This document shows positions 1-64,000 of a stretch of DNA of 64,000 nt, piece by piece (the first letter of the stretch is position 1; each line of letters begins with the position of its first letter). The DNA lies in the NCBI GenBank assembly GCA_030427255.1, contig JAUHWY010000014.1:10463-74462 (forward strand). The letters are read 5' to 3'. The translations under genes and the position numbers were made by a program. A model generated the notes under the pieces. It did no database searches, had not been told where the DNA came from, and saw only the letters and a list, made by a program, of their open reading frames with translations. This DNA comes from Bacteroidia bacterium (GTDB lineage Bacteria > Bacteroidota > Bacteroidia > CAIKAF01).

Positions 1-149
1 CCACAGACCACGAGTTCGTTTACCTGCTTTTCGTTAAAGACACGAACCGCGTTGATGGGGTCACCAACATATTCAGGGTGTACAAACTTTTTGGTTTTGT
101 ACACCCCGCCATTATAGAGGCCCAAAACAGGAATGACCCTATGGTTCAT
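1..149 (-). CDS. HisF2/WbuZ-like cyclase-fold subunit of a glycan amidotransferase (partial, runs off the window start; not in the ORF track)
   Basis: My translation from ATG 149: MNHRVIPVLGLYNGGVYKTKKFVHPEYVGDPINAVRVFNEKQVNELVVC. It has the YVGDPINAVR.FNEK signature of LPS-locus HisF paralogues and lacks the N-terminal catalytic Asp of true HisF. It directly follows a HisH domain. Confidence 0.85.
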   Translation of the reverse strand, partial: MNHRVIPVLGLYNGGVYKTKKFVHPEYVGDPINAVRVFNEKQVNELVVC

Positions 150-165
150 TGCAGTGAAATAAAGC

Positions 166-2142
166 TTACAATTGCGCTTGGGGTTGGTGTATCCTTCGCA
201 ATAAGGCTAATCCAAAGGTATTGCTTTTTTCCGGATGAAATTGAAAACCTGTAATGTTTTGATGCATAACGGCAGCAACCAAGGGTTCAGGATAATTGGT
301 ATACAACAAGATATGCTCCGGGTTTTCCGGTCTTACGGTGAAGGAGTGCGTAAAGTAAAAACGCATGCCTTCAGGATACCCTTGGTCTGTATGGTTTGGC
401 GCAGGGTAAACCTCAGACCAACCAATATGCGGCACTTTTACCTGTTGGCCATTGGGGTTTTGAGGAATACGGATGGATTTTCCGGGCAACAAACCCAAGC
501 CCGGCAAGGAGCCTTCTTCGCTGCCTTCAAAAAGCAGTTGCATGCCCAAACAAATGCCAATGACTTGGCCGCCCTTGTTTGCAAAGCGTTTAATGCCTTC
601 GCTTAAGCCGGTTTCGTTTAATTTTTCCATGGCCTTGTCAAAAGAGCCAACCCCGGGAAGGTATAAGGTCTCAAACAAGTCCAAATCGTCCGGGTGCGAC
701 ACCAGTTGGCTGTTGATTTTAAGCTTTCTAAGCATGGACTGCACGGCCTCTACGTTTCCCATACCGGCATATATGATGCCCACCTTGGCTTTTTGACCAA
801 CCGTTTCGGAATCTCCTAATCTTTGTACATGGCTTATGTCAAATCCTACGCTTTTGTTGAGCAGCAAATGAGAAAAATGGTAATAGTTGTGTAGGGCATT
901 AAACCGTTTCATGTGCAGGGAAAAGGAGGCCTTTCGCATAGACTGATATGCCTGCTCACTCATTTGAGTCACTCTGCTCAGGGCTTCTAGTAGGGCACTT
1001 TTGTTGCCCGGTTCAAACAAAAAGCCGTTTTCTTCGTGTACCAACAGTTCAGGCACCCCGCCTACACTACCACCCAACAAAGGAATGCCCAAGGAAGCCG
1101 CCTCCATCATAGACACCGGAATGCCTTCAAAAAAGCTGCAATTGATTAAGGCATGAGGCCGCAGCTCCGAAATGGTAGGAATGACTTTGGAGGGGTTTAC
1201 AAAGCCATGAAAAAAGTAGCGCACTTCCGGCTTTCCTTTCAATAGGGTTTCTGCCAACTCCTTTATTTGTTTTTCGTATTCCTCATTCCGGCCATTGCCC
1301 AAATGGTGCCATTCTATAGGGCTCCCTTTCCATTCGGCAAGCGCCTCAATAAGCAGCTCCAAATGCTTCACCCGATCAATGCTGGACAAGGACAAGAGCC
1401 TAAAGGGGGAGCTCAGCTCTGTTTTAAGCGCTGTTTGAGGCAGAACCCCCAGTCTTGCGAGCTTGAATTTGGAGGAGTATTTTGGAAATCGCTGCCAAAA
1501 ATGGGTTTGACCATGCTGAGAAATACAAGCGATTACATCTACATGCTTCATGGTGTAATCGCGGTAAGGCAAATAGTGGTTTGGATGCCTTTGCTCGTAG
1601 ACGTCGGCACCATGTGCTCTGGAAATACAACGGACAATGTGTCCTTTATCCTTCCATTGCGCCATTAAATAGGCTGCGTCGTCGCACCAATAGCTGTAAA
1701 ACACCCAATCTTTGGAGTCCTCCTTTTCCTTTTTAAACCAACGTTTCAGCTCAGCCGAAAGCTCCAGCACTTGAGCATCGTACATGAGCGCGGTCTTTAT
1801 GCTCAAAATATTAAACAACAGACCCTTGCTTTTTAAATCGATCCAAAAACGTTTGAAATTTTTGGGAATAAGCAGGTGAAGCAAGGCCACAAGCTTTGCT
1901 TTGAACCCGCCTTTAACAGGCACGTTAAACACCTTAACGCCCTCCGGCAAGGCAAAATGCGGAGGCTCGTCCGGCCTATTGGGAATGTGCCTCGGCACCA
2001 CCACCACTTGCTCGGCATGGAGTACCAACTCCTTAAGTTCCAGATGGAAAAAAGGTTCTCCTTTATAAAAGGGGTAGTCCTGAACAAAAACAATAATCTT
2101 TTTCGGCACGCAAACGCTTTTTTTGGTGTGGAAAGATACCAC
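166..2142 (-). CDS. GT4 glycosyltransferase fused to a C-terminal HisH-type glutamine amidotransferase
   Basis: N-terminal ~430 aa carry GT-B motifs (RAHGADVY, EGIPVSMMEA, GGVPELL). C-terminal ~200 aa carry the class I GATase motifs LPGVGSF, GICLGMQ, VPHIGW, FHPEKS. Confidence 0.85.
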   Translation of the reverse strand: MVSFHTKKSVCVPKKIIVFVQDYPFYKGEPFFHLELKELVLHAEQVVVVPRHIPNRPDEPPHFALPEGVKVFNVPVKGGFKAKLVALLHLLIPKNFKRFWIDLKSKGLLFNILSIKTALMYDAQVLELSAELKRWFKKEKEDSKDWVFYSYWCDDAAYLMAQWKDKGHIVRCISRAHGADVYEQRHPNHYLPYRDYTMKHVDVIACISQHGQTHFWQRFPKYSSKFKLARLGVLPQTALKTELSSPFRLLSLSSIDRVKHLELLIEALAEWKGSPIEWHHLGNGRNEEYEKQIKELAETLLKGKPEVRYFFHGFVNPSKVIPTISELRPHALINCSFFEGIPVSMMEAASLGIPLLGGSVGGVPELLVHEENGFLFEPGNKSALLEALSRVTQMSEQAYQSMRKASFSLHMKRFNALHNYYHFSHLLLNKSVGFDISHVQRLGDSETVGQKAKVGIIYAGMGNVEAVQSMLRKLKINSQLVSHPDDLDLFETLYLPGVGSFDKAMEKLNETGLSEGIKRFANKGGQVIGICLGMQLLFEGSEEGSLPGLGLLPGKSIRIPQNPNGQQVKVPHIGWSEVYPAPNHTDQGYPEGMRFYFTHSFTVRPENPEHILLYTNYPEPLVAAVMHQNITGFQFHPEKSNTFGLALLRRIHQPQAQL

Positions 2143-2178
2143 CCCCGTTTCAAATGTACATCATTAAAAAACATGTTT

Positions 2179-2331
2179 TGGCCCGCTTATCCGGCTGTCC
2201 CGGCAAGTCCTCGCGGCCAAAGGAAAAACCTCTAAGCGGTGCGGGGTCTTCCCGCAAAAACGGTCAGCCTCCACCCGCTAAGTGGCTTTAGCCTTTGGCC
2301 GCTCCGGGCTTTCTGTTCCATCCGGGCGGGG
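2179..2331 (+). repeat. ~150-bp hairpin intergenic repeat, copy A1 (Flavo-1/REP-like)
   Basis: Perfect 11-bp inverted repeat GCGGCCAAAGG (2213-2223) / CCTTTGGCCGC (2292-2302). CAAGTCCTC and CCGGGCTTT..CATCCGGGCG are shared with the copy at 35157. Confidence 0.6.
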
Positions 2332-2364
2332 AATCCCCACGCTTTTTTACTCTTTTTAGCCCAT

Positions 2365-3513
2365 TTATGCCTTGAAAAACGCATCCATTTGGGCACATAC
2401 CTTAAGCACCTCTTCTTCTTTTAAGGCCATATACAAGGGTAAGCGCAAAAGGGTTTGTGTATATCGGTCCGATTCGGGCAATTCCCTTCCATCGTGTTTG
2501 GGGCTAAAAAACGGACTTGCATGCAAGCTCAAGTAATGGGTTACCGCCAAAATGCGCTTAGATTTTAAAAAGGCCGCTAATTCCGTCCTTTCCTTTGCAC
2601 TCCTGCAAAGCACGTAGTACATGTGTGCGTTGTTGCCGCTGTATTCAGGCACTTGCATGCGTTTTAAGTAACCGGCTTGCTCTAAGGGTGCCAAGGCTTC
2701 ATGGTAAAGCTGCCAAAGTTTGAGTCTATGGTCCTGTATGTGTTTTAAATGTTCCAGTTGGCCATAAAGAAAAGCAGCCGTTAACTCACTGGGCAAAAAG
2801 GAGGAGCCAAGATCTACCCAGCCATATTTATCCACCTCTCCCCTAAAAAAGGCAGAGCGATTGGTTCCTTTTTCCCAAAGAATTTCGGCCCTATCTTCGT
2901 AAGATGGTTCGTTGATGGCCAGCATGCCACCTTCTCCCGAAATAATGTTTTTGGTTTCGTGGAAGGAAAATGCCGACAAAACCCCCAAGCCACCTAAAAA
3001 GCGTGATCCGTTTTGGTCCACATACACGTTATCTATGGCTTGGGCGGCATCCTCAATTACCGGAATGCCATGGGCTTTGCCAAGGGTCAGAATTTCATTC
3101 ATTGGGCAGGCCATTCCCGCATAGTGTACTACAACGATGGCCTTAGTTTTGGGTCCAATTAAAGCCTCAATGGAGGCCGGTGAAATGTTGGGGTTGTCGG
3201 GTAAGGAATCGGCAAACCTTAAGCGGGCACCTCGCAATACAAAGGCATTGGCTGTTGAAACAAAAGTAAAGGAGGGCAAAATCACCTCATCTTCCGGACC
3301 TAAATTCAACAACAAAGCCGCCATTTCGAGGGCGTCGGTGCAGGAGGTGGTGAGCAAACATTTTCCAAAGCCGTAGTGTGTTCGAAAAAAGCCTTGGCAT
3401 TTTTGAGTAAACGTTCCGTTTCCGGAGAGTTTAAGACTTTCTACTGCTTGCTGCATATAGTCCATTTCTGGACCGGCGAGGTAGGGTTTGTTAAAGGGAA
3501 TGTCAAATTCCAT
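2365..3513 (-). CDS. rffA: dTDP-4-amino-4,6-dideoxygalactose transaminase (WecE/RffA)
   Basis: IPFNKPY start, TTSCTDALEMAA, IEDAAQ, SFHETKN (PLP lysine), KGTNRSAFFRGEVDKYGW. Confidence 0.92.
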   Translation of the reverse strand: MEFDIPFNKPYLAGPEMDYMQQAVESLKLSGNGTFTQKCQGFFRTHYGFGKCLLTTSCTDALEMAALLLNLGPEDEVILPSFTFVSTANAFVLRGARLRFADSLPDNPNISPASIEALIGPKTKAIVVVHYAGMACPMNEILTLGKAHGIPVIEDAAQAIDNVYVDQNGSRFLGGLGVLSAFSFHETKNIISGEGGMLAINEPSYEDRAEILWEKGTNRSAFFRGEVDKYGWVDLGSSFLPSELTAAFLYGQLEHLKHIQDHRLKLWQLYHEALAPLEQAGYLKRMQVPEYSGNNAHMYYVLCRSAKERTELAAFLKSKRILAVTHYLSLHASPFFSPKHDGRELPESDRYTQTLLRLPLYMALKEEEVLKVCAQMDAFFKA

Positions 3514-3582
3514 AGTTCAGGCGAGCGTTTGGAGTCGGAAAGGTAGAAATCTTGCGTCAATTATTTAGAGAGCCGCTTGCTT

Positions 3583-4527
3583 TCAAAAACTGTCGCAATC
3601 GGCTAAGGAGAATTCCCAGCGGCCCTCACGCCCAAGGTCGGTTAGGGGATAAATGTACATGTCTACGCCATGGTTGGGACTAGCCAAGCCGGCGAAGCAC
3701 CGGGCCGCAAAGGAATTTTTTGGAAAATAGCCGAATGCGCGTCGAATGCCTAAGCTATGGAGCAGTTTCTTAAGTGCTTTTTCAAAGGATTCAGGACGAA
3801 CCTTGTGGTTTATGGGCTGCACGTCGGCTACAAACAATCCTCCATCGAGGCGAATCCACCAGTTAAACCCTTCAAAGCATAGGTGTCGGTTGCTTTCCAC
3901 TTGTTTGCTTTCGAAAAACAAAGGGTCCCAAACCAGACCGCCTATGTTGGGTTTTGTTGGTTTTGTATAAGCCTTTGGTAATACAAAGGGACTGAGCTTA
4001 CGTTCTAACTTTTGAAAATAGAGTTTTCGTACCGGTGAAAAGCGTGTTGCATAGCGGTACCAATCCGGTCCTTGCTGTTGGTACTCAAAGCGCGGCAAAT
4101 GCTCATGGAGTTTCCAGCCCAGCTTATGCACCATAATCGGAGCGGATTGCTGGTTGGGGGTAGAAAAAAGCAGCTCCATTCCAAGGCTTTGGCCCAAGTC
4201 CATTACTTGCTTAGAAAGCTGCACAAAGAGCCCCTTACCCCGGTGTCGGGGATGGGTTAGCACGTCTAGGAACTCACCCCCCCACAGGAGTTTTTCTTCC
4301 CATTGAAGTTGGCGAGCGACCAATGCCACAAAGCCGGCCGGAGCCTGATTTTGGTCAAGGGCAAGCAGGCCGATAAACCGAAACTCCGGTGGGGCGGTGC
4401 CATACTTTCTTAGGAAGTACCCTTCAGGGAAGTACAAATTCCGTGCCTCAGCAAAAAGGGAGTGCACTTGAGGTAGCCACTTCTCTGAGATTCGAACAAT
4501 GGTAAAGGCGTCTCCCGTACTTTGCAT
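3583..4527 (-). CDS. GNAT-family N-acyltransferase
   Basis: Acetyl-CoA-binding motif A: DVLTHPRHRGKGLF, followed by FSTPN. Confidence 0.75.
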   Translation of the reverse strand: MQSTGDAFTIVRISEKWLPQVHSLFAEARNLYFPEGYFLRKYGTAPPEFRFIGLLALDQNQAPAGFVALVARQLQWEEKLLWGGEFLDVLTHPRHRGKGLFVQLSKQVMDLGQSLGMELLFSTPNQQSAPIMVHKLGWKLHEHLPRFEYQQQGPDWYRYATRFSPVRKLYFQKLERKLSPFVLPKAYTKPTKPNIGGLVWDPLFFESKQVESNRHLCFEGFNWWIRLDGGLFVADVQPINHKVRPESFEKALKKLLHSLGIRRAFGYFPKNSFAARCFAGLASPNHGVDMYIYPLTDLGREGRWEFSLADCDSF

Positions 4528-5516
4528 TAGTTGAAATTCCGATACATGTCAAAGAATTGTGTGGCGGGGCTACCGCAATTGGAGATTTCTCTGCGGTTGA
4601 TGATGAAGGCATCTTGAGGGTCTTTGGGTGACCTAAGTTCACCTGCTGCAAGCAAATGGGAGAATCCTGCGGCGTAACAAAGCGGTTTTAAAGCTTCGTG
4701 GTATGACCCATCGGGAAAAGCTAAAAAGGGCACCTTGCGACCTAATAATTTTTGGAGCCAAAGGGCATGCATTTCCAATTCATTTTTTGCTTCGCTCAAA
4801 GGTAAGCTTCCCAGGTTGTTGTGGAAAGCGCCATGAGCGCCGATTTGGATTCCCGGCAAGGAGTCTAGGTCTTGAATTTCTTGGTCAGAAAGTAAGGCAA
4901 ACCATTCGGGTGATTCCTTATAATTAGCCAAGCGGTCGTGTATTTGAAGGGCTTTGGCCAATTGCTCTTTAAATTGGGTGTTTGGGTTTAAGTACCGTAT
5001 GTAGTCTCTGAGTGTACAAAAGGACTGTTCGTGGCGCAGGGTATCTTTTTGTCGGATGAATCGCTGGTTTTGAATTTCAAGTAGGGGGACTTTCCATACT
5101 TTTTCGGCGAGGTCTACTAAGTCGGACCAAATGAATGGGGAGGAAGATTGGTTTAAGCCGGTAACAAAAATGGTGGCGGGCCATTTTTTTTGGACCAACC
5201 AAGGAGCGGCAAGGTGGAGGTTGTTGGCAAACCCATCGTCAAAGGTTATGGCAAGAAGGGGTTTTTTGTGTTTTTTATCTTTTTCGTGAAAAAAAGTTTC
5301 GAGGTCAACGGGTTGGTAGTATTTGCCAAGGCGTTCCATATGGTTTACAAAAATGGAAAGGGGCAGTTGGCGCGAATTTATGTGGGCATAATTTGCTTTA
5401 GTTATGCCATGGAACATGATGCAGGTATTACCGGCGGTGTGCAGGGTGTTTTTAGGAATGCGGCGGGATGCGTAGTTGAAGGAGTCGCCCACCCTTTTTG
5501 CCAGACCTCGTATCAT
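4527..5516 (-). CDS. Polysaccharide deacetylase (CE4/NodB family)
   Basis: IMFHG, ITFDDG, ATIFV, IGAHGAFH, AFPDG motifs. Confidence 0.85.
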   Translation of the reverse strand: MIRGLAKRVGDSFNYASRRIPKNTLHTAGNTCIMFHGITKANYAHINSRQLPLSIFVNHMERLGKYYQPVDLETFFHEKDKKHKKPLLAITFDDGFANNLHLAAPWLVQKKWPATIFVTGLNQSSSPFIWSDLVDLAEKVWKVPLLEIQNQRFIRQKDTLRHEQSFCTLRDYIRYLNPNTQFKEQLAKALQIHDRLANYKESPEWFALLSDQEIQDLDSLPGIQIGAHGAFHNNLGSLPLSEAKNELEMHALWLQKLLGRKVPFLAFPDGSYHEALKPLCYAAGFSHLLAAGELRSPKDPQDAFIINRREISNCGSPATQFFDMYRNFN

Positions 5517-5629
5517 TTAACCTAGTAAATGGTTTGTGTGACCGAATATACGGCAGGGTTTTGAGATTTGCTCAGATTATCTAAAAGGGTGGATTGTTGT
5601 TCTTTTTTTGGAAATTTTTTATTGGAACA

Positions 5630-5777
5630 CCGGCGCCCCGACCTGAGCGGAAAGCCCGTAAAGTGGGACGGCCTACAGGCAAGTGCGAGGGCGGGGGCTC
5701 TCTAAAGAGACCCCGGGCTTGCCTTGCCTGTGGGCGGGCCACTGCGGACTTGCAGTGGAGGGCGGGAAAAGCGCCCC
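5630..5777 (-). repeat. ~150-bp hairpin intergenic repeat, copy A2
   Basis: Reverse complement starts GGGGCGCTTTTCCCGC..CAAGTCC and ends CGGGCTTTCCGCTCAGGTCGGGGCGCCGG, matching both ends of the 35157 copy. Internal hairpins are present. Confidence 0.65.
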
Positions 5778-5784
5778 TAAAAAA

Positions 5785-6100
5785 GCCAAGGCCTTATTGG
5801 TTCTTCTGGCATCGATGACTTTGGCATGCTCAAACTTTTGGCGTGCATGCGCTAGACTCTTCATAAAAGGATTCCCATTGTTTTGTGGCCAGGTCATTAT
5901 AGCCTACATCGTGGTTCATTTGTAGAAAGCTTGAAGATTTTTCAAAAATGCTTTGGGTTCAGCCGTTCCTTGGCTGGATAGACAATCAAATACCAGCTGC
6001 TTGGCTACAGCGGTATAATAGCAATGAAATCAGCCAGTTTAACCACCAAGAGCAAGTTTTAAATGGTCCATTATTAGGATTCTATGCAGCCGGCAATGTT
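5785..6100 (-). pseudogene. Degenerate IS66-family transposase (TnpC) fragment
   Basis: Three frameshift-separated minus-strand pieces: KQLVFDCLSSQGTAEPKAFLKNLQAF (~5996-5925), DVGYND, and LAHARQKFEHAKVIDARRTNKALAFLG (AHARQKF at 5852-5832). They are collinear with the IS66 motifs VFDY..R....P..FL, DGY.GY and C.AHARRKF. Confidence 0.55.
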
Positions 6101-6174
6101 TTACTCACGGTGTTCTTTTGTCCGATTGGGCCAGCATAAAAATTTCGAGAGGGGTCATTTGAGAGGAGAAATAA

Positions 6175-6182
6175 TAACTTTG
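6175..6182 (+). promoter_or_regulatory. Bacteroidota sigma-A -7 element upstream of wbqC
   Basis: TAACTTTG matches TAnnTTTG, ~95 nt before ATG 6276. A TTTG lies at 6158-6161. Confidence 0.45.
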
Positions 6183-6275
6183 CGTTGTTAATCTCTTTTT
6201 TAGACATCAAGTTTTCGACTGAATTGTTTTGCAACTTTAGGGCAAGAGCTAAGGGTTAGGAGGTATTTAGAGCAT

Positions 6276-6956
6276 ATGAGGGTAGCCATATTACAATCAA
6301 ATTACCTTCCTTGGAAGGGGTACTTCGATATTATAAGCAAAGTAGATCTTTTTGTTTTCCATGACGATTTACAGTATACAAAAGGTGATTGGAGAAACAG
6401 AAATAGGGTTCGAGGTCCAAATGGGCTTGTGTGGTTAACAATTCCTTGTGGCACAAGCGAAAAGCGGCTTATTTGTGAAGTTGAAATTATGGATTCAGCT
6501 TGGCAACAAAAACATTGGAACTTGTTAAATCAGTATTACAAAAAGGCGCCCTATTGGAGCAATTATAGGGGCTTTTTCGAATCTTTTTATTTGGGTAATG
6601 TTTGGAATAATTTGAGTGAACTTAATCAGCACTTAATAAAGGAAATTGCAACACAGTTTTTAGGGATTACAACACAGTTTGAAGATTCCAGGAATTATTC
6701 GTTAACCGGTAAGAAAGCAGGTCGGGTAGTAGAATTGCTAAAGAAGACAAATGCCAGCACATATTTATCGGGGCCAGCAGCAAAATCTTATTTGAGTGAG
6801 AAAGATTTGTTGCCTCATGGAATACAATTAGAATGGATGGATTATTCCAACTACCCGGAGTACGACCAAGGGATTAGTCCCTTTATGCATGAAGTTTCCA
6901 TAATTGATGTCTTATTTAATACAGGGCCCAATATGCGCAAATTTGTTATTTCTTAA
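6276..6956 (+). CDS. wbqC: WbqC-family protein
   Basis: AILQSNYLPWKGYFDII, HDDLQYTKGDWRNRNR, YLSGPAAKSYL, EVSIIDVLFN. Confidence 0.92.
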   Translation: MRVAILQSNYLPWKGYFDIISKVDLFVFHDDLQYTKGDWRNRNRVRGPNGLVWLTIPCGTSEKRLICEVEIMDSAWQQKHWNLLNQYYKKAPYWSNYRGFFESFYLGNVWNNLSELNQHLIKEIATQFLGITTQFEDSRNYSLTGKKAGRVVELLKKTNASTYLSGPAAKSYLSEKDLLPHGIQLEWMDYSNYPEYDQGISPFMHEVSIIDVLFNTGPNMRKFVIS

Positions 6957-7169
6957 TTTAAGGTGGTGTATAAAAAGGTGTTTTAAAAGAGAAGGAGATC
7001 TCCTCAAGTGTGCGAAAAATGTCTCAAAACACAAATTTTCCTGTCTATTTCATAGGATAAAGGCACACAAACATTTTTCGCCTTAATTTGTCATGCAAAC
7101 GCAGTGCATCAAGAGAGTGGGGATATTAAATTTTTAATGTAACTATATCAAGAAATACGGTTAGAGTTC

Positions 7170-7859
7170 TCATTTTGTTGGTATTAGGCCTTCATTGGCT
7201 TGATTAAGATAGTGGTTAAAAACCGGATACCCTGGCGCGAAAGAAATGTCTTTATGTAAGCAAAGAGCAAATTCAAAGGGCATGTAATCGTTTCTAAGAA
7301 TAACGTTGTTGCCCAGATTATATGCTAAAGCGAGTATTTTCTCGGGGCTATTGTGAAAAGTGTGTTCATGCCTGTAATCAACTTTGTCGGACAAAAAGTC
7401 AAATGCAAGGCCCTCTTTGGCAATATTCCAAGCTTTAGTCATAACAGCTTCAACAAATTCGAGGTTGTTTCCACTTGGCAATTTGTGGTTAAATATTCCA
7501 GAAGCAAGAACAATGTCAGCAGAATCTATTCTAGTTTCAAGGAAATCGCCTTCAATAAACTTGGCAGAATCGTTGGAATAGATTTCTTGAGCTTTTAGTA
7601 TGAATTCTGGTGTAATATCAATGCCAATGTATTGAAAATGGACATTTACGTTTTTGTAAATAAATTGGAATAAGTCTCCAAATCCACAGCCAATATCGAG
7701 AATGGTTTTATTGGAGAATTGGCTGAAAAAAGAAGTAAGTATTTTAAATCTAATTTCTTGCCGACCGTTTTCCCAACCTAAGGCCTTAGGGGAATAGCCA
7801 AATTTTTTATATGATTCAGTATATTTTTTTATAATGTCTCCTTTATCTAACTCTTTCAT
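7170..7859 (-). CDS. Class I SAM-dependent methyltransferase
   Basis: ILDIGCGFGD motif I. Paralogue of 26191-26844. Confidence 0.88.
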   Translation of the reverse strand: MKELDKGDIIKKYTESYKKFGYSPKALGWENGRQEIRFKILTSFFSQFSNKTILDIGCGFGDLFQFIYKNVNVHFQYIGIDITPEFILKAQEIYSNDSAKFIEGDFLETRIDSADIVLASGIFNHKLPSGNNLEFVEAVMTKAWNIAKEGLAFDFLSDKVDYRHEHTFHNSPEKILALAYNLGNNVILRNDYMPFEFALCLHKDISFAPGYPVFNHYLNQANEGLIPTK

Positions 7860-7873
7860 AACATGGATTTTTA

Positions 7874-8437
7874 TTAGAAGACAGACCCTTCTTTAACGGA
7901 TGTGTTTTCGGGCAGGTTTTGATAGGGCTTCACCACGGAGTTCATTCCTATTTTGCAAAATGATTCTATGGTGGTGTAGCCACCAACAGAAGAGTTTGGG
8001 CTAAAAAAGCAAAAATCTTTAATAGAGTTATGGTGTGTAATGGAAACACTAGGAAAAATAATATTGTGGTTTCCGAGTGATACTTCGGAACCTATATACG
8101 CTCCAGCATGGATTAAGTTACCGTTTCCAAGATTTGCCGATGGCATAATGTGAGAATTTGGATCAATAATGTTGATAAACTTGGCGGACGAACCGGCTAG
8201 ATTTTGTACTATAGAATGCCTAGCGGAGTTATCGCCAACTGCAACAAAAACTAATTGGTTTGAGGAGTGGCAGCGCCGAATCAAATCTGATATTTTGCCG
8301 AGCACCGGTTTTCCAGCAAAGGAGCCTTCTGAATTAAGGTCGTCGAAAAAACCACTGCAGTAAAGACCAGCCCTGTTAGAAATCTCGAGGGCTATTTCGC
8401 CCAAAGTACTTGCACCGAAAATCACAAATTTCACCAT
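7874..8437 (-). CDS. PglD/NeuD-like hexapeptide-repeat acetyltransferase
   Basis: N-terminal IFGAS..G, FVAVGDNSAR, then left-handed beta-helix repeats (LGNGNLI, LGNHNII, IKDFCFF, IESFCKIG). Confidence 0.85.
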   Translation of the reverse strand: MVKFVIFGASTLGEIALEISNRAGLYCSGFFDDLNSEGSFAGKPVLGKISDLIRRCHSSNQLVFVAVGDNSARHSIVQNLAGSSAKFINIIDPNSHIMPSANLGNGNLIHAGAYIGSEVSLGNHNIIFPSVSITHHNSIKDFCFFSPNSSVGGYTTIESFCKIGMNSVVKPYQNLPENTSVKEGSVF

Positions 8438-9114
8438 ACGAATTTATTTTTTATATACTCCTCGAGTCTTTTGTGATAGCTATTTTTCTTGATGGAGTTG
8501 ATTAGCCAGCTTGGTTTAATATTAAAAAAGACGTGTTCTCCTTTTTGGGTTTTGGTGTCAAAAATTAGGAAGGAAGCTTTACCGTCTTTTGTTACGGGAA
8601 AACCAGCAGATCCCGGGTTATAATATTGTGTAGTTTTACCTTTTATTGCCAATGGAAAATGGGTATGGCCAAAGAAAACTACGTCGTAAAGCCCATACAA
8701 AAGGTCTAAACTTTTTAAGTTAAAAAGGTATTTGTTGGCATCAATTCTTGCTTCTTGGCTTAAAAAGTGTGTTAGGAAAATTGAACAGTTTTCGAGGTTA
8801 AGGGACAAATGCTCCGTTGTGTTTAGGAGGTATGTCCGATTAATAGGGGAAATTTGTTTTCGCTGCAAATCGATGGAGTGGTTGGCAGTAAACGAAGTAA
8901 ACTTTAAGGTGGGGTTCAGTAATGCTTCCTCGTGGTCTCCTTGAACAAAATAGGGCTTTTCGAACCTTTGCCAATCGATCACTTCGTTTACTCCCGGGAA
9001 CAGACCTACGGAATCTCCAAGGCAAATCCATTTTTCGACATTGCCTGCGCATTCAATCATTTGATTGAGCGCAGGCCAGTTTGAATGTAAATCTGAATAA
9101 ACTCCAACTAACAT
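8431..9114 (-). CDS. Calcineurin-like metallophosphoesterase (YfcE-like)
   Basis: SDLHSN, GDSVG, GDHE, FGHTH, NPGSAG motifs. Confidence 0.85.
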   Translation of the reverse strand: MLVGVYSDLHSNWPALNQMIECAGNVEKWICLGDSVGLFPGVNEVIDWQRFEKPYFVQGDHEEALLNPTLKFTSFTANHSIDLQRKQISPINRTYLLNTTEHLSLNLENCSIFLTHFLSQEARIDANKYLFNLKSLDLLYGLYDVVFFGHTHFPLAIKGKTTQYYNPGSAGFPVTKDGKASFLIFDTKTQKGEHVFFNIKPSWLINSIKKNSYHKRLEEYIKNKFVW

Positions 9115-9122
9115 ACGTTTTT

Positions 9123-10088
9123 TTAAAAAAAGAATAGCTCTTCCCAGTATCTGGAAAAGCTCCCGGCGCGTTTATTGATTTTAATATTTTGTACTTTTTG
9201 GAGGGCTTCTAAAATCATCATTTCAGGTTCGTTAAAGCCCATTGAGGCCCTTACGAAAGTAGTACTTGACAGTCTTGGGTTTACTTCATAGGCGTAGGGG
9301 ATATTGCCCACTATTTTGAATTGTATGTTGGCTGAATAGTTGGTTCCCAACGCTTCGGCTACATCAATACAGTACTTCTCTAGGTTGCTGTTTAGCAATA
9401 CCCTACCACGGTATGAAAGCCCAAACTTAAGGTCACGTTGAATAATAAGGCAATCTTTAATTTTCCCGCATTTTGAGATGTAGACCCCTGCGGTGTAGTC
9501 ATTCTCGTCGGCTAGGAACTCTTGAAGGACAAAGTAGTTGTGCGGATAGGCGCTTAGAATTGCATCGAGTTGTTTTTGGTTGTTTATTTTGAATGTATCA
9601 GAGTTCGAGACCCCTCGTATAGGCTTTAAGAATAGAGGAAAATCATTATTTAAAGTAAAGTTGTTAATGTCGTTTTTGTTGCCTGCAATAATTGTTTCAG
9701 GGCAAGTGATTCCAACATCTTTGAGTCTTTTCATAGACTCATACTTATCGCTGCAAAGCCTGTATACATCCAGTCCAGAGGCCAAAACATGAACCCCCAT
9801 AGCATTTAGCAGGTCTTTTTTTTGGTGAAGAATGTTGTGTTCGCCTTCCAGTATCGGGAAAATAAATTGGATTTTTCTTTCTCTGATAAGGGTGAGTAGT
9901 GCATCCCAATACCCTTCTTCTTTAATTAAAGGAAGGATTGCTTTATGTACATTTTCAAAATGAAGTCCTGCCGCAAAATGATCAATGTCGGCTGCAATTA
10001 TCTCAATTTTGAGTGTGCTTTTTTTTAAAGATTTAATTATTCCTTGTCCAAGTGGGCTTCCGGCAGCCATTACCAATACGTGGTGCAT
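9123..10088 (-). CDS. ATP-grasp ligase (CarB/PylC-like)
   Basis: CSDKY, LFLKPIRG, LQEFL, YEVNPRLS. Start set at M13 of the track ORF. Confidence 0.85.
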   Translation of the reverse strand: MHHVLVMAAGSPLGQGIIKSLKKSTLKIEIIAADIDHFAAGLHFENVHKAILPLIKEEGYWDALLTLIRERKIQFIFPILEGEHNILHQKKDLLNAMGVHVLASGLDVYRLCSDKYESMKRLKDVGITCPETIIAGNKNDINNFTLNNDFPLFLKPIRGVSNSDTFKINNQKQLDAILSAYPHNYFVLQEFLADENDYTAGVYISKCGKIKDCLIIQRDLKFGLSYRGRVLLNSNLEKYCIDVAEALGTNYSANIQFKIVGNIPYAYEVNPRLSSTTFVRASMGFNEPEMMILEALQKVQNIKINKRAGSFSRYWEELFFF

Positions 10089-10460
10089 TTTGTTGATTTT
10101 ATTAGCCAATTTTAATGATAACAAATTAAACTAAATAAAGGACATGGTTCACAAAATAGTGTTAGATACTGTCCCCAAAAAGTGTGTAAAAAAGGAAAGG
10201 CTTTAATCTTGTTTTGGCAGCTTTACCCTAGCTACTTGATTTGTTAGCCCGTTAATTTTCGTGTTAAATTTCTGATTTAAAGCCGTTTGATCTGTATTAG
10301 GAAACAGCTAAGAAATGGATCAAATAAGTATAAGACTTTTTGATGCTTAATAAGTTTGTTAGAGTTTGAGGTTTCATCTTAAATGGAATATAAACATTCA
10401 AAATTAGAAGCAATAACCTATGACCCATTAACATTAAGAAGCGAAGAAAACCAGTTGAGT

Positions 10461-11744
10461 TTAATGTCCCTTTATAATAACCCTAGCAGCAGTACGCATG
10501 CGTTGTTTTAGGTCGAGTTTTAGTCGGTTGGAAGCGCTGGGCACTACGTGCTTTTCGGCCTCGGTGCCTACTATTTTTTGCATAATCCAAGCGGCCTCGT
10601 CTACGGTTTGGGCATTGAAGTCGTTGCCGTTTAGGTAGAGGCAAGCGTCGTAGAAGCCGGTTTTGGGTATTGCGGTGCGTGTAACTTCCTCGGCAAAAGC
10701 TTTTTGGCGTTGGTTGAGCAGCTGTTCGGTGTATTGGAGTAAGCCGGGGTCGTCTTGGGCAGATTTGCGGATTTTTTCTACGGCATCGTTCCATTCCGCC
10801 TCGTCGTAGACGTAAATATCGCCCACTATTTTTTCCATGAGCTTTTTCCGGTTTACCTTGAGTTCGGCATCGTTGGGGAAAAACAAGTCGCGCGCCTTAA
10901 AGTAAGGTTCGTAAACTACAGGAAACCAGCCTCGGTTGTAGGGGATTTGGGGGTGGTGTGGAATGGAGCTTTGCACATTCAGCGACTTAAAATCCTGAAT
11001 GATTTGGTCGGACATTTTGCGGTAGGTATGGGCCGAGCCGTTGGATTTTCCGGATCGTCCGGAGATATTGAGTGGCGTTCCGGTGAGTACAAATTCAGGG
11101 CAATGTGCTGCCACGGCGTAGCCGGAATAAACGTCCGGCGTGATGGATTCAAAGACCCTACCGGTTTTTGACTTGATTTTTTCTAAGATGTCGCGGTGCA
11201 CGTATCCTCCGTTGTAGAGGTGTGGAAAACGGTTGTAGGAGACGGCGCCCAGGTTGGCGAAACGTTTAAGTAAGCTATGTGAGTCAATCGTTTCGGCGGG
11301 TTTTGGCGTTGGAATGACCAACAGAGGGAAGGTAAAGTAGGAGCGGTCAAAAATGGCGTTGTCGGGCCAAATAAAGGAAGCTTGGACAGACTTAACTACG
11401 GGGAGTCCGGATTCTGTTAGTGCTTTGTGTGCGAGTCTTAGGGCATAGGGCAGTAGTCCGTCGTCGTCGCCGGTATAGCTTAGGTATTGGCCTGAAGCCA
11501 AGGTATAGGCAAATTCCCAGTTTTCGGACATGGCCAGAATGCGTTCTGTGCGCCGATATACCACTTTGGGGTGTTGGAGCAAGTTTTCCATGGACTCCGG
11601 CATGGGGTATTCGGGGTCAGAGTTGTCGGCTACCACTACTTCGAAATCCTCAAAGTCTTGATTAAGTGCCGATTTTAAGGCAAACTCTAAGGTGTGGTAT
11701 CGGTTTCTGGTAGGAATAATGATGCTAAAAAGCGGGCTTTTCAT
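10461..11744 (-). CDS. GT2 glycosyltransferase
   Basis: FSIIIPTRNR, VVVADNSD, NWE, YTGDDD. Confidence 0.88.
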   Translation of the reverse strand: MKSPLFSIIIPTRNRYHTLEFALKSALNQDFEDFEVVVADNSDPEYPMPESMENLLQHPKVVYRRTERILAMSENWEFAYTLASGQYLSYTGDDDGLLPYALRLAHKALTESGLPVVKSVQASFIWPDNAIFDRSYFTFPLLVIPTPKPAETIDSHSLLKRFANLGAVSYNRFPHLYNGGYVHRDILEKIKSKTGRVFESITPDVYSGYAVAAHCPEFVLTGTPLNISGRSGKSNGSAHTYRKMSDQIIQDFKSLNVQSSIPHHPQIPYNRGWFPVVYEPYFKARDLFFPNDAELKVNRKKLMEKIVGDIYVYDEAEWNDAVEKIRKSAQDDPGLLQYTEQLLNQRQKAFAEEVTRTAIPKTGFYDACLYLNGNDFNAQTVDEAAWIMQKIVGTEAEKHVVPSASNRLKLDLKQRMRTAARVIIKGH

Positions 11745-11752
11745 AGGTCGGC

Positions 11753-12535
11753 TTATTGATTGTGTTCCGGCGGTTCTGTAGGTTCAATGCTGACCCGAAT
11801 GTGGTACCATTTTCCTTGGTCTTGGAATCGGATACCGGGATGAGGGGCAAAGGTTCGGGCACGTAATAAGTTAAGGAAATCTCGTGCGTTGTAGGTTTTT
11901 TCCAGGTCAATGGTGGAGTGTTTTTCCATTTCGTAGCCCCAGCGGAAGCTGCCTTCGCCGGTCGGTTGTGGTTTGGCTTGGAACTGTCCTTGGCGCAATT
12001 TGGGGTAAGATTCCTTAAAGAGTTCAAGCATGGCGGATTGCGCCTTATGGTAAAGTGAGGCTCCCGTGTCGGTCCAGTCTTTTTCGATGGTTTTTTGGAA
12101 TAAAATATCCCCATCGTCGATTCCTTCGGTGACTTTATGTAGGGATACTCCAAAGGGGCTTTCTTCTACTATGGTCCAAAAGTTGTAATGTTTTCCGCGG
12201 TTGTGTGGCAGTAGGCTTGGATGAAAGTTCATGCAGGCTTTTGTGGGCCAGGCAATGGTTTCTTTTTTTATAAGGAAAGGCCACCAAGCAAGGATAATCC
12301 AATCGGGGGGACTGTTTTGCTTCAAAAAATCCAGTAGGGGTTTTTGCTCTTTGGTTTTGGCAAGGAACCTTTTGTTTTCCGGGAATTGGTGGTGGTTGAG
12401 TAGTTTTTCAATGGCGGGGTATTTGCCGGTGGTGACTACCGAAAGCACATCTTGAGGGAAGTATTGAAGCAGAAACTCCAGACTTTGGAGCCCTACCTGT
12501 TGGTCGGCAAAGACAGAAACTCGAAAATCAGCCAT
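11753..12535 (-). CDS. NDP-amino-sugar N-formyltransferase
   Basis: NFHPSLLP (Asn/His), HKVTEGIDDGDI (Asp), C-terminal LRARTF. Confidence 0.88.
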   Translation of the reverse strand: MADFRVSVFADQQVGLQSLEFLLQYFPQDVLSVVTTGKYPAIEKLLNHHQFPENKRFLAKTKEQKPLLDFLKQNSPPDWIILAWWPFLIKKETIAWPTKACMNFHPSLLPHNRGKHYNFWTIVEESPFGVSLHKVTEGIDDGDILFQKTIEKDWTDTGASLYHKAQSAMLELFKESYPKLRQGQFQAKPQPTGEGSFRWGYEMEKHSTIDLEKTYNARDFLNLLRARTFAPHPGIRFQDQGKWYHIRVSIEPTEPPEHNQ

Positions 12536-13637
12536 GGAAAAAGTTGCGGATGGTTTGACAAACCCGATCTATTTCGTTTGGGCTAATTTCATGGAAGCTA
12601 GGGAGGTTTACGCCCCGGTCAAAAATTCCGTAGGCTACTTTATTTTCGGGCCGGCTTTGGAACATGGGCAAGCTGGAGAGCGGGTAAAAGAAGGGTCTAG
12701 CTTCGATGTTGTTCGCATTCATCGCTTGGAAAAGTTGTTCGCGATTGAAGCTATGTTGACTGTCTACCACAAAGGTGGGCAGCCAATAGCCGTTTTGGTC
12801 GCCTTCTTCTTCCGGGTTCCAATGCAAGGGGAGGTTGTTAAGTTCTTGTTGGTAGGAAAGAAAAATGTCTCGTTTTTTTTGGACCAGCTCAGAAATTTTG
12901 GAGAGTTGCGCCACGCCAAGCGCAGCTTGGGTATTGGACATGCGGTATTTAAAGCCGTATTGGCGCATCCAGTACATTTTGGCTTCGGGGTCTTTTGGGT
13001 CTCGGCCATGGTCGTTGAGCACCCGAAGTTTGTGCATAAATTCCGGGTCTGAAGCAATGACCATGCCCCCTTCTCCTGTAGAAATGGTTTTGGTACCGTG
13101 GAAAGAAAAGGTGCCGGCGGTTCCCATAGATCCGGCATGTTTTCCTTTTCGGTAGGAGCCAATGCCTTCGGCGGCATCTTCCAGTATGGATATATGGTGT
13201 TTTTCGGCGATTTGGAGGAGTGTCTCCATATCGCAAAGGTTGCCGTAGACATGCACCGCAATGATGGCCTTGGTTTTTGGGCTAATGGCTTGTTCCACAG
13301 ACTTTGGGTCGATGCACCAAGAGTCGGGGAGGACATCTACAAAGATGGGTTTTGCCCCAAGATAAAGGACGGGTTCTACCGATGCAATCCAAGTAATTTC
13401 AGGAACAATAACTTCATCACCCGGGCCAACGCCCATGGCAGCTAAGGCTAGATGGATAGCTCCTGTGCACGATGAGGTGCAGTGGGCTAATGCGGCTCCG
13501 GTGAAGGAGGCGAACTCTTGTTCGAAGCGGTCTAGGTATTTGTTTCGGTGTTCTCCGTGTCCGGTTTTTACGGCGTCCAATACCAAAGCTTCCTCCCCGG
13601 AGTCAGCATAAGGCTTGTTTATGGGGATATTCGTCAT
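12528..13637 (-). CDS. DegT/DnrJ/EryC1/StrS sugar aminotransferase (perosamine-synthase-like)
   Basis: SSCTGAIHLAL, EDAAEGIG, SFHGTKTISTGEGG, GFKYRMSNTQAALG. Confidence 0.92.
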   Translation of the reverse strand: MTNIPINKPYADSGEEALVLDAVKTGHGEHRNKYLDRFEQEFASFTGAALAHCTSSCTGAIHLALAAMGVGPGDEVIVPEITWIASVEPVLYLGAKPIFVDVLPDSWCIDPKSVEQAISPKTKAIIAVHVYGNLCDMETLLQIAEKHHISILEDAAEGIGSYRKGKHAGSMGTAGTFSFHGTKTISTGEGGMVIASDPEFMHKLRVLNDHGRDPKDPEAKMYWMRQYGFKYRMSNTQAALGVAQLSKISELVQKKRDIFLSYQQELNNLPLHWNPEEEGDQNGYWLPTFVVDSQHSFNREQLFQAMNANNIEARPFFYPLSSLPMFQSRPENKVAYGIFDRGVNLPSFHEISPNEIDRVCQTIRNFFHG

Positions 13638-13640
13638 ATC

Positions 13641-14870
13641 TTAACTGACCTTTAGTTCCGGAATAAAGGTAACTAATTTTGCCCCCCAAGTACGGGTAGG
13701 CTCCAGTAGCTTTTCTAGTTCGGGTTTGAGGTTCCAAGGAAAAATAAGGATATAATCCGGTTTGTCCTCCATAAGGTGCTCTAGGGCTACGATTGGGATA
13801 CGGGAGCCGGGCATGAAGCGACCTTTTTTAAAGGCCGAAGCGTCGACAACGTAGCGAATAATGTCGTGGTCTTTAACTCCGCAGTAATTGAGTAGGGTAT
13901 TTCCTTTAGCCGCCGCGCCATAGGCAGCAACTTTGGCGCCTTGGGCTTCTTTTTCAAGGAGGAAGTGCCAAAGTTGAGCCCGCACCTTGCGGATTTTGGC
14001 TTGCATGTTGGCGTAGTAGGCCTCCGTTTGCATTCCCGCCTCTATTTCGATGGCAAGGAGTTGTGCAACCGAAGGTTTTTCCGGTAGGGTTTGAGCGTCT
14101 TTATGGCAAATGAACAGCCGTAAAGAGCCACCATGGGTAGGGATTTGCTCCAGATCGTAGACCCTAAGTCCATGCGTTTTTAATACGGCTTGAACGGAGG
14201 ATAGGGAGAAATAGGAGAAGTGTTCGTGGTAAATGGTATCGAACTGGTTTAAGTCCACCAAGTTTTTAAGGTGCGGGAATTCTAGGGTAATGGTTCCTTC
14301 GGGCTTTAGTAACTGTTTTAGCCCAGCGGTGAAGTCATTCAAGTCGGGTACATGGGCATACACATTGTTGCCAATAATTAAATCGGCTTGTTTTCCCTTT
14401 TGAGCCAGGTCCAGGGCCAGGGATTCCCCAAAAAACGATTCAAGGGTTTCAATACCAAGGGCTCTGGAGGCTTCAGCGGTGCTGTGCGTTGGTTCAATGC
14501 CCAGGCAGGGGATGTTTTTTTCTTTGAAGTTTTTGAGGAGGTATCCGTCGTTTGAAGCTATTTCTACCACAAAATGGTGGTTGTTGAGCTCCAAGCTTTG
14601 GGTAATTTGGTTTACGTAGTTTTTTGCGTGGTTCAACCAGCTGGAAGACATGGAGGAGAAGTATCCATACTCCGGAGTAAAGACATCTTCTGCGGAGGTG
14701 AAGTCTTGGGTTTGAACCAGCCAACATTGGGTGCACACTAGAGTGCGCAAAGGGAAGAAAGGCTCGGGCTTGGAGAGGTCCTCCGGCTTAAGATAGGCAT
14801 TGGAAGGAGGAGCGGTATTTAGGTCTGCAAAAGTAAGGGAGAGTGGGCTATGGCAATGTCGGCAGTTCAT
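13641..14870 (-). CDS. NDP-hexose 3-C-methyltransferase
   Basis: Start at MNCRHC (Zn finger, with a later CTQC). VEIASNDG, NNVYAH, DTIYHEH, HGGSLR, YGAAAKGNT. Confidence 0.9.
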   Translation of the reverse strand: MNCRHCHSPLSLTFADLNTAPPSNAYLKPEDLSKPEPFFPLRTLVCTQCWLVQTQDFTSAEDVFTPEYGYFSSMSSSWLNHAKNYVNQITQSLELNNHHFVVEIASNDGYLLKNFKEKNIPCLGIEPTHSTAEASRALGIETLESFFGESLALDLAQKGKQADLIIGNNVYAHVPDLNDFTAGLKQLLKPEGTITLEFPHLKNLVDLNQFDTIYHEHFSYFSLSSVQAVLKTHGLRVYDLEQIPTHGGSLRLFICHKDAQTLPEKPSVAQLLAIEIEAGMQTEAYYANMQAKIRKVRAQLWHFLLEKEAQGAKVAAYGAAAKGNTLLNYCGVKDHDIIRYVVDASAFKKGRFMPGSRIPIVALEHLMEDKPDYILIFPWNLKPELEKLLEPTRTWGAKLVTFIPELKVS

Positions 14871-14886
14871 AGTTGGTGTGTTGGTG

Positions 14887-15411
14887 CTAAATCCAGGGGT
14901 GTTGTTTGTCTCGTTCGGACATTTCCGAGACGGGCAAAGGTAATTGAATCTTAAGTTTGGGATCGAGGAGGTGGAATCCTCCTTCTGCTTCGGGGGTGTA
15001 AAATGCAGTATGAAGGTAGAGGAGTCTGGCCGGACCTTCGAGCACTTGAAAACCATGGGCAAATCCTTCGGGGATGATCATCATGGTATGGTTTTCGGGG
15101 CTAAGCTCTGTGGCGAACCATTGAAATCGTGTTGGAGAGTTGGGTCGGATGTCGAGGGCAATATCGAACACTTTTCCTTCGAGGCATCGTACCCATTTCA
15201 TTTCTTGATGGGGTGCTTTTTGGTAATGTAGTCCTCGCACAGCCCCTGTTTTGGAGGTGATGGATTGGTTGATTTGAACGATGCTTCGGTTATGTAATGG
15301 TTGTTGAAGCTCAAGGGCGCAAAACAGCCGTTCAAAACTGCCTCTATGATCTCCAAAGGCGTTTCCTTTTGCTAAAAAAAGGCCTTCAAGCGGGGTTTTT
15401 TCGAGAGTCAT
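14887..15411 (-). CDS. rfbC: NDP-4-keto-6-deoxyhexose 3,5-epimerase (RmlC cupin)
   Basis: DHRGSF, VRGLHYQ, DIRPNSPT, IPEGFAHGFQ. Confidence 0.9.
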   Translation of the reverse strand: MTLEKTPLEGLFLAKGNAFGDHRGSFERLFCALELQQPLHNRSIVQINQSITSKTGAVRGLHYQKAPHQEMKWVRCLEGKVFDIALDIRPNSPTRFQWFATELSPENHTMMIIPEGFAHGFQVLEGPARLLYLHTAFYTPEAEGGFHLLDPKLKIQLPLPVSEMSERDKQHPWI

Positions 15412-16489
15412 AAGACGAAGAGGTTAACTCTTGCAAAAAGGACTGAAGCTGTTTTTGGGACAGAACTTCGTGTTTTTGGTAATAGGCTTTGTACCATTCG
15501 GCGGTGTACCTTAAGGCATGGTCGAGCGACCAAACCGGCTTCCAGCCAAGCGCGCGTTTTGCTTTGGAGTGGTCTAAATAGAGCATTCCGGATTCATGCA
15601 GATCGGGTTTATGTTCAGGCATTTTCCAGTCCAAATCGGGCCAATGTTTTTTTAACGAAGAGAGCACTTCGATAACCATTCTATTGTCTTCCGGCACGGG
15701 GCCAAAATTCCAGGCTTGCGCAAAATTTCTTTCGTTGTTCCAAAGTTTGCCTGCAAGCATCAAATAGCCCCATAAGCATTCCAGCACATGCTGCCAAGGA
15801 CGGGTTGCCTGCGGGTATCTTAATTGAATGGGGTTGCCAATGGCTACAGCTCTAACCAAGTCGGGAATGAGCCGGTCTTCGGACCAGTCCCCTCCGCCAA
15901 TTACATTTCCGGCACGTGCAGAAGCAATGGCAGGAGCATTAGGGTCTTGAAAATAGGATTGTCGGTAGCAATCGATGGCGAACTCCATTGCAGATTTGGA
16001 GTAGCTGTACGGGTCATGGCCTCCTAAGGGGTCGTTTTCTCTATAGCCCCAGTCCCATTCTTGATTTTTATAGACTTTATCGGTAGTTACAAAAACGGCG
16101 GCTTTGGTGGCTGAGCAGTTTCTGATGGCTTCCAATAGGTGGATAGACCCCATTACATTGGTTTCCCAGGTATTGATAGGCTCGCGATAGCTCCGGCGGA
16201 CCAAAGGCTGAGCTGCCAGGTGAAATACCATTTCGGGGTTGATTTCTTTTACGGCCTTTTCCAGGTCGAGGCGATTCCGAATATCGATTCTTAGGTCTTG
16301 AATAGGGAGGTTCAAGAGGGAAAAGTGATCGGGCTTTTGGTCGGGGTCTAAGGCAATACCGGAGACTTTGGCGCCAAGATGATGCAGCCAAAGAGCGAGC
16401 CAGCTTCCTTTGAATCCGGTGTGGCCGGTTACAAGGACGCGTTTTCCTTCAAATAGCTGGAGCAGCTTTTTTATTTCCAAATTTTCCAT
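15386..16489 (-). CDS. rfbG: CDP-glucose 4,6-dehydratase
   Basis: [50 protein letters not shown]. Confidence 0.95.
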
Positions 16490-17241
16490 GGTGCGTTTCC
16501 TTCTTGCCAAAGCTTTTCCAGGTGGTTTTTATCGCGTAGGGTATCCATGGCTTGCCAGAATCCTGTATGATAGTAGGCGGCAAGTTGCTTTTCGGCGGTA
16601 ATTTTAAGGAGAGGTTCCAGTTCCCAGCTGGTTTTGTCGTCTTTGATGTAATTAACCACGGAGGGTTCGAGTACAAAGAATCCGCCGTTTACCCAAGCTC
16701 CGTCTCCTGCGGGCTTTTCTTGAAACTGCTCTACTAAATTTCCATTGAGGCCAAGAGCACCATAGCGTCCTTGGGGTTGAATGGCTGTAATGGTAGCGAG
16801 TTTTCCTTGTTCTTTGTGGAATTTGACCAGTGCTTGGATATCGATATCGGCTACGCCATCGCCGTAGGTAAAGCAAAAGCTGTCGTTGCCCAAATAATCG
16901 GCCACTCTTTTTAGTCTGCCGCCGGTGAGTGTGCTTTCTCCGGTATCGACCAAGGTTACTTTCCAAGGTTCGGCATTTCGGTGGTGGACTTCCATGTTGT
17001 TGTTGGCCATGTCAATAGTGACATCGGACATATGCAAGAAGTAGTTGGCGAAATATTCTTTGATTTGGTAGCCCTTGTAGCCGCAGCATATAATGAAATC
17101 GTTGATTCCATGGGTGCTGTAAATTTTCATTATGTGCCAAAGGATGGGTTTGCCTCCAATTTCGACCATGGGCTTGGGTTTGTACATGCTTTCTTCGGAA
17201 ATGCGGGTGCCAAGACCTCCGGCTAAGATTACAGCTTTCAT
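16471..17241 (-). CDS. rfbF: Glucose-1-phosphate cytidylyltransferase
   Basis: [43 protein letters not shown]. Confidence 0.95.
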
Positions 17242-17388
17242 AGGTTAGTTGCTCTTGTTCTTAAGACGCTAATTAAAGGTTTTCTAAGGTGAAATGGAGG
17301 GAATTCAAGGACTTTTTAAGGATAAAGAAGGTATTTTCTTTTTTGAGGTCCTTTAGGAGGGATGGTTTTAGTTTTTCAAAATTGGGCT

Positions 17389-18327
17389 TTAGGCCTTGCT
17401 TTTGATTTTTTGTAGTGCAGGGCCAATCAGGGGAATATTGTAAACCAAAGCCACAAAAAGGGGTTTGTTGGTTTTTTGGTTATAGCCTGCAGGACATAGG
17501 AAAAAGGAGCGAAGTCCAAAGGATAGGACTTTTGTAGACTCTTGGTTTTGGAAGGCTTTCATGGCTAAATGAAAATAGCACATACTGATTAATCGGCGGG
17601 TTTCCTTTTTGGGAAGTTTGCCTTTGAAAGCCGGTTTTTTAAAAATTTTTTTCAGGGCGTCCAGTTCCCGCTCCCATTTGTTGCTTGCACCATGGGTAAA
17701 GCTATCGGATGCTGCCACATACACGGTGGTTCTTTTGGTGATTTGGTGAACTTGAGCACCCGAAAAGTAAATTCGAAGGCTGGTTTCCATATCCTCGGCA
17801 ATTTGTATGTTGGGGTCAAAGGGGTGTTCCCTCATTAAATCGGCATGAACAGCCCATCGCTGTGGGTTCACCGTATGTCGTAAAAAATAATTGGGCACAG
17901 GCATGGATTCCAAGGGTGGGCATAAGCGCTCCGACCGCTCTCCCTCTTCGGTTTCGTTCCAGGCGTTGGTAAAAAAGAAGGCCTTAGGAAAACCGGCTGC
18001 CTCAATGGCCTCATACAATTCTTGATAGTGTTGAGGAAGGTGGTAGTCGTCGCTGTCTAAAAAAGCAATGTATTGACCCGATGCAAGTTCTATTCCCCGA
18101 TTTCGGGTGCGGCAGCGTTCTTGGTTGGTTTGGTTTTGAAAAACTTTAACTCTGGAGTCCTTAAAGCCTTTCATGTATTCAAAACTGCCATCTGAAGATG
18201 CGTCATCAATGAGCAGAAGCTCCCAATCTTGAAAGGACTGATCCAGCATGGACTGTATGGCCTTTCCGATGCGATGCTTTCGGTTGTAAACCGGAATTAC
18301 GACAGAGAAGAACGGAGACTTTCGCAT
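17389..18327 (-). CDS. GT2 glycosyltransferase
   Basis: VIPVYN, IDDASSD, FLDSDD, AED. Confidence 0.9.
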   Translation of the reverse strand: MRKSPFFSVVIPVYNRKHRIGKAIQSMLDQSFQDWELLLIDDASSDGSFEYMKGFKDSRVKVFQNQTNQERCRTRNRGIELASGQYIAFLDSDDYHLPQHYQELYEAIEAAGFPKAFFFTNAWNETEEGERSERLCPPLESMPVPNYFLRHTVNPQRWAVHADLMREHPFDPNIQIAEDMETSLRIYFSGAQVHQITKRTTVYVAASDSFTHGASNKWERELDALKKIFKKPAFKGKLPKKETRRLISMCYFHLAMKAFQNQESTKVLSFGLRSFFLCPAGYNQKTNKPLFVALVYNIPLIGPALQKIKSKA

Positions 18328-19328
18328 CGTTTGTAGTATTCTAGTACTTGTTTGGCTTGTTTATCGTAGGTACTTCGGGCTTGAAGGATAAAAGATAAGT
18401 TGACCAATAACCGTTGTTTTTCGTTGCTGCGGATTTTTTTATCGGTAATGGTATGAAGCCTAAAAAAGTCTCTTAAGTTATAGAGCCACTCCCGGAGCCA
18501 AAAAAAGGAGGGGACCTTTTTTAAATCGCCATAAGCGATGCGGTAATGCAAATTGTTTAGAGGCCCATTGGCCCCTTGTCCAACCAACAGTCTTTTGAGG
18601 TGTTCGTCGTTGAGTCGTTCAGCGGGAATGTAGTGGTCGAATTTCATTTCTTCGAGGTACCAAACTTGGTATCCCAAGAAGCGAATGGCCCAACAAAGTT
18701 CGCCATCTTCTCCTCCTCCTTTGAGTTTTTTTCCTGTACGGCTGGTAATTAAAAAGCGGTAGTCTAGGTCTTTCATTTGGTGGTAGGCCTTCATTCGGAC
18801 CCACATGCCGGCGCCATACACCACATTTCGGGTGGGGTTTACATTGCCGGAGCCTGGAGCTTGGGGCCCACAAGCAAAGCGATAGGCGTAGGTGTCAAAC
18901 CATTTAGGAAGTGGCACCGTAGTTTTTGGAAAGCCTTGTCCACCTAGAACACCCACCTTGGGGTTTTGCACCAAGCATTGGTAGCCCAATTGCAGGTAAT
19001 CGGAGACAAAGGCATTGTCATCGTCACAGGTTATAATAAAGGCATAACGGGCATGCTTGAACCCGGTTTCCTGGGCGTTTAGTTTCCCGGGTTTGGGTTC
19101 ATTAAGAACCGTTAAGGGGTAGGGTTCTCCAAGTTTTTGCCATAAGTCTAGGGCGGTTTGCTTGGTATTGTCGGTAGAGGCATTGTCTACAATCAACAAT
19201 TCAACCTCCGGAATTCCGTCCAAGTTTTGATGGGCAAGGGCCTCTAAGGTGGGCGCTAACCTGTGAGCTCCGTTATAGGTAGAGATAAGTACAGTAACGC
19301 CTAGAGGTAGGTTGGGAATTTGAGGCAT
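18297..19328 (-). CDS. GT2 glycosyltransferase
   Basis: IVDNASTD, TCDDD, YGAGM, GGEDGEL. Confidence 0.88.
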   Translation of the reverse strand: MPQIPNLPLGVTVLISTYNGAHRLAPTLEALAHQNLDGIPEVELLIVDNASTDNTKQTALDLWQKLGEPYPLTVLNEPKPGKLNAQETGFKHARYAFIITCDDDNAFVSDYLQLGYQCLVQNPKVGVLGGQGFPKTTVPLPKWFDTYAYRFACGPQAPGSGNVNPTRNVVYGAGMWVRMKAYHQMKDLDYRFLITSRTGKKLKGGGEDGELCWAIRFLGYQVWYLEEMKFDHYIPAERLNDEHLKRLLVGQGANGPLNNLHYRIAYGDLKKVPSFFWLREWLYNLRDFFRLHTITDKKIRSNEKQRLLVNLSFILQARSTYDKQAKQVLEYYKRCESLRSSLS

Positions 19329-19339
19329 GGTAGTGGTAC

Positions 19340-20173
19340 TTATTTTATTCCAAGTTTGTAAGCGATGGCTTGCGCATAGCCTTTTCCTTTTTTTGCGAGC
19401 GCATTCTTTTTCTTTTTAAGGGCTTTTAGGGTCCAGATGGTATGGACTTTTAAACGAATATGTGCAGGAGCTTTGGCCAAAATACGTTTGGCTAAGTCTT
19501 TTTTTCGTTTTTCCAGACGCCCGGCCTCCATGTCTTCTGAGGTTTTGGTGTTGGGAAGCATCCGAAAATTTCCCCAATCTTGATTGATGTAAATAAAGGG
19601 GCAAACCAGAGCGGCACTGTAGACAAACTCAAGGTCCATATTGTAGTGGTTATCTTCGGCATACAATCCTACCTTATCGTGTAGGTCTTTTTTATAGACG
19701 TATGCAGAAGGGTTTACCAGCAAGGTTTCGCCGCTAATGATGGCTTGAGGGCTAGGTTTTGAGGGTTTGTTAAGGAATACCAAGGAGCCGTCGGCGGCCC
19801 AAACGTGGCAGTTGGCCACCAAAAAGTCAGGGAAATTATGCGACTTAATGGCTGCAACGGCTTGGTTTAGGGCATTGGGATGGTAAAAGTCGTCTACATT
19901 TAAAAAGGAAATATAGCTCCCTTTGGCCCTGTTGATTCCTTTGTTCATGGCGTCGGATTGCCCGGAATCTTTTTCGCTCAGCGCACTAATATTTTGGTGC
20001 TTATCAGCGTATTCCCAGATAATCTCTTTGGTACCATCCGTGCTTGCACCATCTACCACTACGAGTTCGGCTTCCGGACACTGTTGTTCCAAAAAGTTCT
20101 CGATGGCTTGACCAATAAAGTCTTTGTTGTTAAGCACCACCAGAATTACAGAAATAAGAGGAGCTTCATTCAT
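19340..20173 (-). CDS. GT2 glycosyltransferase (WcaE-like)
   Basis: VVDGASTDG, DSGQSDAMNKG, LNVDD, MDLE. Confidence 0.88.
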   Translation of the reverse strand: MNEAPLISVILVVLNNKDFIGQAIENFLEQQCPEAELVVVDGASTDGTKEIIWEYADKHQNISALSEKDSGQSDAMNKGINRAKGSYISFLNVDDFYHPNALNQAVAAIKSHNFPDFLVANCHVWAADGSLVFLNKPSKPSPQAIISGETLLVNPSAYVYKKDLHDKVGLYAEDNHYNMDLEFVYSAALVCPFIYINQDWGNFRMLPNTKTSEDMEAGRLEKRKKDLAKRILAKAPAHIRLKVHTIWTLKALKKKKNALAKKGKGYAQAIAYKLGIK

Positions 20174-21494
20174 GGGATTCTGTTCGGAGAGAGGAGTAAA
20201 GTTTTTGATAGGCTTGAATCATGGCCTGCAAGGTAAAGTTTTCTTCCGCGTGTTTTCTGGCTGCGTTTTGGGCTTCTGTCCATCTGCTTTGAGGCTGGGT
20301 GGCCATTTCTTGAATGCGCTGCAAAAAAGGAGCCGCACCGGTAGCTCTGGGCATTAGCCAACCCTGCACTCCGTCTTCGATGATTTCGGGGATGCCGGCT
20401 TCGGCGGTTGCTAGGACCGGGAGTCCGGTAGCCAGCGCTTCCATTACCACCAAGGGGTGGTTGTCGGCTTTGGTGGGATAGACCATTAGGTCGGCCGCCT
20501 GGAACAGTTTTGCCATTTCTTGTTCCGAGGCAATGTAGCCATAGGGCAGGTGTTGTTCTGAGCCTTTGGACTCCTTACCGCCAATGGTAATTATTTTTGT
20601 GTTGGGAGGGAGTTCGGAGCCAATCAATTCGCGTACTACCTCACCTCCTTTGTAGGGGTTTTGTGTTGCCAATTCTGATGCATAGACCAAAAGAAAGTCG
20701 TCTTTTGGGAGCTTAAGTTCGGTCCTTGCCGCCTCTTTTGAGCCGGGGCAAAACACCCGAGTATTCACTCCGTTTGGAATGGTTTTTACCCGAAGCTTTG
20801 GAAAGGCCCTTTGAAGTCTTTTTGCCAACCAAACGGATGGGCTTACCAACACCGGGTTTGCCTGTTGGATTAATGCTTTTTTTCTTTGGTGTAAATAAGC
20901 GGTGCGGTCTTTTTTTATGCTTGGATAAATGTTCAAGTCCGGACAGTTGCCACAGCCGGTTTTCCAAGCTTCGCATTCCATAGAAAAGCCACAGTGACCG
21001 GTGAGCGGATGCATGTCGTGGATGGTCCAAACGGCACTTTTGTCGCGGCTTAAAAGGGGCAAGAGTTCATAAGAGAAATATGCGCCATGAAGGTTGTGAA
21101 AGTGCACCAAATCAGCAGCGGCAAAGTGTTCATGGTTCAAAAGCCCCAAGGGGTTTAAGGCGTCGTAATCCAACCAGCCTTCATTTTCTGCTGCTTGTTT
21201 CAGATAAAACTTAAGCCGAGCCGGAATTTTTTCAAATTCAGGAATGGGGTGTATGTTGGGGTCCTCCGTTTTTTTATGTTTTACAAAGAAATGAGCAGGT
21301 TCCACTTCTTTTTGGGCATTGAAGAGTGCGCGCGCCACTTTGGCGGCACCTCCGGATAGGTCGTGGGTGTTGAAAAAAACAGAGCCTTTTTGCCATACCT
21401 GAGTTTGCGCACTCGTTTTAGGGTCAAAGTGCCGAATAATGGAACGGGATATTGCGGGGAGATAGGGCCCCATAAGGCGGGCGACTCTACTCAA
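20166..21494 (-). CDS. GT4 glycosyltransferase (WcaC-like)
   Basis: HFHNLHG, WTIHDMHPLTGHC, IPNGV, ADNHPLVVMEALATG. Confidence 0.9.
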   Translation of the reverse strand: MSRVARLMGPYLPAISRSIIRHFDPKTSAQTQVWQKGSVFFNTHDLSGGAAKVARALFNAQKEVEPAHFFVKHKKTEDPNIHPIPEFEKIPARLKFYLKQAAENEGWLDYDALNPLGLLNHEHFAAADLVHFHNLHGAYFSYELLPLLSRDKSAVWTIHDMHPLTGHCGFSMECEAWKTGCGNCPDLNIYPSIKKDRTAYLHQRKKALIQQANPVLVSPSVWLAKRLQRAFPKLRVKTIPNGVNTRVFCPGSKEAARTELKLPKDDFLLVYASELATQNPYKGGEVVRELIGSELPPNTKIITIGGKESKGSEQHLPYGYIASEQEMAKLFQAADLMVYPTKADNHPLVVMEALATGLPVLATAEAGIPEIIEDGVQGWLMPRATGAAPFLQRIQEMATQPQSRWTEAQNAARKHAEENFTLQAMIQAYQKLYSSLRTESHE

Positions 21495-23106
21495 GGCTAC
21501 CGGTTTTTTTGTGGTTTTTTAAAAATATTACGGAACCATGGATGGGCGAGCTAAGGCTATCAATCATCTTCCAATGACCGCTTTCAAACAAAAGAGATTC
21601 AACTCGAAGGGCAGTACTGTCGGCAAAGGGGTAGTCGGCTCTAAGCGCATTTTTTTTGCCCTTAGGGTGATTAATGGCAATAAGATTCATGCTTTGAGCT
21701 AATTCAAAATAATAAGCAATGCAGGCGTCCAATGTTTCGCAGGAGGCGTTGTGCTCTAAAAAAGGGCGCTTAAAGTAAAAGCTTTGTTGTTCCGGAAGCC
21801 AAATGTTGTGGTTTTTATAGAGGGAGGTTTGGAGTGGTACGGAAAGCATTTCATCAAAAAAGTAAAGGTATTTAAAGTCTATGGAGTTCACTTTTTGGGA
21901 TTCTTTATAAAGAACTTCTCCAGCCTTTTTAGGAGCAAGGTATAGGGCTTGGGTATGTTTTTCTCCTGACCAGAGAAGAGATTGGCTAATAGCCGCTCCC
22001 GCCAAGCACAGCAAAAAGAAGGTGCCAAAGAATGCGGGGCTTAGCTTTTTTGGGAAGCTAAGGTATTTGCTAAACAGTTGCCCAATACTTAAACAAAAGA
22101 AAGGAGAAGAAAGGAAGGCGGCATTCAGTACATGCGGGTTTTCGGGGGCGTGCAAAATAAGTATGCTTAAGCCGTATATAACCACAAAAGGTAAGGATAA
22201 AATGCGCCAGAGGCTTTTGCTTTCTTTTGGAAATACAAACAGGCCTAAGCAGAGAAAAAGAAGGTGTAGTGCTATTCCTTGAGCCCCTTGGAGCTGCACA
22301 AACAAATCAAAACTTCGGGTGAGGGCTTCACCAAGCCCTGTTTTTCCATAGCCCAGTTGAGTATTGTATACCCAAAACCAATCAAAGCGGGTATATAGAT
22401 ACAGCCCAAAACCCATTAAGGTAATGGCCAACCAGCCCCAAAGTAATAGCCTTGATTGAAAAGGCAGACTGCTGAGGGTTTTAATGCTAGGCCAAAGCAA
22501 AGGAAGAACCATTATAGCGGTATAGACAAAAAGGTTGAGCCGCATACCAATACCCATAAGCAAAAGCAAGGGTGCGGCCACAAACCAACGTTTGTCTTTA
22601 GATTTTTGAAACTGGTGTAGTGCAAGTAAGCCGGACATTAAATACACTAGGCCAATACCATCAGGAATGTATGAGCCAATGCCGTAACGGGCATGCATGT
22701 GCCCCGGTAATAAGCCCCAAAGAAGCACGATGCTTAGCCAAAGCCATTTTTGATGGTTTCTGAGCAGTAAAAAAAGCAGGCTAAAGAAAACAAAGAGGCC
22801 GAAAGCTCCTCGAAGCCATAGGTCTCCATCGTTGCTTAAAGACTGTGGCCAAAACAAGCAAAGCAGAGCGTGGTAGGCTCCGGCATTGGGGTTTGCCATG
22901 AGTTCGTTGTAGGCTGAGTGCAGCCGATTGCCCGGTCCAAAATTTTCTTGAAACTTATGGTGCCGACGGACTTGTTGGTATTCATACATAACCCCGTCGA
23001 AGACCTTTACATTGTGCTCTGTGAAATTTTGAGAGCGCTCAACAGACCACCAAGAAATTAAGGCCGACCAAATAAAAAGAAAGAGAAACAGAAGGGAGCT
23101 TTTCAT
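21487..23106 (-). CDS. Polytopic membrane protein, possible GT-C (ArnT/GtrII-like) transferase
   Basis: About 10-11 hydrophobic segments plus a soluble C-terminal domain. The start at MKSSLL overlaps the upstream stop (ATGA). GT-C assignment rests on topology and context only. Confidence 0.55.
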   Translation of the reverse strand: MKSSLLFLFLFIWSALISWWSVERSQNFTEHNVKVFDGVMYEYQQVRRHHKFQENFGPGNRLHSAYNELMANPNAGAYHALLCLFWPQSLSNDGDLWLRGAFGLFVFFSLLFLLLRNHQKWLWLSIVLLWGLLPGHMHARYGIGSYIPDGIGLVYLMSGLLALHQFQKSKDKRWFVAAPLLLLMGIGMRLNLFVYTAIMVLPLLWPSIKTLSSLPFQSRLLLWGWLAITLMGFGLYLYTRFDWFWVYNTQLGYGKTGLGEALTRSFDLFVQLQGAQGIALHLLFLCLGLFVFPKESKSLWRILSLPFVVIYGLSILILHAPENPHVLNAAFLSSPFFCLSIGQLFSKYLSFPKKLSPAFFGTFFLLCLAGAAISQSLLWSGEKHTQALYLAPKKAGEVLYKESQKVNSIDFKYLYFFDEMLSVPLQTSLYKNHNIWLPEQQSFYFKRPFLEHNASCETLDACIAYYFELAQSMNLIAINHPKGKKNALRADYPFADSTALRVESLLFESGHWKMIDSLSSPIHGSVIFLKNHKKTGSLE

Positions 23107-23837
23107 GACATCGGGTAGGTGTAGGTTCCGTCGGGTTGAAGGCTGGTGAACCGCTCCCAAGTGCTTTGGCAAATAGCTTTACGGTCTTGATCGTTTAGGT
23201 TCAAGTCACCAAAATACTCATGAATCAGGTTCCACTGCATTTGAGGGTCGGCGCTTGGGTAATCTGAACCCCAAAAAAGGCGGTTTGCCGGGGTAAAACG
23301 AATGAGCTTTTTTAAATCGGCAGCCACGCTGGAATCGTGCAAGTATTGAAGAGAAAAGGAAAGGTCAAAACCTACTCGATTTAGTCCCCGCAAGTGAAAA
23401 AAGTATTTCAGCAATTCGTAACCCCCTGCATGCGCAATAATGAAGCGGGTTTTGGGCAGCGCCTCGTGCAACTTTATTAAAAAGGACAGACTGGGTTGAT
23501 GCTCCAATGCACTTCCATAGTAAAAGGCATCATATATGATGGGAATCGGACGATTTAGCTCTTGGTATGCCGACACCAAAGGCTCTAAGTCATTTTCGGT
23601 AAGTTGCTGAATGCGGCTATGTACTTTAAAAGCGCGTATTTTCCCGGATTTTGCTATGGCTTTTACTTGTTCCCATTCGTTCTTAAAATCAAAAATTAAG
23701 GAATGGTAAAACTGAGGGTATTGCCTGTGGTGCTTTTGGTAAGATGCTAAAGAATTAAAAATGACATTGGCCTTAAGGTCTTTAAACGGGTAGGCTTCCA
23801 GTCCTTTTTCAACATGTAGGTGGCAATCGAAAGGCAT
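23103..23837 (-). CDS. Amidohydrolase-family (TIM-barrel metallo-hydrolase/decarboxylase) protein
   Basis: DCHLH, FKVH, IIAHAGG, FWGSDYP. Confidence 0.8.
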   Translation of the reverse strand: MPFDCHLHVEKGLEAYPFKDLKANVIFNSLASYQKHHRQYPQFYHSLIFDFKNEWEQVKAIAKSGKIRAFKVHSRIQQLTENDLEPLVSAYQELNRPIPIIYDAFYYGSALEHQPSLSFLIKLHEALPKTRFIIAHAGGYELLKYFFHLRGLNRVGFDLSFSLQYLHDSSVAADLKKLIRFTPANRLFWGSDYPSADPQMQWNLIHEYFGDLNLNDQDRKAICQSTWERFTSLQPDGTYTYPMS

Positions 23838-23847
23838 AGCAGTAGGT

Positions 23848-24981
23848 CTAAAACAATTCGGAGGCAGCGACTAGTTTTTCTTTTGGCAAAGTAAGGCAAA
23901 CTCGAACAGTATGTCCTAAACTTTTTCCATAAGCGTTTCCCGGGGTGACCATAAGGCCTCGTTTTTCCAGCCGGTTGGCCAGTTCTTCCCCTGAAGTGGC
24001 TTCCTCTTTTTTGGCCTGTGTTAATATATAAAAGGCCGCTTGAATGGGCCAAACGGTATATCCTTTTCGCTCAAGGGCTTGTGAGAACAGGGTGTAACGT
24101 TCTTGATAGATTTTGGCGCACTGCTGCGTAAAATGAGCAAAGGGCAATTCTTCTAAATGTTCCGCAAGCCATAAAGCGGGTTGAGCAATGCAGGTATGTA
24201 TATGTTGCCCCAAGGCGTCCGCTTTTTGAATACATGCCGCCGGTCCCGACATGTAGGCAAGCCTCAAACCTGCAAGGCATAAACTTTTAGAAAGGGAGCC
24301 AATGCGCACCAGGCCTTCAAAGTGAGGAACGGAAGGAAAGGTTTCTCCGGGAAATACCAGGTCTTTATATACCTCGTCGTAAATGAGCCAAACCCCTTCT
24401 TTTTGGCACCAGTCCACCAGTTCCTCCAGATCGGTGTTAGGGTGAATCCAGCCTCCCGGGTTGTTGGGGTTGTTAAGAATAATGGCTTTTGGTTTTCCAT
24501 GCACTTTTGCGGCTTGGGTCAAAAAGGCATGCATGCTTATCTTTTGGGACGGCGCAGGCATTTCCAACTCCTGAAAAGCAAGGTCCAAGCTTTTGCAAAT
24601 TTCCGGGTAACTGAGCCAATAAGGAGCAAAGAGAAATACTTGCTCTTTGGGAGAAACCAATGTTTTTAAGGCCAAGTAAATGGCGTACTTGGCTCCCGGA
24701 AGAAGCATGAGGTTTTGGTTGGGATCAATGCTGTTGTCGTTACCAAGCACCACGTTATGCAATGCCTTAAGACCCTTAATACTTCCTTTGGATGGAGCGT
24801 AACCATATCTGTTTTGCTCCACATAGGCTTGCATTAAGGCACTCACTTCTTTTGGAGGGGCAAGGTCCGGGCTACCGACAGCCAAGTTGTATAAGAGTGG
24901 CGTTTCTCCAAGCCCACGCGCCATAGACAAGGAGGGTTGAACGGAATTGGCCGCTTGTGAAAAAGTAAAATCAGGATGCAT
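23848..24981 (-). CDS. PLP-dependent aminotransferase class I/II
   Basis: LAVGSPD, NNPNNPGG, YDEVY, SLSKSLCLAGLRLAY. Confidence 0.9.
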   Translation of the reverse strand: MHPDFTFSQAANSVQPSLSMARGLGETPLLYNLAVGSPDLAPPKEVSALMQAYVEQNRYGYAPSKGSIKGLKALHNVVLGNDNSIDPNQNLMLLPGAKYAIYLALKTLVSPKEQVFLFAPYWLSYPEICKSLDLAFQELEMPAPSQKISMHAFLTQAAKVHGKPKAIILNNPNNPGGWIHPNTDLEELVDWCQKEGVWLIYDEVYKDLVFPGETFPSVPHFEGLVRIGSLSKSLCLAGLRLAYMSGPAACIQKADALGQHIHTCIAQPALWLAEHLEELPFAHFTQQCAKIYQERYTLFSQALERKGYTVWPIQAAFYILTQAKKEEATSGEELANRLEKRGLMVTPGNAYGKSLGHTVRVCLTLPKEKLVAASELF

Positions 24982-26194
24982 AGTTTACTTTAATGCTTTG
25001 TTGAATGGCTTGGAAACGTTCTTCTATTTCTCTTCCATTCCTACCCGTTAGAATAACAAAACCATGCCTCCCTCTGTCGTCTAAGGCTTCTTTAATCCTA
25101 TGGCCGGGTTGAATGTCTATTTGGAGCTGAAGTACGCCGGGCTTTTCTTTAGCCTGTTCTATTCCCGATATTTCTACGACTTTGCCGGCCTCAAATTCAA
25201 AAAAGCAGAGCGCTACGGCAGGCCTTTCTTTGCTATTCCAAGGGGGCAAGCGCTCCGGCAGTTTGTCGTTTACTAAAAGTTGGTACCAAATTTCGTATAC
25301 ATCCACTCCGGAATGTGCGGGAATAATGGTGGAGGGAATTAAGGTTCCTCCCCCACGGCAACTCAATTCTACTAAGGCAAAGGAGCCGGTTTCCGGGTTC
25401 CAAAAATACTCGGAATGGGTAAGGCCTTTGCTAAGTCCGCAGGAGTTTATAAGTTGGTTGTGTAGGGATTCGAGCCGACTTAAGTGGGACAGGGGAATAG
25501 TATGTGGAGGGTAGCAAAGCTCAGAGGCTATTCCGAAACGGAAGTGTTTCTTTTGGCTTATTCCCAATATATGGTGTTGGCCTTGAATGCTTATTCCTTC
25601 GACCGTGAGCTCGATTCCTTGAAGCATTTCTTCTGCCAGGACCTCACCGGAAGGGCTATTTCTTCGGCAGCTTTCAAAGGCACGGCTAAGCTCGTCGGTA
25701 GTTAATCCGGGAAGTAGTTTTAGGATTCCACGAGAAGATTGAGCGTCGGCCGGTTTTAGGATGAAGGTTTTTTGAGGGTTTGCAGCAATAAAGGCCTGAA
25801 GGTTTTCGGCAGAGGAGATTTTTTGAAAATCGGGAGCAAGGCTTGGCACCTTTTCTTTAACGAATTGGCGTGACAACAGTTTGTTGGAGAACAAGCGGGT
25901 TGTTTCTACCGGGATTCCGGGTAGCCCAAAGTGTTGGTTGAGCATGGCTACAGGAATAACGCTAACGTCGGTTTGTTCGGAGGTTACCAAATCGGGGGTC
26001 CAGCCCATATTTTCCAAGGCCCTTATGATTCCATTTACGTCTTTTACATCCAGAGCGATGTGGTGGTCTGCCCAAGGCAAAACCGGAGGGTGGGCATTGG
26101 GGTCAACCAAGAGGAGTTCATGGCCTTTGTTTTTTAAAAACGAAGCCCAAGGAATTTGCCAAGGGCCTCCACTCAGAAACAGGATTTTTTTCAT
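24971..26194 (-). CDS. ATP-grasp ligase (DdaF/CarB-like)
   Basis: FSNK, ILKPADAQSSRG, EEMLQGIE, HSEY, VELSCRGGG, C-terminal LAL_C-like domain. Confidence 0.85.
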   Translation of the reverse strand: MKKILFLSGGPWQIPWASFLKNKGHELLLVDPNAHPPVLPWADHHIALDVKDVNGIIRALENMGWTPDLVTSEQTDVSVIPVAMLNQHFGLPGIPVETTRLFSNKLLSRQFVKEKVPSLAPDFQKISSAENLQAFIAANPQKTFILKPADAQSSRGILKLLPGLTTDELSRAFESCRRNSPSGEVLAEEMLQGIELTVEGISIQGQHHILGISQKKHFRFGIASELCYPPHTIPLSHLSRLESLHNQLINSCGLSKGLTHSEYFWNPETGSFALVELSCRGGGTLIPSTIIPAHSGVDVYEIWYQLLVNDKLPERLPPWNSKERPAVALCFFEFEAGKVVEISGIEQAKEKPGVLQLQIDIQPGHRIKEALDDRGRHGFVILTGRNGREIEERFQAIQQSIKVNYAS

Positions 26195-26844
26195 GGCTTA
26201 ACAAACACCAAGCGTTCGCGATCTATTTGAACATCTTTTCGGAGGGTCAGGGTAAACTCGAAGGGCATGTAATCGTTGCGTAGGACCACATGATTGGTAA
26301 GGCTAAAAGCAAATTCGAGCAATTGCCCGGGGTTGGAGTTGTGGTTGTGATCGGTTTTGTACTCCACTTTATCGGAAAGGAAATTAACGGAGAGGCCTTT
26401 TTGGCAAATGGCAAAGAGGTGATTTAGGGCGTTTTTGATGGATTCAAACTCTTTGCCGTCGGAGCGTTTGTGGTTAAATACTCCGGAACAGCAAACGAAG
26501 TCGGCTTGGGTTTGTTTGGGGATTTCTTCGAGAGGTGCAGAAAGGAAGGTTCCTTCCGGATATCTTTTTTGCGCCTCTTCTAAAAGCCTGGGGTTGATGT
26601 CGTACCCAATGTAGGAGGCCGGAGCCTTGTTTTCTTTTTGGAGGATTCCGAGCAAATCGCCAAAACCACAGCCGGCATCGAGGAGGGAGCTTTGTGGGAT
26701 TTCTTCCCAAAAATTGGCGACCAGTGCTTTGAGCCTAATTTGGTTGTTTTCTCGAGTCCACCCCAGGGCTTGGTCGGTGGGGCCTAAGGCATCTAATCGT
26801 TGGTTGTATCGATCTATGGTTTGTTGCAAGTCTTTATTTTTCAT
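26191..26844 (-). CDS. Class I SAM-dependent methyltransferase
   Basis: LLDAGCGFGD. Shares FLSDKV.Y and V.LRNDYMPFEF with 7170-7859. Confidence 0.88.
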   Translation of the reverse strand: MKNKDLQQTIDRYNQRLDALGPTDQALGWTRENNQIRLKALVANFWEEIPQSSLLDAGCGFGDLLGILQKENKAPASYIGYDINPRLLEEAQKRYPEGTFLSAPLEEIPKQTQADFVCCSGVFNHKRSDGKEFESIKNALNHLFAICQKGLSVNFLSDKVEYKTDHNHNSNPGQLLEFAFSLTNHVVLRNDYMPFEFTLTLRKDVQIDRERLVFVKP

Positions 26845-26887
26845 GGGCCACTATTTGGTGAGGCGGATGCACATTGGAAGAAGGAAT

Positions 26888-27039
26888 CGGGCCCCTGATG
26901 GAAGCAGGTAGCGTGTAGTACTTGCAAGCCGGCATGCGGCTAGCGAGGAGGCCCTGACGCTTAGGTCAGGGACCCCGGAGCAGCGGCAGGCCGTGCTTGG
27001 AAGTGCTGCACCTACCGCAGACAGCAGGAATTGGCCCCC
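26888..27039 (-). repeat. ~150-bp hairpin intergenic repeat, copy A3
   Basis: Long imperfect stem GGTAGCGTGTAGTACTTGCAAGC / GCTTGGAAGTGCTGCACCTACC and inner hairpin CCCTGAC-GTCAGGG. Reverse-complement termini GGGGGCCAATTCCTGCTGT and CCATCAGGGGCCC resemble those of the other copies. Confidence 0.55.
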
Positions 27040-27049
27040 AAAAAAGCAC

Positions 27050-28042
27050 TTAAATGGACCCATTGCGTGGTGGATCTTGGTTTGGAAAGCCGTTGGCTTG
27101 TTCGGGACTAATGTTTACGGCATCTTCGACCAGGTACACGGGACGTTGTTTCACTTCCTCGACTACTTCGCGGAGGTACTCGCCCATGATGCCAAGTACA
27201 AAAAGTATGGCGCTGGAAGCCAGAAGTATGGTTACAATAATGGAGGTGTAGCCGAGGGGTATTTCGTACTGCCATTTCATCCAAACGCGCACCAATCCAA
27301 AGAGCAAGGAGGCCACGGCGGCAGCCACGCTAAGCAGCGTGCCGAGCGAAAGTAGGCGGGTGGAGCTGCCCAAAATTCCCAGACGGGCCAGGCGCAGCTG
27401 TTTTTTTAGGGAGTAACTTGACTTGCCGGCGTAGCGGGCTTTGTGTTCAATTTCGATGGTTTCGGCGCTGAAGCCCATCCAATGAAACATGCCCCCGACA
27501 AAGCGGCGGCGCTCGGGGAGGCTTACGAAAGCCTGGCCAACCAGGCGGCTAAACATGCGGTAGGTGCCGATGCGGTGGTCATGACGGCTGCCGCTAAGGG
27601 TAGAAATGAGTCCATAAATGAGTCTGGACTTTAGTTTTTTGAGCGGAGGGTCTTGTCGTTCTTTTCGGATTGCATAGACCAGATGCACGTTTTTTTGCAC
27701 CAAGGCGGCATGCATTTCAGGCAGGTGGGAGGGGTCGTCCTGGCCATCGCAATCCATTAGCGCAATAAATTTGCCTTGAGCGAGTCGAATGCCGGCACTT
27801 AGGGCAGTATGTTGGCCGAAATTCCGGGAAAACCTAAGGGCTTTTATTCTAGGGTCTTGTTTTGCAAGATTTGAGGCAATAACCCAAGAGGCGTCGGGGC
27901 TTCGGTCGTCGATGAGCAAAATTTCGTAGGGGTCAAGCGAAGCATTTTCCAAGGCCTGGCGAATGTTTTGGCACAGAGCCTCAATGGTACCGGCCCCCAT
28001 ATACAGGGGTATAACAATGCTTATTTCCGGAGGAGTGGCCAT
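27050..28042 (-). CDS. Polyprenyl-phosphate glycosyltransferase (ArnC/GtrB-like GT2)
   Basis: IDDRSPD, FSRNFGQH, MDCDGQDDP, two C-terminal TM helices, GIMGEYL, RPVYLV. Confidence 0.92.
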   Translation of the reverse strand: MATPPEISIVIPLYMGAGTIEALCQNIRQALENASLDPYEILLIDDRSPDASWVIASNLAKQDPRIKALRFSRNFGQHTALSAGIRLAQGKFIALMDCDGQDDPSHLPEMHAALVQKNVHLVYAIRKERQDPPLKKLKSRLIYGLISTLSGSRHDHRIGTYRMFSRLVGQAFVSLPERRRFVGGMFHWMGFSAETIEIEHKARYAGKSSYSLKKQLRLARLGILGSSTRLLSLGTLLSVAAAVASLLFGLVRVWMKWQYEIPLGYTSIIVTILLASSAILFVLGIMGEYLREVVEEVKQRPVYLVEDAVNISPEQANGFPNQDPPRNGSI

Positions 28043-28764
28043 TATTCCAGTTTGAAGTCACGAATTTTTTCGCGTAGAAAGGGAGGAAGTACTTCGGGTT
28101 CTTCCAAATACTGTTTTTGACAAATGGTTTTGTAGGTACTCCATTTGAGGGTATTGATGCAATAAGACCACACGTCTTCTTGGAGTTCTATAAATTCCAG
28201 TTTTTTAAAGAGCGTTTCGTTGATTTCATTTGGCTCAATGAGGGTGCTTCCGCTATCGTCACTGACTAGAATTCCGCCTTGGAAGCGCTGTTTACGTTGT
28301 TCGGCTTGTGCCAAAATTTCGGGCGAGGGAGCAATGTTTTTATTGGAACAACCCAGGGGTGTGTGTCCGGTGCACCAAATGGGGTAGCCGTATTTTTTGA
28401 GGTCGGGAATGTCTCGGAGGGTTCCGTTGACCACAATACCTCTTGTTTTGCGGTAAAGCATCATAAACTTGGCCACAAGGTCGCCAAAGATGGCTTTGTC
28501 GCCGCATTCAAAGGCATCTACAAACACCACATGGTCGGGCGGCAGTTGTTCGGCCTGTTCGTGTATGGGCCAGTTGGAGCCGGAATGGGCAAAGATATAA
28601 TGCACCTTTCCGACCAAAAAGGAGCCTTCGCGAATGGGTTTCATGTGAGGGATTACCCCCTTTTTCCCTAGAGCATCGGCTACTTCGGTGCTCGAAATGC
28701 GGTTGGAGTGAATCAGGTCAACGCAGGCATGAACAAGCGATTCTTGAGTGGTTTCGGTGGACAT
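28042..28764 (-). CDS. RraA/HMG-aldolase family protein
   Basis: STEVADAL, AIFGDL, GIVVNGTLRD, VSDDSG. Confidence 0.8.
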   Translation of the reverse strand: MSTETTQESLVHACVDLIHSNRISSTEVADALGKKGVIPHMKPIREGSFLVGKVHYIFAHSGSNWPIHEQAEQLPPDHVVFVDAFECGDKAIFGDLVAKFMMLYRKTRGIVVNGTLRDIPDLKKYGYPIWCTGHTPLGCSNKNIAPSPEILAQAEQRKQRFQGGILVSDDSGSTLIEPNEINETLFKKLEFIELQEDVWSYCINTLKWSTYKTICQKQYLEEPEVLPPFLREKIRDFKLE

Positions 28765-28767
28765 GTG

Positions 28768-29139
28768 CTAATATTTTACAGTTACAAAAATGCCTAAGCC
28801 AATCAAAGCTAAACCAAATACTTTGCCCCAGCTAAAATCTTCGTTTAAAAACCAAACACCAAATATAAATACCAGAGCGGGAGCAAGGCTCATGAAAGGA
28901 TAAGCCACGGTTATGGGTAATTTGCTCATAGCGGCCATCCAACACATGGCGGCTAAAAAGGCGGCAAAGAAGCCGGAAAAAATATAGGGGTCAAAAAGTA
29001 GGCCCAACATGCCTTTTGCTTTTTCCCATATTCCCTCACCCCAAGACAGGTTTAGCTGGTTGAGTCGCCACTTTAAAACAAGCTGGCCGTAAACGGTAAA
29101 CAACAAGGTGAGCAGTACGAAGCGGTATCCGGGTGACAT
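28768..29139 (-). CDS. SMR/EamA-like small membrane protein (ArnE/ArnF-like flippase subunit)
   Basis: 123 aa, 4 TM segments, GQLVLK, AYPFMSL, FLNE. Confidence 0.8.
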   Translation of the reverse strand: MSPGYRFVLLTLLFTVYGQLVLKWRLNQLNLSWGEGIWEKAKGMLGLLFDPYIFSGFFAAFLAAMCWMAAMSKLPITVAYPFMSLAPALVFIFGVWFLNEDFSWGKVFGLALIGLGIFVTVKY

Positions 29140-29324
29140 AGGTTTGGCTTTATTTGCAATTGCTTCGGTAAATGTAAGGCCTCCCGATGAAAAGGCTAAA
29201 CGAAAGCTCGTTGAGCCTGTTTATTCTTCCTGCTTTTCGATACTTGGACAAAAGGGATAGCATTTTGGACGCTAATTCCAAGGCAAATACCTTCGCAATT
29301 TTCACTTTAAACGCCAATTCTTAT

Positions 29325-29332
29325 TATATTTG
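29325..29332 (+). promoter_or_regulatory. Bacteroidota sigma-A -7 element
   Basis: TATATTTG, 23 nt before ATG 29356. Confidence 0.5.
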
Positions 29333-29355
29333 AGAAAACCAGCCTTGAATTTTTA

Positions 29356-30054
29356 ATGAATTACACCCTAGGTTTAATTACTTACGATCGCCCCCATTTA
29401 AAAACCCAGCAAGTTTTGGAGCAACTGCTGGCGAAATCTTTTAAGACTAAGCTCTACACCATTCCCTTTGTTCCACGAAAACCGCGAAAACCGAAGTTTC
29501 AACACCGTCCCAAGCCTTTTCAAGGAATTCCCCCGGAAGAAATAGCCAAGCAACACCAATTGCCCTTGCGCGCCTGCCATTCAGACACTGAAATTGATAA
29601 TGCATGCGACCTGTATATGGTTTTGGGCGCAGGAATTTTATCGGAGGAATGCCTTGAAGGAAAAAAGGTGTTGAACGTACATCCCGGCATTATTCCTATT
29701 TCCAGAGGCTTAGACTCTTTTAAATGGGCTATTTACCATAAGCGCCCCTTGGGAAACACCTTGCACTATATTGACAAAGAAGTAGATAAGGGTGAGGTAG
29801 TTTCGGTGCTTCCAACGCCGGTGTACCCTTCCGATACTCCGGAGTCTTTGGCTCTTCGCCACTATGCACTAGAAATAGGAATGTTGGTGGACTTTGAGCG
29901 CCATTTGGAAGAAGCCCATAATCCATTCGAGCACCTGCCTTCAGAGCCGGCTACCCGTCGCATGAAACCTGAAACAGAGCAAGAGATGTTGCACCGCTTT
30001 AAAGACTATGTAGAGGAGCAGGCCTACCACTCAAAAGCCTTGCATGCCGACTAG
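29356..30054 (+). CDS. Formyltransferase-fold protein (PurN/Fmt N-terminal domain)
   Basis: LNVHPGIIP, RGLDSFKWA, LHYIDKEVDKG. Confidence 0.82.
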   Translation: MNYTLGLITYDRPHLKTQQVLEQLLAKSFKTKLYTIPFVPRKPRKPKFQHRPKPFQGIPPEEIAKQHQLPLRACHSDTEIDNACDLYMVLGAGILSEECLEGKKVLNVHPGIIPISRGLDSFKWAIYHKRPLGNTLHYIDKEVDKGEVVSVLPTPVYPSDTPESLALRHYALEIGMLVDFERHLEEAHNPFEHLPSEPATRRMKPETEQEMLHRFKDYVEEQAYHSKALHAD

Positions 30055-31055
30055 CATTTTAGCGTTGATTTAACCCACAAACGCAGTTGTTGTTTTGGAC
30101 TCAATAAGGCTTGTTTGCTCCAAGCGGAGGCTTTAAATGCCTTCCAAATACCGGCCTGTGGCTTGGCTTCCAAAAGCAAATTTTTCCACATCTTTTGAAG
30201 CCGCTGATTTAAGGCTTCTACCGGAAGCTTTTGGCTTTTTGCATTTGCCTGAGCTATGGATTCCAAGAAGTGCAAAACAGGCAGAACCTGTGGTATGGCT
30301 TGCCCTTGGCATAAGGCCATCCAACTTTCCAGTTGGGCTTCAGATACGCTTTCTAAGCCCATGTCTGCAAAGAAATGCGCTAAGGCATTGCGGTGGCCCG
30401 AACTTACGGTGTCGGCTTGAGCCACCGTTATTTGACTTGGGTGCTCGCGGTACCTAAGCAAAACTTCCGGGTAGTTTTTGATGTCTCCAAATTGGCGCAT
30501 ATCCCACCAAAGGGCATAGTCTTCGGCATTAAAAATGTTGGGATTATACTGCAAGCCATGCTCTTTTACCGGCCAAGACCGAAACATGGCCGAAGGATGC
30601 GAAATGGGGTTGAAAAACAGCAGGGACACCGCCATATCATCGGGTTCTATCGGCAACTTAGGTTGAAAGCTGTGCCCCTCGTCAGAAAAGCGCTCAATTA
30701 GAGTACCCAAAACCATGACTTCCGGATGCGCTTCGAGAAACTCCACTTGTTTTTTTAGCCGATTGGGAAGTGCAATATCGTCGTGGTCCATCCGGGCAAT
30801 GTACTTGCCTTTGGCCAAAGAAAGCCCCTTGTTCAATGTGGGAATCAGGTGCATGTTTCGCTCGTTTTTGGCATACACGATTCGAGGGTCGGCAAAGGAG
30901 TGAATCACTTCCTCCGTGGCATCGGTGGAACAATCGTTGATTACGATCAGCTCAAAATCCGTAAAGGATTGGTTCAGTAGAGACTGTATGGCCTGTGCCA
31001 GGTAATTTTCGCCGTTGTATACCGGGAGCACAATGGAAACAAAAGGGGCTTTCAT
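30051..31055 (-). CDS. GT2 glycosyltransferase
   Basis: VLPVYN, INDCSTD, ARMDHDD, AEDY. Confidence 0.9.
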   Translation of the reverse strand: MKAPFVSIVLPVYNGENYLAQAIQSLLNQSFTDFELIVINDCSTDATEEVIHSFADPRIVYAKNERNMHLIPTLNKGLSLAKGKYIARMDHDDIALPNRLKKQVEFLEAHPEVMVLGTLIERFSDEGHSFQPKLPIEPDDMAVSLLFFNPISHPSAMFRSWPVKEHGLQYNPNIFNAEDYALWWDMRQFGDIKNYPEVLLRYREHPSQITVAQADTVSSGHRNALAHFFADMGLESVSEAQLESWMALCQGQAIPQVLPVLHFLESIAQANAKSQKLPVEALNQRLQKMWKNLLLEAKPQAGIWKAFKASAWSKQALLSPKQQLRLWVKSTLKC

Positions 31056-31069
31056 GCCGAAAAGGTTTT

Positions 31070-31903
31070 TTAGCTGTCCGAAAGATACTCTGCATGCACG
31101 TCAAACCAACCTTGCTTGTGAAATGGACCATTTGCAGGAGTCGTTGGACCCTGTTTTTTTTGCCAAAAACCTTTGGCTTTAATGGGGCTTTCGGGTGCAA
31201 AGAAGTCCAGAAAATAGTTTAAATAGTCTCTGGCTATGGTGTCTAAGCCATAGCTTGGCCCATCCAATTCTTTTCCAAATAAGCCGGAAGATTCTCCGGA
31301 AAAAGAAGCAGGCACAAAAACGCCTTCTTTGGCAGGGTTCGGAGGCTTCACCAAATGGTGTTTCGACTGGTCTACAATTTTGAAGTTTCCGTAGCCCAGA
31401 ACATGCAAATAAGCAAGAATTTCTAGGGCTTGCGGGGCATCTCCCGTCCGGATGTTGTTTGGGGTCATTAATTCCACACTTATGTAGGCAGGGCGCTCAG
31501 GGCCATCCATCAACTGCTTTAAACATAGGGCGTCGGCACCTTCAATGTCGATTTTAAGGTAATACGGGATACCGTAAACCTCAAATAGGCTTTGCATATC
31601 GGTAGCTTCCACCCGACAGGCTTGATAGTTGTCGCTCATGGAGCGGTTCCAGTTGGGCAGTAGGGTGCCCCAGTCGTCTTTCGTTGGATTGGTATAAAAC
31701 ACTACTTCTTTGCTTCCTCGAGGGGCGAGTGCCTTGGGTACCAACACCAACTGACCCGACTCAATCTCTTTGTTAAAGCGTTCTTTTCCTAAGCTAACCA
31801 GCTCAGGGTTGGCTTCCAAGGCTACAACCTTAAAGCCTTTAGCTAAATAGAAAGCGGTGTCTAGTCCTTTATGGAAGCCAATGTCGTAAATAAGTTGCTG
31901 CAT
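31070..31903 (-). CDS. FkbM-family methyltransferase
   Basis: YDIGFHKG, ALEANP, LKIDIEGAD. Confidence 0.88.
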   Translation of the reverse strand: MQQLIYDIGFHKGLDTAFYLAKGFKVVALEANPELVSLGKERFNKEIESGQLVLVPKALAPRGSKEVVFYTNPTKDDWGTLLPNWNRSMSDNYQACRVEATDMQSLFEVYGIPYYLKIDIEGADALCLKQLMDGPERPAYISVELMTPNNIRTGDAPQALEILAYLHVLGYGNFKIVDQSKHHLVKPPNPAKEGVFVPASFSGESSGLFGKELDGPSYGLDTIARDYLNYFLDFFAPESPIKAKGFWQKKQGPTTPANGPFHKQGWFDVHAEYLSDS

Positions 31904-32007
31904 ATCCTCTGCTAAATCATTTCCTGCCTCACCTTTTGGGAAGGCGAGGGATGGCTTTTAGAGCTGCAAACTTGGTTTCTTTGTAGGGGTGGGGGAAAAG
32001 AACAACC

Positions 32008-32889
32008 TTACTTGGGCAAGCGCTGCCAAGAAGGCAAATATAAGCTTTGGCTTTCGTTTTGAATAATAGGGTCTTCGAACCAGGGCTCAGGAGCAACTAC
32101 CCGTTTGTTGGGGTTCGAGTTTAGCCAAGCCGCCCACCAACTAAAGGTGCTGTTAGAAATGATTTGATGGCCGGCCTGCTGCATCATTCTTAAATCCTCA
32201 TAATCCGGCACATCTAAGCGTACCACCTCCACATTTTGCTCCTCAGAAAAGCTGCTTTGCGCCCAGTCCGGGTCGTCGCTAAACACAAAGAACATGGGAT
32301 TTTCTAGCTGTTCGCGCATGTAAGCGATGCCTTTTTTAAAATAATTAAGGCTGCACAAGCCATGAAAAGCTTGGGTGGACTTATTTTGTACATAATCTCC
32401 CCGGCGCACATGCAAGGCCACGGAGGCACAGTCGTCCATACGCGCCAAAAGCTGAGCTACCGGCGCAGGCGGAGCTGCTTTAAAGGCAAAATCTTTTCGG
32501 AGCATTGGGGCGATATGCTCAAAATGGTTGGGACTTTGCCAATAGCCCCGCAGGTATTTCCCATCCGGAATCTGAAGGTCTTTTTGCTGAAATGCAAAGG
32601 AGGCCTCTTGCCAAATGCCATGATTGGGTTTCTTTTCAAATGGACGCAGTAGGCGTTTCCAACGGCTTTGAGGGGCTTCAATTTTGCCCTGCTGAAGGTC
32701 AATTTCAGCCCGGTCGGCAAAAGGAACATCCAAACAAAACACATCCAAACCGTAGGTTCGCAGGCTGTCCCAATGGTAGCTGTGTATATCCAGTTTCAAT
32801 TCCACACCCAAGGCTTCGGCTACTGCTCGGCCTTTGGCGTATTGAAACATTTGGTTTCCCAAGCCTCCGGTTATCTCCGCTATAATCAA
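32008..32889 (-). CDS. GT11 alpha-1,2-fucosyltransferase-like glycosyltransferase
   Basis: GGLGNQMFQYA, GYWQS, HVRRGDY, FSDD, NSTFSWWAAWL. Confidence 0.93.
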   Translation of the reverse strand: MIIAEITGGLGNQMFQYAKGRAVAEALGVELKLDIHSYHWDSLRTYGLDVFCLDVPFADRAEIDLQQGKIEAPQSRWKRLLRPFEKKPNHGIWQEASFAFQQKDLQIPDGKYLRGYWQSPNHFEHIAPMLRKDFAFKAAPPAPVAQLLARMDDCASVALHVRRGDYVQNKSTQAFHGLCSLNYFKKGIAYMREQLENPMFFVFSDDPDWAQSSFSEEQNVEVVRLDVPDYEDLRMMQQAGHQIISNSTFSWWAAWLNSNPNKRVVAPEPWFEDPIIQNESQSLYLPSWQRLPK

Positions 32890-33578
32890 GACCGCCTAAG
32901 TTTTTTCTGGAGTTTGTAGCGCAACATGCCGGCTAGGCTCACTTGATCTTCCGGGCGTATAGGCATTTGAGGCTTTAATTTCCACTCGGTATCCTCTTGC
33001 AGTAAAAGCGAAAGATCTTCTACTTCTTTTACCTTTAAAACGCCTTCCCATTCTGCTCCGCAAAAGAACACCGGCTGCAAGGCATTTACCAAGCCAAAAT
33101 AACCTTGGTCCAAACTCTTTTTAAACTGCCTGCGTAGGGGAGCAAAATAATCCAATGGCGTATGGGCATGCTTCATATACAAAAGCGTATCGCCTTTCCA
33201 TTGAATAAGGTTGAGGTGCTCCTCGATTTTATAAATAAAATCATAGTAAACCCTAGGGAACTCAAGGTAACCGCGCGGGGCAACGCGACACATTTCTGCT
33301 ATAAAAAAGGGCAAATCCGGAACGTGTTCTACCACATGCGAACACACCACGTAGTCGAAAGCACCGTCTTCGAAGGGAAAGGCCCCTCCGTCGTAAAAAA
33401 CCACTTCCTTATCGCCTTGGTATGGGGCTTCGTAGCCGCTTTGGGCAAACCACTCTTCTTCTGTGGCGTAGCTCTTTTCCAGCAACACGTCCGACCGGTG
33501 GTAGGGATGAGCTCCCGGGCCAATTTCCAGCACCCGATCTTTGGGGCCAATGTTCGTAATGCGGTGGGGAAAAATCAT
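32886..33578 (-). CDS. Class I SAM-dependent methyltransferase (type 11)
   Basis: VLEIGPG, FPFEDGAFDYVVCSHVVEHV. Confidence 0.85.
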   Translation of the reverse strand: MIFPHRITNIGPKDRVLEIGPGAHPYHRSDVLLEKSYATEEEWFAQSGYEAPYQGDKEVVFYDGGAFPFEDGAFDYVVCSHVVEHVPDLPFFIAEMCRVAPRGYLEFPRVYYDFIYKIEEHLNLIQWKGDTLLYMKHAHTPLDYFAPLRRQFKKSLDQGYFGLVNALQPVFFCGAEWEGVLKVKEVEDLSLLLQEDTEWKLKPQMPIRPEDQVSLAGMLRYKLQKKLRRS

Positions 33579-34423
33579 AGGCCTACACGTGTTTTATAGG
33601 ATGTTGGGTTGGAATAAGCAGACCATAATTCGGCATAGCTTACCTTGCCAAAACCTTTCACCAGTTTTTTTACGAAAGCAAAATACCGAATTTTCCAGCC
33701 CAAAGAGCGGTTGCTTGCATGTTTTGCGGCCACATACATGTATTCGAAAACGTTTAGATGCTTGTCGTGCTCCACACTTTTGGTCACCGATGCTGCCGTT
33801 TGCACATTCTCGAACAACACTTGGTTTACCAAATGCAGGCGATGCCCATGAAGCAACAATTGCAAATAAAACTCAATGTCAACCAGCCATTTTAAGTTGG
33901 GGTCAAAGCGGGCCTCTTGCCGCTTAAACATAATGGTGGAGGGTGGCCCTATTAAATTTCCGCGAAGCAATTGCAAAGGGTCGTTTTGCATTTGCTCAAG
34001 CTGCTGCTTGGAGGGCAAGTTGGTGTAATTTCTTTGCTCTGCTTCGTATCGGCCTTTTATTCCTCCAAACACCAGTCGACCTTCGTCTGCTTGCAGCGCC
34101 TCAACCATAAGTCGAAGGGCAAAAGGCTCGGCAAACCAGTCGTCGTGGTGCATAATTTTGAGGTAACGGCCTTTTGCTTGGTCCATACCATGGTTCCAAT
34201 TTTGGGGACTACCCTTAGCCGGTTGGTTACGGACATACAGCAGCTGTGGAAAAGCATGGGCTTCCTGGCGCACTACAGCCTCTACCTCATCGCCTCTGGA
34301 GTCGTCGCTAACAATGAGTTCGTAGTCGCTAAAGTCTTGCATCGCAATGGACTTCAACACTCTACGCAGAAGTTCCGGCTGTTCATAGGCCGGTACCACA
34401 ACAGAAACCAATGGCTCCGACAT
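33575..34423 (-). CDS. GT2 glycosyltransferase
   Basis: VVPAYE, SDDS, NWN, MHHDD, DIE. Confidence 0.88.
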   Translation of the reverse strand: MSEPLVSVVVPAYEQPELLRRVLKSIAMQDFSDYELIVSDDSRGDEVEAVVRQEAHAFPQLLYVRNQPAKGSPQNWNHGMDQAKGRYLKIMHHDDWFAEPFALRLMVEALQADEGRLVFGGIKGRYEAEQRNYTNLPSKQQLEQMQNDPLQLLRGNLIGPPSTIMFKRQEARFDPNLKWLVDIEFYLQLLLHGHRLHLVNQVLFENVQTAASVTKSVEHDKHLNVFEYMYVAAKHASNRSLGWKIRYFAFVKKLVKGFGKVSYAELWSAYSNPTSYKTRVGL

Positions 34424-34425
34424 AC

Positions 34426-35142
34426 TTATTTTTTTCGGCAGTGGGTCAGAATAAAGTCATTGTGGCCGGCTTTGTCGCGCACTTCATGACTTTGGTAATC
34501 TTGGTATTTGTAGGAAATAGGCTCAAACCCTGCCGCCTCCAACCAAGCTTCGATTTTCTCCTCCACAATATTAAAGGTCAAATGAAAGCCAAGTTTGCGG
34601 GCCTCTTCTGAATCCTCCTGATTGTAAGGGGTGGAGAAAATAAGACTTCCTCCCGGCCTAAGTGCGCGGTGAAAAATTCCCAACAGCGTAGAAATGTCGC
34701 TTTCTTTAAAATGCTCAATGGTTTCAAAGGAAACCACCACATCCACCACTTCTTCAAAATCCAAATGCAGCAGATTGGCTTCCATAAAACGCACTTTTTC
34801 GTGGTCTTTGTAGCGTTCCGAAATGGCAGAAATTACTTCGCCGTTTAAGTCCGCACCTACCACAGAATTAGCCTTTTGCGCCAACATCATGGAGCCATAA
34901 CCGGTGCCGCAGGCCAAGTCGGCCACATCGGCCCCTTCCGGAATTAGCCCCAAGGCATATTCGTAGCGTCTAAAGTGGTTTTTTTGGTACATATCTAGCC
35001 GCTCAAATTGCAGCTCGCCCGAAAAGGTAATATCTACCCGTTCGCCATTGCCGCCCAAGGGGTTGTTGGCGTTAAAATCGTAGGGTTCTTGCTCCGCAGG
35101 AGCCTCATTTTTCCCAAAAAGTTTCTTCAGTAATGCTTTCAT
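34426..35142 (-). CDS. Class I SAM-dependent methyltransferase
   Basis: HFRRY, DLACGTGYG, VSFETIEH, STP. Confidence 0.88.
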   Translation of the reverse strand: MKALLKKLFGKNEAPAEQEPYDFNANNPLGGNGERVDITFSGELQFERLDMYQKNHFRRYEYALGLIPEGADVADLACGTGYGSMMLAQKANSVVGADLNGEVISAISERYKDHEKVRFMEANLLHLDFEEVVDVVVSFETIEHFKESDISTLLGIFHRALRPGGSLIFSTPYNQEDSEEARKLGFHLTFNIVEEKIEAWLEAAGFEPISYKYQDYQSHEVRDKAGHNDFILTHCRKK

Positions 35143-35156
35143 AATGTGTTGGTTTT

Positions 35157-35304
35157 GGGGCGCTATTCCCGCTGTTGCTCCAAGTCCTCAGTCCAAAAGG
35201 CGTCCGGGCAAAGCAAGCCCACGCGTTTGCTGGCGCGCCACGGTGGCCTTGCTGCCCGGTCAGCCTTTTGTCCTTCCGGGCTTTCCACGCCATCGGGGCG
35301 CCGG
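35157..35304 (+). repeat. ~150-bp hairpin intergenic repeat, copy A4
   Basis: Starts GGGGCGCTATTCCCGCTGT..CAAGTCCTC, has stems CAAAAGGC/GCCTTTTG and CCGGGCA..AGCAAG/CTTGCTGCCCGG, and ends CGGGCTTTCCACGCCATCGGGGCGCCGG. Confidence 0.65.
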
Positions 35305-35305
35305 G

Positions 35306-36097
35306 TTATCCGGGTTTTATGATTAATCCTTGACAGGTAGGTAAGTTAAGTATTTCTACGCCCTTCGACCGAGCAAAATCTTCGTGGTTTCTTTGCTGGT
35401 CTTTGGTCTTGTTGTCGTAGCCAAAATCGTCCAAAACAATAAGCCCACCGGGCACGAGCTTGTCCCAGTAAAACTCTAAGGCAGCTCTTTCGGGCTCTAC
35501 GCAGTTCATATCTACAGACAAATAGGCCACTTTTTCCGGGTTTGCTTCGGGCAATGTGGCTGGCACGGCTCCCCGAATTATTTTGGTGTTGAAAGGGGCA
35601 AAGGTTTCCACCACTTGCTTATACAAGGCATCGTGGTCTTCGTCGGCATAGCCCATGAGCTTGTTTCGACGCAACTCTTCTTCGGTGCTGTATTCCGGAC
35701 TTAAGCCTTCAAAGGTGTCCAGCAAATAGTAGGTTTTGCCAAGGGCGTTGAAGTCTACATACTCAATCACTGCCCTGGAAAAAATGCCCGTATGCACTCC
35801 GCAGTCTACAAAATCGCCTTCGAGTTTGGCGGCATGCGCTGCGGCCCAACAAAGAACATGAATACGCCACTGAATGTCGTAATCCTTAAGCAGGGAGTCG
35901 TTGTCGGTGGCCTTACCCAAGGCATAGGCTTTGGCAAAACGCGGTTCGGTTAAGAAGTCGGCGTTGTGGTAAGTAAACAACAAGTCGTTGGAGTAGGTAA
36001 GCCGGTTTCTATCCAGCAGCAAAAACTTTTCTTCGAGTTCCTGTTGCTTTACAAAGCCTCGCTTGGCCAATTGACGTTTTAGAAAATCTTTAATCAC
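35306..36097 (-). CDS. TylF/MycF/NovP-family O-methyltransferase
   Basis: WRIHVLCWAA, GDFVDCGV, DTFEGL, SVDMN, LDDFG. The GTG start at 36097 overlaps the wzt stop (GTGA). Confidence 0.88.
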   Translation of the reverse strand: MIKDFLKRQLAKRGFVKQQELEEKFLLLDRNRLTYSNDLLFTYHNADFLTEPRFAKAYALGKATDNDSLLKDYDIQWRIHVLCWAAAHAAKLEGDFVDCGVHTGIFSRAVIEYVDFNALGKTYYLLDTFEGLSPEYSTEEELRRNKLMGYADEDHDALYKQVVETFAPFNTKIIRGAVPATLPEANPEKVAYLSVDMNCVEPERAALEFYWDKLVPGGLIVLDDFGYDNKTKDQQRNHEDFARSKGVEILNLPTCQGLIIKPG

Positions 36098-37404
36098 AAG
36101 GTGTCTTTTTTGGAGCTCCACTGAAGTAAAGGCCGAACCATTCCGGGCCAACCTTGAGCATAGTCGCCCCGAGCAGACCGCCCCGTCATTTCGTCTACTA
36201 CCGAAAACTGAATCACTTTTTCGGCTTGGGCAAAAATTTCGAATGGAGTTTTCTTAAATAGAGTAAGGCTTATGGAAAACTTTCCTTCGGAAAGCAGGTT
36301 GCCGGGAATCACGGCTTCAATGGTATACATGCCGGGCTTCCGCTCTTCGTTTCTAAGGCTGCTGGTTACATCGTGCGAGTTGAACAGGTTCACCTCTTCC
36401 TCATTAAACAGGCTGAGGCCGTGGGTAAATGCCCCCATAGGCTCTTTTACTTCGTACCGGGCTTTAAGCACCAAGTCGCGCGTAATTTCAAACATTCCGG
36501 TGGTGGGGCGTTCGCCATCGGCATAGCATAGCGACATTGATCTAAGCTTTATGCTTTCGTTGCCCGGAGCCTCTTGCTCCTCCCAGTCTTTTTCAAGAAT
36601 ATGTTTGTCGAAGGTGGTGAGGTAGGTGTTTATGGTGGCGTTGGGCTCTCCAATGGTTTGTACGGTTCCGTTTTTAAGTACCACACAGCGCGAGCACAAT
36701 TGCCGAATGGCTGTCATATTGTGGCTAACAAAGAGCACGGTACGGCCATCTTCTTGGCTTACGGCCTTCATTTTACCCAGGCATTTTTTTTGGAATTCGG
36801 CATCTCCAACCGCCAGAACCTCGTCTACAATCAAAATCTCGGGTTCCAAATGGGCAGCCACAGCAAAGGCGAGCCTAACATACATGCCTGAACTGTATCG
36901 CTTTACGGGGGTATTTACATACTTTTCTACACCGGCAAAGGCTACAATTTCGTCGAATTTTTTTTGGATTTCAACCCGACGCATGCCTAAAATGGCGCCG
37001 TTTAAGTAAATATTTTCGCGGCCGGTAAGTTCCGGGTGAAAACCGGTGCCCACCTCAAGTAAGCTGGACACCCTGCCGCGTAAAACCACTTCGCCAACCG
37101 AAGGCGTGGTAACCCGGCTTAAAATTTTAAGCAGGGTGCTCTTTCCGGCGCCGTTTTTTCCGATAATGCCCATCACCTCACCGGGCATTACTTCAAAATT
37201 AATGTCCTTTAGTGCCCAAACGTAAGGGTTTAGGGCCGCAGAGGTGCGGTCGTTTTCTTGTCCTTGGTCTGCAAAAGGGTCTTTGCCCTTGGTTAAACGG
37301 TTCCAACTCCGCACCAAATCGTCTTTGAGCGTGGCGGATCCCACTTGTCCCAAGCGGTACATTTTGGAAACTTCTTTTACCTCTATGGCTGGTTTCATGT
37401 GCAT
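36094..37404 (-). CDS. wzt: Polysaccharide ABC transporter ATPase with C-terminal Wzt_C domain
   Basis: GKNGAGKST, YSSGMYVRLAF, VDEVLAVGD, ~170-aa C-terminal extension. Confidence 0.95.
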   Translation of the reverse strand: MHMKPAIEVKEVSKMYRLGQVGSATLKDDLVRSWNRLTKGKDPFADQGQENDRTSAALNPYVWALKDINFEVMPGEVMGIIGKNGAGKSTLLKILSRVTTPSVGEVVLRGRVSSLLEVGTGFHPELTGRENIYLNGAILGMRRVEIQKKFDEIVAFAGVEKYVNTPVKRYSSGMYVRLAFAVAAHLEPEILIVDEVLAVGDAEFQKKCLGKMKAVSQEDGRTVLFVSHNMTAIRQLCSRCVVLKNGTVQTIGEPNATINTYLTTFDKHILEKDWEEQEAPGNESIKLRSMSLCYADGERPTTGMFEITRDLVLKARYEVKEPMGAFTHGLSLFNEEEVNLFNSHDVTSSLRNEERKPGMYTIEAVIPGNLLSEGKFSISLTLFKKTPFEIFAQAEKVIQFSVVDEMTGRSARGDYAQGWPGMVRPLLQWSSKKDTL

Positions 37405-37417
37405 TTTCTAAAGGTAC

Positions 37418-38266
37418 CTAAACGGTATCCATAAAGGATTTTTCGGTGCGGTTAAACAAAAGAGAGCCCATAACCAACAGCACTAAAGTAAAGCCGCCAC
37501 TGTAGGCCAGTCCTCCCCAAGAAAGCTCTCCAACGCCCAAAAAACAGGTTCTAAACGACTCTACCAAGGGCGAAATAGGATTTAAGCCAATAATCCAAGC
37601 TCCTTGAATGGGAAGGGCTTCCATAGGATAAATAACCGGGGTAATGTACATGAGCAAACCGGTGCCAAAGGAAACCAAAATGGCCAAATCGCGGTATTTG
37701 GTGGTAAGCGAAGAGATTAAGATGCCCGCCCCTAAACCCAAAAGCGCCATAAGCGCAACAAGAACAGGCAGCAACAATATATGCAGGTCAGGAGACCAAA
37801 CAAAGGCTCCTTTGGCATGGTAAATAAAGGAGAAAGCAATTAATATGCTGAACTGTATTCCAAACTTTACCAAATTAGAAATGACCAAAGCCAAAGGCGA
37901 AGCTAGTCTGGGAAAATAGACTTTTCCAAAAAGGGCAGCATTGGCCGTAAAGGTGGAGGAGGCTCCGGTAAAGCAGCTTTGAAAATAGTTCCACAAGGTA
38001 AGGCCGGAAAGATAAAACACCGGTCCGGGAATATTGCTGGTGGGGATTTTGGCTACGCTACCAAATACAAAGGTGAAAATAAAGGTGGTGAGTATGGGAC
38101 TTATAAAATACCATAAAGGCCCTAGCACCGTTTGCTTGTAGGTAGCGACTATATCGCGACGTACAAAGATGGCAACCAAATCGCGGTACTGCCATACGTC
38201 GCCCCAGCCAAGCTCAAACCAGCTTTTTTGAGGTCGTATATGCGTTACTGGGAGTTCTTGTTTCAT
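37418..38266 (-). CDS. wzm: Polysaccharide ABC transporter permease
   Basis: YKQTVLGPLW, KVYFPR, YRDL, LNP; 6 TM segments. Confidence 0.95.
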   Translation of the reverse strand: MKQELPVTHIRPQKSWFELGWGDVWQYRDLVAIFVRRDIVATYKQTVLGPLWYFISPILTTFIFTFVFGSVAKIPTSNIPGPVFYLSGLTLWNYFQSCFTGASSTFTANAALFGKVYFPRLASPLALVISNLVKFGIQFSILIAFSFIYHAKGAFVWSPDLHILLLPVLVALMALLGLGAGILISSLTTKYRDLAILVSFGTGLLMYITPVIYPMEALPIQGAWIIGLNPISPLVESFRTCFLGVGELSWGGLAYSGGFTLVLLVMGSLLFNRTEKSFMDTV

Positions 38267-38770
38267 TTAAGTCCTTATTAGGTACTTGTCTTTAAAAGGC
38301 AAATACTGCAATGCTGCAACAAGCTCACTTCGGTTTCCTGCAGCCGCTCTACTAACTAAAGCAGAAATAGGCTTTGCAAAAGTCAAAAAGCAAGGCTGTT
38401 TAACCACAAGACACCCGATTTTAGGCATTTTTGATTTGTTGCGCCAATTGCGCCCCAAAGGTATTGGTTTCCTTGAAATTTAAGGTTTTTTTTGAATCGG
38501 ACATTTGGGCAGCTGTAATTGCTATAGTCAAGCAGCTACCGTCGAAGCCCCTGTTGTTGAGCAAAAAGGCCTTGTGGCCTCTTTTTGGCGGTTGTTTCGG
38601 CAGGTGAAACCTAAAAGAGCCCAAGGACCATAAGGCCAATGGATGTATTGGCTAGGGGAATTTTGGATGTAGAGATTTTGTTTTTGAAAAAGTGCTGAAA
38701 ATCAACAACTTAATCATTTTTATGTAGAGATTTCCAGATTCAAATTATGGATTTGGTTTTGGAAGAAGAT

Positions 38771-38918
38771 GCGCCACGGCGGAGGCCAATTAGCCTGCCG
38801 AAGTGGGGTGCTCAGCAGCCGCATGGGCAAGAGCGACCACAGGAAGCTCCTTGGCTATGCTTGGCTGCGTGCCCACCCTACAAGGCAGCTAATGGCCGGA
38901 GACGGAATAGGCGCCCAA
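38771..38918 (-). repeat. ~150-bp hairpin repeat, copy B1 (inverted, near-identical to B2)
   Basis: Reverse complement aligns end to end with 58805-58953, with about 17 differences over ~148 nt by manual count. Confidence 0.9.
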
Positions 38919-38926
38919 ACCCTAAT

Positions 38927-40078
38927 CTATTGAATGAGTTTTTGGAACAGTTGGTGGTAATTGGCCAGCACCTTTTGCCAGGTTAGTTGAGCCTGAGCCC
39001 TTTGTTGGGCTTGGGTTTCGAGTTTTTTGCGAAGGTCCGTGTCTGTGAGGAGGCGGGCTATGGTTTGAGCAATGTGTTCGGGGTCTTTTTCTTGAGCAGC
39101 CAGTCCGGTTTCGCCTTCCACAATGGCTTCGAGCAGTCCGCTGTTGTTGCTTACCACGGCACACTTACCGCAAAGCGCGGCTTCAATTACCGAAATGCCA
39201 AAGCCTTCGAAGTCGCCACCGGCAATGGCGCTGGTTATGGTGTAAAGCGTAGCCGCATTATACCAAAGCCGTATTTCTTCAGTGCTTTGTCGGCCCACCA
39301 AATGCACATGCTCACTAATTCCCAAATCGTTGGCCAAGCTTTGCAAGCGTGTTTGGTCCTGAGGGTTGCCTACGCAGGCGTAATGCAGTTTTGGGAAGGT
39401 TTGGAGTAAATGCGGCAAAGCGCGAATAACCCATTCTTGCCCTTTTCTTGGGGACATATTGCCTACGGTAAGTAACAGTTGGTCTGCGGCGTCTAGGCCC
39501 TTTTTTTTACGAAAATCCTGAATGTTGGCTTCGGATTCCGGATGGAAAAGCGTGTGATCGGCACCGTTATGAATAACGCAGGGTTTTTTGGGGCGAATGC
39601 CGTAAGATTCAGCCATTTTTTGGGTAAAATGGCTCACAAAAATGAGGCTGTCGGCCCGGTTGTAGGCGCGCTTGTGCAAAAGGTCGAAGAGTTTGCCGTC
39701 GGATTGGCCAAATTCGGTGCCGTGTCCAATAAGTGCGTAGGGTTTTCGGTTCATGGCAGCAATTAAATAAGCATACCAAGAGGCGTGTTTTCCGGAACCG
39801 ACGATTAAGTCGGCTCCAAAGGCTTTGCATTGTCCGGCAAGGGAAAAAGCTTGACGGATAAAGGCCTTTAAGGAAGGGGCGTGTTTGAGAGGCACTACGG
39901 GGTAGGGCGCGTTAGCGTTGAATTGCTGAATTTCTTCGGGAGAGGCATTTTCTTGTCGGGCCACCAACATAGGTTCCCAATGGTGGGGAATTAGCCCTTC
40001 GAGCAGTGCGCGCGCATGGGTGCCAATGCCGCCCGGGCCGGGAGGATATTCGGTGGTCAATAAAACGATTTTGGGCAT
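38927..40078 (-). CDS. GT4 glycosyltransferase
   Basis: EYPPGPGGI, IHNGAD, FEGFGISVIEA. Start at MPKIV (TAATG overlap with the upstream stop). Confidence 0.92.
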   Translation of the reverse strand: MPKIVLLTTEYPPGPGGIGTHARALLEGLIPHHWEPMLVARQENASPEEIQQFNANAPYPVVPLKHAPSLKAFIRQAFSLAGQCKAFGADLIVGSGKHASWYAYLIAAMNRKPYALIGHGTEFGQSDGKLFDLLHKRAYNRADSLIFVSHFTQKMAESYGIRPKKPCVIHNGADHTLFHPESEANIQDFRKKKGLDAADQLLLTVGNMSPRKGQEWVIRALPHLLQTFPKLHYACVGNPQDQTRLQSLANDLGISEHVHLVGRQSTEEIRLWYNAATLYTITSAIAGGDFEGFGISVIEAALCGKCAVVSNNSGLLEAIVEGETGLAAQEKDPEHIAQTIARLLTDTDLRKKLETQAQQRAQAQLTWQKVLANYHQLFQKLIQ

Positions 40079-41001
40079 TAGGCTTGCTGGTATTGATTTT
40101 TTTGACCCAAAAGGGTTTGTGCAAGCAGCAGCAACCAATGCCTAAATTGAGGGTGTCCGGGTTCGGTAAGGATGCAGCGGCAAAGGTAGCCTAGGGCAGG
40201 ACCTTTATTGCCTTTCATTAAATGGTATTTGGCAATGGTGAACCTACTTTGAATTAAAATGGACCGGCGTTTGGCTTTGGGAAGTTGGTGCCAAAGTTGA
40301 GGGTAGCGTTTGGCAAAGGTTTGGACTCCTTGCAGCCTAAGGCGGCCGGGATTGTTTTTGAGGTTGATGCTGTTGTTGTCATGTACGGCATAGGCTACCG
40401 ATGTTTGGGCTAACTGAACAATGGGATATTCATTGGCAATGCGTATCCAGAGCAGCTGGTCTTCTACGGTCACAATATCTTCGTCGAACCGATGGGTTTC
40501 AAAAATCTTTCGATGTAGGCAAGTCCTGGCAGGAATAACGGCATGGTCTAAGAAGTACTCGGTGTGGGGTTGAGCTAGCGGTGCTACTTCCATTTGGCTG
40601 AGTTCGCCATTTCGATCTTCGCAATATCCGGTAAAATACAAGGCAACTTGCCGGTCTTGATCCAAGATGGCTTTATGGAGGTTTTTAAGGTGGTCTTTGA
40701 GGTAGCGGTCATCGCTGTCGAGAAAGCACAGAAATTGTCCTTTGGCTTTGCGTGCTCCATGGTTTCTTGCTGCGGAGCGTTCGGCATTGTCCTGATACAC
40801 GTAGCGAATCCTTGGGTCTTTTTCGGCCAAGGCTTTTACCACTTCGCCTGTTTTGTCTTTGGAGCCATCGTCTACCACTACGCATTCCCAGTCTTCAAAA
40901 GACTGGCTTTGCAAAGATTCCAAGGTATGGTGAATGAACTTTTCCCGGTTGTAGGCGGGAACAATGATGGAGAAAAAGGGATTTTGGGCAGTCTGAAGCA
41001 T
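40078..41001 (-). CDS. GT2 glycosyltransferase
   Basis: IVPAYN, VDDGSKD, FLDSDD, VED. Confidence 0.9.
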   Translation of the reverse strand: MLQTAQNPFFSIIVPAYNREKFIHHTLESLQSQSFEDWECVVVDDGSKDKTGEVVKALAEKDPRIRYVYQDNAERSAARNHGARKAKGQFLCFLDSDDRYLKDHLKNLHKAILDQDRQVALYFTGYCEDRNGELSQMEVAPLAQPHTEYFLDHAVIPARTCLHRKIFETHRFDEDIVTVEDQLLWIRIANEYPIVQLAQTSVAYAVHDNNSINLKNNPGRLRLQGVQTFAKRYPQLWHQLPKAKRRSILIQSRFTIAKYHLMKGNKGPALGYLCRCILTEPGHPQFRHWLLLLAQTLLGQKNQYQQA

Positions 41002-41313
41002 AGCAGTTGGCCTATAGTGGAGGCAAGAATTTCAAAAGTACAGATCGTAGGGCTTTCCTCCGTAGCAAATTAGAGCAATCGAAGGGTGAGCCCATACGCC
41101 CTATGAGGGCATATTCGCTTGGGTGCAAATATCTATAAAAATTAGAAGCGAAAGGGTTTGCAATGAAAACCAGAGGGTTATGATTTTTTGGGAAAAAGCG
41201 CGGCCAATTACACTATAAAAGATAGAACCTGTTAAATGCTCATTGCTTTACGAAAGGTTGGGATTAAGCTGTAATTTTGTAGATTAAAATAATGGCCACC
41301 TAACCCAAGGAAT

Positions 41314-44052
41314 ATGCGCCCATATGTACTTAGTTTATTTGCGTTTTTGATGGGGCAACTAGCCTTTTCGCAGCAACCGGTGATTGTACACTGGGATGCA
41401 GATCAAAACCTAACGACAAATCAAGGCGGAAAAGTTACGCAGTGGGTGAGTGCAGATGCTTCAGCTCGATCAGCAGCTCCCTTGAGTCCGCAAATTGCGC
41501 CCGACCACGTGGCTTCGGTGGGTCAACTCAACGGCCATGCCGCTGTTGCTTTTGGAATCACTAACGCGGCTGTCCAGCCCTTGTATTTTCCGGCGATTAC
41601 AATAGACACAGCATCGGTATTTGCTGTGGTAAACCTTCCGGCAGTTGCCAATACCATGCACTTTTACGTGGCCGGAGATGTGAATGGGGTCTATTCCGGA
41701 GGTTTTTGGGTAGGCGGAACACAGCCTGGAACCGACGGTTTTGGGTGGGGGTCTCAACCTCCTTATGCCAACTGGCAATCGACTTCGGAAGTAACCGGAT
41801 GGGCGGTTTTGGCTATGCGGAATAATGGGTTTTGGTTAAACGGTGCACCGGTTTCTGTGCATCCAAGCCCCAGTTGGAGTGGCTTTCCTCATTCAACGGT
41901 AATTAACCACATGGGAGGAATTGATTTGCCTTGGGCCACCAACCAATACATTTTTAAAGGGTATTTGGCAGAAATGATGATTTTCGACGGCTATTTGAGC
42001 GATTCTGCCATGTCCGCCAAGTCCGATTCTTTGGTGGCTGCTCATTTACCCATCTTGGACATTGGTCCGGATACCATTGACACCTGCTTAACCTCATTGG
42101 TCTTGGAACCTGCCGGAGGGCACAGTTTTGGGCGGCATTTATGGTCTACCGGCGATACCAGCCGTTCCATAACCATTACCCAAAATGGCACCTATTGGAT
42201 AGAAACAGAGACCTTTGGAAGAATTCAGTACGACACCATTACGGTGAACGGTATTATTCCTCCGCCTTTAATGGAGCCTTCCAACGACACCTTACTGTGC
42301 AAGGAGAGTCCTTTTTGGGTGCGGGTAGTGAATCCACAACCCGGAATAACCTACACTTGGAGCAATGGAGTAGTTGGCGATAGTGCCTTTGTAAACCAAG
42401 CAGGGACTTACTTTTACCAACTGAGTTCCAGCAATTGCACAGTAAACTCTACGCCCATTCAAGTGAGCTCTCATGTGTTGCCTGATTTTGCTTCGCAGGA
42501 AATATGCTTGGGCGATACCACTTCGTTTACCAATACCAGTGTGCCTTTGGCCGGCTTTATTTCCGAGTGGCACTACGATTTTGGAGATGGAAACTCCGAT
42601 ACCCTCCAGAACCCTAAGCATGCCTACCAGCAGGCCGGCACCTACTTGGTTCAGTTGGCGGCCCGCAACAGTTTAGGTTGTTCCGATACCATTGTTAAGC
42701 CTGTGGTGGTAAAAGAGCCGCCTGTAGCCAACTTTACCAACCAAGGCCTGTGCAAAGGTCAGCCGGTGCAATTTGGAAATACCTCATCCATTCCCAGCGG
42801 CTTTTTTGCCACCTCTTACCAATGGCGCTTTGACGGCTTAGATAGTTCGCAAAACGTGAGTCCTTCCTTTACTTTTCCTCAGCAAACCGATACGTTTTGG
42901 GTCTCTTTGGAGGTTGGAATCAATAATGGATGTAAAGACGATTCGGTTCGTCAAATTGTAATCAACAAATCTGTTGATGCTCAGGTTTTTTCAGAAGAAG
43001 ATTCCATTTGTGCAGGAGGTTCTGTGGGCTTTTTAGATGCCAGCCAGTATCAGAATACGCAGGCGGCAAATTTTTCTTGGTTTAGAAACAATTTGGCCGT
43101 GGGCAGTTCGGATAGCCTCCAACTGGTATTTTCGAATGCCGGCACCCAGTCTATAGGCTTAATAGTCAATAGTTCCGACAATTGCATAGACACTGCGGCT
43201 TTTGAATTGGAAGTAATACCCAATCCTGAAGCAGCTGTAGAACTAAACAGCGACTTGGGGATTCCTCCATTTGCATTGCAGGCAGTGAATCAATCTTCCG
43301 GAGCCTCTTCTGTGGAATGGTATGGGCCGGCGGGCTTTACCGTTACCAACGACAGTCTTTTTGTATTGCTCAGCGACACCGGATTATACGAGCTTGGTTT
43401 AAGAACAGAGAACTTTTTTGGATGCAGCGACAGCCTTTCCAAAACGATTCGAGTAATACCGGCCAATTTGGAGGTTTTGGTGGAAGGTTTGGAGTGCAGC
43501 GACAGCGCCGGGTATTATACCGGGAGTTTTGTTTTGCGTAATGTCTCTGAGTTTTTGGATGTCAATGGCTTAGACATTTCTTTTAGTCTTCAAGGGGCCT
43601 CCTTGCTCCGTGAGGTTTGGGAGGACAATTTGGCTCCCGGAGCTTTATTGCCTTTTGAATTTACGGCACAGGTCTTTTCCACGGCATCGCCCAACTACTG
43701 CTGTGTTCAATTAAATGAATTGTGGTCCAATTTACCTTCCGGAATTTATTCGGAGGAAGGGGGGCGCATTTGTAGCCCTATTCAATCAGGGCTTTCGCTT
43801 TCACCTCCGGTGCCTAACCCCAGCTCCGGCATCACCGAGCTATTTATCATTTTGCCTGAAACCGAAACCGTAGAATGGAATTTAAGCAGCGCCTCAGGAG
43901 CTGTGGTCCAAGAAGATGTGCTCGAAGGAGCGAAAGGATTAAATGTTCTCCGATTGGATTTGAGCGCGGTGGAGGCCGGCGTTTATACCTTTGAGCTACG
44001 CTACCGTGACCGAGCGCTCATGGAGCGCATTGTGCGAACCACAGCGCCTTAA
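41314..44052 (+). CDS. Secreted PKD-domain protein with T9SS C-terminal sorting domain
   Basis: Signal peptide, LamG-like N-terminus, PKD repeats (WHYDFGDG, P.H.Y..AG.Y.V.L), CTD (PNPSSG..LDLSAVEAGVY). Confidence 0.82.
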   Translation: MRPYVLSLFAFLMGQLAFSQQPVIVHWDADQNLTTNQGGKVTQWVSADASARSAAPLSPQIAPDHVASVGQLNGHAAVAFGITNAAVQPLYFPAITIDTASVFAVVNLPAVANTMHFYVAGDVNGVYSGGFWVGGTQPGTDGFGWGSQPPYANWQSTSEVTGWAVLAMRNNGFWLNGAPVSVHPSPSWSGFPHSTVINHMGGIDLPWATNQYIFKGYLAEMMIFDGYLSDSAMSAKSDSLVAAHLPILDIGPDTIDTCLTSLVLEPAGGHSFGRHLWSTGDTSRSITITQNGTYWIETETFGRIQYDTITVNGIIPPPLMEPSNDTLLCKESPFWVRVVNPQPGITYTWSNGVVGDSAFVNQAGTYFYQLSSSNCTVNSTPIQVSSHVLPDFASQEICLGDTTSFTNTSVPLAGFISEWHYDFGDGNSDTLQNPKHAYQQAGTYLVQLAARNSLGCSDTIVKPVVVKEPPVANFTNQGLCKGQPVQFGNTSSIPSGFFATSYQWRFDGLDSSQNVSPSFTFPQQTDTFWVSLEVGINNGCKDDSVRQIVINKSVDAQVFSEEDSICAGGSVGFLDASQYQNTQAANFSWFRNNLAVGSSDSLQLVFSNAGTQSIGLIVNSSDNCIDTAAFELEVIPNPEAAVELNSDLGIPPFALQAVNQSSGASSVEWYGPAGFTVTNDSLFVLLSDTGLYELGLRTENFFGCSDSLSKTIRVIPANLEVLVEGLECSDSAGYYTGSFVLRNVSEFLDVNGLDISFSLQGASLLREVWEDNLAPGALLPFEFTAQVFSTASPNYCCVQLNELWSNLPSGIYSEEGGRICSPIQSGLSLSPPVPNPSSGITELFIILPETETVEWNLSSASGAVVQEDVLEGAKGLNVLRLDLSAVEAGVYTFELRYRDRALMERIVRTTAP

Positions 44053-44753
44053 TCGGAGCTTTGGGCCGGCACAATAAACTCAAACCCAATACCGTGCACT
44101 ACCTGGATTTTTATGCCGGAATCCGCACTTAGGTATTTACGCAATTTAGAGATAAAAACATCCATGCTTCTGCCTGTAAAGTAGTCGTCTTTTCCCCAAA
44201 CTTCTCTCATAAGCTCCTCGCGTTTTACCACCCTATGGCCCAGCTTGCAAAGCGCATGCAATAGTTTTCCTTCTCGGTCGGTAAGTCTTCGGTCGCCAAT
44301 TTCGGGGTGAGATAACAAAAAGTTGGTGCTGTCAAAGGTAAATGTGCCTAAAGCAAAGACACTAGGGCTTGGGTCTGCGTTTGGTGTTGCTCGGCTCCAA
44401 AGGTTTTTGATGCGTAGAATCAGCTCTTCAATAGAAAAGGGCTTGGCTAAATAATCATCGCCTAGGGTAAGGCTTTTTAGTCGATCCGGAGTTTCACCTT
44501 TTGCAGTTAGAAACAAGATAGGAACTTCGGGGGCATTTTCTCTAAGCTGCTTGGCAAGGGAAAAGCCATCCAAGCCAGGCAACATAACATCCAAAACAAA
44601 AAAATCAGGGCAATTGGATTCAAAGGCTTCGAGAGCTTCTTTGCCATTTTGAAACCAATGCACTTTCCAGCCCTCTTGTTCAAGCTGGTCTGCCAAAAGC
44701 ATACCTAAACTGGGGTCATCCTCTACGTATCCAATGCTTTGCAAAACGGTCAT
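44049..44753 (-). CDS. OmpR-family response regulator
   Basis: VEDD, LDVMLPGLDG, FLTAK, DYLAKPF, winged helix RSMDVFISKLRK. Confidence 0.93.
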   Translation of the reverse strand: MTVLQSIGYVEDDPSLGMLLADQLEQEGWKVHWFQNGKEALEAFESNCPDFFVLDVMLPGLDGFSLAKQLRENAPEVPILFLTAKGETPDRLKSLTLGDDYLAKPFSIEELILRIKNLWSRATPNADPSPSVFALGTFTFDSTNFLLSHPEIGDRRLTDREGKLLHALCKLGHRVVKREELMREVWGKDDYFTGRSMDVFISKLRKYLSADSGIKIQVVHGIGFEFIVPAQSSD

Positions 44754-46057
44754 GGCTTAATGGAATTAAAGGTTAGCGTGAATTTAGCCCCCTTACCCGG
44801 AGCACTTTCGAGTTGAATTAACGCGTGGTGATGCTTGGCTATTTGTTTTACATAGCTTAAACCCAGGCCAAAACCCTTAACATCATGAAGGTTACCGGTG
44901 GGTACCCGGTAAAACTTCTCGAAAACCATGCGTTGAAGTTTTTGCGGAATTCCGGGACCGTTGTCTTTTACGGTTAGAGAAACTTGATGCGGGCCGGTTC
45001 TTTTAAGGCTAAGAAAGATTTCCACTTCATCGCCACCGTATTTAAGGGCATTGTCGAGCAAATTGTAAAGGGCATTTCCTAAGTGTGTGGCATGGCCCAT
45101 AATAAGGTAGGGTTGCTCCGAGTCAATTTCCGCGGTGAACTTGGCGCCGCTGGCATCCATGCGCAGCTTAATTTGCGCCACAATTTCTTGTACCAAAAGT
45201 CCCAGGTCCAAAGGCTCCATCTTAAGCTTGTGCTTATTGGATTCAATCAGGGCAACTTTTAGGATTTGCTCTACCTGATTTCGAAGCCGCAATGATTCCT
45301 TTTGAATGATGCTGCCGTAGGATTTAACTTTTTCCGGAGCGGAGGCTGTCCTATCCTTTTGAAGGACTTCTCCGGCGACCAAAAGGGAGGCAATGGGAGT
45401 CTTGAACTCATGCGTCATGTTGTTTATAAAATCTTGGCGCATGGCAGAAAGCCGCTTTTCTCTAAATATAATGAACACCATGAAAATAAAGACTCCCATG
45501 ATAATAAGGATGCCTAAGGTGGTGAAGTACATAAGGCTCATTTGCCTTGAAATAAACGCACCTTGCTTAGTAAAGTGTACCAAAACCGTATGGCTGTCCT
45601 TGGATAAATTCAGGTCGGATAATTGTTTGGTCCAGGGAATGTTGTTGGTCCCTGAGGCATGAAATAAGGGGCCGAGAGCCTCGGAATACTGTCTCCAGAC
45701 TACGGAATCTGCAAAGCAATCGTACATCCCTACCTGGAAATCTTGCAAAATGCTTTGCTTTCTAAATTCGGCCACAAGCAAATTCAGCAAAAAATCCGGA
45801 GAAGTAGTGGCACCAATTTGCATGGCAAACAAATCGCCGTCGGTGGTAACCACAGACTCTCTAATATTGGTGGAATCGCTATGGTACCGATACACTTGAT
45901 TGGCCACATTTAGCAGGCCAAGCTCAACGCGGTTTTGAAACTGTTCGCTGGTGAACCTGTATGCTTTTTGCACCCAAAACACTTGAATGGTAACTAAGCC
46001 ACATAAAGCACTTCCGGCAACAACAGATACAAACCTAAGGGTTCTATTGGTGAGCAT
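44750..46057 (-). CDS. Sensor histidine kinase
   Basis: NNMTHEFKTP, NLLDNALKY, DNGPGI, GFGLGL; two TM helices. Confidence 0.93.
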   Translation of the reverse strand: MLTNRTLRFVSVVAGSALCGLVTIQVFWVQKAYRFTSEQFQNRVELGLLNVANQVYRYHSDSTNIRESVVTTDGDLFAMQIGATTSPDFLLNLLVAEFRKQSILQDFQVGMYDCFADSVVWRQYSEALGPLFHASGTNNIPWTKQLSDLNLSKDSHTVLVHFTKQGAFISRQMSLMYFTTLGILIIMGVFIFMVFIIFREKRLSAMRQDFINNMTHEFKTPIASLLVAGEVLQKDRTASAPEKVKSYGSIIQKESLRLRNQVEQILKVALIESNKHKLKMEPLDLGLLVQEIVAQIKLRMDASGAKFTAEIDSEQPYLIMGHATHLGNALYNLLDNALKYGGDEVEIFLSLKRTGPHQVSLTVKDNGPGIPQKLQRMVFEKFYRVPTGNLHDVKGFGLGLSYVKQIAKHHHALIQLESAPGKGAKFTLTFNSIKP

Positions 46058-46066
46058 GCTATGAAG

Positions 46067-47377
46067 TTAGGCATCCGCCTTGAAACTTGCGGTACTTTTC
46101 TTTAAGGCATTTAGTGCGGCCTGTCTTAAATGCTCATGGTAGCTTATGGACTCCAGTTGAGGAACCAAGCGGTCCCTAATTTTTTCAAAGGCCGGCCTTA
46201 GGCTGTCAGCTAGTGGTTCGGTTACTTGCGGCTGCTCCTTGAATGGGTCTACCTGCTTTCCGTTTTTCCAAAATCGGTAACACAAATGGGGCCCGGTAGC
46301 TAATCCTGTGCTTCCTACATAGCCAATAACTTGGCCTTGACTAACGCGGACACCACGCTTAATGCCTTGGCCAAATTTACTCATGTGCAAGTACTGAGTG
46401 GTGTAAGTGTTGTCGTGCTTTACTTTAACATAATTGCCGTTTCCTCTTCCGTAACCGGCAGCAACCACCACACCATCGGCCACCGAAACAATAGGCGTTC
46501 CGGTAGGTGCGGCGTAATCGGTGCCTAAGTGGGCTTTCCGCCTTTTAAGGATAGGGTGGTAGCGGTTGAGGTTGTATCGACTAGAAATTCTTGAATACTC
46601 TAAGGGCGCTTTTAGAAACCTGCTTTTCATGCTTTGTCCCTCGGCATCGTAAAAGCCCACTTTTTCACCTTGCTCAAACCGAATGGCCATACGCTCTTTT
46701 CCCCTATGGGTAAAGGTTGCCGCCAAGATTTTGTGTACCCCAAGGTCCAGGGTGTCGGCATACATGGCTTCATAAATAACTCGAAACCTGTCGCCTTTCT
46801 GAAGGGCAAAAAAGTCTACCGACCATTTAAACATTCCGTCTAATTTGTAGCAAATATTTGGGTCAAGCCCTTGCTCTACCACGGTTTGGTAAAGAGAAGA
46901 CTCAATTACCCCGGCGGCTTCTTTTTGCTCATATTTAATTTCTCTAGCTTCTCGGTAAACGGTGGGTGAAGCTTCTTGTCTCCAGTCAAAAACTACGGCC
47001 TCGGTAAGGCTTGCTTCGTAAACCAAACAAACCGGAAGCCCATCTTGTCCTTTTTTGCACAAAAGGGTGTATGGCTTACCTGCCCGCAGCTTTCGTAAAT
47101 CGAAAATAGAGTCTGAGGCTTGAATTAAGGCTCCGGATACATGTCCGGGAACTTTGTGTGCCTCCAAGATTTCAGAAAAGCTTTGCCCTTGTTCTACCTG
47201 AAAGGCCCTTGCTTGAAGGTTTTGCATGGGAATCCCAAACATTTCTTTTGAGGATTCCTCCGCTCTTGGGGCTTGGGCTTGGGGAACCGACTCCTGCTCT
47301 TGTTGATTGGGTGCAGTACTGCAGGCCATGAATAATAAAAGGAGGAGGGCAGTATAGACCAGTGTTCCAAACTTCAT
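46067..47377 (-). CDS. M23 family peptidoglycan DD-endopeptidase (MepM/OapA-like)
   Basis: HLGTD, YLH, TGPHL zinc motifs; lipoprotein-like N-terminus. Start at MKFGTL. Confidence 0.9.
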   Translation of the reverse strand: MKFGTLVYTALLLLLFMACSTAPNQQEQESVPQAQAPRAEESSKEMFGIPMQNLQARAFQVEQGQSFSEILEAHKVPGHVSGALIQASDSIFDLRKLRAGKPYTLLCKKGQDGLPVCLVYEASLTEAVVFDWRQEASPTVYREAREIKYEQKEAAGVIESSLYQTVVEQGLDPNICYKLDGMFKWSVDFFALQKGDRFRVIYEAMYADTLDLGVHKILAATFTHRGKERMAIRFEQGEKVGFYDAEGQSMKSRFLKAPLEYSRISSRYNLNRYHPILKRRKAHLGTDYAAPTGTPIVSVADGVVVAAGYGRGNGNYVKVKHDNTYTTQYLHMSKFGQGIKRGVRVSQGQVIGYVGSTGLATGPHLCYRFWKNGKQVDPFKEQPQVTEPLADSLRPAFEKIRDRLVPQLESISYHEHLRQAALNALKKSTASFKADA

Positions 47378-48333
47378 GAGCCCATCATTTTTTCGGGTAT
47401 TCCCCAATGTTCTTTTTCCTCTGCACTCCAAAGCTCAGGAAAAAATATACGGAACTGGTGTTTAGGAGGAAGGTACTTTTGCCAGTTGGTACCGCCGGTA
47501 GCTTTTATGTCTTCCGGATTCTTTTTAAGATATCTAACGGCAGATTTATAATGAACGAGTGGCCAGTCAATATTCACTTGGCGGTCGAAGGTTCTTAAGC
47601 TTTCTTTTAACTCCGGCCCCTGTTCTGAATCCGGCAAATCTATATACATATCGTATAAAGTGTTGCCTTCCATTTCATGAGCCATGGCCAAAAAGCTGCT
47701 TCCGTATTTGGACTCGAACTGCCGAAGGGTAAGCGTTTTTTTGCCTGTAGCCAGTTCGGTAGCACCTTGATTCCAATAAATGTGCGAATATAGGGTGGGA
47801 ATATCGGCCTTCTGATCTAAAAGGGAGCTGCGCAGGTCGTGACGTGCCAAATGAATGAGTGGAGTTGCCTGAAGTTCAATCATTCGGTATTGAGCCGACT
47901 GAAAACCTGAGGCAGGAAGTAAAGCCATGCGGAATTTTAAAAACTGTTCCGGCTCCATTCCTTCAATCATTATGGAAAAGGATTTGGTTAGGCTTTCAAA
48001 GTAGGCCGTCATGCGCTTTAAGCGTTGAGCCATAAAGGCACCGTCTCCGCGTTTTTCTCGAATCTGCCGCATTTCATGCAGGCAAAGCTTAAAATAGAGT
48101 TCCGTGATTTGGTGGTACATTATAAATACCTCCTCATCCGGAAATGCCGTTCTGGGCTGTTGCAGATTGAGCAACACGTCCAAATTTATATAATCCCAGT
48201 AAGTTAGGTATTCGGAATAAAGGAGGCCGTCTAGGTAGCTGCTAAGGTCTTGTCCCATGGCAGCATACTTCTCTTCGAGTTTGCGTATACGCTCTGTTAG
48301 TGCCTCTTGATTGTTTGATTGTTGCGCTTCCAT
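47374..48333 (-). CDS. kynA: Tryptophan 2,3-dioxygenase
   Basis: Y.DY..LD.LL, FIMYHQITELYFK, PASGFQSAQYR, GTGGT-like ATGGT. Confidence 0.9.
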   Translation of the reverse strand: MEAQQSNNQEALTERIRKLEEKYAAMGQDLSSYLDGLLYSEYLTYWDYINLDVLLNLQQPRTAFPDEEVFIMYHQITELYFKLCLHEMRQIREKRGDGAFMAQRLKRMTAYFESLTKSFSIMIEGMEPEQFLKFRMALLPASGFQSAQYRMIELQATPLIHLARHDLRSSLLDQKADIPTLYSHIYWNQGATELATGKKTLTLRQFESKYGSSFLAMAHEMEGNTLYDMYIDLPDSEQGPELKESLRTFDRQVNIDWPLVHYKSAVRYLKKNPEDIKATGGTNWQKYLPPKHQFRIFFPELWSAEEKEHWGIPEKMMGS

Positions 48334-48401
48334 AGATGATTCAAAAGTACGAATTCTAATGGGCTTGGTCTCACCGGGCTTTCTCCGTGGTCAATTTGGC
48401 C

Positions 48402-49481
48402 TTAGGCTTTTGGTCGGAGGCTCAAAAAAGGACGAATTAGGTCCGCTTTCCGCTCTGTTTCTTGGGCTTCTGCTTCCGGGCTGGAAAGCTTAGTTATTCC
48501 GGCCCCTGCAAATATCCAATGATTCTCCGAACCTAAAGAGGCACAGCGGAGGTTTACATAAAGCCTTAAGCGCAAGGCTTCCGGTTCCAAAAGCCCCATG
48601 AAACCAGCATAATACCCCCGGTTTTGCTTCTCTTTTTCCTGTATAAAAGAAAGCGCGGCTTCTGTTGGAGTGCCTCCAATGGCCGGAGTAGGATGCATAA
48701 GCCTAGCCAGCCTTAGGCCGGTTTCCGTATCCGCTTCCGGGAGAGTTCCGGATAAACGGGTGGCTAAATGTTGCAGGTTGCCCATGGCCAGCTCTTGGGG
48801 GCCATCCTCTTGAATATCGCGCAAACCAAAGGTTAGCATGCTTGACCGAATATGCCGGGTAACCAAATCCTGTTCTTCTTTTTCCTTCTCCGTCCAGCCC
48901 GATGGCCGATTTTGGTGCCGAGTGCCTGCCAAAGACCAACTTTGGGCTTTAGCTCCTTGTTGCTCCAACAATAGTTCCGGAGAAGCCCCTATCCAAGTGC
49001 CCGCTACAGGACAAGTTACCAGCCATGTAAAGGTGTTGGGAAAAGCCTTTCTCAATGCTTTCCAGGCGGATATCGGAAAAAAGCCGGTGTTCGGCACCTT
49101 CCAACGCCTGCAAAGCATGGCTTTTTTAAACGAGCCTCCTAAAGCAGTAAGGGCATCTTCTACCATTCCCATGTAGTCTTTGGAATCTACCGTACTACAA
49201 AGCATGGAGCTTTCCCATGCGTCTTTCATCTCCCAATTTTCGTTGAGGGATTCCAAGTCCGTTTCTTCTTGCAAAGGCAAGTCAATGCCGGGGTAAGGTT
49301 CTTTTTCCGAAAATGGAAACAACAAAAAGCGTGGAACACCTCGACTTAGGTGTAGACCCTGCTCTACTTTGCCACCAAAAACCCGAGGCTGCTCTCCTGG
49401 AAATGCAAAAATACCTCCATATAAGCCCTCGCTTTTAGGACTAGTGAATAGGTCCTCCCAAGAAATGCCCGTACTGTTCAT
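48402..49481 (-). CDS. menF: Chorismate-binding enzyme (isochorismate synthase-like)
   Basis: GASPELL, SLAGT, KEKEEQ, MHPTPAIGG, NRGYYAG, VNLRCA, AGAGI. Confidence 0.75.
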   Translation of the reverse strand: MNSTGISWEDLFTSPKSEGLYGGIFAFPGEQPRVFGGKVEQGLHLSRGVPRFLLFPFSEKEPYPGIDLPLQEETDLESLNENWEMKDAWESSMLCSTVDSKDYMGMVEDALTALGGSFKKAMLCRRWKVPNTGFFPISAWKALRKAFPNTFTWLVTCPVAGTWIGASPELLLEQQGAKAQSWSLAGTRHQNRPSGWTEKEKEEQDLVTRHIRSSMLTFGLRDIQEDGPQELAMGNLQHLATRLSGTLPEADTETGLRLARLMHPTPAIGGTPTEAALSFIQEKEKQNRGYYAGFMGLLEPEALRLRLYVNLRCASLGSENHWIFAGAGITKLSSPEAEAQETERKADLIRPFLSLRPKA

Positions 49482-49515
49482 AGTACCCAAAGGTACCAAT
49501 TCTGGCCTTCACACC

Positions 49516-51417
49516 TTAGGGCTGAAGCCATAAATTGCCCGTCCATTGGCGACCGGATTGACTCACCAGAATCCGGTATAAACCGGAGGGTAAATTGCTA
49601 AAGTCAAGCTGAAGGCTACTTTCCGGACTCATACTCTCCAACTGGTCATAAAGCATGCGGCCTTGCATATCGATTAAACCCACTTGAACTTCGCCATTCC
49701 ATCCGGGCAATTCAAGGAAAACTTGCCCTGGGCTTGGGTTGGGATACAATTTGCCTTCTTGGGCAGCTGTCCCAAATCCTAAGTTGTTAACAGTAATGAA
49801 GGCCGTATCCTTGCAGCCTTCCGGAGTTTCGGCAATAAGGCCATAATCTCCGGGCGCAGGAACCGTATAGCTGGATTGTGTGCCGGCGGGCGCAGGAATG
49901 TTCACCCACTGAGTGCCGGATAAGAAAATCCATTGAAAGGCATAAAAACCCGAAATATTGCTGCTCAAAACACCGGGAGCACTTACAGCAACGGCAAAAT
50001 TGCCGGGTATTCCCGGGGAAACAGAAATCGAGGTGTCGTTACTAAAACTAAAACATCCGGTATTTAAGTCAAAAACACGCACTTTGTAGGAGCCACTTTG
50101 GCTTACCCAAGCAGAATCGGTTTGTGCGCCGGGTAAAATAAGGGTATCGTTAAAAAACCATTCGTACCCATAGCCGGGGCCCACATGAAGCAGAACGCTG
50201 TCGGGGCTGCATACTTGAGTCCCCGGACTTACTACCAGTTGCTGCTGTGGTGGAACAGGCAGCACCAGCACGGTGTCGGTTACCTGAACCTGAAACGCAT
50301 TTTTTGCATAGGTGTAATTGAGGGCCAAAGGAGTATTGCCTTGACTAAAAAATTGGGTCGTGTTTCCCAATTGATTCACCGCCGGCAGAGGAAGAGTCAC
50401 CGGAGGGTGTGGGTTCTCGGTGTTGTCAAAACAGTTGTCGTCCGGAGAACCCAAAAAGCCGGAGTCGTCGTCCCAAACTTCTACTCGATAGGGCGGATTG
50501 TTGGCAGTAATCGAAGGGCTTATGCTAAAGGGCAGGCTGGTTGTTGGACTATTGATGGTGCTAAACACCTCATTGTTGCTGCCGTCAAATACTTTAACGT
50601 ACAAATCCGGGGAGCCGGTTAGGTCCGTACAGTTGACCGCCGTAACGGTAATGTCATTGAGTTGAAAACCAAAGGTGTCAACGGTAGCACTGTATTGCAC
50701 CGGATATTGACCCGGATTAACATAAGTAACAGAAGGAGGGTTTTCTACATTGGACTGCAAACCATTGCCAAAGTCCCAGGAATACACATAGCCTTGGGTC
50801 TGGCCGGGTACCGCTTGATACCCATTGCTCGGAAAATTATTAATGAAGTTTACCGTGAGGGGAGCACAGCCTAATCCGGGAGCCATGGAAAATCCATTAT
50901 TCGAAGAGGTGTCGGGTAAAAGTACCAGCAAGTTGGCAAAAGAGGTCTGCCCTTGTTGTGCTCCAAGGATTCCTGCGTCTACGGTGGCAGTAACAAAAAT
51001 GTTGATATTATACACCCCGGGATTGCCAATGGGAACTCCACATATTTTTACACAACCAAGGCTATCGCCTTGAGCAGGATAATAGGTGCAATTGTTCCCG
51101 GTATTGTTGCAGCTCCAGTTTAACCCAAAAGGCAAGCCGCTAATGGCATCAATCTTCATTTCAAGAAGATCAACCATGCCAAGCAACCCGCCTGAAAAGC
51201 TGGTGGCGTCTATTTGCTCCGGCAAATAAAAGGTGACGTCCTGATTATAGCTGCTTCCTACCACAGCGCCGGGAAGCGAATCGGGACATAGACCGCCACC
51301 GGCAACAAAACAGCTGTTGTTTATGGCACAACCCGGACAGGCTTGTCCATATGCTTTGGTCACATGAATAAAAAATAACAAGGGGCTGAGGACTAAGGGT
51401 ATTGCAATACGTAGCAT
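49516..51417 (-). CDS. Secreted PKD/C2-like domain protein with T9SS C-terminal sorting domain
   Basis: Signal peptide from MLRIAIP, WDFGNG PKD motif, PDLYV..VWDDD, CTD (LYPNPS..DFSNLPSGLY). Confidence 0.8.
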   Translation of the reverse strand: MLRIAIPLVLSPLLFFIHVTKAYGQACPGCAINNSCFVAGGGLCPDSLPGAVVGSSYNQDVTFYLPEQIDATSFSGGLLGMVDLLEMKIDAISGLPFGLNWSCNNTGNNCTYYPAQGDSLGCVKICGVPIGNPGVYNINIFVTATVDAGILGAQQGQTSFANLLVLLPDTSSNNGFSMAPGLGCAPLTVNFINNFPSNGYQAVPGQTQGYVYSWDFGNGLQSNVENPPSVTYVNPGQYPVQYSATVDTFGFQLNDITVTAVNCTDLTGSPDLYVKVFDGSNNEVFSTINSPTTSLPFSISPSITANNPPYRVEVWDDDSGFLGSPDDNCFDNTENPHPPVTLPLPAVNQLGNTTQFFSQGNTPLALNYTYAKNAFQVQVTDTVLVLPVPPQQQLVVSPGTQVCSPDSVLLHVGPGYGYEWFFNDTLILPGAQTDSAWVSQSGSYKVRVFDLNTGCFSFSNDTSISVSPGIPGNFAVAVSAPGVLSSNISGFYAFQWIFLSGTQWVNIPAPAGTQSSYTVPAPGDYGLIAETPEGCKDTAFITVNNLGFGTAAQEGKLYPNPSPGQVFLELPGWNGEVQVGLIDMQGRMLYDQLESMSPESSLQLDFSNLPSGLYRILVSQSGRQWTGNLWLQP

Positions 51418-51861
51418 AATTTCAAGTAGTTCTATAAAGTTAAGGCACAAAAGCCATATTTCAAATATTGTGCCGTTTCCGGGTCTTCCCACACCCTTAA
51501 AAGCTTATGTTAAGGTGCAGATTAAGGTCAGGAATGACCAGTGTTTTTTTAAATAAACCGAGAGCATTTGGGAAATCAGAAACCAGAGGTACAACCTGCT
51601 TTCCCAAAAAATGCTGAAAATTTCTGTGTTTTTTGTTGCTGCAAATATAAACCCTTTAATGTTTTCTCATTTGGCACCCGTTTTCAGGGCAAACAGTCTC
51701 AATGCATAGCTTTTTGGGCGATGAGAGCCGGACTAGTTTTTTGTTCGGATCGACAATGGCACCAAAACGCCTTTTTCTTATTCGTTTTAAGATGCTGCCT
51801 TTCAGTTAGTTTAAATTTGTATTTTTGGCTGTTGCAAATCGAGTTTGCGACTAAAAGCTTT

Positions 51862-53337
51862 ATGGAGGGGTCTGAATTAAGAGCTTTATGGGATGATGTT
51901 TGGGCCGGTCCCATCATGATTTGTCTCCATGAAATGGATGGGACATACATGCAGGTAAACGAAGCGGCAAAAGAAAATACCGGCTTTACTCCCAAGGAGT
52001 TGGTGGGCAAATCCCCCTACGATTTCTTTCATCCGGAGGACCGCAACCATATCTTGACCGAAAGCCATAAAAAAGCCCAAGAAGGAAATGCCCAAAGCAA
52101 GCCCATTAGATACAGGTTTAGGCACAAATCGGGAGGCTATATTTTTTTAGAAACCTTCACCTTTATTTTAAATAAGGAAGGACAAAGTGGACCCGCACTA
52201 ATGACTTTTTCAAGAGCGCAGCATGCCGTGAAAGAGCTGCAAGCCCACCTCTCCCGACAAAACAACCTTTGGACTCAGGTCGGTGCTTTAATTAGTGTCG
52301 GAGGTTGGGAATACGATGTGCCAAGCCAAAGTATTTGGTGGACAAGCGGCACTTTTGATATCTATGATTTACGGGAAGGCAAAGCGCCACAAAGTCTGGA
52401 AGAGAGCTTTGCTTACTTTGAGGCGCCCGGAAAGGCCCGTTTGCAAAAGGACTTTGACCTATGTCTTTTAAAAGGAGAGCCATTTGACCTGACCCTCCCT
52501 TTTCTTTCTGCAACAAACAAGAAAAAATGGGTAAGGTGTATTGGTATGGCCATGCCCGGTGAACCGCCAACCGAAAAGGTATTTGGTGTTATTCAGGACA
52601 TAAGCATACAGATTGAAAAACAGCATAGACAAACACAAATGCTTGATTTCCTTCGTCAACAAAACGAACGACTAGAGCAGTTTAATTTTATTGTTTCCCA
52701 CAATCTGCGGGCTCCTGTGGCTAACTTAATGAGCTTGGCACACCTAATGGATGACACCTCCTTAAGCCAAGAACAGACCCAACTGCTCCATTTTATGAAA
52801 GACTCCCTGGAAAACCTAGGCAATACCTTGAACGAGCTTTCGGATGCGGTTATGGGCCTTCAAGAACGAAATTTGCCGCGCACCTTTGTCCATCTCAAAG
52901 AGCTAGTAAACAAGGTAATTAAGGCCCACCAAAGTCAAATACAGGTGAAAAAGGTGCAAATCAATACGCACTTTGATTACCCAAAGCTGTTTTATATAGC
53001 CCAATACTTAGAAAGCATCCTACATAACTTAGTGTCCAATGCCTTAAAGTTTGTCTCTAATGACAGACCACCGGTTTGGGAAATAGCTTTTGAAAAACAT
53101 AAACAGTATCATTGTTTAAGGTTTAGAGACAATGGCCTAGGCTTAGATTTTAAGAAGTTTGGCGACAATGTTTTTGGGCTGCATAAAACCTTTCACCGGG
53201 ATATTCCCGGCAAAGGACTGGGTCTTTTTATGACTAGAGCTCAGGTGGAAGCCTTGGGCGGACAAATAAAACTTAGCAGCGAACCGGACAAAGGCGCGGA
53301 GTTTTTTATTATATTCGATAAATATCACTTTAACTAA
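51862..53337 (+). CDS. PAS/PAC sensor histidine kinase
   Basis: PAS (YDFFHPEDR), VSHNLRAP, HNLVSNALKF, DNGLG, GLGL. The likely start is MEGSEL. Confidence 0.9.
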   Translation: MEGSELRALWDDVWAGPIMICLHEMDGTYMQVNEAAKENTGFTPKELVGKSPYDFFHPEDRNHILTESHKKAQEGNAQSKPIRYRFRHKSGGYIFLETFTFILNKEGQSGPALMTFSRAQHAVKELQAHLSRQNNLWTQVGALISVGGWEYDVPSQSIWWTSGTFDIYDLREGKAPQSLEESFAYFEAPGKARLQKDFDLCLLKGEPFDLTLPFLSATNKKKWVRCIGMAMPGEPPTEKVFGVIQDISIQIEKQHRQTQMLDFLRQQNERLEQFNFIVSHNLRAPVANLMSLAHLMDDTSLSQEQTQLLHFMKDSLENLGNTLNELSDAVMGLQERNLPRTFVHLKELVNKVIKAHQSQIQVKKVQINTHFDYPKLFYIAQYLESILHNLVSNALKFVSNDRPPVWEIAFEKHKQYHCLRFRDNGLGLDFKKFGDNVFGLHKTFHRDIPGKGLGLFMTRAQVEALGGQIKLSSEPDKGAEFFIIFDKYHFN

Positions 53338-53350
53338 TTGGGGAAACATA

Positions 53351-53749
53351 GTGCATATAGTGATTATTGACGACGATGAGGTTTTTCAGTTTACCACCAA
53401 ACGGTTGCTCGAAAAATCAGGCGTGAAAGAAGATTTCATGAAATCTTTCTTTTCCGCAGAAGATGCTTTGGGGTATTGCCAAGAACTGCCAATTAAAAAT
53501 TCGGAAAAGACTGTTATTCTATTGGATATCAACTTGCCCGGCATGGACGGTTGGGCCTTCCTCGAAGAATGGCGTAAGCTGCCAAAAGCCCATGACTCAA
53601 ATGTGTTTCTTTTCATGATCTCCAGCTCTATCAATAAAGAGGACCGTGATAGAGCCTTAGCTATTGAGGTTATTAGGGACTACTACACAAAACCCTTAAC
53701 TTTAGATGCAATTAAGCAATTGCTCACTAAAGTAACCGATAACGCCTAA
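53351..53749 (+). CDS. Single-domain response regulator (CheY-like)
   Basis: IDDD, LLDINLPGMDG, ISSS, TKPL; GTG start. Confidence 0.9.
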   Translation: MHIVIIDDDEVFQFTTKRLLEKSGVKEDFMKSFFSAEDALGYCQELPIKNSEKTVILLDINLPGMDGWAFLEEWRKLPKAHDSNVFLFMISSSINKEDRDRALAIEVIRDYYTKPLTLDAIKQLLTKVTDNA

Positions 53750-53761
53750 GGATTTAGCAAA

Positions 53762-54109
53762 ATGCCTTATAAAGAAAAGCCGGACAACGATCTCAAACTC
53801 TATTATACCATTGGCGAAGTTGCCGAACTATTTCAAGTCAACACCTCACTGGTCAGGTTTTGGGAAAAGGAATTCGACCAAATTCGGCCTAAAAAAAACC
53901 GAAAAGGAAACCGCCTTTTTACACGAGAAGATATCCGCCATTTTCGAATGATTTACCAGCTGGTTAAAGAACAAGGATACACCCTCGACGGGGCCAGAAA
54001 AAAACTGCGGGCCGCCAATCAGCAGGCACAAGACCCCCTTTCTGAAACCATTCTCAGGCTCGAACATGTGAAATCTTTGCTCGACCAAATGGAAGAACAG
54101 CTTCCTTGA
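53762..54109 (+). CDS. MerR-family transcriptional regulator
   Basis: YTIGEVA, LVRFWEKEF, GNRLF. Confidence 0.9.
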   Translation: MPYKEKPDNDLKLYYTIGEVAELFQVNTSLVRFWEKEFDQIRPKKNRKGNRLFTREDIRHFRMIYQLVKEQGYTLDGARKKLRAANQQAQDPLSETILRLEHVKSLLDQMEEQLP

Positions 54110-54167
54110 TCCACTTTTTTTGCCTTTTTTCGTGCGTTTCATACCGAATCGTTTATTCTTTCGTTCC

Positions 54168-55670
54168 ATGTCTATGTGGTCTCTCACCAAATTACCTTCG
54201 CATTTAATAATGGTGGCTCTTTTGAGCCTCTTTTCAAAAAACCTGTTGGCAGGACCGGGCGACAGCCTCAAAATGCCCGCTCCTGACGACCCCGTCTTGG
54301 CTATGATGGACAGCCTAGATGTGCTCCACTTCTTTAAAAACCACAACTTTACCGCCGACCGAAGCAAACTCAATGTCTACGGCTATCCCAAAGACTCTGT
54401 CCCCAAGTTCCCCGACTATGTGTACCGGAACCGCATGCAGGAACTGGACCGAAAAACCCCTTTTGAACTGGACTTTAACCCGGACGTTAGGGCCTACATT
54501 GAATTGTACGCCGTAAGACGCAGAGGCACCGCAAGCCGTATGCTCGGTCTGGCCGAATTGTACTTCCCCCTCTTCGAAGAAAAGTTGGCCCTCAACAAAA
54601 TGCCCCTCGAACTCAAATACCTGGCCATTGTGGAGTCGGCACTGAACCCTACCGCTAAATCCCGCGCAGGAGCCATGGGCTTATGGCAGTTTATGTATGG
54701 CACCGGAAAGCACATGGGCCTGGAAATCAATTCCTATATCGACGAACGTTGCGACCCCGAAAAGTCTACGCTTGCCGCTTGCAAATACCTGAATTACCTG
54801 TACAAGTACTACGGCAACAACTGGCAACTGGCGCTTGCTGCCTACAATGCCGGTCCGGGCAACGTCAACAAGGCCATCCGCCGGTCCGGTGGCAAAAAAA
54901 ACTATTGGGAACTCCGTCCCTATTTGCCCCGCGAAACCGCCGGATACGTCCCCGCCTTTATTGCGGCTACCTATATTATGAACTACCACAAAGAGCATAA
55001 TATTTACCCCACAAAGCCCAAGTATTTCCGCTATGAAATTGATAGCGTTTATGTGCGCAGGCAAGTAAGCTTTGCACAAATAAACAAGGTGCTTCCCATT
55101 CCAGTTGAGGAACTAAGGGTGCTGAATCCACAATACATTCAAGACATTATTCCCGCTTCCCATACTGGAATGCCCCTCTATTTGCCCAAGAACTTAATTG
55201 GCGACTTCATTACCAACGAAGCCTTGCTTTATCGATACCTTACAGAGGCAGAAAGAAAGATTAGCCCCGATTCCGCGCTGCTCGCTCAAGGCTACGGAGC
55301 CTTGTATCACGAAGTGGCACGAGGCGAATACTTAGACCTTATTGCATCTCTGTATGCGCTGCCTTCCGACTCCTTAAAGGCTTGGAACCAATTGGAAGAC
55401 CCTGCCGTACGGCTCGGACAACAATTGCTTGTCTATTTGCCCACCTCCGACAAGAGGCTCGAAATCCAAGAGTCCATGGAACAAGAGGCCCCACCAAGCA
55501 ATAATAGACCAGCAAGTTCAGGAAAAGCCGTGTATCATACCGTTCGCTCCGGCGAAACCCTCTGGGCCATCTCTAAAAAATACGGCGTGTCCATGTCCCA
55601 TATTAAATCCCTGAATAAACTTCGATCCGATGCCCTGAATGTGGGCCAACGACTAAAAATCAAGGAATAA
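54168..55670 (+). CDS. mltD: Lytic murein transglycosylase with LysM domains (MltD)
   Basis: IVESA, GLWQFM, AAYNAGPG, ETAGYV; two LysM repeats. Start uncertain (54120-54210). Confidence 0.88.
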   Translation: MSMWSLTKLPSHLIMVALLSLFSKNLLAGPGDSLKMPAPDDPVLAMMDSLDVLHFFKNHNFTADRSKLNVYGYPKDSVPKFPDYVYRNRMQELDRKTPFELDFNPDVRAYIELYAVRRRGTASRMLGLAELYFPLFEEKLALNKMPLELKYLAIVESALNPTAKSRAGAMGLWQFMYGTGKHMGLEINSYIDERCDPEKSTLAACKYLNYLYKYYGNNWQLALAAYNAGPGNVNKAIRRSGGKKNYWELRPYLPRETAGYVPAFIAATYIMNYHKEHNIYPTKPKYFRYEIDSVYVRRQVSFAQINKVLPIPVEELRVLNPQYIQDIIPASHTGMPLYLPKNLIGDFITNEALLYRYLTEAERKISPDSALLAQGYGALYHEVARGEYLDLIASLYALPSDSLKAWNQLEDPAVRLGQQLLVYLPTSDKRLEIQESMEQEAPPSNNRPASSGKAVYHTVRSGETLWAISKKYGVSMSHIKSLNKLRSDALNVGQRLKIKE

Positions 55671-56680
55671 TGCGCCTGTTTTTTGCTCTGCTGTTCACCC
55701 TCGGTCTTAGCCTGACCTCCTGTTTCTCCGGACACGAGAACATGCTGCCCAATGCCGTTGGCGCCGAAGGAGAATTGCTTTTGGTTATCGACGACGATAT
55801 GTGGAGAGAACATCCCATGGGCGACACCTTGCGCGATATCCTTCAACAACCTTTCCCCGGGCTTCCTCAGGTAGAACCCTTGTTTCGATTGAGTCGGGTG
55901 CAAGAAGTGGATTTTAGCGGCAGCATACGCCGCCATCAATCCGTATTTATGGCGCTCGTGGGACCGGAGCACCGCTCTCCCAAACCTACCATTCAATATG
56001 GCCATGACCCCTTTGCCCAAGGGCAATTTGTGGTCCGCCTTTCTGCCAACCACCCCAACGAATGGTTGGCCGCCTTCAACAAAATGAAAGGGCCCATCAT
56101 CGACTCCTTCCGAACCATTGACCTGCATCGCAAAATGGCCCGGCTCAAAGCTGCCCCGGCCCAAACAGCCATCGACTCCATAAAGGCCTATCAAGGGCTC
56201 CAAATCGATTTGCCGCAGGGATACCAGGCAATGGTTCTGGGCAAGAGCAAATCGGTGGTACATTACGAAGCCGAACGCGTGGAGAAAGGCAAACAGCTAT
56301 TTTTGAGCAAATCGGTGCTCTTGGCCAAAAGGCCCTATCCCGGCCCCCAAGTGTTTGCATACGATTCCCTGCTCCAATTCATCGATGGCATTACCTCCCA
56401 AACCTTTTTTGGCGAAAACGAAGGCTCCTACCTCGTCACCGAAATTCGGGAAGCTCCGGAATTGAAATACCTCGATTGGCATGGAAATTATGCCATGGAA
56501 GTACGCGGACTTTGGCGCATGAGCAACGAGTTCAAGGGCGGACCATTCCTTGCCTATGCCGTGGTCGATGAAACTACCCAATCGCTCTACCTCTTCCATG
56601 GACATGCCTATGGCCCGGGCTTGGACAAACGCGTGCACATGCTTGAGCTGGAAGCCATCCTCCGCAGCATTCGTTTCTAA
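55670..56680 (+). CDS. Putative lipoprotein, DUF4837-like
   Basis: Lipobox LTSC, PGLPQVEPLF, RGLWRM..GGPF, KRVHMLELEAI. Confidence 0.7.
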   Translation: MRLFFALLFTLGLSLTSCFSGHENMLPNAVGAEGELLLVIDDDMWREHPMGDTLRDILQQPFPGLPQVEPLFRLSRVQEVDFSGSIRRHQSVFMALVGPEHRSPKPTIQYGHDPFAQGQFVVRLSANHPNEWLAAFNKMKGPIIDSFRTIDLHRKMARLKAAPAQTAIDSIKAYQGLQIDLPQGYQAMVLGKSKSVVHYEAERVEKGKQLFLSKSVLLAKRPYPGPQVFAYDSLLQFIDGITSQTFFGENEGSYLVTEIREAPELKYLDWHGNYAMEVRGLWRMSNEFKGGPFLAYAVVDETTQSLYLFHGHAYGPGLDKRVHMLELEAILRSIRF

Positions 56681-56725
56681 GCTCTATTTTCTGTTGTTTT
56701 GTAGCTTGCACAAAATTTTGTGACT

Positions 56726-57802
56726 ATGCCTAATGCCACGGATTTTTCCGCCGATTTAAACATAAGCTTGCTTGCCGATACCTGCCGCGTGCCCGGACCT
56801 CCCGGACACGAACAAAGGGTCCGAAAATTTATTTTGGAACAAGTGGGCCAATACGCCGACAGCTACTACGAAGACCATTTCGGAAATCTGGTCTTAGTAA
56901 AAAAGGGAGCTTCCGAAACGCCCTTTATGGTGGCCGCACACATGGACGAAATTGGCTTTATGGTGACCCATGTAGACGAAAACGGCTTTTTAAAACTTAC
57001 CCCATTAGGCGGCTTTGACCCCAAAACCCTGACCTCACAAAGAGTGATTGTGCACGGTAAGCAAGACCTCCCCGGCGTCTTGGGCTCAAAACCCATACAT
57101 CTCATGGATCCTGAGGAGCGCAACAAAGCCCCCAAACTCCAAGACTTTTTTGTGGATCTAGGGATGCCTGCCGAGGAAGTAAACCAATACATTCAGGCCG
57201 GCGATGTGGTGACCCGCGATCGAGAACTATTGGCCATGGGGCACTGCTTCAACGGCAAATCTTTGGACAATCGGGTGTCCGTATACATTCTTATGGAGGC
57301 CCTTCGCCTGTTGAAGGACCAAGCGTTGCCCTACACGCTCTATGCAGTGTTTTCGGCACAAGAAGAAGTAGGTCTTCGCGGAGTGCAGGCAGCGACGCTT
57401 AAAATCCAACCTAAAATAGCGCTCGCCATCGACACCACCATTGCCTTTGACGTGGCCGGAGCCCGCAAAGAAGAATACATCACAAGCTTGGGCAAAGGTG
57501 CCGCCATAAAACTCATGGACTCCTCGGCCATTGCCCACCCCAAGGTGGTGGCCTTTTTGAAGGAAACGGCCCAAAGCCACGACATTCCCTGGCAAACCGA
57601 AATTTTAACCGGAGGAGGGACCGATACGGCAGGCATGCAAAAATTCACCGCAGGCGGAGCCTTGGCCGGTGCCATTTCCATTCCTACCCGACACATCCAC
57701 CAAACCATTGAAACCGTGCATAAAGAAGATATAAAAGCCGCGCTTCGCTTGTTGTGCCTGGCTTTGGTGCATGCCAATCAAATCCAAACGCCTCAACCAT
57801 GA
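56726..57802 (+). CDS. M42 family metallo-aminopeptidase
   Basis: AAHMDEIG, KSLDNR, QEEVGLRG, AIDTT, GGGTD, RHIH. Confidence 0.92.
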   Translation: MPNATDFSADLNISLLADTCRVPGPPGHEQRVRKFILEQVGQYADSYYEDHFGNLVLVKKGASETPFMVAAHMDEIGFMVTHVDENGFLKLTPLGGFDPKTLTSQRVIVHGKQDLPGVLGSKPIHLMDPEERNKAPKLQDFFVDLGMPAEEVNQYIQAGDVVTRDRELLAMGHCFNGKSLDNRVSVYILMEALRLLKDQALPYTLYAVFSAQEEVGLRGVQAATLKIQPKIALAIDTTIAFDVAGARKEEYITSLGKGAAIKLMDSSAIAHPKVVAFLKETAQSHDIPWQTEILTGGGTDTAGMQKFTAGGALAGAISIPTRHIHQTIETVHKEDIKAALRLLCLALVHANQIQTPQP

Positions 57803-58767
57803 GTGGAGCGCGACTGCTTGTCACCGGAGCTGCCGGATTCATAGCCGGCCGACTAGCCGAACAACTCATTCGGGAGGGAAATCAGGTGATTGGAGTCGAT
57901 GACTTTAGCCGCAACCAAGCGCCCCGCCGTTGGATGGCCCTGCCTTGGCGCGAAACCGTAGACCGCGAAACCTTTTTGGAAGGCATGGAATCCATGCTTT
58001 CCGGGGTGGATGCCGTGTTTCACCTAGGTGCCCGCACCGACACCATGGCTACGGACAAGGAGTTGATCCGACATTTAAACCTAGAGTATAGCCAACGCCT
58101 ATGGGCGGCCTGCACCAAGCTGGGCATTCCCCTGCTGTATGCCTCTTCCGCGGCGGTCTACGGCGACGGCAGTTTGGGGTATTCCGACGATCCGGAGCTC
58201 ATTTCTCAACTGCGCCCCCTGAACCTCTATGGCCAAAGCAAGCTCGATTTTGATGTTTGGGTGCAGGAGCAAAGCCAAGAGCCGCCCTATTATGCCGGAT
58301 TTCGCTTTTTCAACGTCTATGGACCCGGCGAAGGGCACAAGGGCCGCATGGCCTCGGTCATGTGGCATGGCTACAAGCAAATCCTGCAAACCGGAGAAAT
58401 TCAGCTCTTTGCATCCGACAAAGAAGGCATAGCCCACGGCGAACAAAAGCGTGATTTCATTTATGTAGACGATGTAGTGGATTGCCTCATCCGGCAGTGG
58501 AAAAGCCCCGGCGCCTCCGGCATATACAACTTGGGCACCGGCCGCGCCCGCAGCTTCAACGACTTAGCCCGCAGCCTATTCGCCGCCATGCGCGCCAAAG
58601 AGCACCTCCTGTACATCCCCATGCCGGCCAAACTCCAGGGAAAATACCAATATTTCACCCAAGCCGACACCCAAAACCTCCGCAGCAAAGCAGGATATGC
58701 AGCGCCCTTCACCCCCCTCGAAATCGGCGTAGCCCGCTACGTGGACTGGTTAAAAACCGGTGGTTAA
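57799..58767 (+). CDS. hldD: ADP-L-glycero-D-manno-heptose 6-epimerase (extended SDR)
   Basis: TGAAGFI, FHLGARTDT, YASSAAVYG, YGQSK, FFNVYGPGEGHKGRMAS, RDFIYVDD, YQYFTQAD. Confidence 0.9.
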   Translation: MSGARLLVTGAAGFIAGRLAEQLIREGNQVIGVDDFSRNQAPRRWMALPWRETVDRETFLEGMESMLSGVDAVFHLGARTDTMATDKELIRHLNLEYSQRLWAACTKLGIPLLYASSAAVYGDGSLGYSDDPELISQLRPLNLYGQSKLDFDVWVQEQSQEPPYYAGFRFFNVYGPGEGHKGRMASVMWHGYKQILQTGEIQLFASDKEGIAHGEQKRDFIYVDDVVDCLIRQWKSPGASGIYNLGTGRARSFNDLARSLFAAMRAKEHLLYIPMPAKLQGKYQYFTQADTQNLRSKAGYAAPFTPLEIGVARYVDWLKTGG

Positions 58768-58804
58768 AACTTAGACCAGCGATATGTATATCCAAAGTTG
58801 TTTT

Positions 58805-58953
58805 TTTGGGCGCCTTATCCGTCTCCGGCCATTAGCTGCCTACTAGGGTGGTTACGCAGCCTTGCATGGCCAAGGAGCTTCCTATGGTCGCTCTTGCCCA
58901 TGCGGCTGCTGAGCCACCTAGTACGTCAGGCTAATTGGCCTCCGCCGGGGCGC
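58805..58953 (+). repeat. ~150-bp hairpin repeat, copy B2
   Basis: Inverted near-copy of 38771-38918; stem GGCCATTAGC/GCTAATTGGCC; termini GGGCGCC and CGGGGCGC. Confidence 0.9.
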
Positions 58954-58981
58954 TTAAGCTCCGTGGGGGGGATTTTCCCAT

Positions 58982-59005
58982 AGCCCACGGTTTTAACCGT
59001 GGGCT
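58982..59005. repeat. REP-like perfect palindrome
   Basis: AGCCCACGGTT-TT-AACCGTGGGCT: 11-bp perfect stem with a 2-nt loop. Confidence 0.8.
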
Positions 59006-59014
59006 GTGGGTTAA

Positions 59015-59207
59015 GCAACAATCAACAGGGAAGCAACGCTTCATGTGCTAAGGGACAGTTATGCGAGGCATTTGCCTGAGCCGGGTGCCGATTTGCGGTA
59101 CATTCAAGAGTTGTTGGGGGCACAAGAGCTCACGCACGACAGAGATTTACACCCATGTCATTAGGCTCGCTTTGGAGCAAATTCGTAGTCCATTTGATGA
59201 ACTTTAG
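59015..59207 (+). pseudogene. C-terminal remnant of a tyrosine recombinase (XerD/integron-integrase superfamily)
   Basis: My translation: ATINREATLHVLRDSYARHLPEPGADLRYIQELLG, +1 shift in G5 (59116-59120), HKSSRTTEIYTHVIRLALEQIRSPFDEL*. It retains HxxR, LGH and the catalytic Tyr. An in-frame TAA lies at 59012 and nothing upstream is recognisable. Confidence 0.9.
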
Positions 59208-59320
59208 AGTTTTTTGTGTACATTTCACAAGTAAAATAAACATCAACGGAGACGTACTAACGCAACAGAGGGTTGTGGGATGGATGTTATTTTATGGTTC
59301 TTATAAGTAAGTTAGCAAAT
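59208..59320 (+). other. attI-like primary recombination site 1
   Basis: Lies between the integrase stop and the first cassette. Imperfect IR AAAATAAACATC/GATGTTATTTT. The core GTTAGCAAAT at 59311 is exactly complementary to ATTTGCTAAC at the end of cassette 1. Confidence 0.65.
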
Positions 59321-59345
59321 ATTAATTAAACAATAAATTATAAAA

Positions 59346-59894
59346 ATGAAAGACGAAAGAATTAAAGGCAAGCTTGGATTTATTTATTTTGAAGATGAAT
59401 CGAACGGAGAAACTAATCTCTACATTAGCCCATTATTGAAAACCGATCAAGATTTTGACAAAAATGGATTTATAAGCCTTTTCGAAGAGACGTTGAAAAA
59501 GGAATATGACTTGCAATCTATTGATAAAGATAGTTTGACATCAATTTGGAGTAACAACGAATTTATTGTTACTGATCAATTTAATTATTTAATGGAATTG
59601 ACAGTTGATAGCGACTTAACGAATATTTTTTCCCTCGCAGATACAAGTGAATTTGAAAATTTTATAAAAATAGAAGCTGATATTGATATTGACGTGCAAG
59701 AAAGTGCTAATAAAAAAAACAAAGAAGAATCAACAACTCCTCCACGGAGATATAATTTACACCCTCATGCAACTTATGTAGGTTGCAGAACAAGAATTTT
59801 CTTAGGTAGATTTAATTCTCAAGAGGCTTGCAATAGAGCAGGTAGGGCTAGATATGGTAGAAATGGGAATTGGTGCTGCTTACTTGATGATTAA
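59346..59894 (+). CDS. Cassette 1: hypothetical protein (acidic N-terminus, short Arg/Cys-rich tail)
   Basis: 182-aa AT-rich ORF bounded by the GTT core at 59311 and AAC at 59906. Confidence 0.7.
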   Translation: MKDERIKGKLGFIYFEDESNGETNLYISPLLKTDQDFDKNGFISLFEETLKKEYDLQSIDKDSLTSIWSNNEFIVTDQFNYLMELTVDSDLTNIFSLADTSEFENFIKIEADIDIDVQESANKKNKEESTTPPRRYNLHPHATYVGCRTRIFLGRFNSQEACNRAGRARYGRNGNWCCLLDD

Positions 59895-59898
59895 AAAC

Positions 59899-60033
59899 AT
59901 TTGCTAACACAGCATATAGCTTATGGCGGGTAAATTGCTAACTGCAAGGTTTTTGCTCCTTAGCCAGCTTTAGTTTCGGTGGACAGGAAATTGCTTCGAA
60001 ACCGCCACAAGCCATATGCAAACCGTTGGGTAG
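59899..60033 (+). repeat. attC-like site 1
   Basis: AAC 59906 to GTT 60025 (119 nt); arms 59912-59929 and 60002-60019 pair at 16/18. Confidence 0.8.
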
Positions 60034-60092
60034 AATACTGTAAGACAACAATCGAAACGAAATTTCGTTAGAATGACTAAATTTGCTACATT

Positions 60093-60389
60093 ATGGAAAT
60101 GATCTTCGATAAGGATAAGGACAGGGTGACTTCAATGCGTAGGAGTGATTATTGGAAAGACTCTATGGTTCATGATTTTTATCTTGACTATTACCAGAGC
60201 TTGTCTTCAAATGAACTCGACAGAGAGTTTAATAAGGACATTAATGCTTTAGCCAAAACGCTAAGTAAAATTTCAGACTCTGAGAGAAAAGCATTTATTG
60301 AAGTTCTTTCAAGATTTATTGAATTCTACCTTGAAAACAAAATTGATAAGGAAATTGATAACTCGATTTTTAAAATACTAAAGTTTTAA
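60093..60389 (+). CDS. Cassette 2 gene a: small acidic hypothetical protein
   Basis: 98-aa ORF, 2 nt from the next gene; TAAATTTG (-7-like) at 60078-60085. Confidence 0.7.
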   Translation: MEMIFDKDKDRVTSMRRSDYWKDSMVHDFYLDYYQSLSSNELDREFNKDINALAKTLSKISDSERKAFIEVLSRFIEFYLENKIDKEIDNSIFKILKF

Positions 60390-60391
60390 CT

Positions 60392-60835
60392 ATGGATGAT
60401 AAAAACAAAAACGAAGATCGAGAATTAGATGAACCTTCTGATAAAAGAGAAGACTCATCTTCAGATGAAATCATTCCTGAAGAAGTTCTTGATGCCATTC
60501 CAGAAGAAGATCGTGGGAAAGTAGCAAGCATCATCAAGCAAACAATGATTTCAGGGGTAATGAGAAGGAGCAATCCTATTGCTGAAAAAATTACTCCTGA
60601 GCATATTTCACAAATTATTTCAAAATCTGACGACCAGGACAAAAGAGACAGGCAAGAAAGAAAAGGCGAAAGGAATTATAACTTGCTATTAATCGTTATT
60701 GCTCTATTATTTGTCGGTTTTCTTATTGTCTTTCTGCAGTCAAATGAAGATTTACTACTAAAGATAGTAATTGGAATTATTTCATTTGTTGGTGGCTTTG
60801 GATTTGGTCAATCTCGTAAGAAAAAGGAAGAGTAA
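60392..60835 (+). CDS. Cassette 2 gene b: membrane protein with two C-terminal TM helices (DUF2335-like architecture)
   Basis: Charged N-terminus, two hydrophobic helices, basic tail RKKKEE. Confidence 0.7.
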   Translation: MDDKNKNEDRELDEPSDKREDSSSDEIIPEEVLDAIPEEDRGKVASIIKQTMISGVMRRSNPIAEKITPEHISQIISKSDDQDKRDRQERKGERNYNLLLIVIALLFVGFLIVFLQSNEDLLLKIVIGIISFVGGFGFGQSRKKKEE

Positions 60836-60842
60836 AGTACGA

Positions 60843-60979
60843 CTGCCCAACAGCACCTAAGAAAGTCTGGGGCGGACATCAGTAAATGCAAGGCTCGTTC
60901 TTCGCGGCTAAATTAGTTGTGGGCTGAAAGGAAGTCGCTCCCAAAAGCCCACGTTTCTTAGCTGCAAACCGTTAGCAAC
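60843..60979 (+). repeat. attC-like site 2
   Basis: AAC 60849 to GTT 60971 (122 nt); arms GCACCTAAGAAA / TTTCTTAGCTGC; ends GCAAACCGTT like site 1. Confidence 0.78.
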
Positions 60980-61021
60980 CAGCTGCTGCAACAGCTTCGT
61001 TCCCCGTTCGATGATTTGTGA
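60971..61021 (+). pseudogene. 3' tail of a second tyrosine recombinase, fused at the GTT core
   Basis: In frame from the GTT: VSNQLLQQLRSPFDDL*, collinear with VIRLALEQIRSPFDEL* of the first remnant. Confidence 0.75.
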
Positions 61022-61130
61022 AAACAAGGTATATTAGCAAAGAGTAAACAAATGAGGAAAACCATCACTTTGCCTACCATTGAGGGTGGATAAATGAGGT
61101 TTAGCCTCATTTGTAAACGAGTTGGGCTAA
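61022..61130 (+). other. attI-like site 2
   Basis: Perfect 10-bp IR ACAAATGAGG (61048-61057) / CCTCATTTGT (61105-61114), direct repeat AAATGAGG at 61092, core GTTGGGCTAA at 61121. Confidence 0.62.
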
Positions 61131-61139
61131 ATGTGAAAA

Positions 61140-61862
61140 ATGAAAATTCCGACAATCATAGGAACCATTGACAGACGAATTTTAATCAACTACCAAGTTG
61201 ACAAAGACGTGCTGACTAAATATTTGCCTGATCCTTTTCGACCAAAACTTGTGAACGACAAGGGAGTTGTTGGAATTTGCTTAATCAGACTAAAAAACAT
61301 TCGACCAAAAGGACTTCCGAAAACTGTTGGAATATCATCTGAAAACGGTGCTCATCGAATTGCAGTTGAGTGGTCAGAAAACGGACAGACCAAAGAAGGT
61401 GTTTTCATTCCCAGACGAGACACATCATCAAAACTGAACTCATTAGCAGGAGGACGAATTTTCCCAGGTATACATCACCTTGCCGCCTTTTCAGTTAACG
61501 AAGAAAATGGAAACTATTCAGTAGAGTTCACGAGTGACGATAAGACCTTTCTGTCAATTAAAGCCAAAGAATCTACTAATTGGAACATAGACAGCGTTTT
61601 TGACAGTTTGGAATGTGCTTCAGACTTCTTTGAGAAAGGTGCAGTAGGTTATTCACCAGACAAAACCGGTGAGACTTTTGACGGACTTGAATTGAAAACC
61701 TATGAATGGAAAGTTAGGCCACTAACAGTTTCGGAAGTAAGGTCGAGTTTCTTTGAAGATGAGACCATTTTTCCAAAAGGGACAGTCAAGTTTGACAATG
61801 CACTCCTGATGAAGAGCATTGAACACGAGTGGAAAAGTTTAAAAGGAATAAAGAAACACTAA
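61140..61862 (+). CDS. Cassette 3: DUF2071 (YqjF-like) family protein
   Basis: RRILINYQVD, GICLIRLKNIRP, SSENGAHRIAVEW, FFEKGAVGYS, FDNALLM. Confidence 0.75.
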   Translation: MKIPTIIGTIDRRILINYQVDKDVLTKYLPDPFRPKLVNDKGVVGICLIRLKNIRPKGLPKTVGISSENGAHRIAVEWSENGQTKEGVFIPRRDTSSKLNSLAGGRIFPGIHHLAAFSVNEENGNYSVEFTSDDKTFLSIKAKESTNWNIDSVFDSLECASDFFEKGAVGYSPDKTGETFDGLELKTYEWKVRPLTVSEVRSSFFEDETIFPKGTVKFDNALLMKSIEHEWKSLKGIKKH

Positions 61863-61995
61863 GACCAACATCGGCTACAGCAAATATGGGTTGACTGCTT
61901 AAAAATGAAGATATTACAACTAAATAAATTTACGGTAAACGGACAAGATAGCGGTTTCAAATCCAGCACTTGCCATAGCTAGGGCCGTTGCAAAC
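61860..61995 (+). repeat. attC-like site 3
   Basis: AAC 61867 to GTT 61987 (120 nt); arms 61873-61892 and 61961-61980 pair at 12/20 Watson-Crick plus wobbles. Confidence 0.72.
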
Positions 61996-62021
61996 AAGCC
62001 TAAAAGACGACACTGCAAGAA

Positions 62022-63572
62022 ATGGAAATTTGGCAATACATAGAAGTTTTAAGACGACCTAACAAGACTTGGTTTTTCTCAAAGGACAACACCGAAAAGA
62101 AGATTAACGCCTTGACTAAAATTGCCAATGACGGTTATCCAAGTCTAATTTGTAGTTTGACGGAATTTCTAAAAGATGACAACAAAGAAATTAGAGAAAC
62201 CACTTGCAAGACAATAACCCACCTGTACAAAAAGATTGACAACAAAAAAGGATATTACGACACTCTCAAACATTGTAGTATTTCAAAAACCGACATTGAT
62301 TTTTATGAAACTAACTTTCCAAAAGAACAATACGTTGTGTTGTTAGCAATCAGTTCATTAAACGGTAGTGGATACATTAGAGAAAAAGCTGTTAAAAAGC
62401 TTTCACAAGTTGACAGTCCAAGAGCCATACAATTTTTAATCTATCGCTTAGCTGATTGGGTTTTACCAGTTCGACAAGCTGCATTAAAAGGAATTGACAA
62501 CTATAAAACAACCAACTACATAGACAGCTTAATTGAAAACCTGCCAATTTTTGAGGGGCTTCAAAAAGTGGAACGGACAGACCTAAGCGGAATATACCAA
62601 GACATTGTTGAGTTCATTGTTTCCACAAACAGGTCGTATGTAATTGACAACTTCAAGAAATATCCAGACAAACTTAGAGTTTTATTAGCTAGGCACATTT
62701 CAAGTTCGCTTAGTGACAATCCACATGAATTAAAACTGTTCTTAACAGACAAGCATTTTTTGATTAGGAGCTTATCAATTCAGCATTTTGACAAACTTGA
62801 ACAAGTAGAAATCGAACAATTACTCCATGACAAATCGGCGAAAGTTCGACTTCAAACACTTTATTCCTTAAAAGCCCAAAACGGTTTTGAAACAATTGCA
62901 AAGAAATTTTTAGCGGACAATTCCTCTACAATAAGACATTTTTCAAGGTTTACGCTTAAACAAACAAACATGGAATTTGCTAAATTTTACAATGACAACT
63001 TACAAGAAAACAAACAATTCATTGGGTCATTAAGCGGACTTGCTGAAACGGAAGGTAAACAGTATTCGGAAACAGTTAAATCATATCTGAAACACAAAAA
63101 AATACGGGTTAAAAAGACAGCGTTTTTAGCTCTTTGCAAACTTGATGAAGAAAGTGCATATGACTTTGCATTTGCCAACCTTGACAGTCCATACTTAGGA
63201 CTTAGAAACGTAATCATTGAATTTCTATCTCGAATTCCAAGACAAGAAGTTTTGACAAAGGCAAGAAGTATTTACGAAACAGGCAATTATGACTCCAAAA
63301 AATCAATGCTAAAACTCTTCAACAAAATCGGCGGTTGGACAGCAATTCCCGACTTGATGATTGGAACAATTGATGAAAATGAGAACATAAGACAATTGGC
63401 ATTTGGCTATTTACTAATTTGGAGAACACGAGCAGTGAGTCTATTCTCAACACCAAAACAAGGGGAAATTGAAAGAGCAAAACAGATTTTCAGCTTCGTA
63501 AACGAGACACATCAGGACAAACAATATTTTAAAACTAACCCACTAGATGGACTTGACTTTTACTTCAAATAA
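62022..63572 (+). CDS. Cassette 4: HEAT-repeat (alpha-solenoid) protein
   Basis: Repeated units D..KEIRE, GYIREKAV, WVLPVRQAA, DKHFLIRS, SAKVRLQ, KIRVKKTA, DENENIRQ. Confidence 0.75.
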   Translation: MEIWQYIEVLRRPNKTWFFSKDNTEKKINALTKIANDGYPSLICSLTEFLKDDNKEIRETTCKTITHLYKKIDNKKGYYDTLKHCSISKTDIDFYETNFPKEQYVVLLAISSLNGSGYIREKAVKKLSQVDSPRAIQFLIYRLADWVLPVRQAALKGIDNYKTTNYIDSLIENLPIFEGLQKVERTDLSGIYQDIVEFIVSTNRSYVIDNFKKYPDKLRVLLARHISSSLSDNPHELKLFLTDKHFLIRSLSIQHFDKLEQVEIEQLLHDKSAKVRLQTLYSLKAQNGFETIAKKFLADNSSTIRHFSRFTLKQTNMEFAKFYNDNLQENKQFIGSLSGLAETEGKQYSETVKSYLKHKKIRVKKTAFLALCKLDEESAYDFAFANLDSPYLGLRNVIIEFLSRIPRQEVLTKARSIYETGNYDSKKSMLKLFNKIGGWTAIPDLMIGTIDENENIRQLAFGYLLIWRTRAVSLFSTPKQGEIERAKQIFSFVNETHQDKQYFKTNPLDGLDFYFK

Positions 63573-63582
63573 CAGAAGGCCA

Positions 63583-63717
63583 GCTTGTAACACGGGTTTT
63601 GCAAAAATCGCGGTTCAGTGCTTAAATCAAGCTTTGTGCTTTTATCAAAGTTCGTGCTTGGTTGACAGTGAAGTGCTTCGAAATACCCTACGTTTCATAC
63701 CTGAGAACGTTAAACCT
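63583..63717 (+). repeat. attC-like site 4
   Basis: AAC 63589 to GTT 63709 (120 nt); loop motif GACAGTGAAGTGCTTCGAAA shared with site 1 (GACAGGAAATTGCTTCGAAA); arms pair poorly. Confidence 0.68.
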
Positions 63718-63731
63718 AAGAACAAACGACA

Positions 63732-64000
63732 ATGAGGATAGATTATAAAATTGACGAAAACGATTTCTTGACACACCAACTTTTTGTGGCGTCAAAATCT
63801 GATCGCATCAAAAAGAAAAGGCAAAGCAGTAAAGTGGTTTGGCCATTAATTTGCGTTGCCCTTGGACTTTTATATATCATTCTGGGCAAAGTTTCAGGGT
63901 CGATACTATTTTTTATTACTGGACTTCTTTGGTTTTTCATTTACCCCATTTGGGAAAGATGGTACTATATCAAGCATTATAAGGGGTTCATTAAAGATAA
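63732..64000 (+). CDS. Cassette 5 (partial; not in the ORF track): YcxB-like membrane protein
   Basis: My translation: MRIDYKIDENDFLTHQLFVASKSDRIKKKRQSSKVVWPLICVALGLLYIILGKVSGSILFFITGLLWFFIYPIWERWYYIKHYKGFIKD, open to the window end. It starts 23 nt after the GTT at 63709. Confidence 0.75.
   Translation, partial: MRIDYKIDENDFLTHQLFVASKSDRIKKKRQSSKVVWPLICVALGLLYIILGKVSGSILFFITGLLWFFIYPIWERWYYIKHYKGFIKD

Follow-up and report, generated by a model that had tools for sequence, protein, structure and literature searches.

Earlier work on the secondary sites of integrons was reportedly carried out by Francia and by Recchia and Hall. In the 'inverted' group of Treponema integrons, intI is co-oriented with the cassettes. 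The integrase IntI1 recombines attC sites with GWT sites in genomes (10.1101/2022.09.11.507474). Within class 1 and class 2 arrays, Delta-attI cassettes place attI fragments inside the array, and these fragments have been shown to be recombination-proficient (Gonzales Machuca et al., Sci Rep 2026, PMC12901181). Archaeal integrons have their attI downstream of intI (PMC9668308), and clusters of attC sites without an integrase are known as CALINs (Cury et al. 2016, PMC4889954). For Bacteroidetes, a single complete integron, that of Salinibacter, was reported with IntegronFinder 2.0 (PMC9024848).

We describe here a locus in which, as read from its sequence, a complete attC is joined at its crossover, G/TT (the slash marks the crossover point), to the last 16 codons of an integrase gene and to the attI that follows them. 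The window (the whole stretch of DNA analysed, 64,000 nucleotides, or 64 kb) comes from an uncultured Bacteroidota genome, and from ~59.0 kb to its end it is an integron-like cassette array. GC content is ~47-50% up to ~59.0 kb and ~36% from there to the window end. The genes to the left are ordinary ones for Bacteroidota, among them those for a Por_Secre_tail protein, an M42 peptidase and, with its end at 58767, an ADP-heptose-type epimerase. The best match to this epimerase is at most 52% identical. With no close relative of it, and none of the host in which the pre-fusion state might be read, synteny gives no view of how the locus looked ancestrally; the exact epimerase protein occurs solely on one Logan contig, which stops 63 nt past the gene.

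A GC-rich, self-complementary element of 149 nt (58805-58953, and 38771-38919 on the minus strand; 88.6% identity, fold z -7.8) belongs to a palindromic repeat of the host, of REP/MITE-like type. One copy lies just before the start of the array, and a public contig of the same locus terminates inside that copy. Scans of the 64-kb window for tRNA genes and Rfam families gave no match. A second low-GC stretch (6000-11000, GC 0.36-0.41) encodes WbqC-like, methyltransferase, PglD-like acetyltransferase, metallophosphoesterase, ATP-grasp and GT2 proteins; it was ruled out as an array, its gene content being that of a polysaccharide (sugar-modification) cluster.

Cassette ORFs all lie on the plus strand, one or two per cassette, with imperfect hairpins between them that start with ..AAC and end with ..GTT. 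The features of the array are as follows.

59021..59207, plus strand: remnant 1, the C-terminal ~60 codons of a tyrosine recombinase, reading ..ATLHVLRDSYARHL..LRYIQELLG, then HKSSRTTEIYTHVIRLALEQIRSPFDEL and stop
59208..59318, plus strand: attI1, core TTATAAGTAAG/TTAGCAAAT, crossover G59311/T59312
59312..60025, plus strand: cassette 1, ORF 59346-59894 (182 aa, no Pfam match) with attC1
59899-60031, plus strand: attC1, a hairpin with R' GTTGGGT (covariance match 59904-60031, 39.3 bits, E 1.9e-06)
60026..60971, plus strand: cassette 2, ORFs 60093-60389 and 60392-60835 with attC2
60845-60977, plus strand: attC2, R'' GCCCAAC at 60845-60851, ending at G60971 (72.5 bits, E 1.7e-13)
60971..61021, plus strand: tail 2, the last 16 codons and stop of a second integrase allele, VSNQLLQQLRSPFDDL and stop
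61022..61127, plus strand: attI2, imperfect hairpin 61048-61114, core TGTAAACGAG/TTGGGC, crossover G61121/T61122
61122..61987, plus strand: cassette 3, ORF 61140-61862 (DUF2071) with attC3
61866-61993 (match), plus strand: attC3, R'' GACCAAC at 61863-61869, R' GTTGCAA from 61987 (15.6 bits, E 0.2, weak)
61988..63709, plus strand: cassette 4, ORF 62022-63572 (HEAT-repeat protein) with attC4
63585-63715 (match), plus strand: attC4, R'' GCTTGTAAC at 63583-63591, R' GTTAAAC from 63709 (57.2 bits, E 3e-10)
63710..64000, plus strand: sequence at the start of cassette 5, which continues past the window

Cassette 2 is a two-gene cassette, with abutting ORFs of 98 aa and 147 aa (overlap region TAACTATG), neither of which has a Pfam match. 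The integrase pieces are host-like in GC (remnant 1 0.49 and tail 2 0.51, host 0.485) and the cassettes are not (attI and cassettes 0.33-0.39).

The attC scores come from a covariance model of ten attC sites, all taken from other genomes, in which 9 of 13 stem pairs covary and one unpaired base is conserved. Run against the 64 kb, the model gives four matches, all on the plus strand and all between cassettes, with attC2 scoring best. The conserved unpaired base (a C at column 12 of alignment A2) interrupts the attC stem (GCA-C-CTA versus TAG-CTGC) and resembles the extrahelical bases of canonical attC sites, whereas the integrase here lacks the domain that reads such bases in IntI. The site attC2 belongs to a class of ~125 nt (AAC-AGCACCTA..TAGCTGC-AAACC-GTT) that is also found behind the integrase family at 12 other loci. 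A Brumimicrobium locus (L023) carries a textbook array past its attI, each R'' being the reverse complement of the preceding R' (GTTATCAGC/GCTGATAAC, GTTATAGGGC/GCCCTATAAC, etc.). This complement rule can be followed along the window, pairing GTTAGCAAAT of attI1 with R'' ATTTGCTAAC of attC1 (59899-59908), R' GTTGGGT of attC1 with R'' GCCCAAC of attC2, GTTGGGC of attI2 with R'' GACCAAC of attC3, and R' GTTGCAAAC of attC3 with R'' GCTTGTAAC of attC4. Of the properties by which integrons are recognized, the window array has an attI next to integrase sequence with insertion at G/TT, attC inverted repeats that obey the R''/R' rule, and mostly one-ORF cassettes in the same orientation.

Relatives of remnant 1, members of the IntI/XerA-like tyrosine recombinase family that serves the array, are abundant in Bacteroidota, with a few in Ignavibacteriota, Clostridia and archaeal MAGs; a description of this Bacteroidota family was not found in the searchable literature. 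Full-length members are 350-400 aa, and the two that were searched against Pfam match PF13495 and PF00589. Four full-length homologues score 216.2-222.5 bits to NF040815 ("XerA/integron integrase," cut-off 220), two above and two below the cut-off. Scores to TIGR02249 (cut-off 265) are 194-217 bits for L003, L010, L015 and L020, in two stretches that skip profile positions ~180-253, and residues 181-242 of VchIntIA (2A3V) align to just 20 residues of the homologue. The IntI-specific additional domain (patch III) is absent from the full-length relatives, and neither remnant in the window includes the region. Because the integrase lacks this domain, domain-based integron tools would not call the system complete. 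The system is nonetheless integron-like, its integrase being co-oriented with the cassettes and its attI downstream of the gene. At most loci an attI motif, ..TATAAAC(G/A)A/GTTRNN.., lies ~100 nt past the stop codon and is preceded by inverted or direct boxes; counted with at most 2 mismatches, it stands 75-132 nt past the stop at 17 of 45 homologous loci (0.7% in shuffles).

Several further features of the family were observed in passing. Its integrases (L003, L010, L015, L017, L020, L023 and others) have an extra N-terminal extension of ~95 aa, and in many Bacteroidota they adjoin a conserved attI and arrays of attC cassettes. Past the catalytic tyrosine, many homologues (L084, L087, L179, L180, L182, L190, L195, L197 and others) have YTY or YTD instead of YTH, and several of these genes appear otherwise uninterrupted. 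In L023 (9400-9560), a GIY-YIG-like small ORF (..REKYLKSGNGKIYIKSRL..), recognized by eye only, stands in place of the 5' half of the integrase gene. Public contigs (L002, L004, L007, L022, L027, L028 and others) often end 50-1000 nt past the integrase stop, which suggests that assemblies break at attI or the first cassettes through population polymorphism or repeats.

Remnant 1 holds a +1 frameshift within the G-run at 59116-59120, and tblastn recovers it in two pieces (59021-59119 and 59118-59204). Its tail reads ..EIYTHVIRLALEQIRSPFDEL and stop, the last 16 residues being VIRLALEQIRSPFDEL followed by the stop (59157-59207), with GTC as its Val codon. The best database fragment is 82% identical to it, and the 14-nt core of attI1 is identical to that of the L023 attI. 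A near-perfect 16-bp hairpin at 58977-59015 (CCCATAGCCCACGGTT/AACCGTGGGCTGTGGG) adjoins the left end of remnant 1, with GTTAAGC across the boundary; this left end (hairpin ..GGGCTGTGG/GTTAAGCAAC, ~59010) could be another G/TT junction.

The junction between attC2 and tail 2 presents an unusual case of one sequence serving as two things. The covariance alignment of attC2 ends ..AAACC GUUAGCA at 60977, and its R' GTTAGCA is the consensus of the model (CGUUAgca), so that GTTAGCA is, as the initial annotation had supposed, the consensus core of this attC/attI family. The same seven bases are the first seven of tail 2, and the GTT at 60971-60973 is at once the closing element of attC2 and the first codon of the tail. 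The sequence GTTAGCAACC at the attC2 end has no complementary R'' downstream and reads as integrase codons. Likewise, TTAGCAACC.. reads as integrase codons, and the next R'', GACCAAC, fits the GTTGGGC of attI2 and not GTTAGCA. No integrase homology was found upstream of the attC2 GTT. On the sequence evidence, the join lies at G/TT, to within a C-G-T-T microhomology; the complement rule, the covariance alignment and a sister contig with another cassette past the same G agree in placing it at the crossover point originally proposed. Its make-up is that of an attC x secondary-site product, with attC intact to its G, non-att TT.. beyond, and no matching R''.

Logan contigs from two other sequencing runs, L095 (ERR3428543) and L094 (SRR33375160), span the junction, and L093 and L095 reproduce the pieces. 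Three independent assemblies have the junction, and it is no assembly error. L094 runs through cassette 2, attC2, tail 2 and attI2 and then, past the same G, into a cassette other than that of the window (..ATAAACGAG/TTGTGCAT.., GTTGTGCAT..) with its own attC R'', ATGCACAAC; the first cassette past the attI2 G therefore differs between the two. The two sequences are identical over 850 nt through the tail and then differ by 9 SNPs in the last 75 nt of attI2. The SNP cluster (window 61049-61112, L094 890-955) puts the haplotype boundary inside attI2 and not at G/TT. Such clustering points to related attI copies having exchanged sequence by homologous recombination, more than to simple cassette insertion.

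Tail 2 (GTT AGC AAC CAG CTG CTG CAA CAG CTT CGT TCC CCG TTC GAT GAT TTG TGA) gives an ungapped alignment with the end of remnant 1, in which 9 of 16 residues and 26 of 51 bases are identical. A PSSM was built from 30 distinct tails of intact homologues, the lowest of which scores 28.6 bits. The score of tail 2, 33.7 bits, falls in the range of these training tails; that of the remnant 1 tail is 24.3. By comparison, the best of 2,000,000 random 16-mers reaches 12.7 bits, and the best of the 2302 stop-terminated 16-mers of the window, the two tails excepted, reaches 12.2 bits. With 33.7 bits against a random maximum of 12.7, the 16-codon match noticed in the initial annotation is significant. 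A tblastn search of the 64 kb with a full-length homologue matches 59021-59204 and 60971-61018 and nothing else.

The 16 codons, then, are an integrase tail, and one of another allele than remnant 1, followed by its own attI and an inserted cassette. That two alleles are involved follows from the 26 of 51 bases shared by the tails and from the comparison of attI1 with attI2, which share 54% with many gaps. An intact intI2 allele with this tail or this attI was searched for and not found, so the unrecombined substrate is unseen; the closest relatives in that search are 82% identical over 39 nt (L184) and, for a 40-aa hybrid query, 85% identical. The top matches were all short (56-102 aa), an observation dropped as a biological signal, as a scoring bias toward short targets may be expected to explain part of it.

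The attI2 core, TGTAAACGAG/TTGGGC, lies 100 nt past the stop of tail 2 and has 1 mismatch to the family motif TATAAACGAGTT; the hairpin of attI2 has a fold z of -3.9. Cassette 3 begins at the G/TT of attI2, and its attC3 opens with GACCAAC, the complement of GTTGG(G/T)C. With the family motif at the family distance from the stop, the second attI-like site is real.

Scans for comparable junctions used a 16-codon tail preceded by a non-His codon, a pattern that sees only breaks at the Val codon; it yielded two matches in genomes and nine in metagenomes. Five Ferruginibacter-type contigs (L081, L082, L086, L089, L091) share the junction attC..CCCCAAACC/GTT TCT ACC.. (extended, attC..CAGCCCCAAACC/GTT TCT ACC AAT..; tail VSTNRIQQIKSPFDDL and stop) with an attI after it. 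Their first cassettes are of five kinds and their upstream cassettes of four, and overlaps between contigs place two of the modules in a single array, ~5.5 kb from each other. The 51-nt tail of this type and ~36 nt beyond it are essentially identical in the five contexts (one substitution, in L089), and the attC and distal attI flanks are 7-11% different; there may be a constraint on the DNA of the tail, which could, for instance, belong to attI. When GTT was exchanged for GTA in a control scan, 25 matches came up, mostly genes with YTY or YTD instead of YTH. The isolate Wandonia haliotis JCM 16083 (L183) has attC..GCAGAACC/GTA AGT.. (read further, attC..CTACTGCAGAACC/GTA AGT CAA..) with tail and attI inside an array. 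Junctions of this kind therefore exist elsewhere, with GTT TCT in the Ferruginibacter type and GTA AGT in W. haliotis, and the proposal that they should be seen beyond this one locus is borne out.

Among all the truncated copies collected, those of Flavobacterium aureirubrum J3 present a related arrangement, a remnant of 44 codons plus attI in at least four copies (L196) and at least three (L182). The copies lie at 1116-6800 of L196 and, on the minus strand, at 567, 2488 and 3528 of L182, with YTD rather than YTH in most. The same cassette-end element of ~90 nt (..GGTTAGAGGTG/TTTACTTGAG..) precedes each copy and, where the sequence was read, a different cassette follows each. It seems that this module acts as an inter-cassette site.

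Orphan tails that begin at the Val codon with no attC before them, beside ordinary or AT-rich DNA, occur in L088, L090, L181, L193, L194 and L198; L177 differs in that its break precedes the Val codon by ~5 nt. On the minus strand of L085 (~800-1860), the right end of an IS110-family element meets an orphan tail exactly at the Val codon, with ACAGTTCTTT at both putative IS ends. Four candidates were ruled out as junctions: L075, a 14-aa relic that has neither attC nor attI; L083, where the remnant is decayed and carries indels; and L084 and L087, which appear uninterrupted (~25 upstream codons read) and have YTY for YTH. Truncated copies make up 46 of the 106 C-terminal matches, and the family has remnants of many lengths. 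Judging from these sequences, modules of an integrase 3' remnant plus attI recur within arrays, and the break is not confined to one codon or to GTTAGC.

The initial annotation held that the integrase gene itself carries GTTAGC at these codons. As a general property of the gene this fails: across 53 homologues the Val codon is mostly GTA, with GTT in 10 and GTT-AGY in 3, and exact GTTAGCA is found in none of 45 near-full-length genes, the recombined allele of the window being the one with the exact core. Nor is GTTAGC a requirement, since other junctions at the same codon have GTT TCT and GTA AGT. Sequences near the core (GT plus at most 1 mismatch to GTTAGCA) occur at the Val codon in 11 of 45 genes and at any other position in 3 or fewer. 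An avoidance of GTT at the Val codon (8 of 42, against 257 of 842 elsewhere in the same genes) is not significant (p 0.12). A hot spot at the Val codon is plausible from these counts; given that the scans see Val-codon breaks alone, and given orphan tails without attC and with GTA, such a hot spot is inseparable from ascertainment bias. A resemblance of the codons before Val to the left half of attI was weak by eye and was dropped.

We consider it probable that tail 2 and attI2 were joined to attC2 by site-specific recombination, the attC reacting with a secondary site that lay in the 3' end of an integrase gene. The partners would be a folded attC2, cut at G/TT, and a secondary site GTT AGC A in the Val-Ser-Asn codons of a second integrase allele, whose bases there spell the consensus right half-site GTTAGCA. 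Enzyme and strand exchange are proposed by analogy with the attC x attI and attC x attG reactions of IntI1, an analogy that may fail in detail, the family being without the IntI-specific domain thought necessary for attC recombination. Two topologies could give the product: (a) deletion between tandem integrons, or (b) release of a circle (tail-attI-cassettes-attC) from one integron, followed by capture in another. By either, the donor integrase would lose its last 16 codons and an attI would land within an array. The break would fall past the catalytic Tyr (..IYTH/VS..), and the donor would keep its catalytic residues and lose its C-terminal segment. The equivalent segment of related recombinases makes contact with the neighbouring subunit. 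By this comparison, the loss of 16 codons is likely to have inactivated the donor integrase.

The best surviving account of how the pieces came together, which we hold tentatively as a real possibility short of a probable one, is that the Val site recombined with a downstream attC and freed a circle, which then entered an array or genomic secondary sites. One and the same tail-attI module recurs in at least four contexts, twice in one array, and insertion of attC-bearing circles at genomic sites is a known activity of IntI1. The orphan tails listed above directly adjoin chromosomal DNA, as expected of a circle inserted there; however, they could be plain deletions, and the L177 break falls ~5 nt short of the codon. 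Neither the circle nor the reciprocal product (a ..YTH integrase fused to a cassette) was observed. Circle capture, if true, would seed integrase-less arrays that start with a 16-codon tail.

The initial annotation preferred a fusion of two arrays, which in its in-cis form would have attC2 of one tandem integron recombine with the GTTAGCA of the next, with deletion of the intervening DNA. This is somewhat doubtful. It yields exactly the observed junction, and the host-like GC of the integrase pieces, beside the low GC of the cassettes, fits long-resident genes. On the other hand, no tandem integrase pair occurs among family loci with full-length integrase genes, what lies closely spaced in L182 and L196 is copies of a 44-codon remnant, a movable unit better accounts for the L081-L091 modules with their multiple contexts, and the nearest genome is just 52% identical in the flanking epimerase, leaving the pre-fusion state out of view. 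What holds of the array-to-array fusion is the secondary-site crossover at G/TT with the tail of another allele; fusion as such is not singled out, as the same junction would come from tandem deletion or from circle capture. Modules in multiple contexts or in duplicate, together with orphan tails at chromosomal borders, make us lean slightly to circle capture over tandem deletion.

It is improbable that an illegitimate deletion or decay merely happened to end at these bases. C-terminal remnants of many lengths are common, and some are interrupted by other elements (the IS110 element of L085; by eye, the GIY-YIG-like ORF of L023), as decay would have it, but the first base of tail 2 is exactly the crossover G of a complete attC with a high score, and two further independent attC junctions show the same coincidence. 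An assembly chimera, or a chance ORF resembling an integrase tail, is effectively refuted by the three independent assemblies, the PSSM score and the attI motif at the right distance, even though the attC 3' end with GTTAGCA offers short repeats prone to mis-joining and ERR3428543 contigs break at 61021-61034.

Recombination of attC2 with a secondary site in the integrase gene, our preferred reading of the junction, would make it natural evidence for G/TT cutting by a little-studied recombinase family, and would mean that secondary-site recombination can strike the integrase gene itself. It would offer a route to integrase loss with a usable attI kept, to arrays of mixed integrons, and to an internal attI whose cassettes vary between contigs. 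A more speculative extension, which we put forward as a conjecture on the doubtful side, is that the 3' end of the integrase gene in this family is a recurrent built-in target (at the Val after YTH or at other sites). Recombination with attC would then cut the integrase and release or fuse attI-bearing units, and platforms of tail, attI and cassettes would move, multiply within arrays and seed integrase-less arrays, all by a recombinase without the domain thought essential for attC recombination. A widespread integron-like system in Bacteroidota whose integrase lacks the IntI-specific domain bears on the evolution of single-stranded attC recognition.

Among known systems, the attC x attG reaction of IntI1 (Loot et al., 10.1101/2022.09.11.507474) is alike in that a complete attC is joined at G/TT to non-att DNA with G-T/W-T, giving a product without a matching half-site. 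Here, by contrast, recombination would have struck an integrase gene at its 3' end, with the gene's own attI ~150 nt further downstream, and for this reason the entire attI is carried along; the recombinase family is without the IntI-specific domain and its activity is putative. Delta-attI cassettes (PMC12901181) are alike in having attI-derived sequence that ends at the crossover inside a cassette array. In them, however, the attI fragment (mostly 14-18 nt, in one case 244 nt) replaces the attC of the cassette, whereas here the preceding attC2 is complete and is the best-scoring site, and is followed by 16 integrase codons and a full attI of ~100 nt; the sequences are unrelated to the attI1 and attI2 of mobile integrons. 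Archaeal and Treponema integrons share with this locus an integrase that reads toward the array with attI just past its 3' end, the layout that makes capture of a tail plus attI possible, but theirs carry the additional domain of IntI and the family here does not. CALINs are alike in that the window array has integrase debris only; theirs is a descriptive definition, whereas the debris here shows a concrete route to integrase loss with attI kept. Secondary-site events and internal attI sites are thus known from integrons, and what is new is a probable target within the integrase gene that carries attI along, in a little-described Bacteroidota family.
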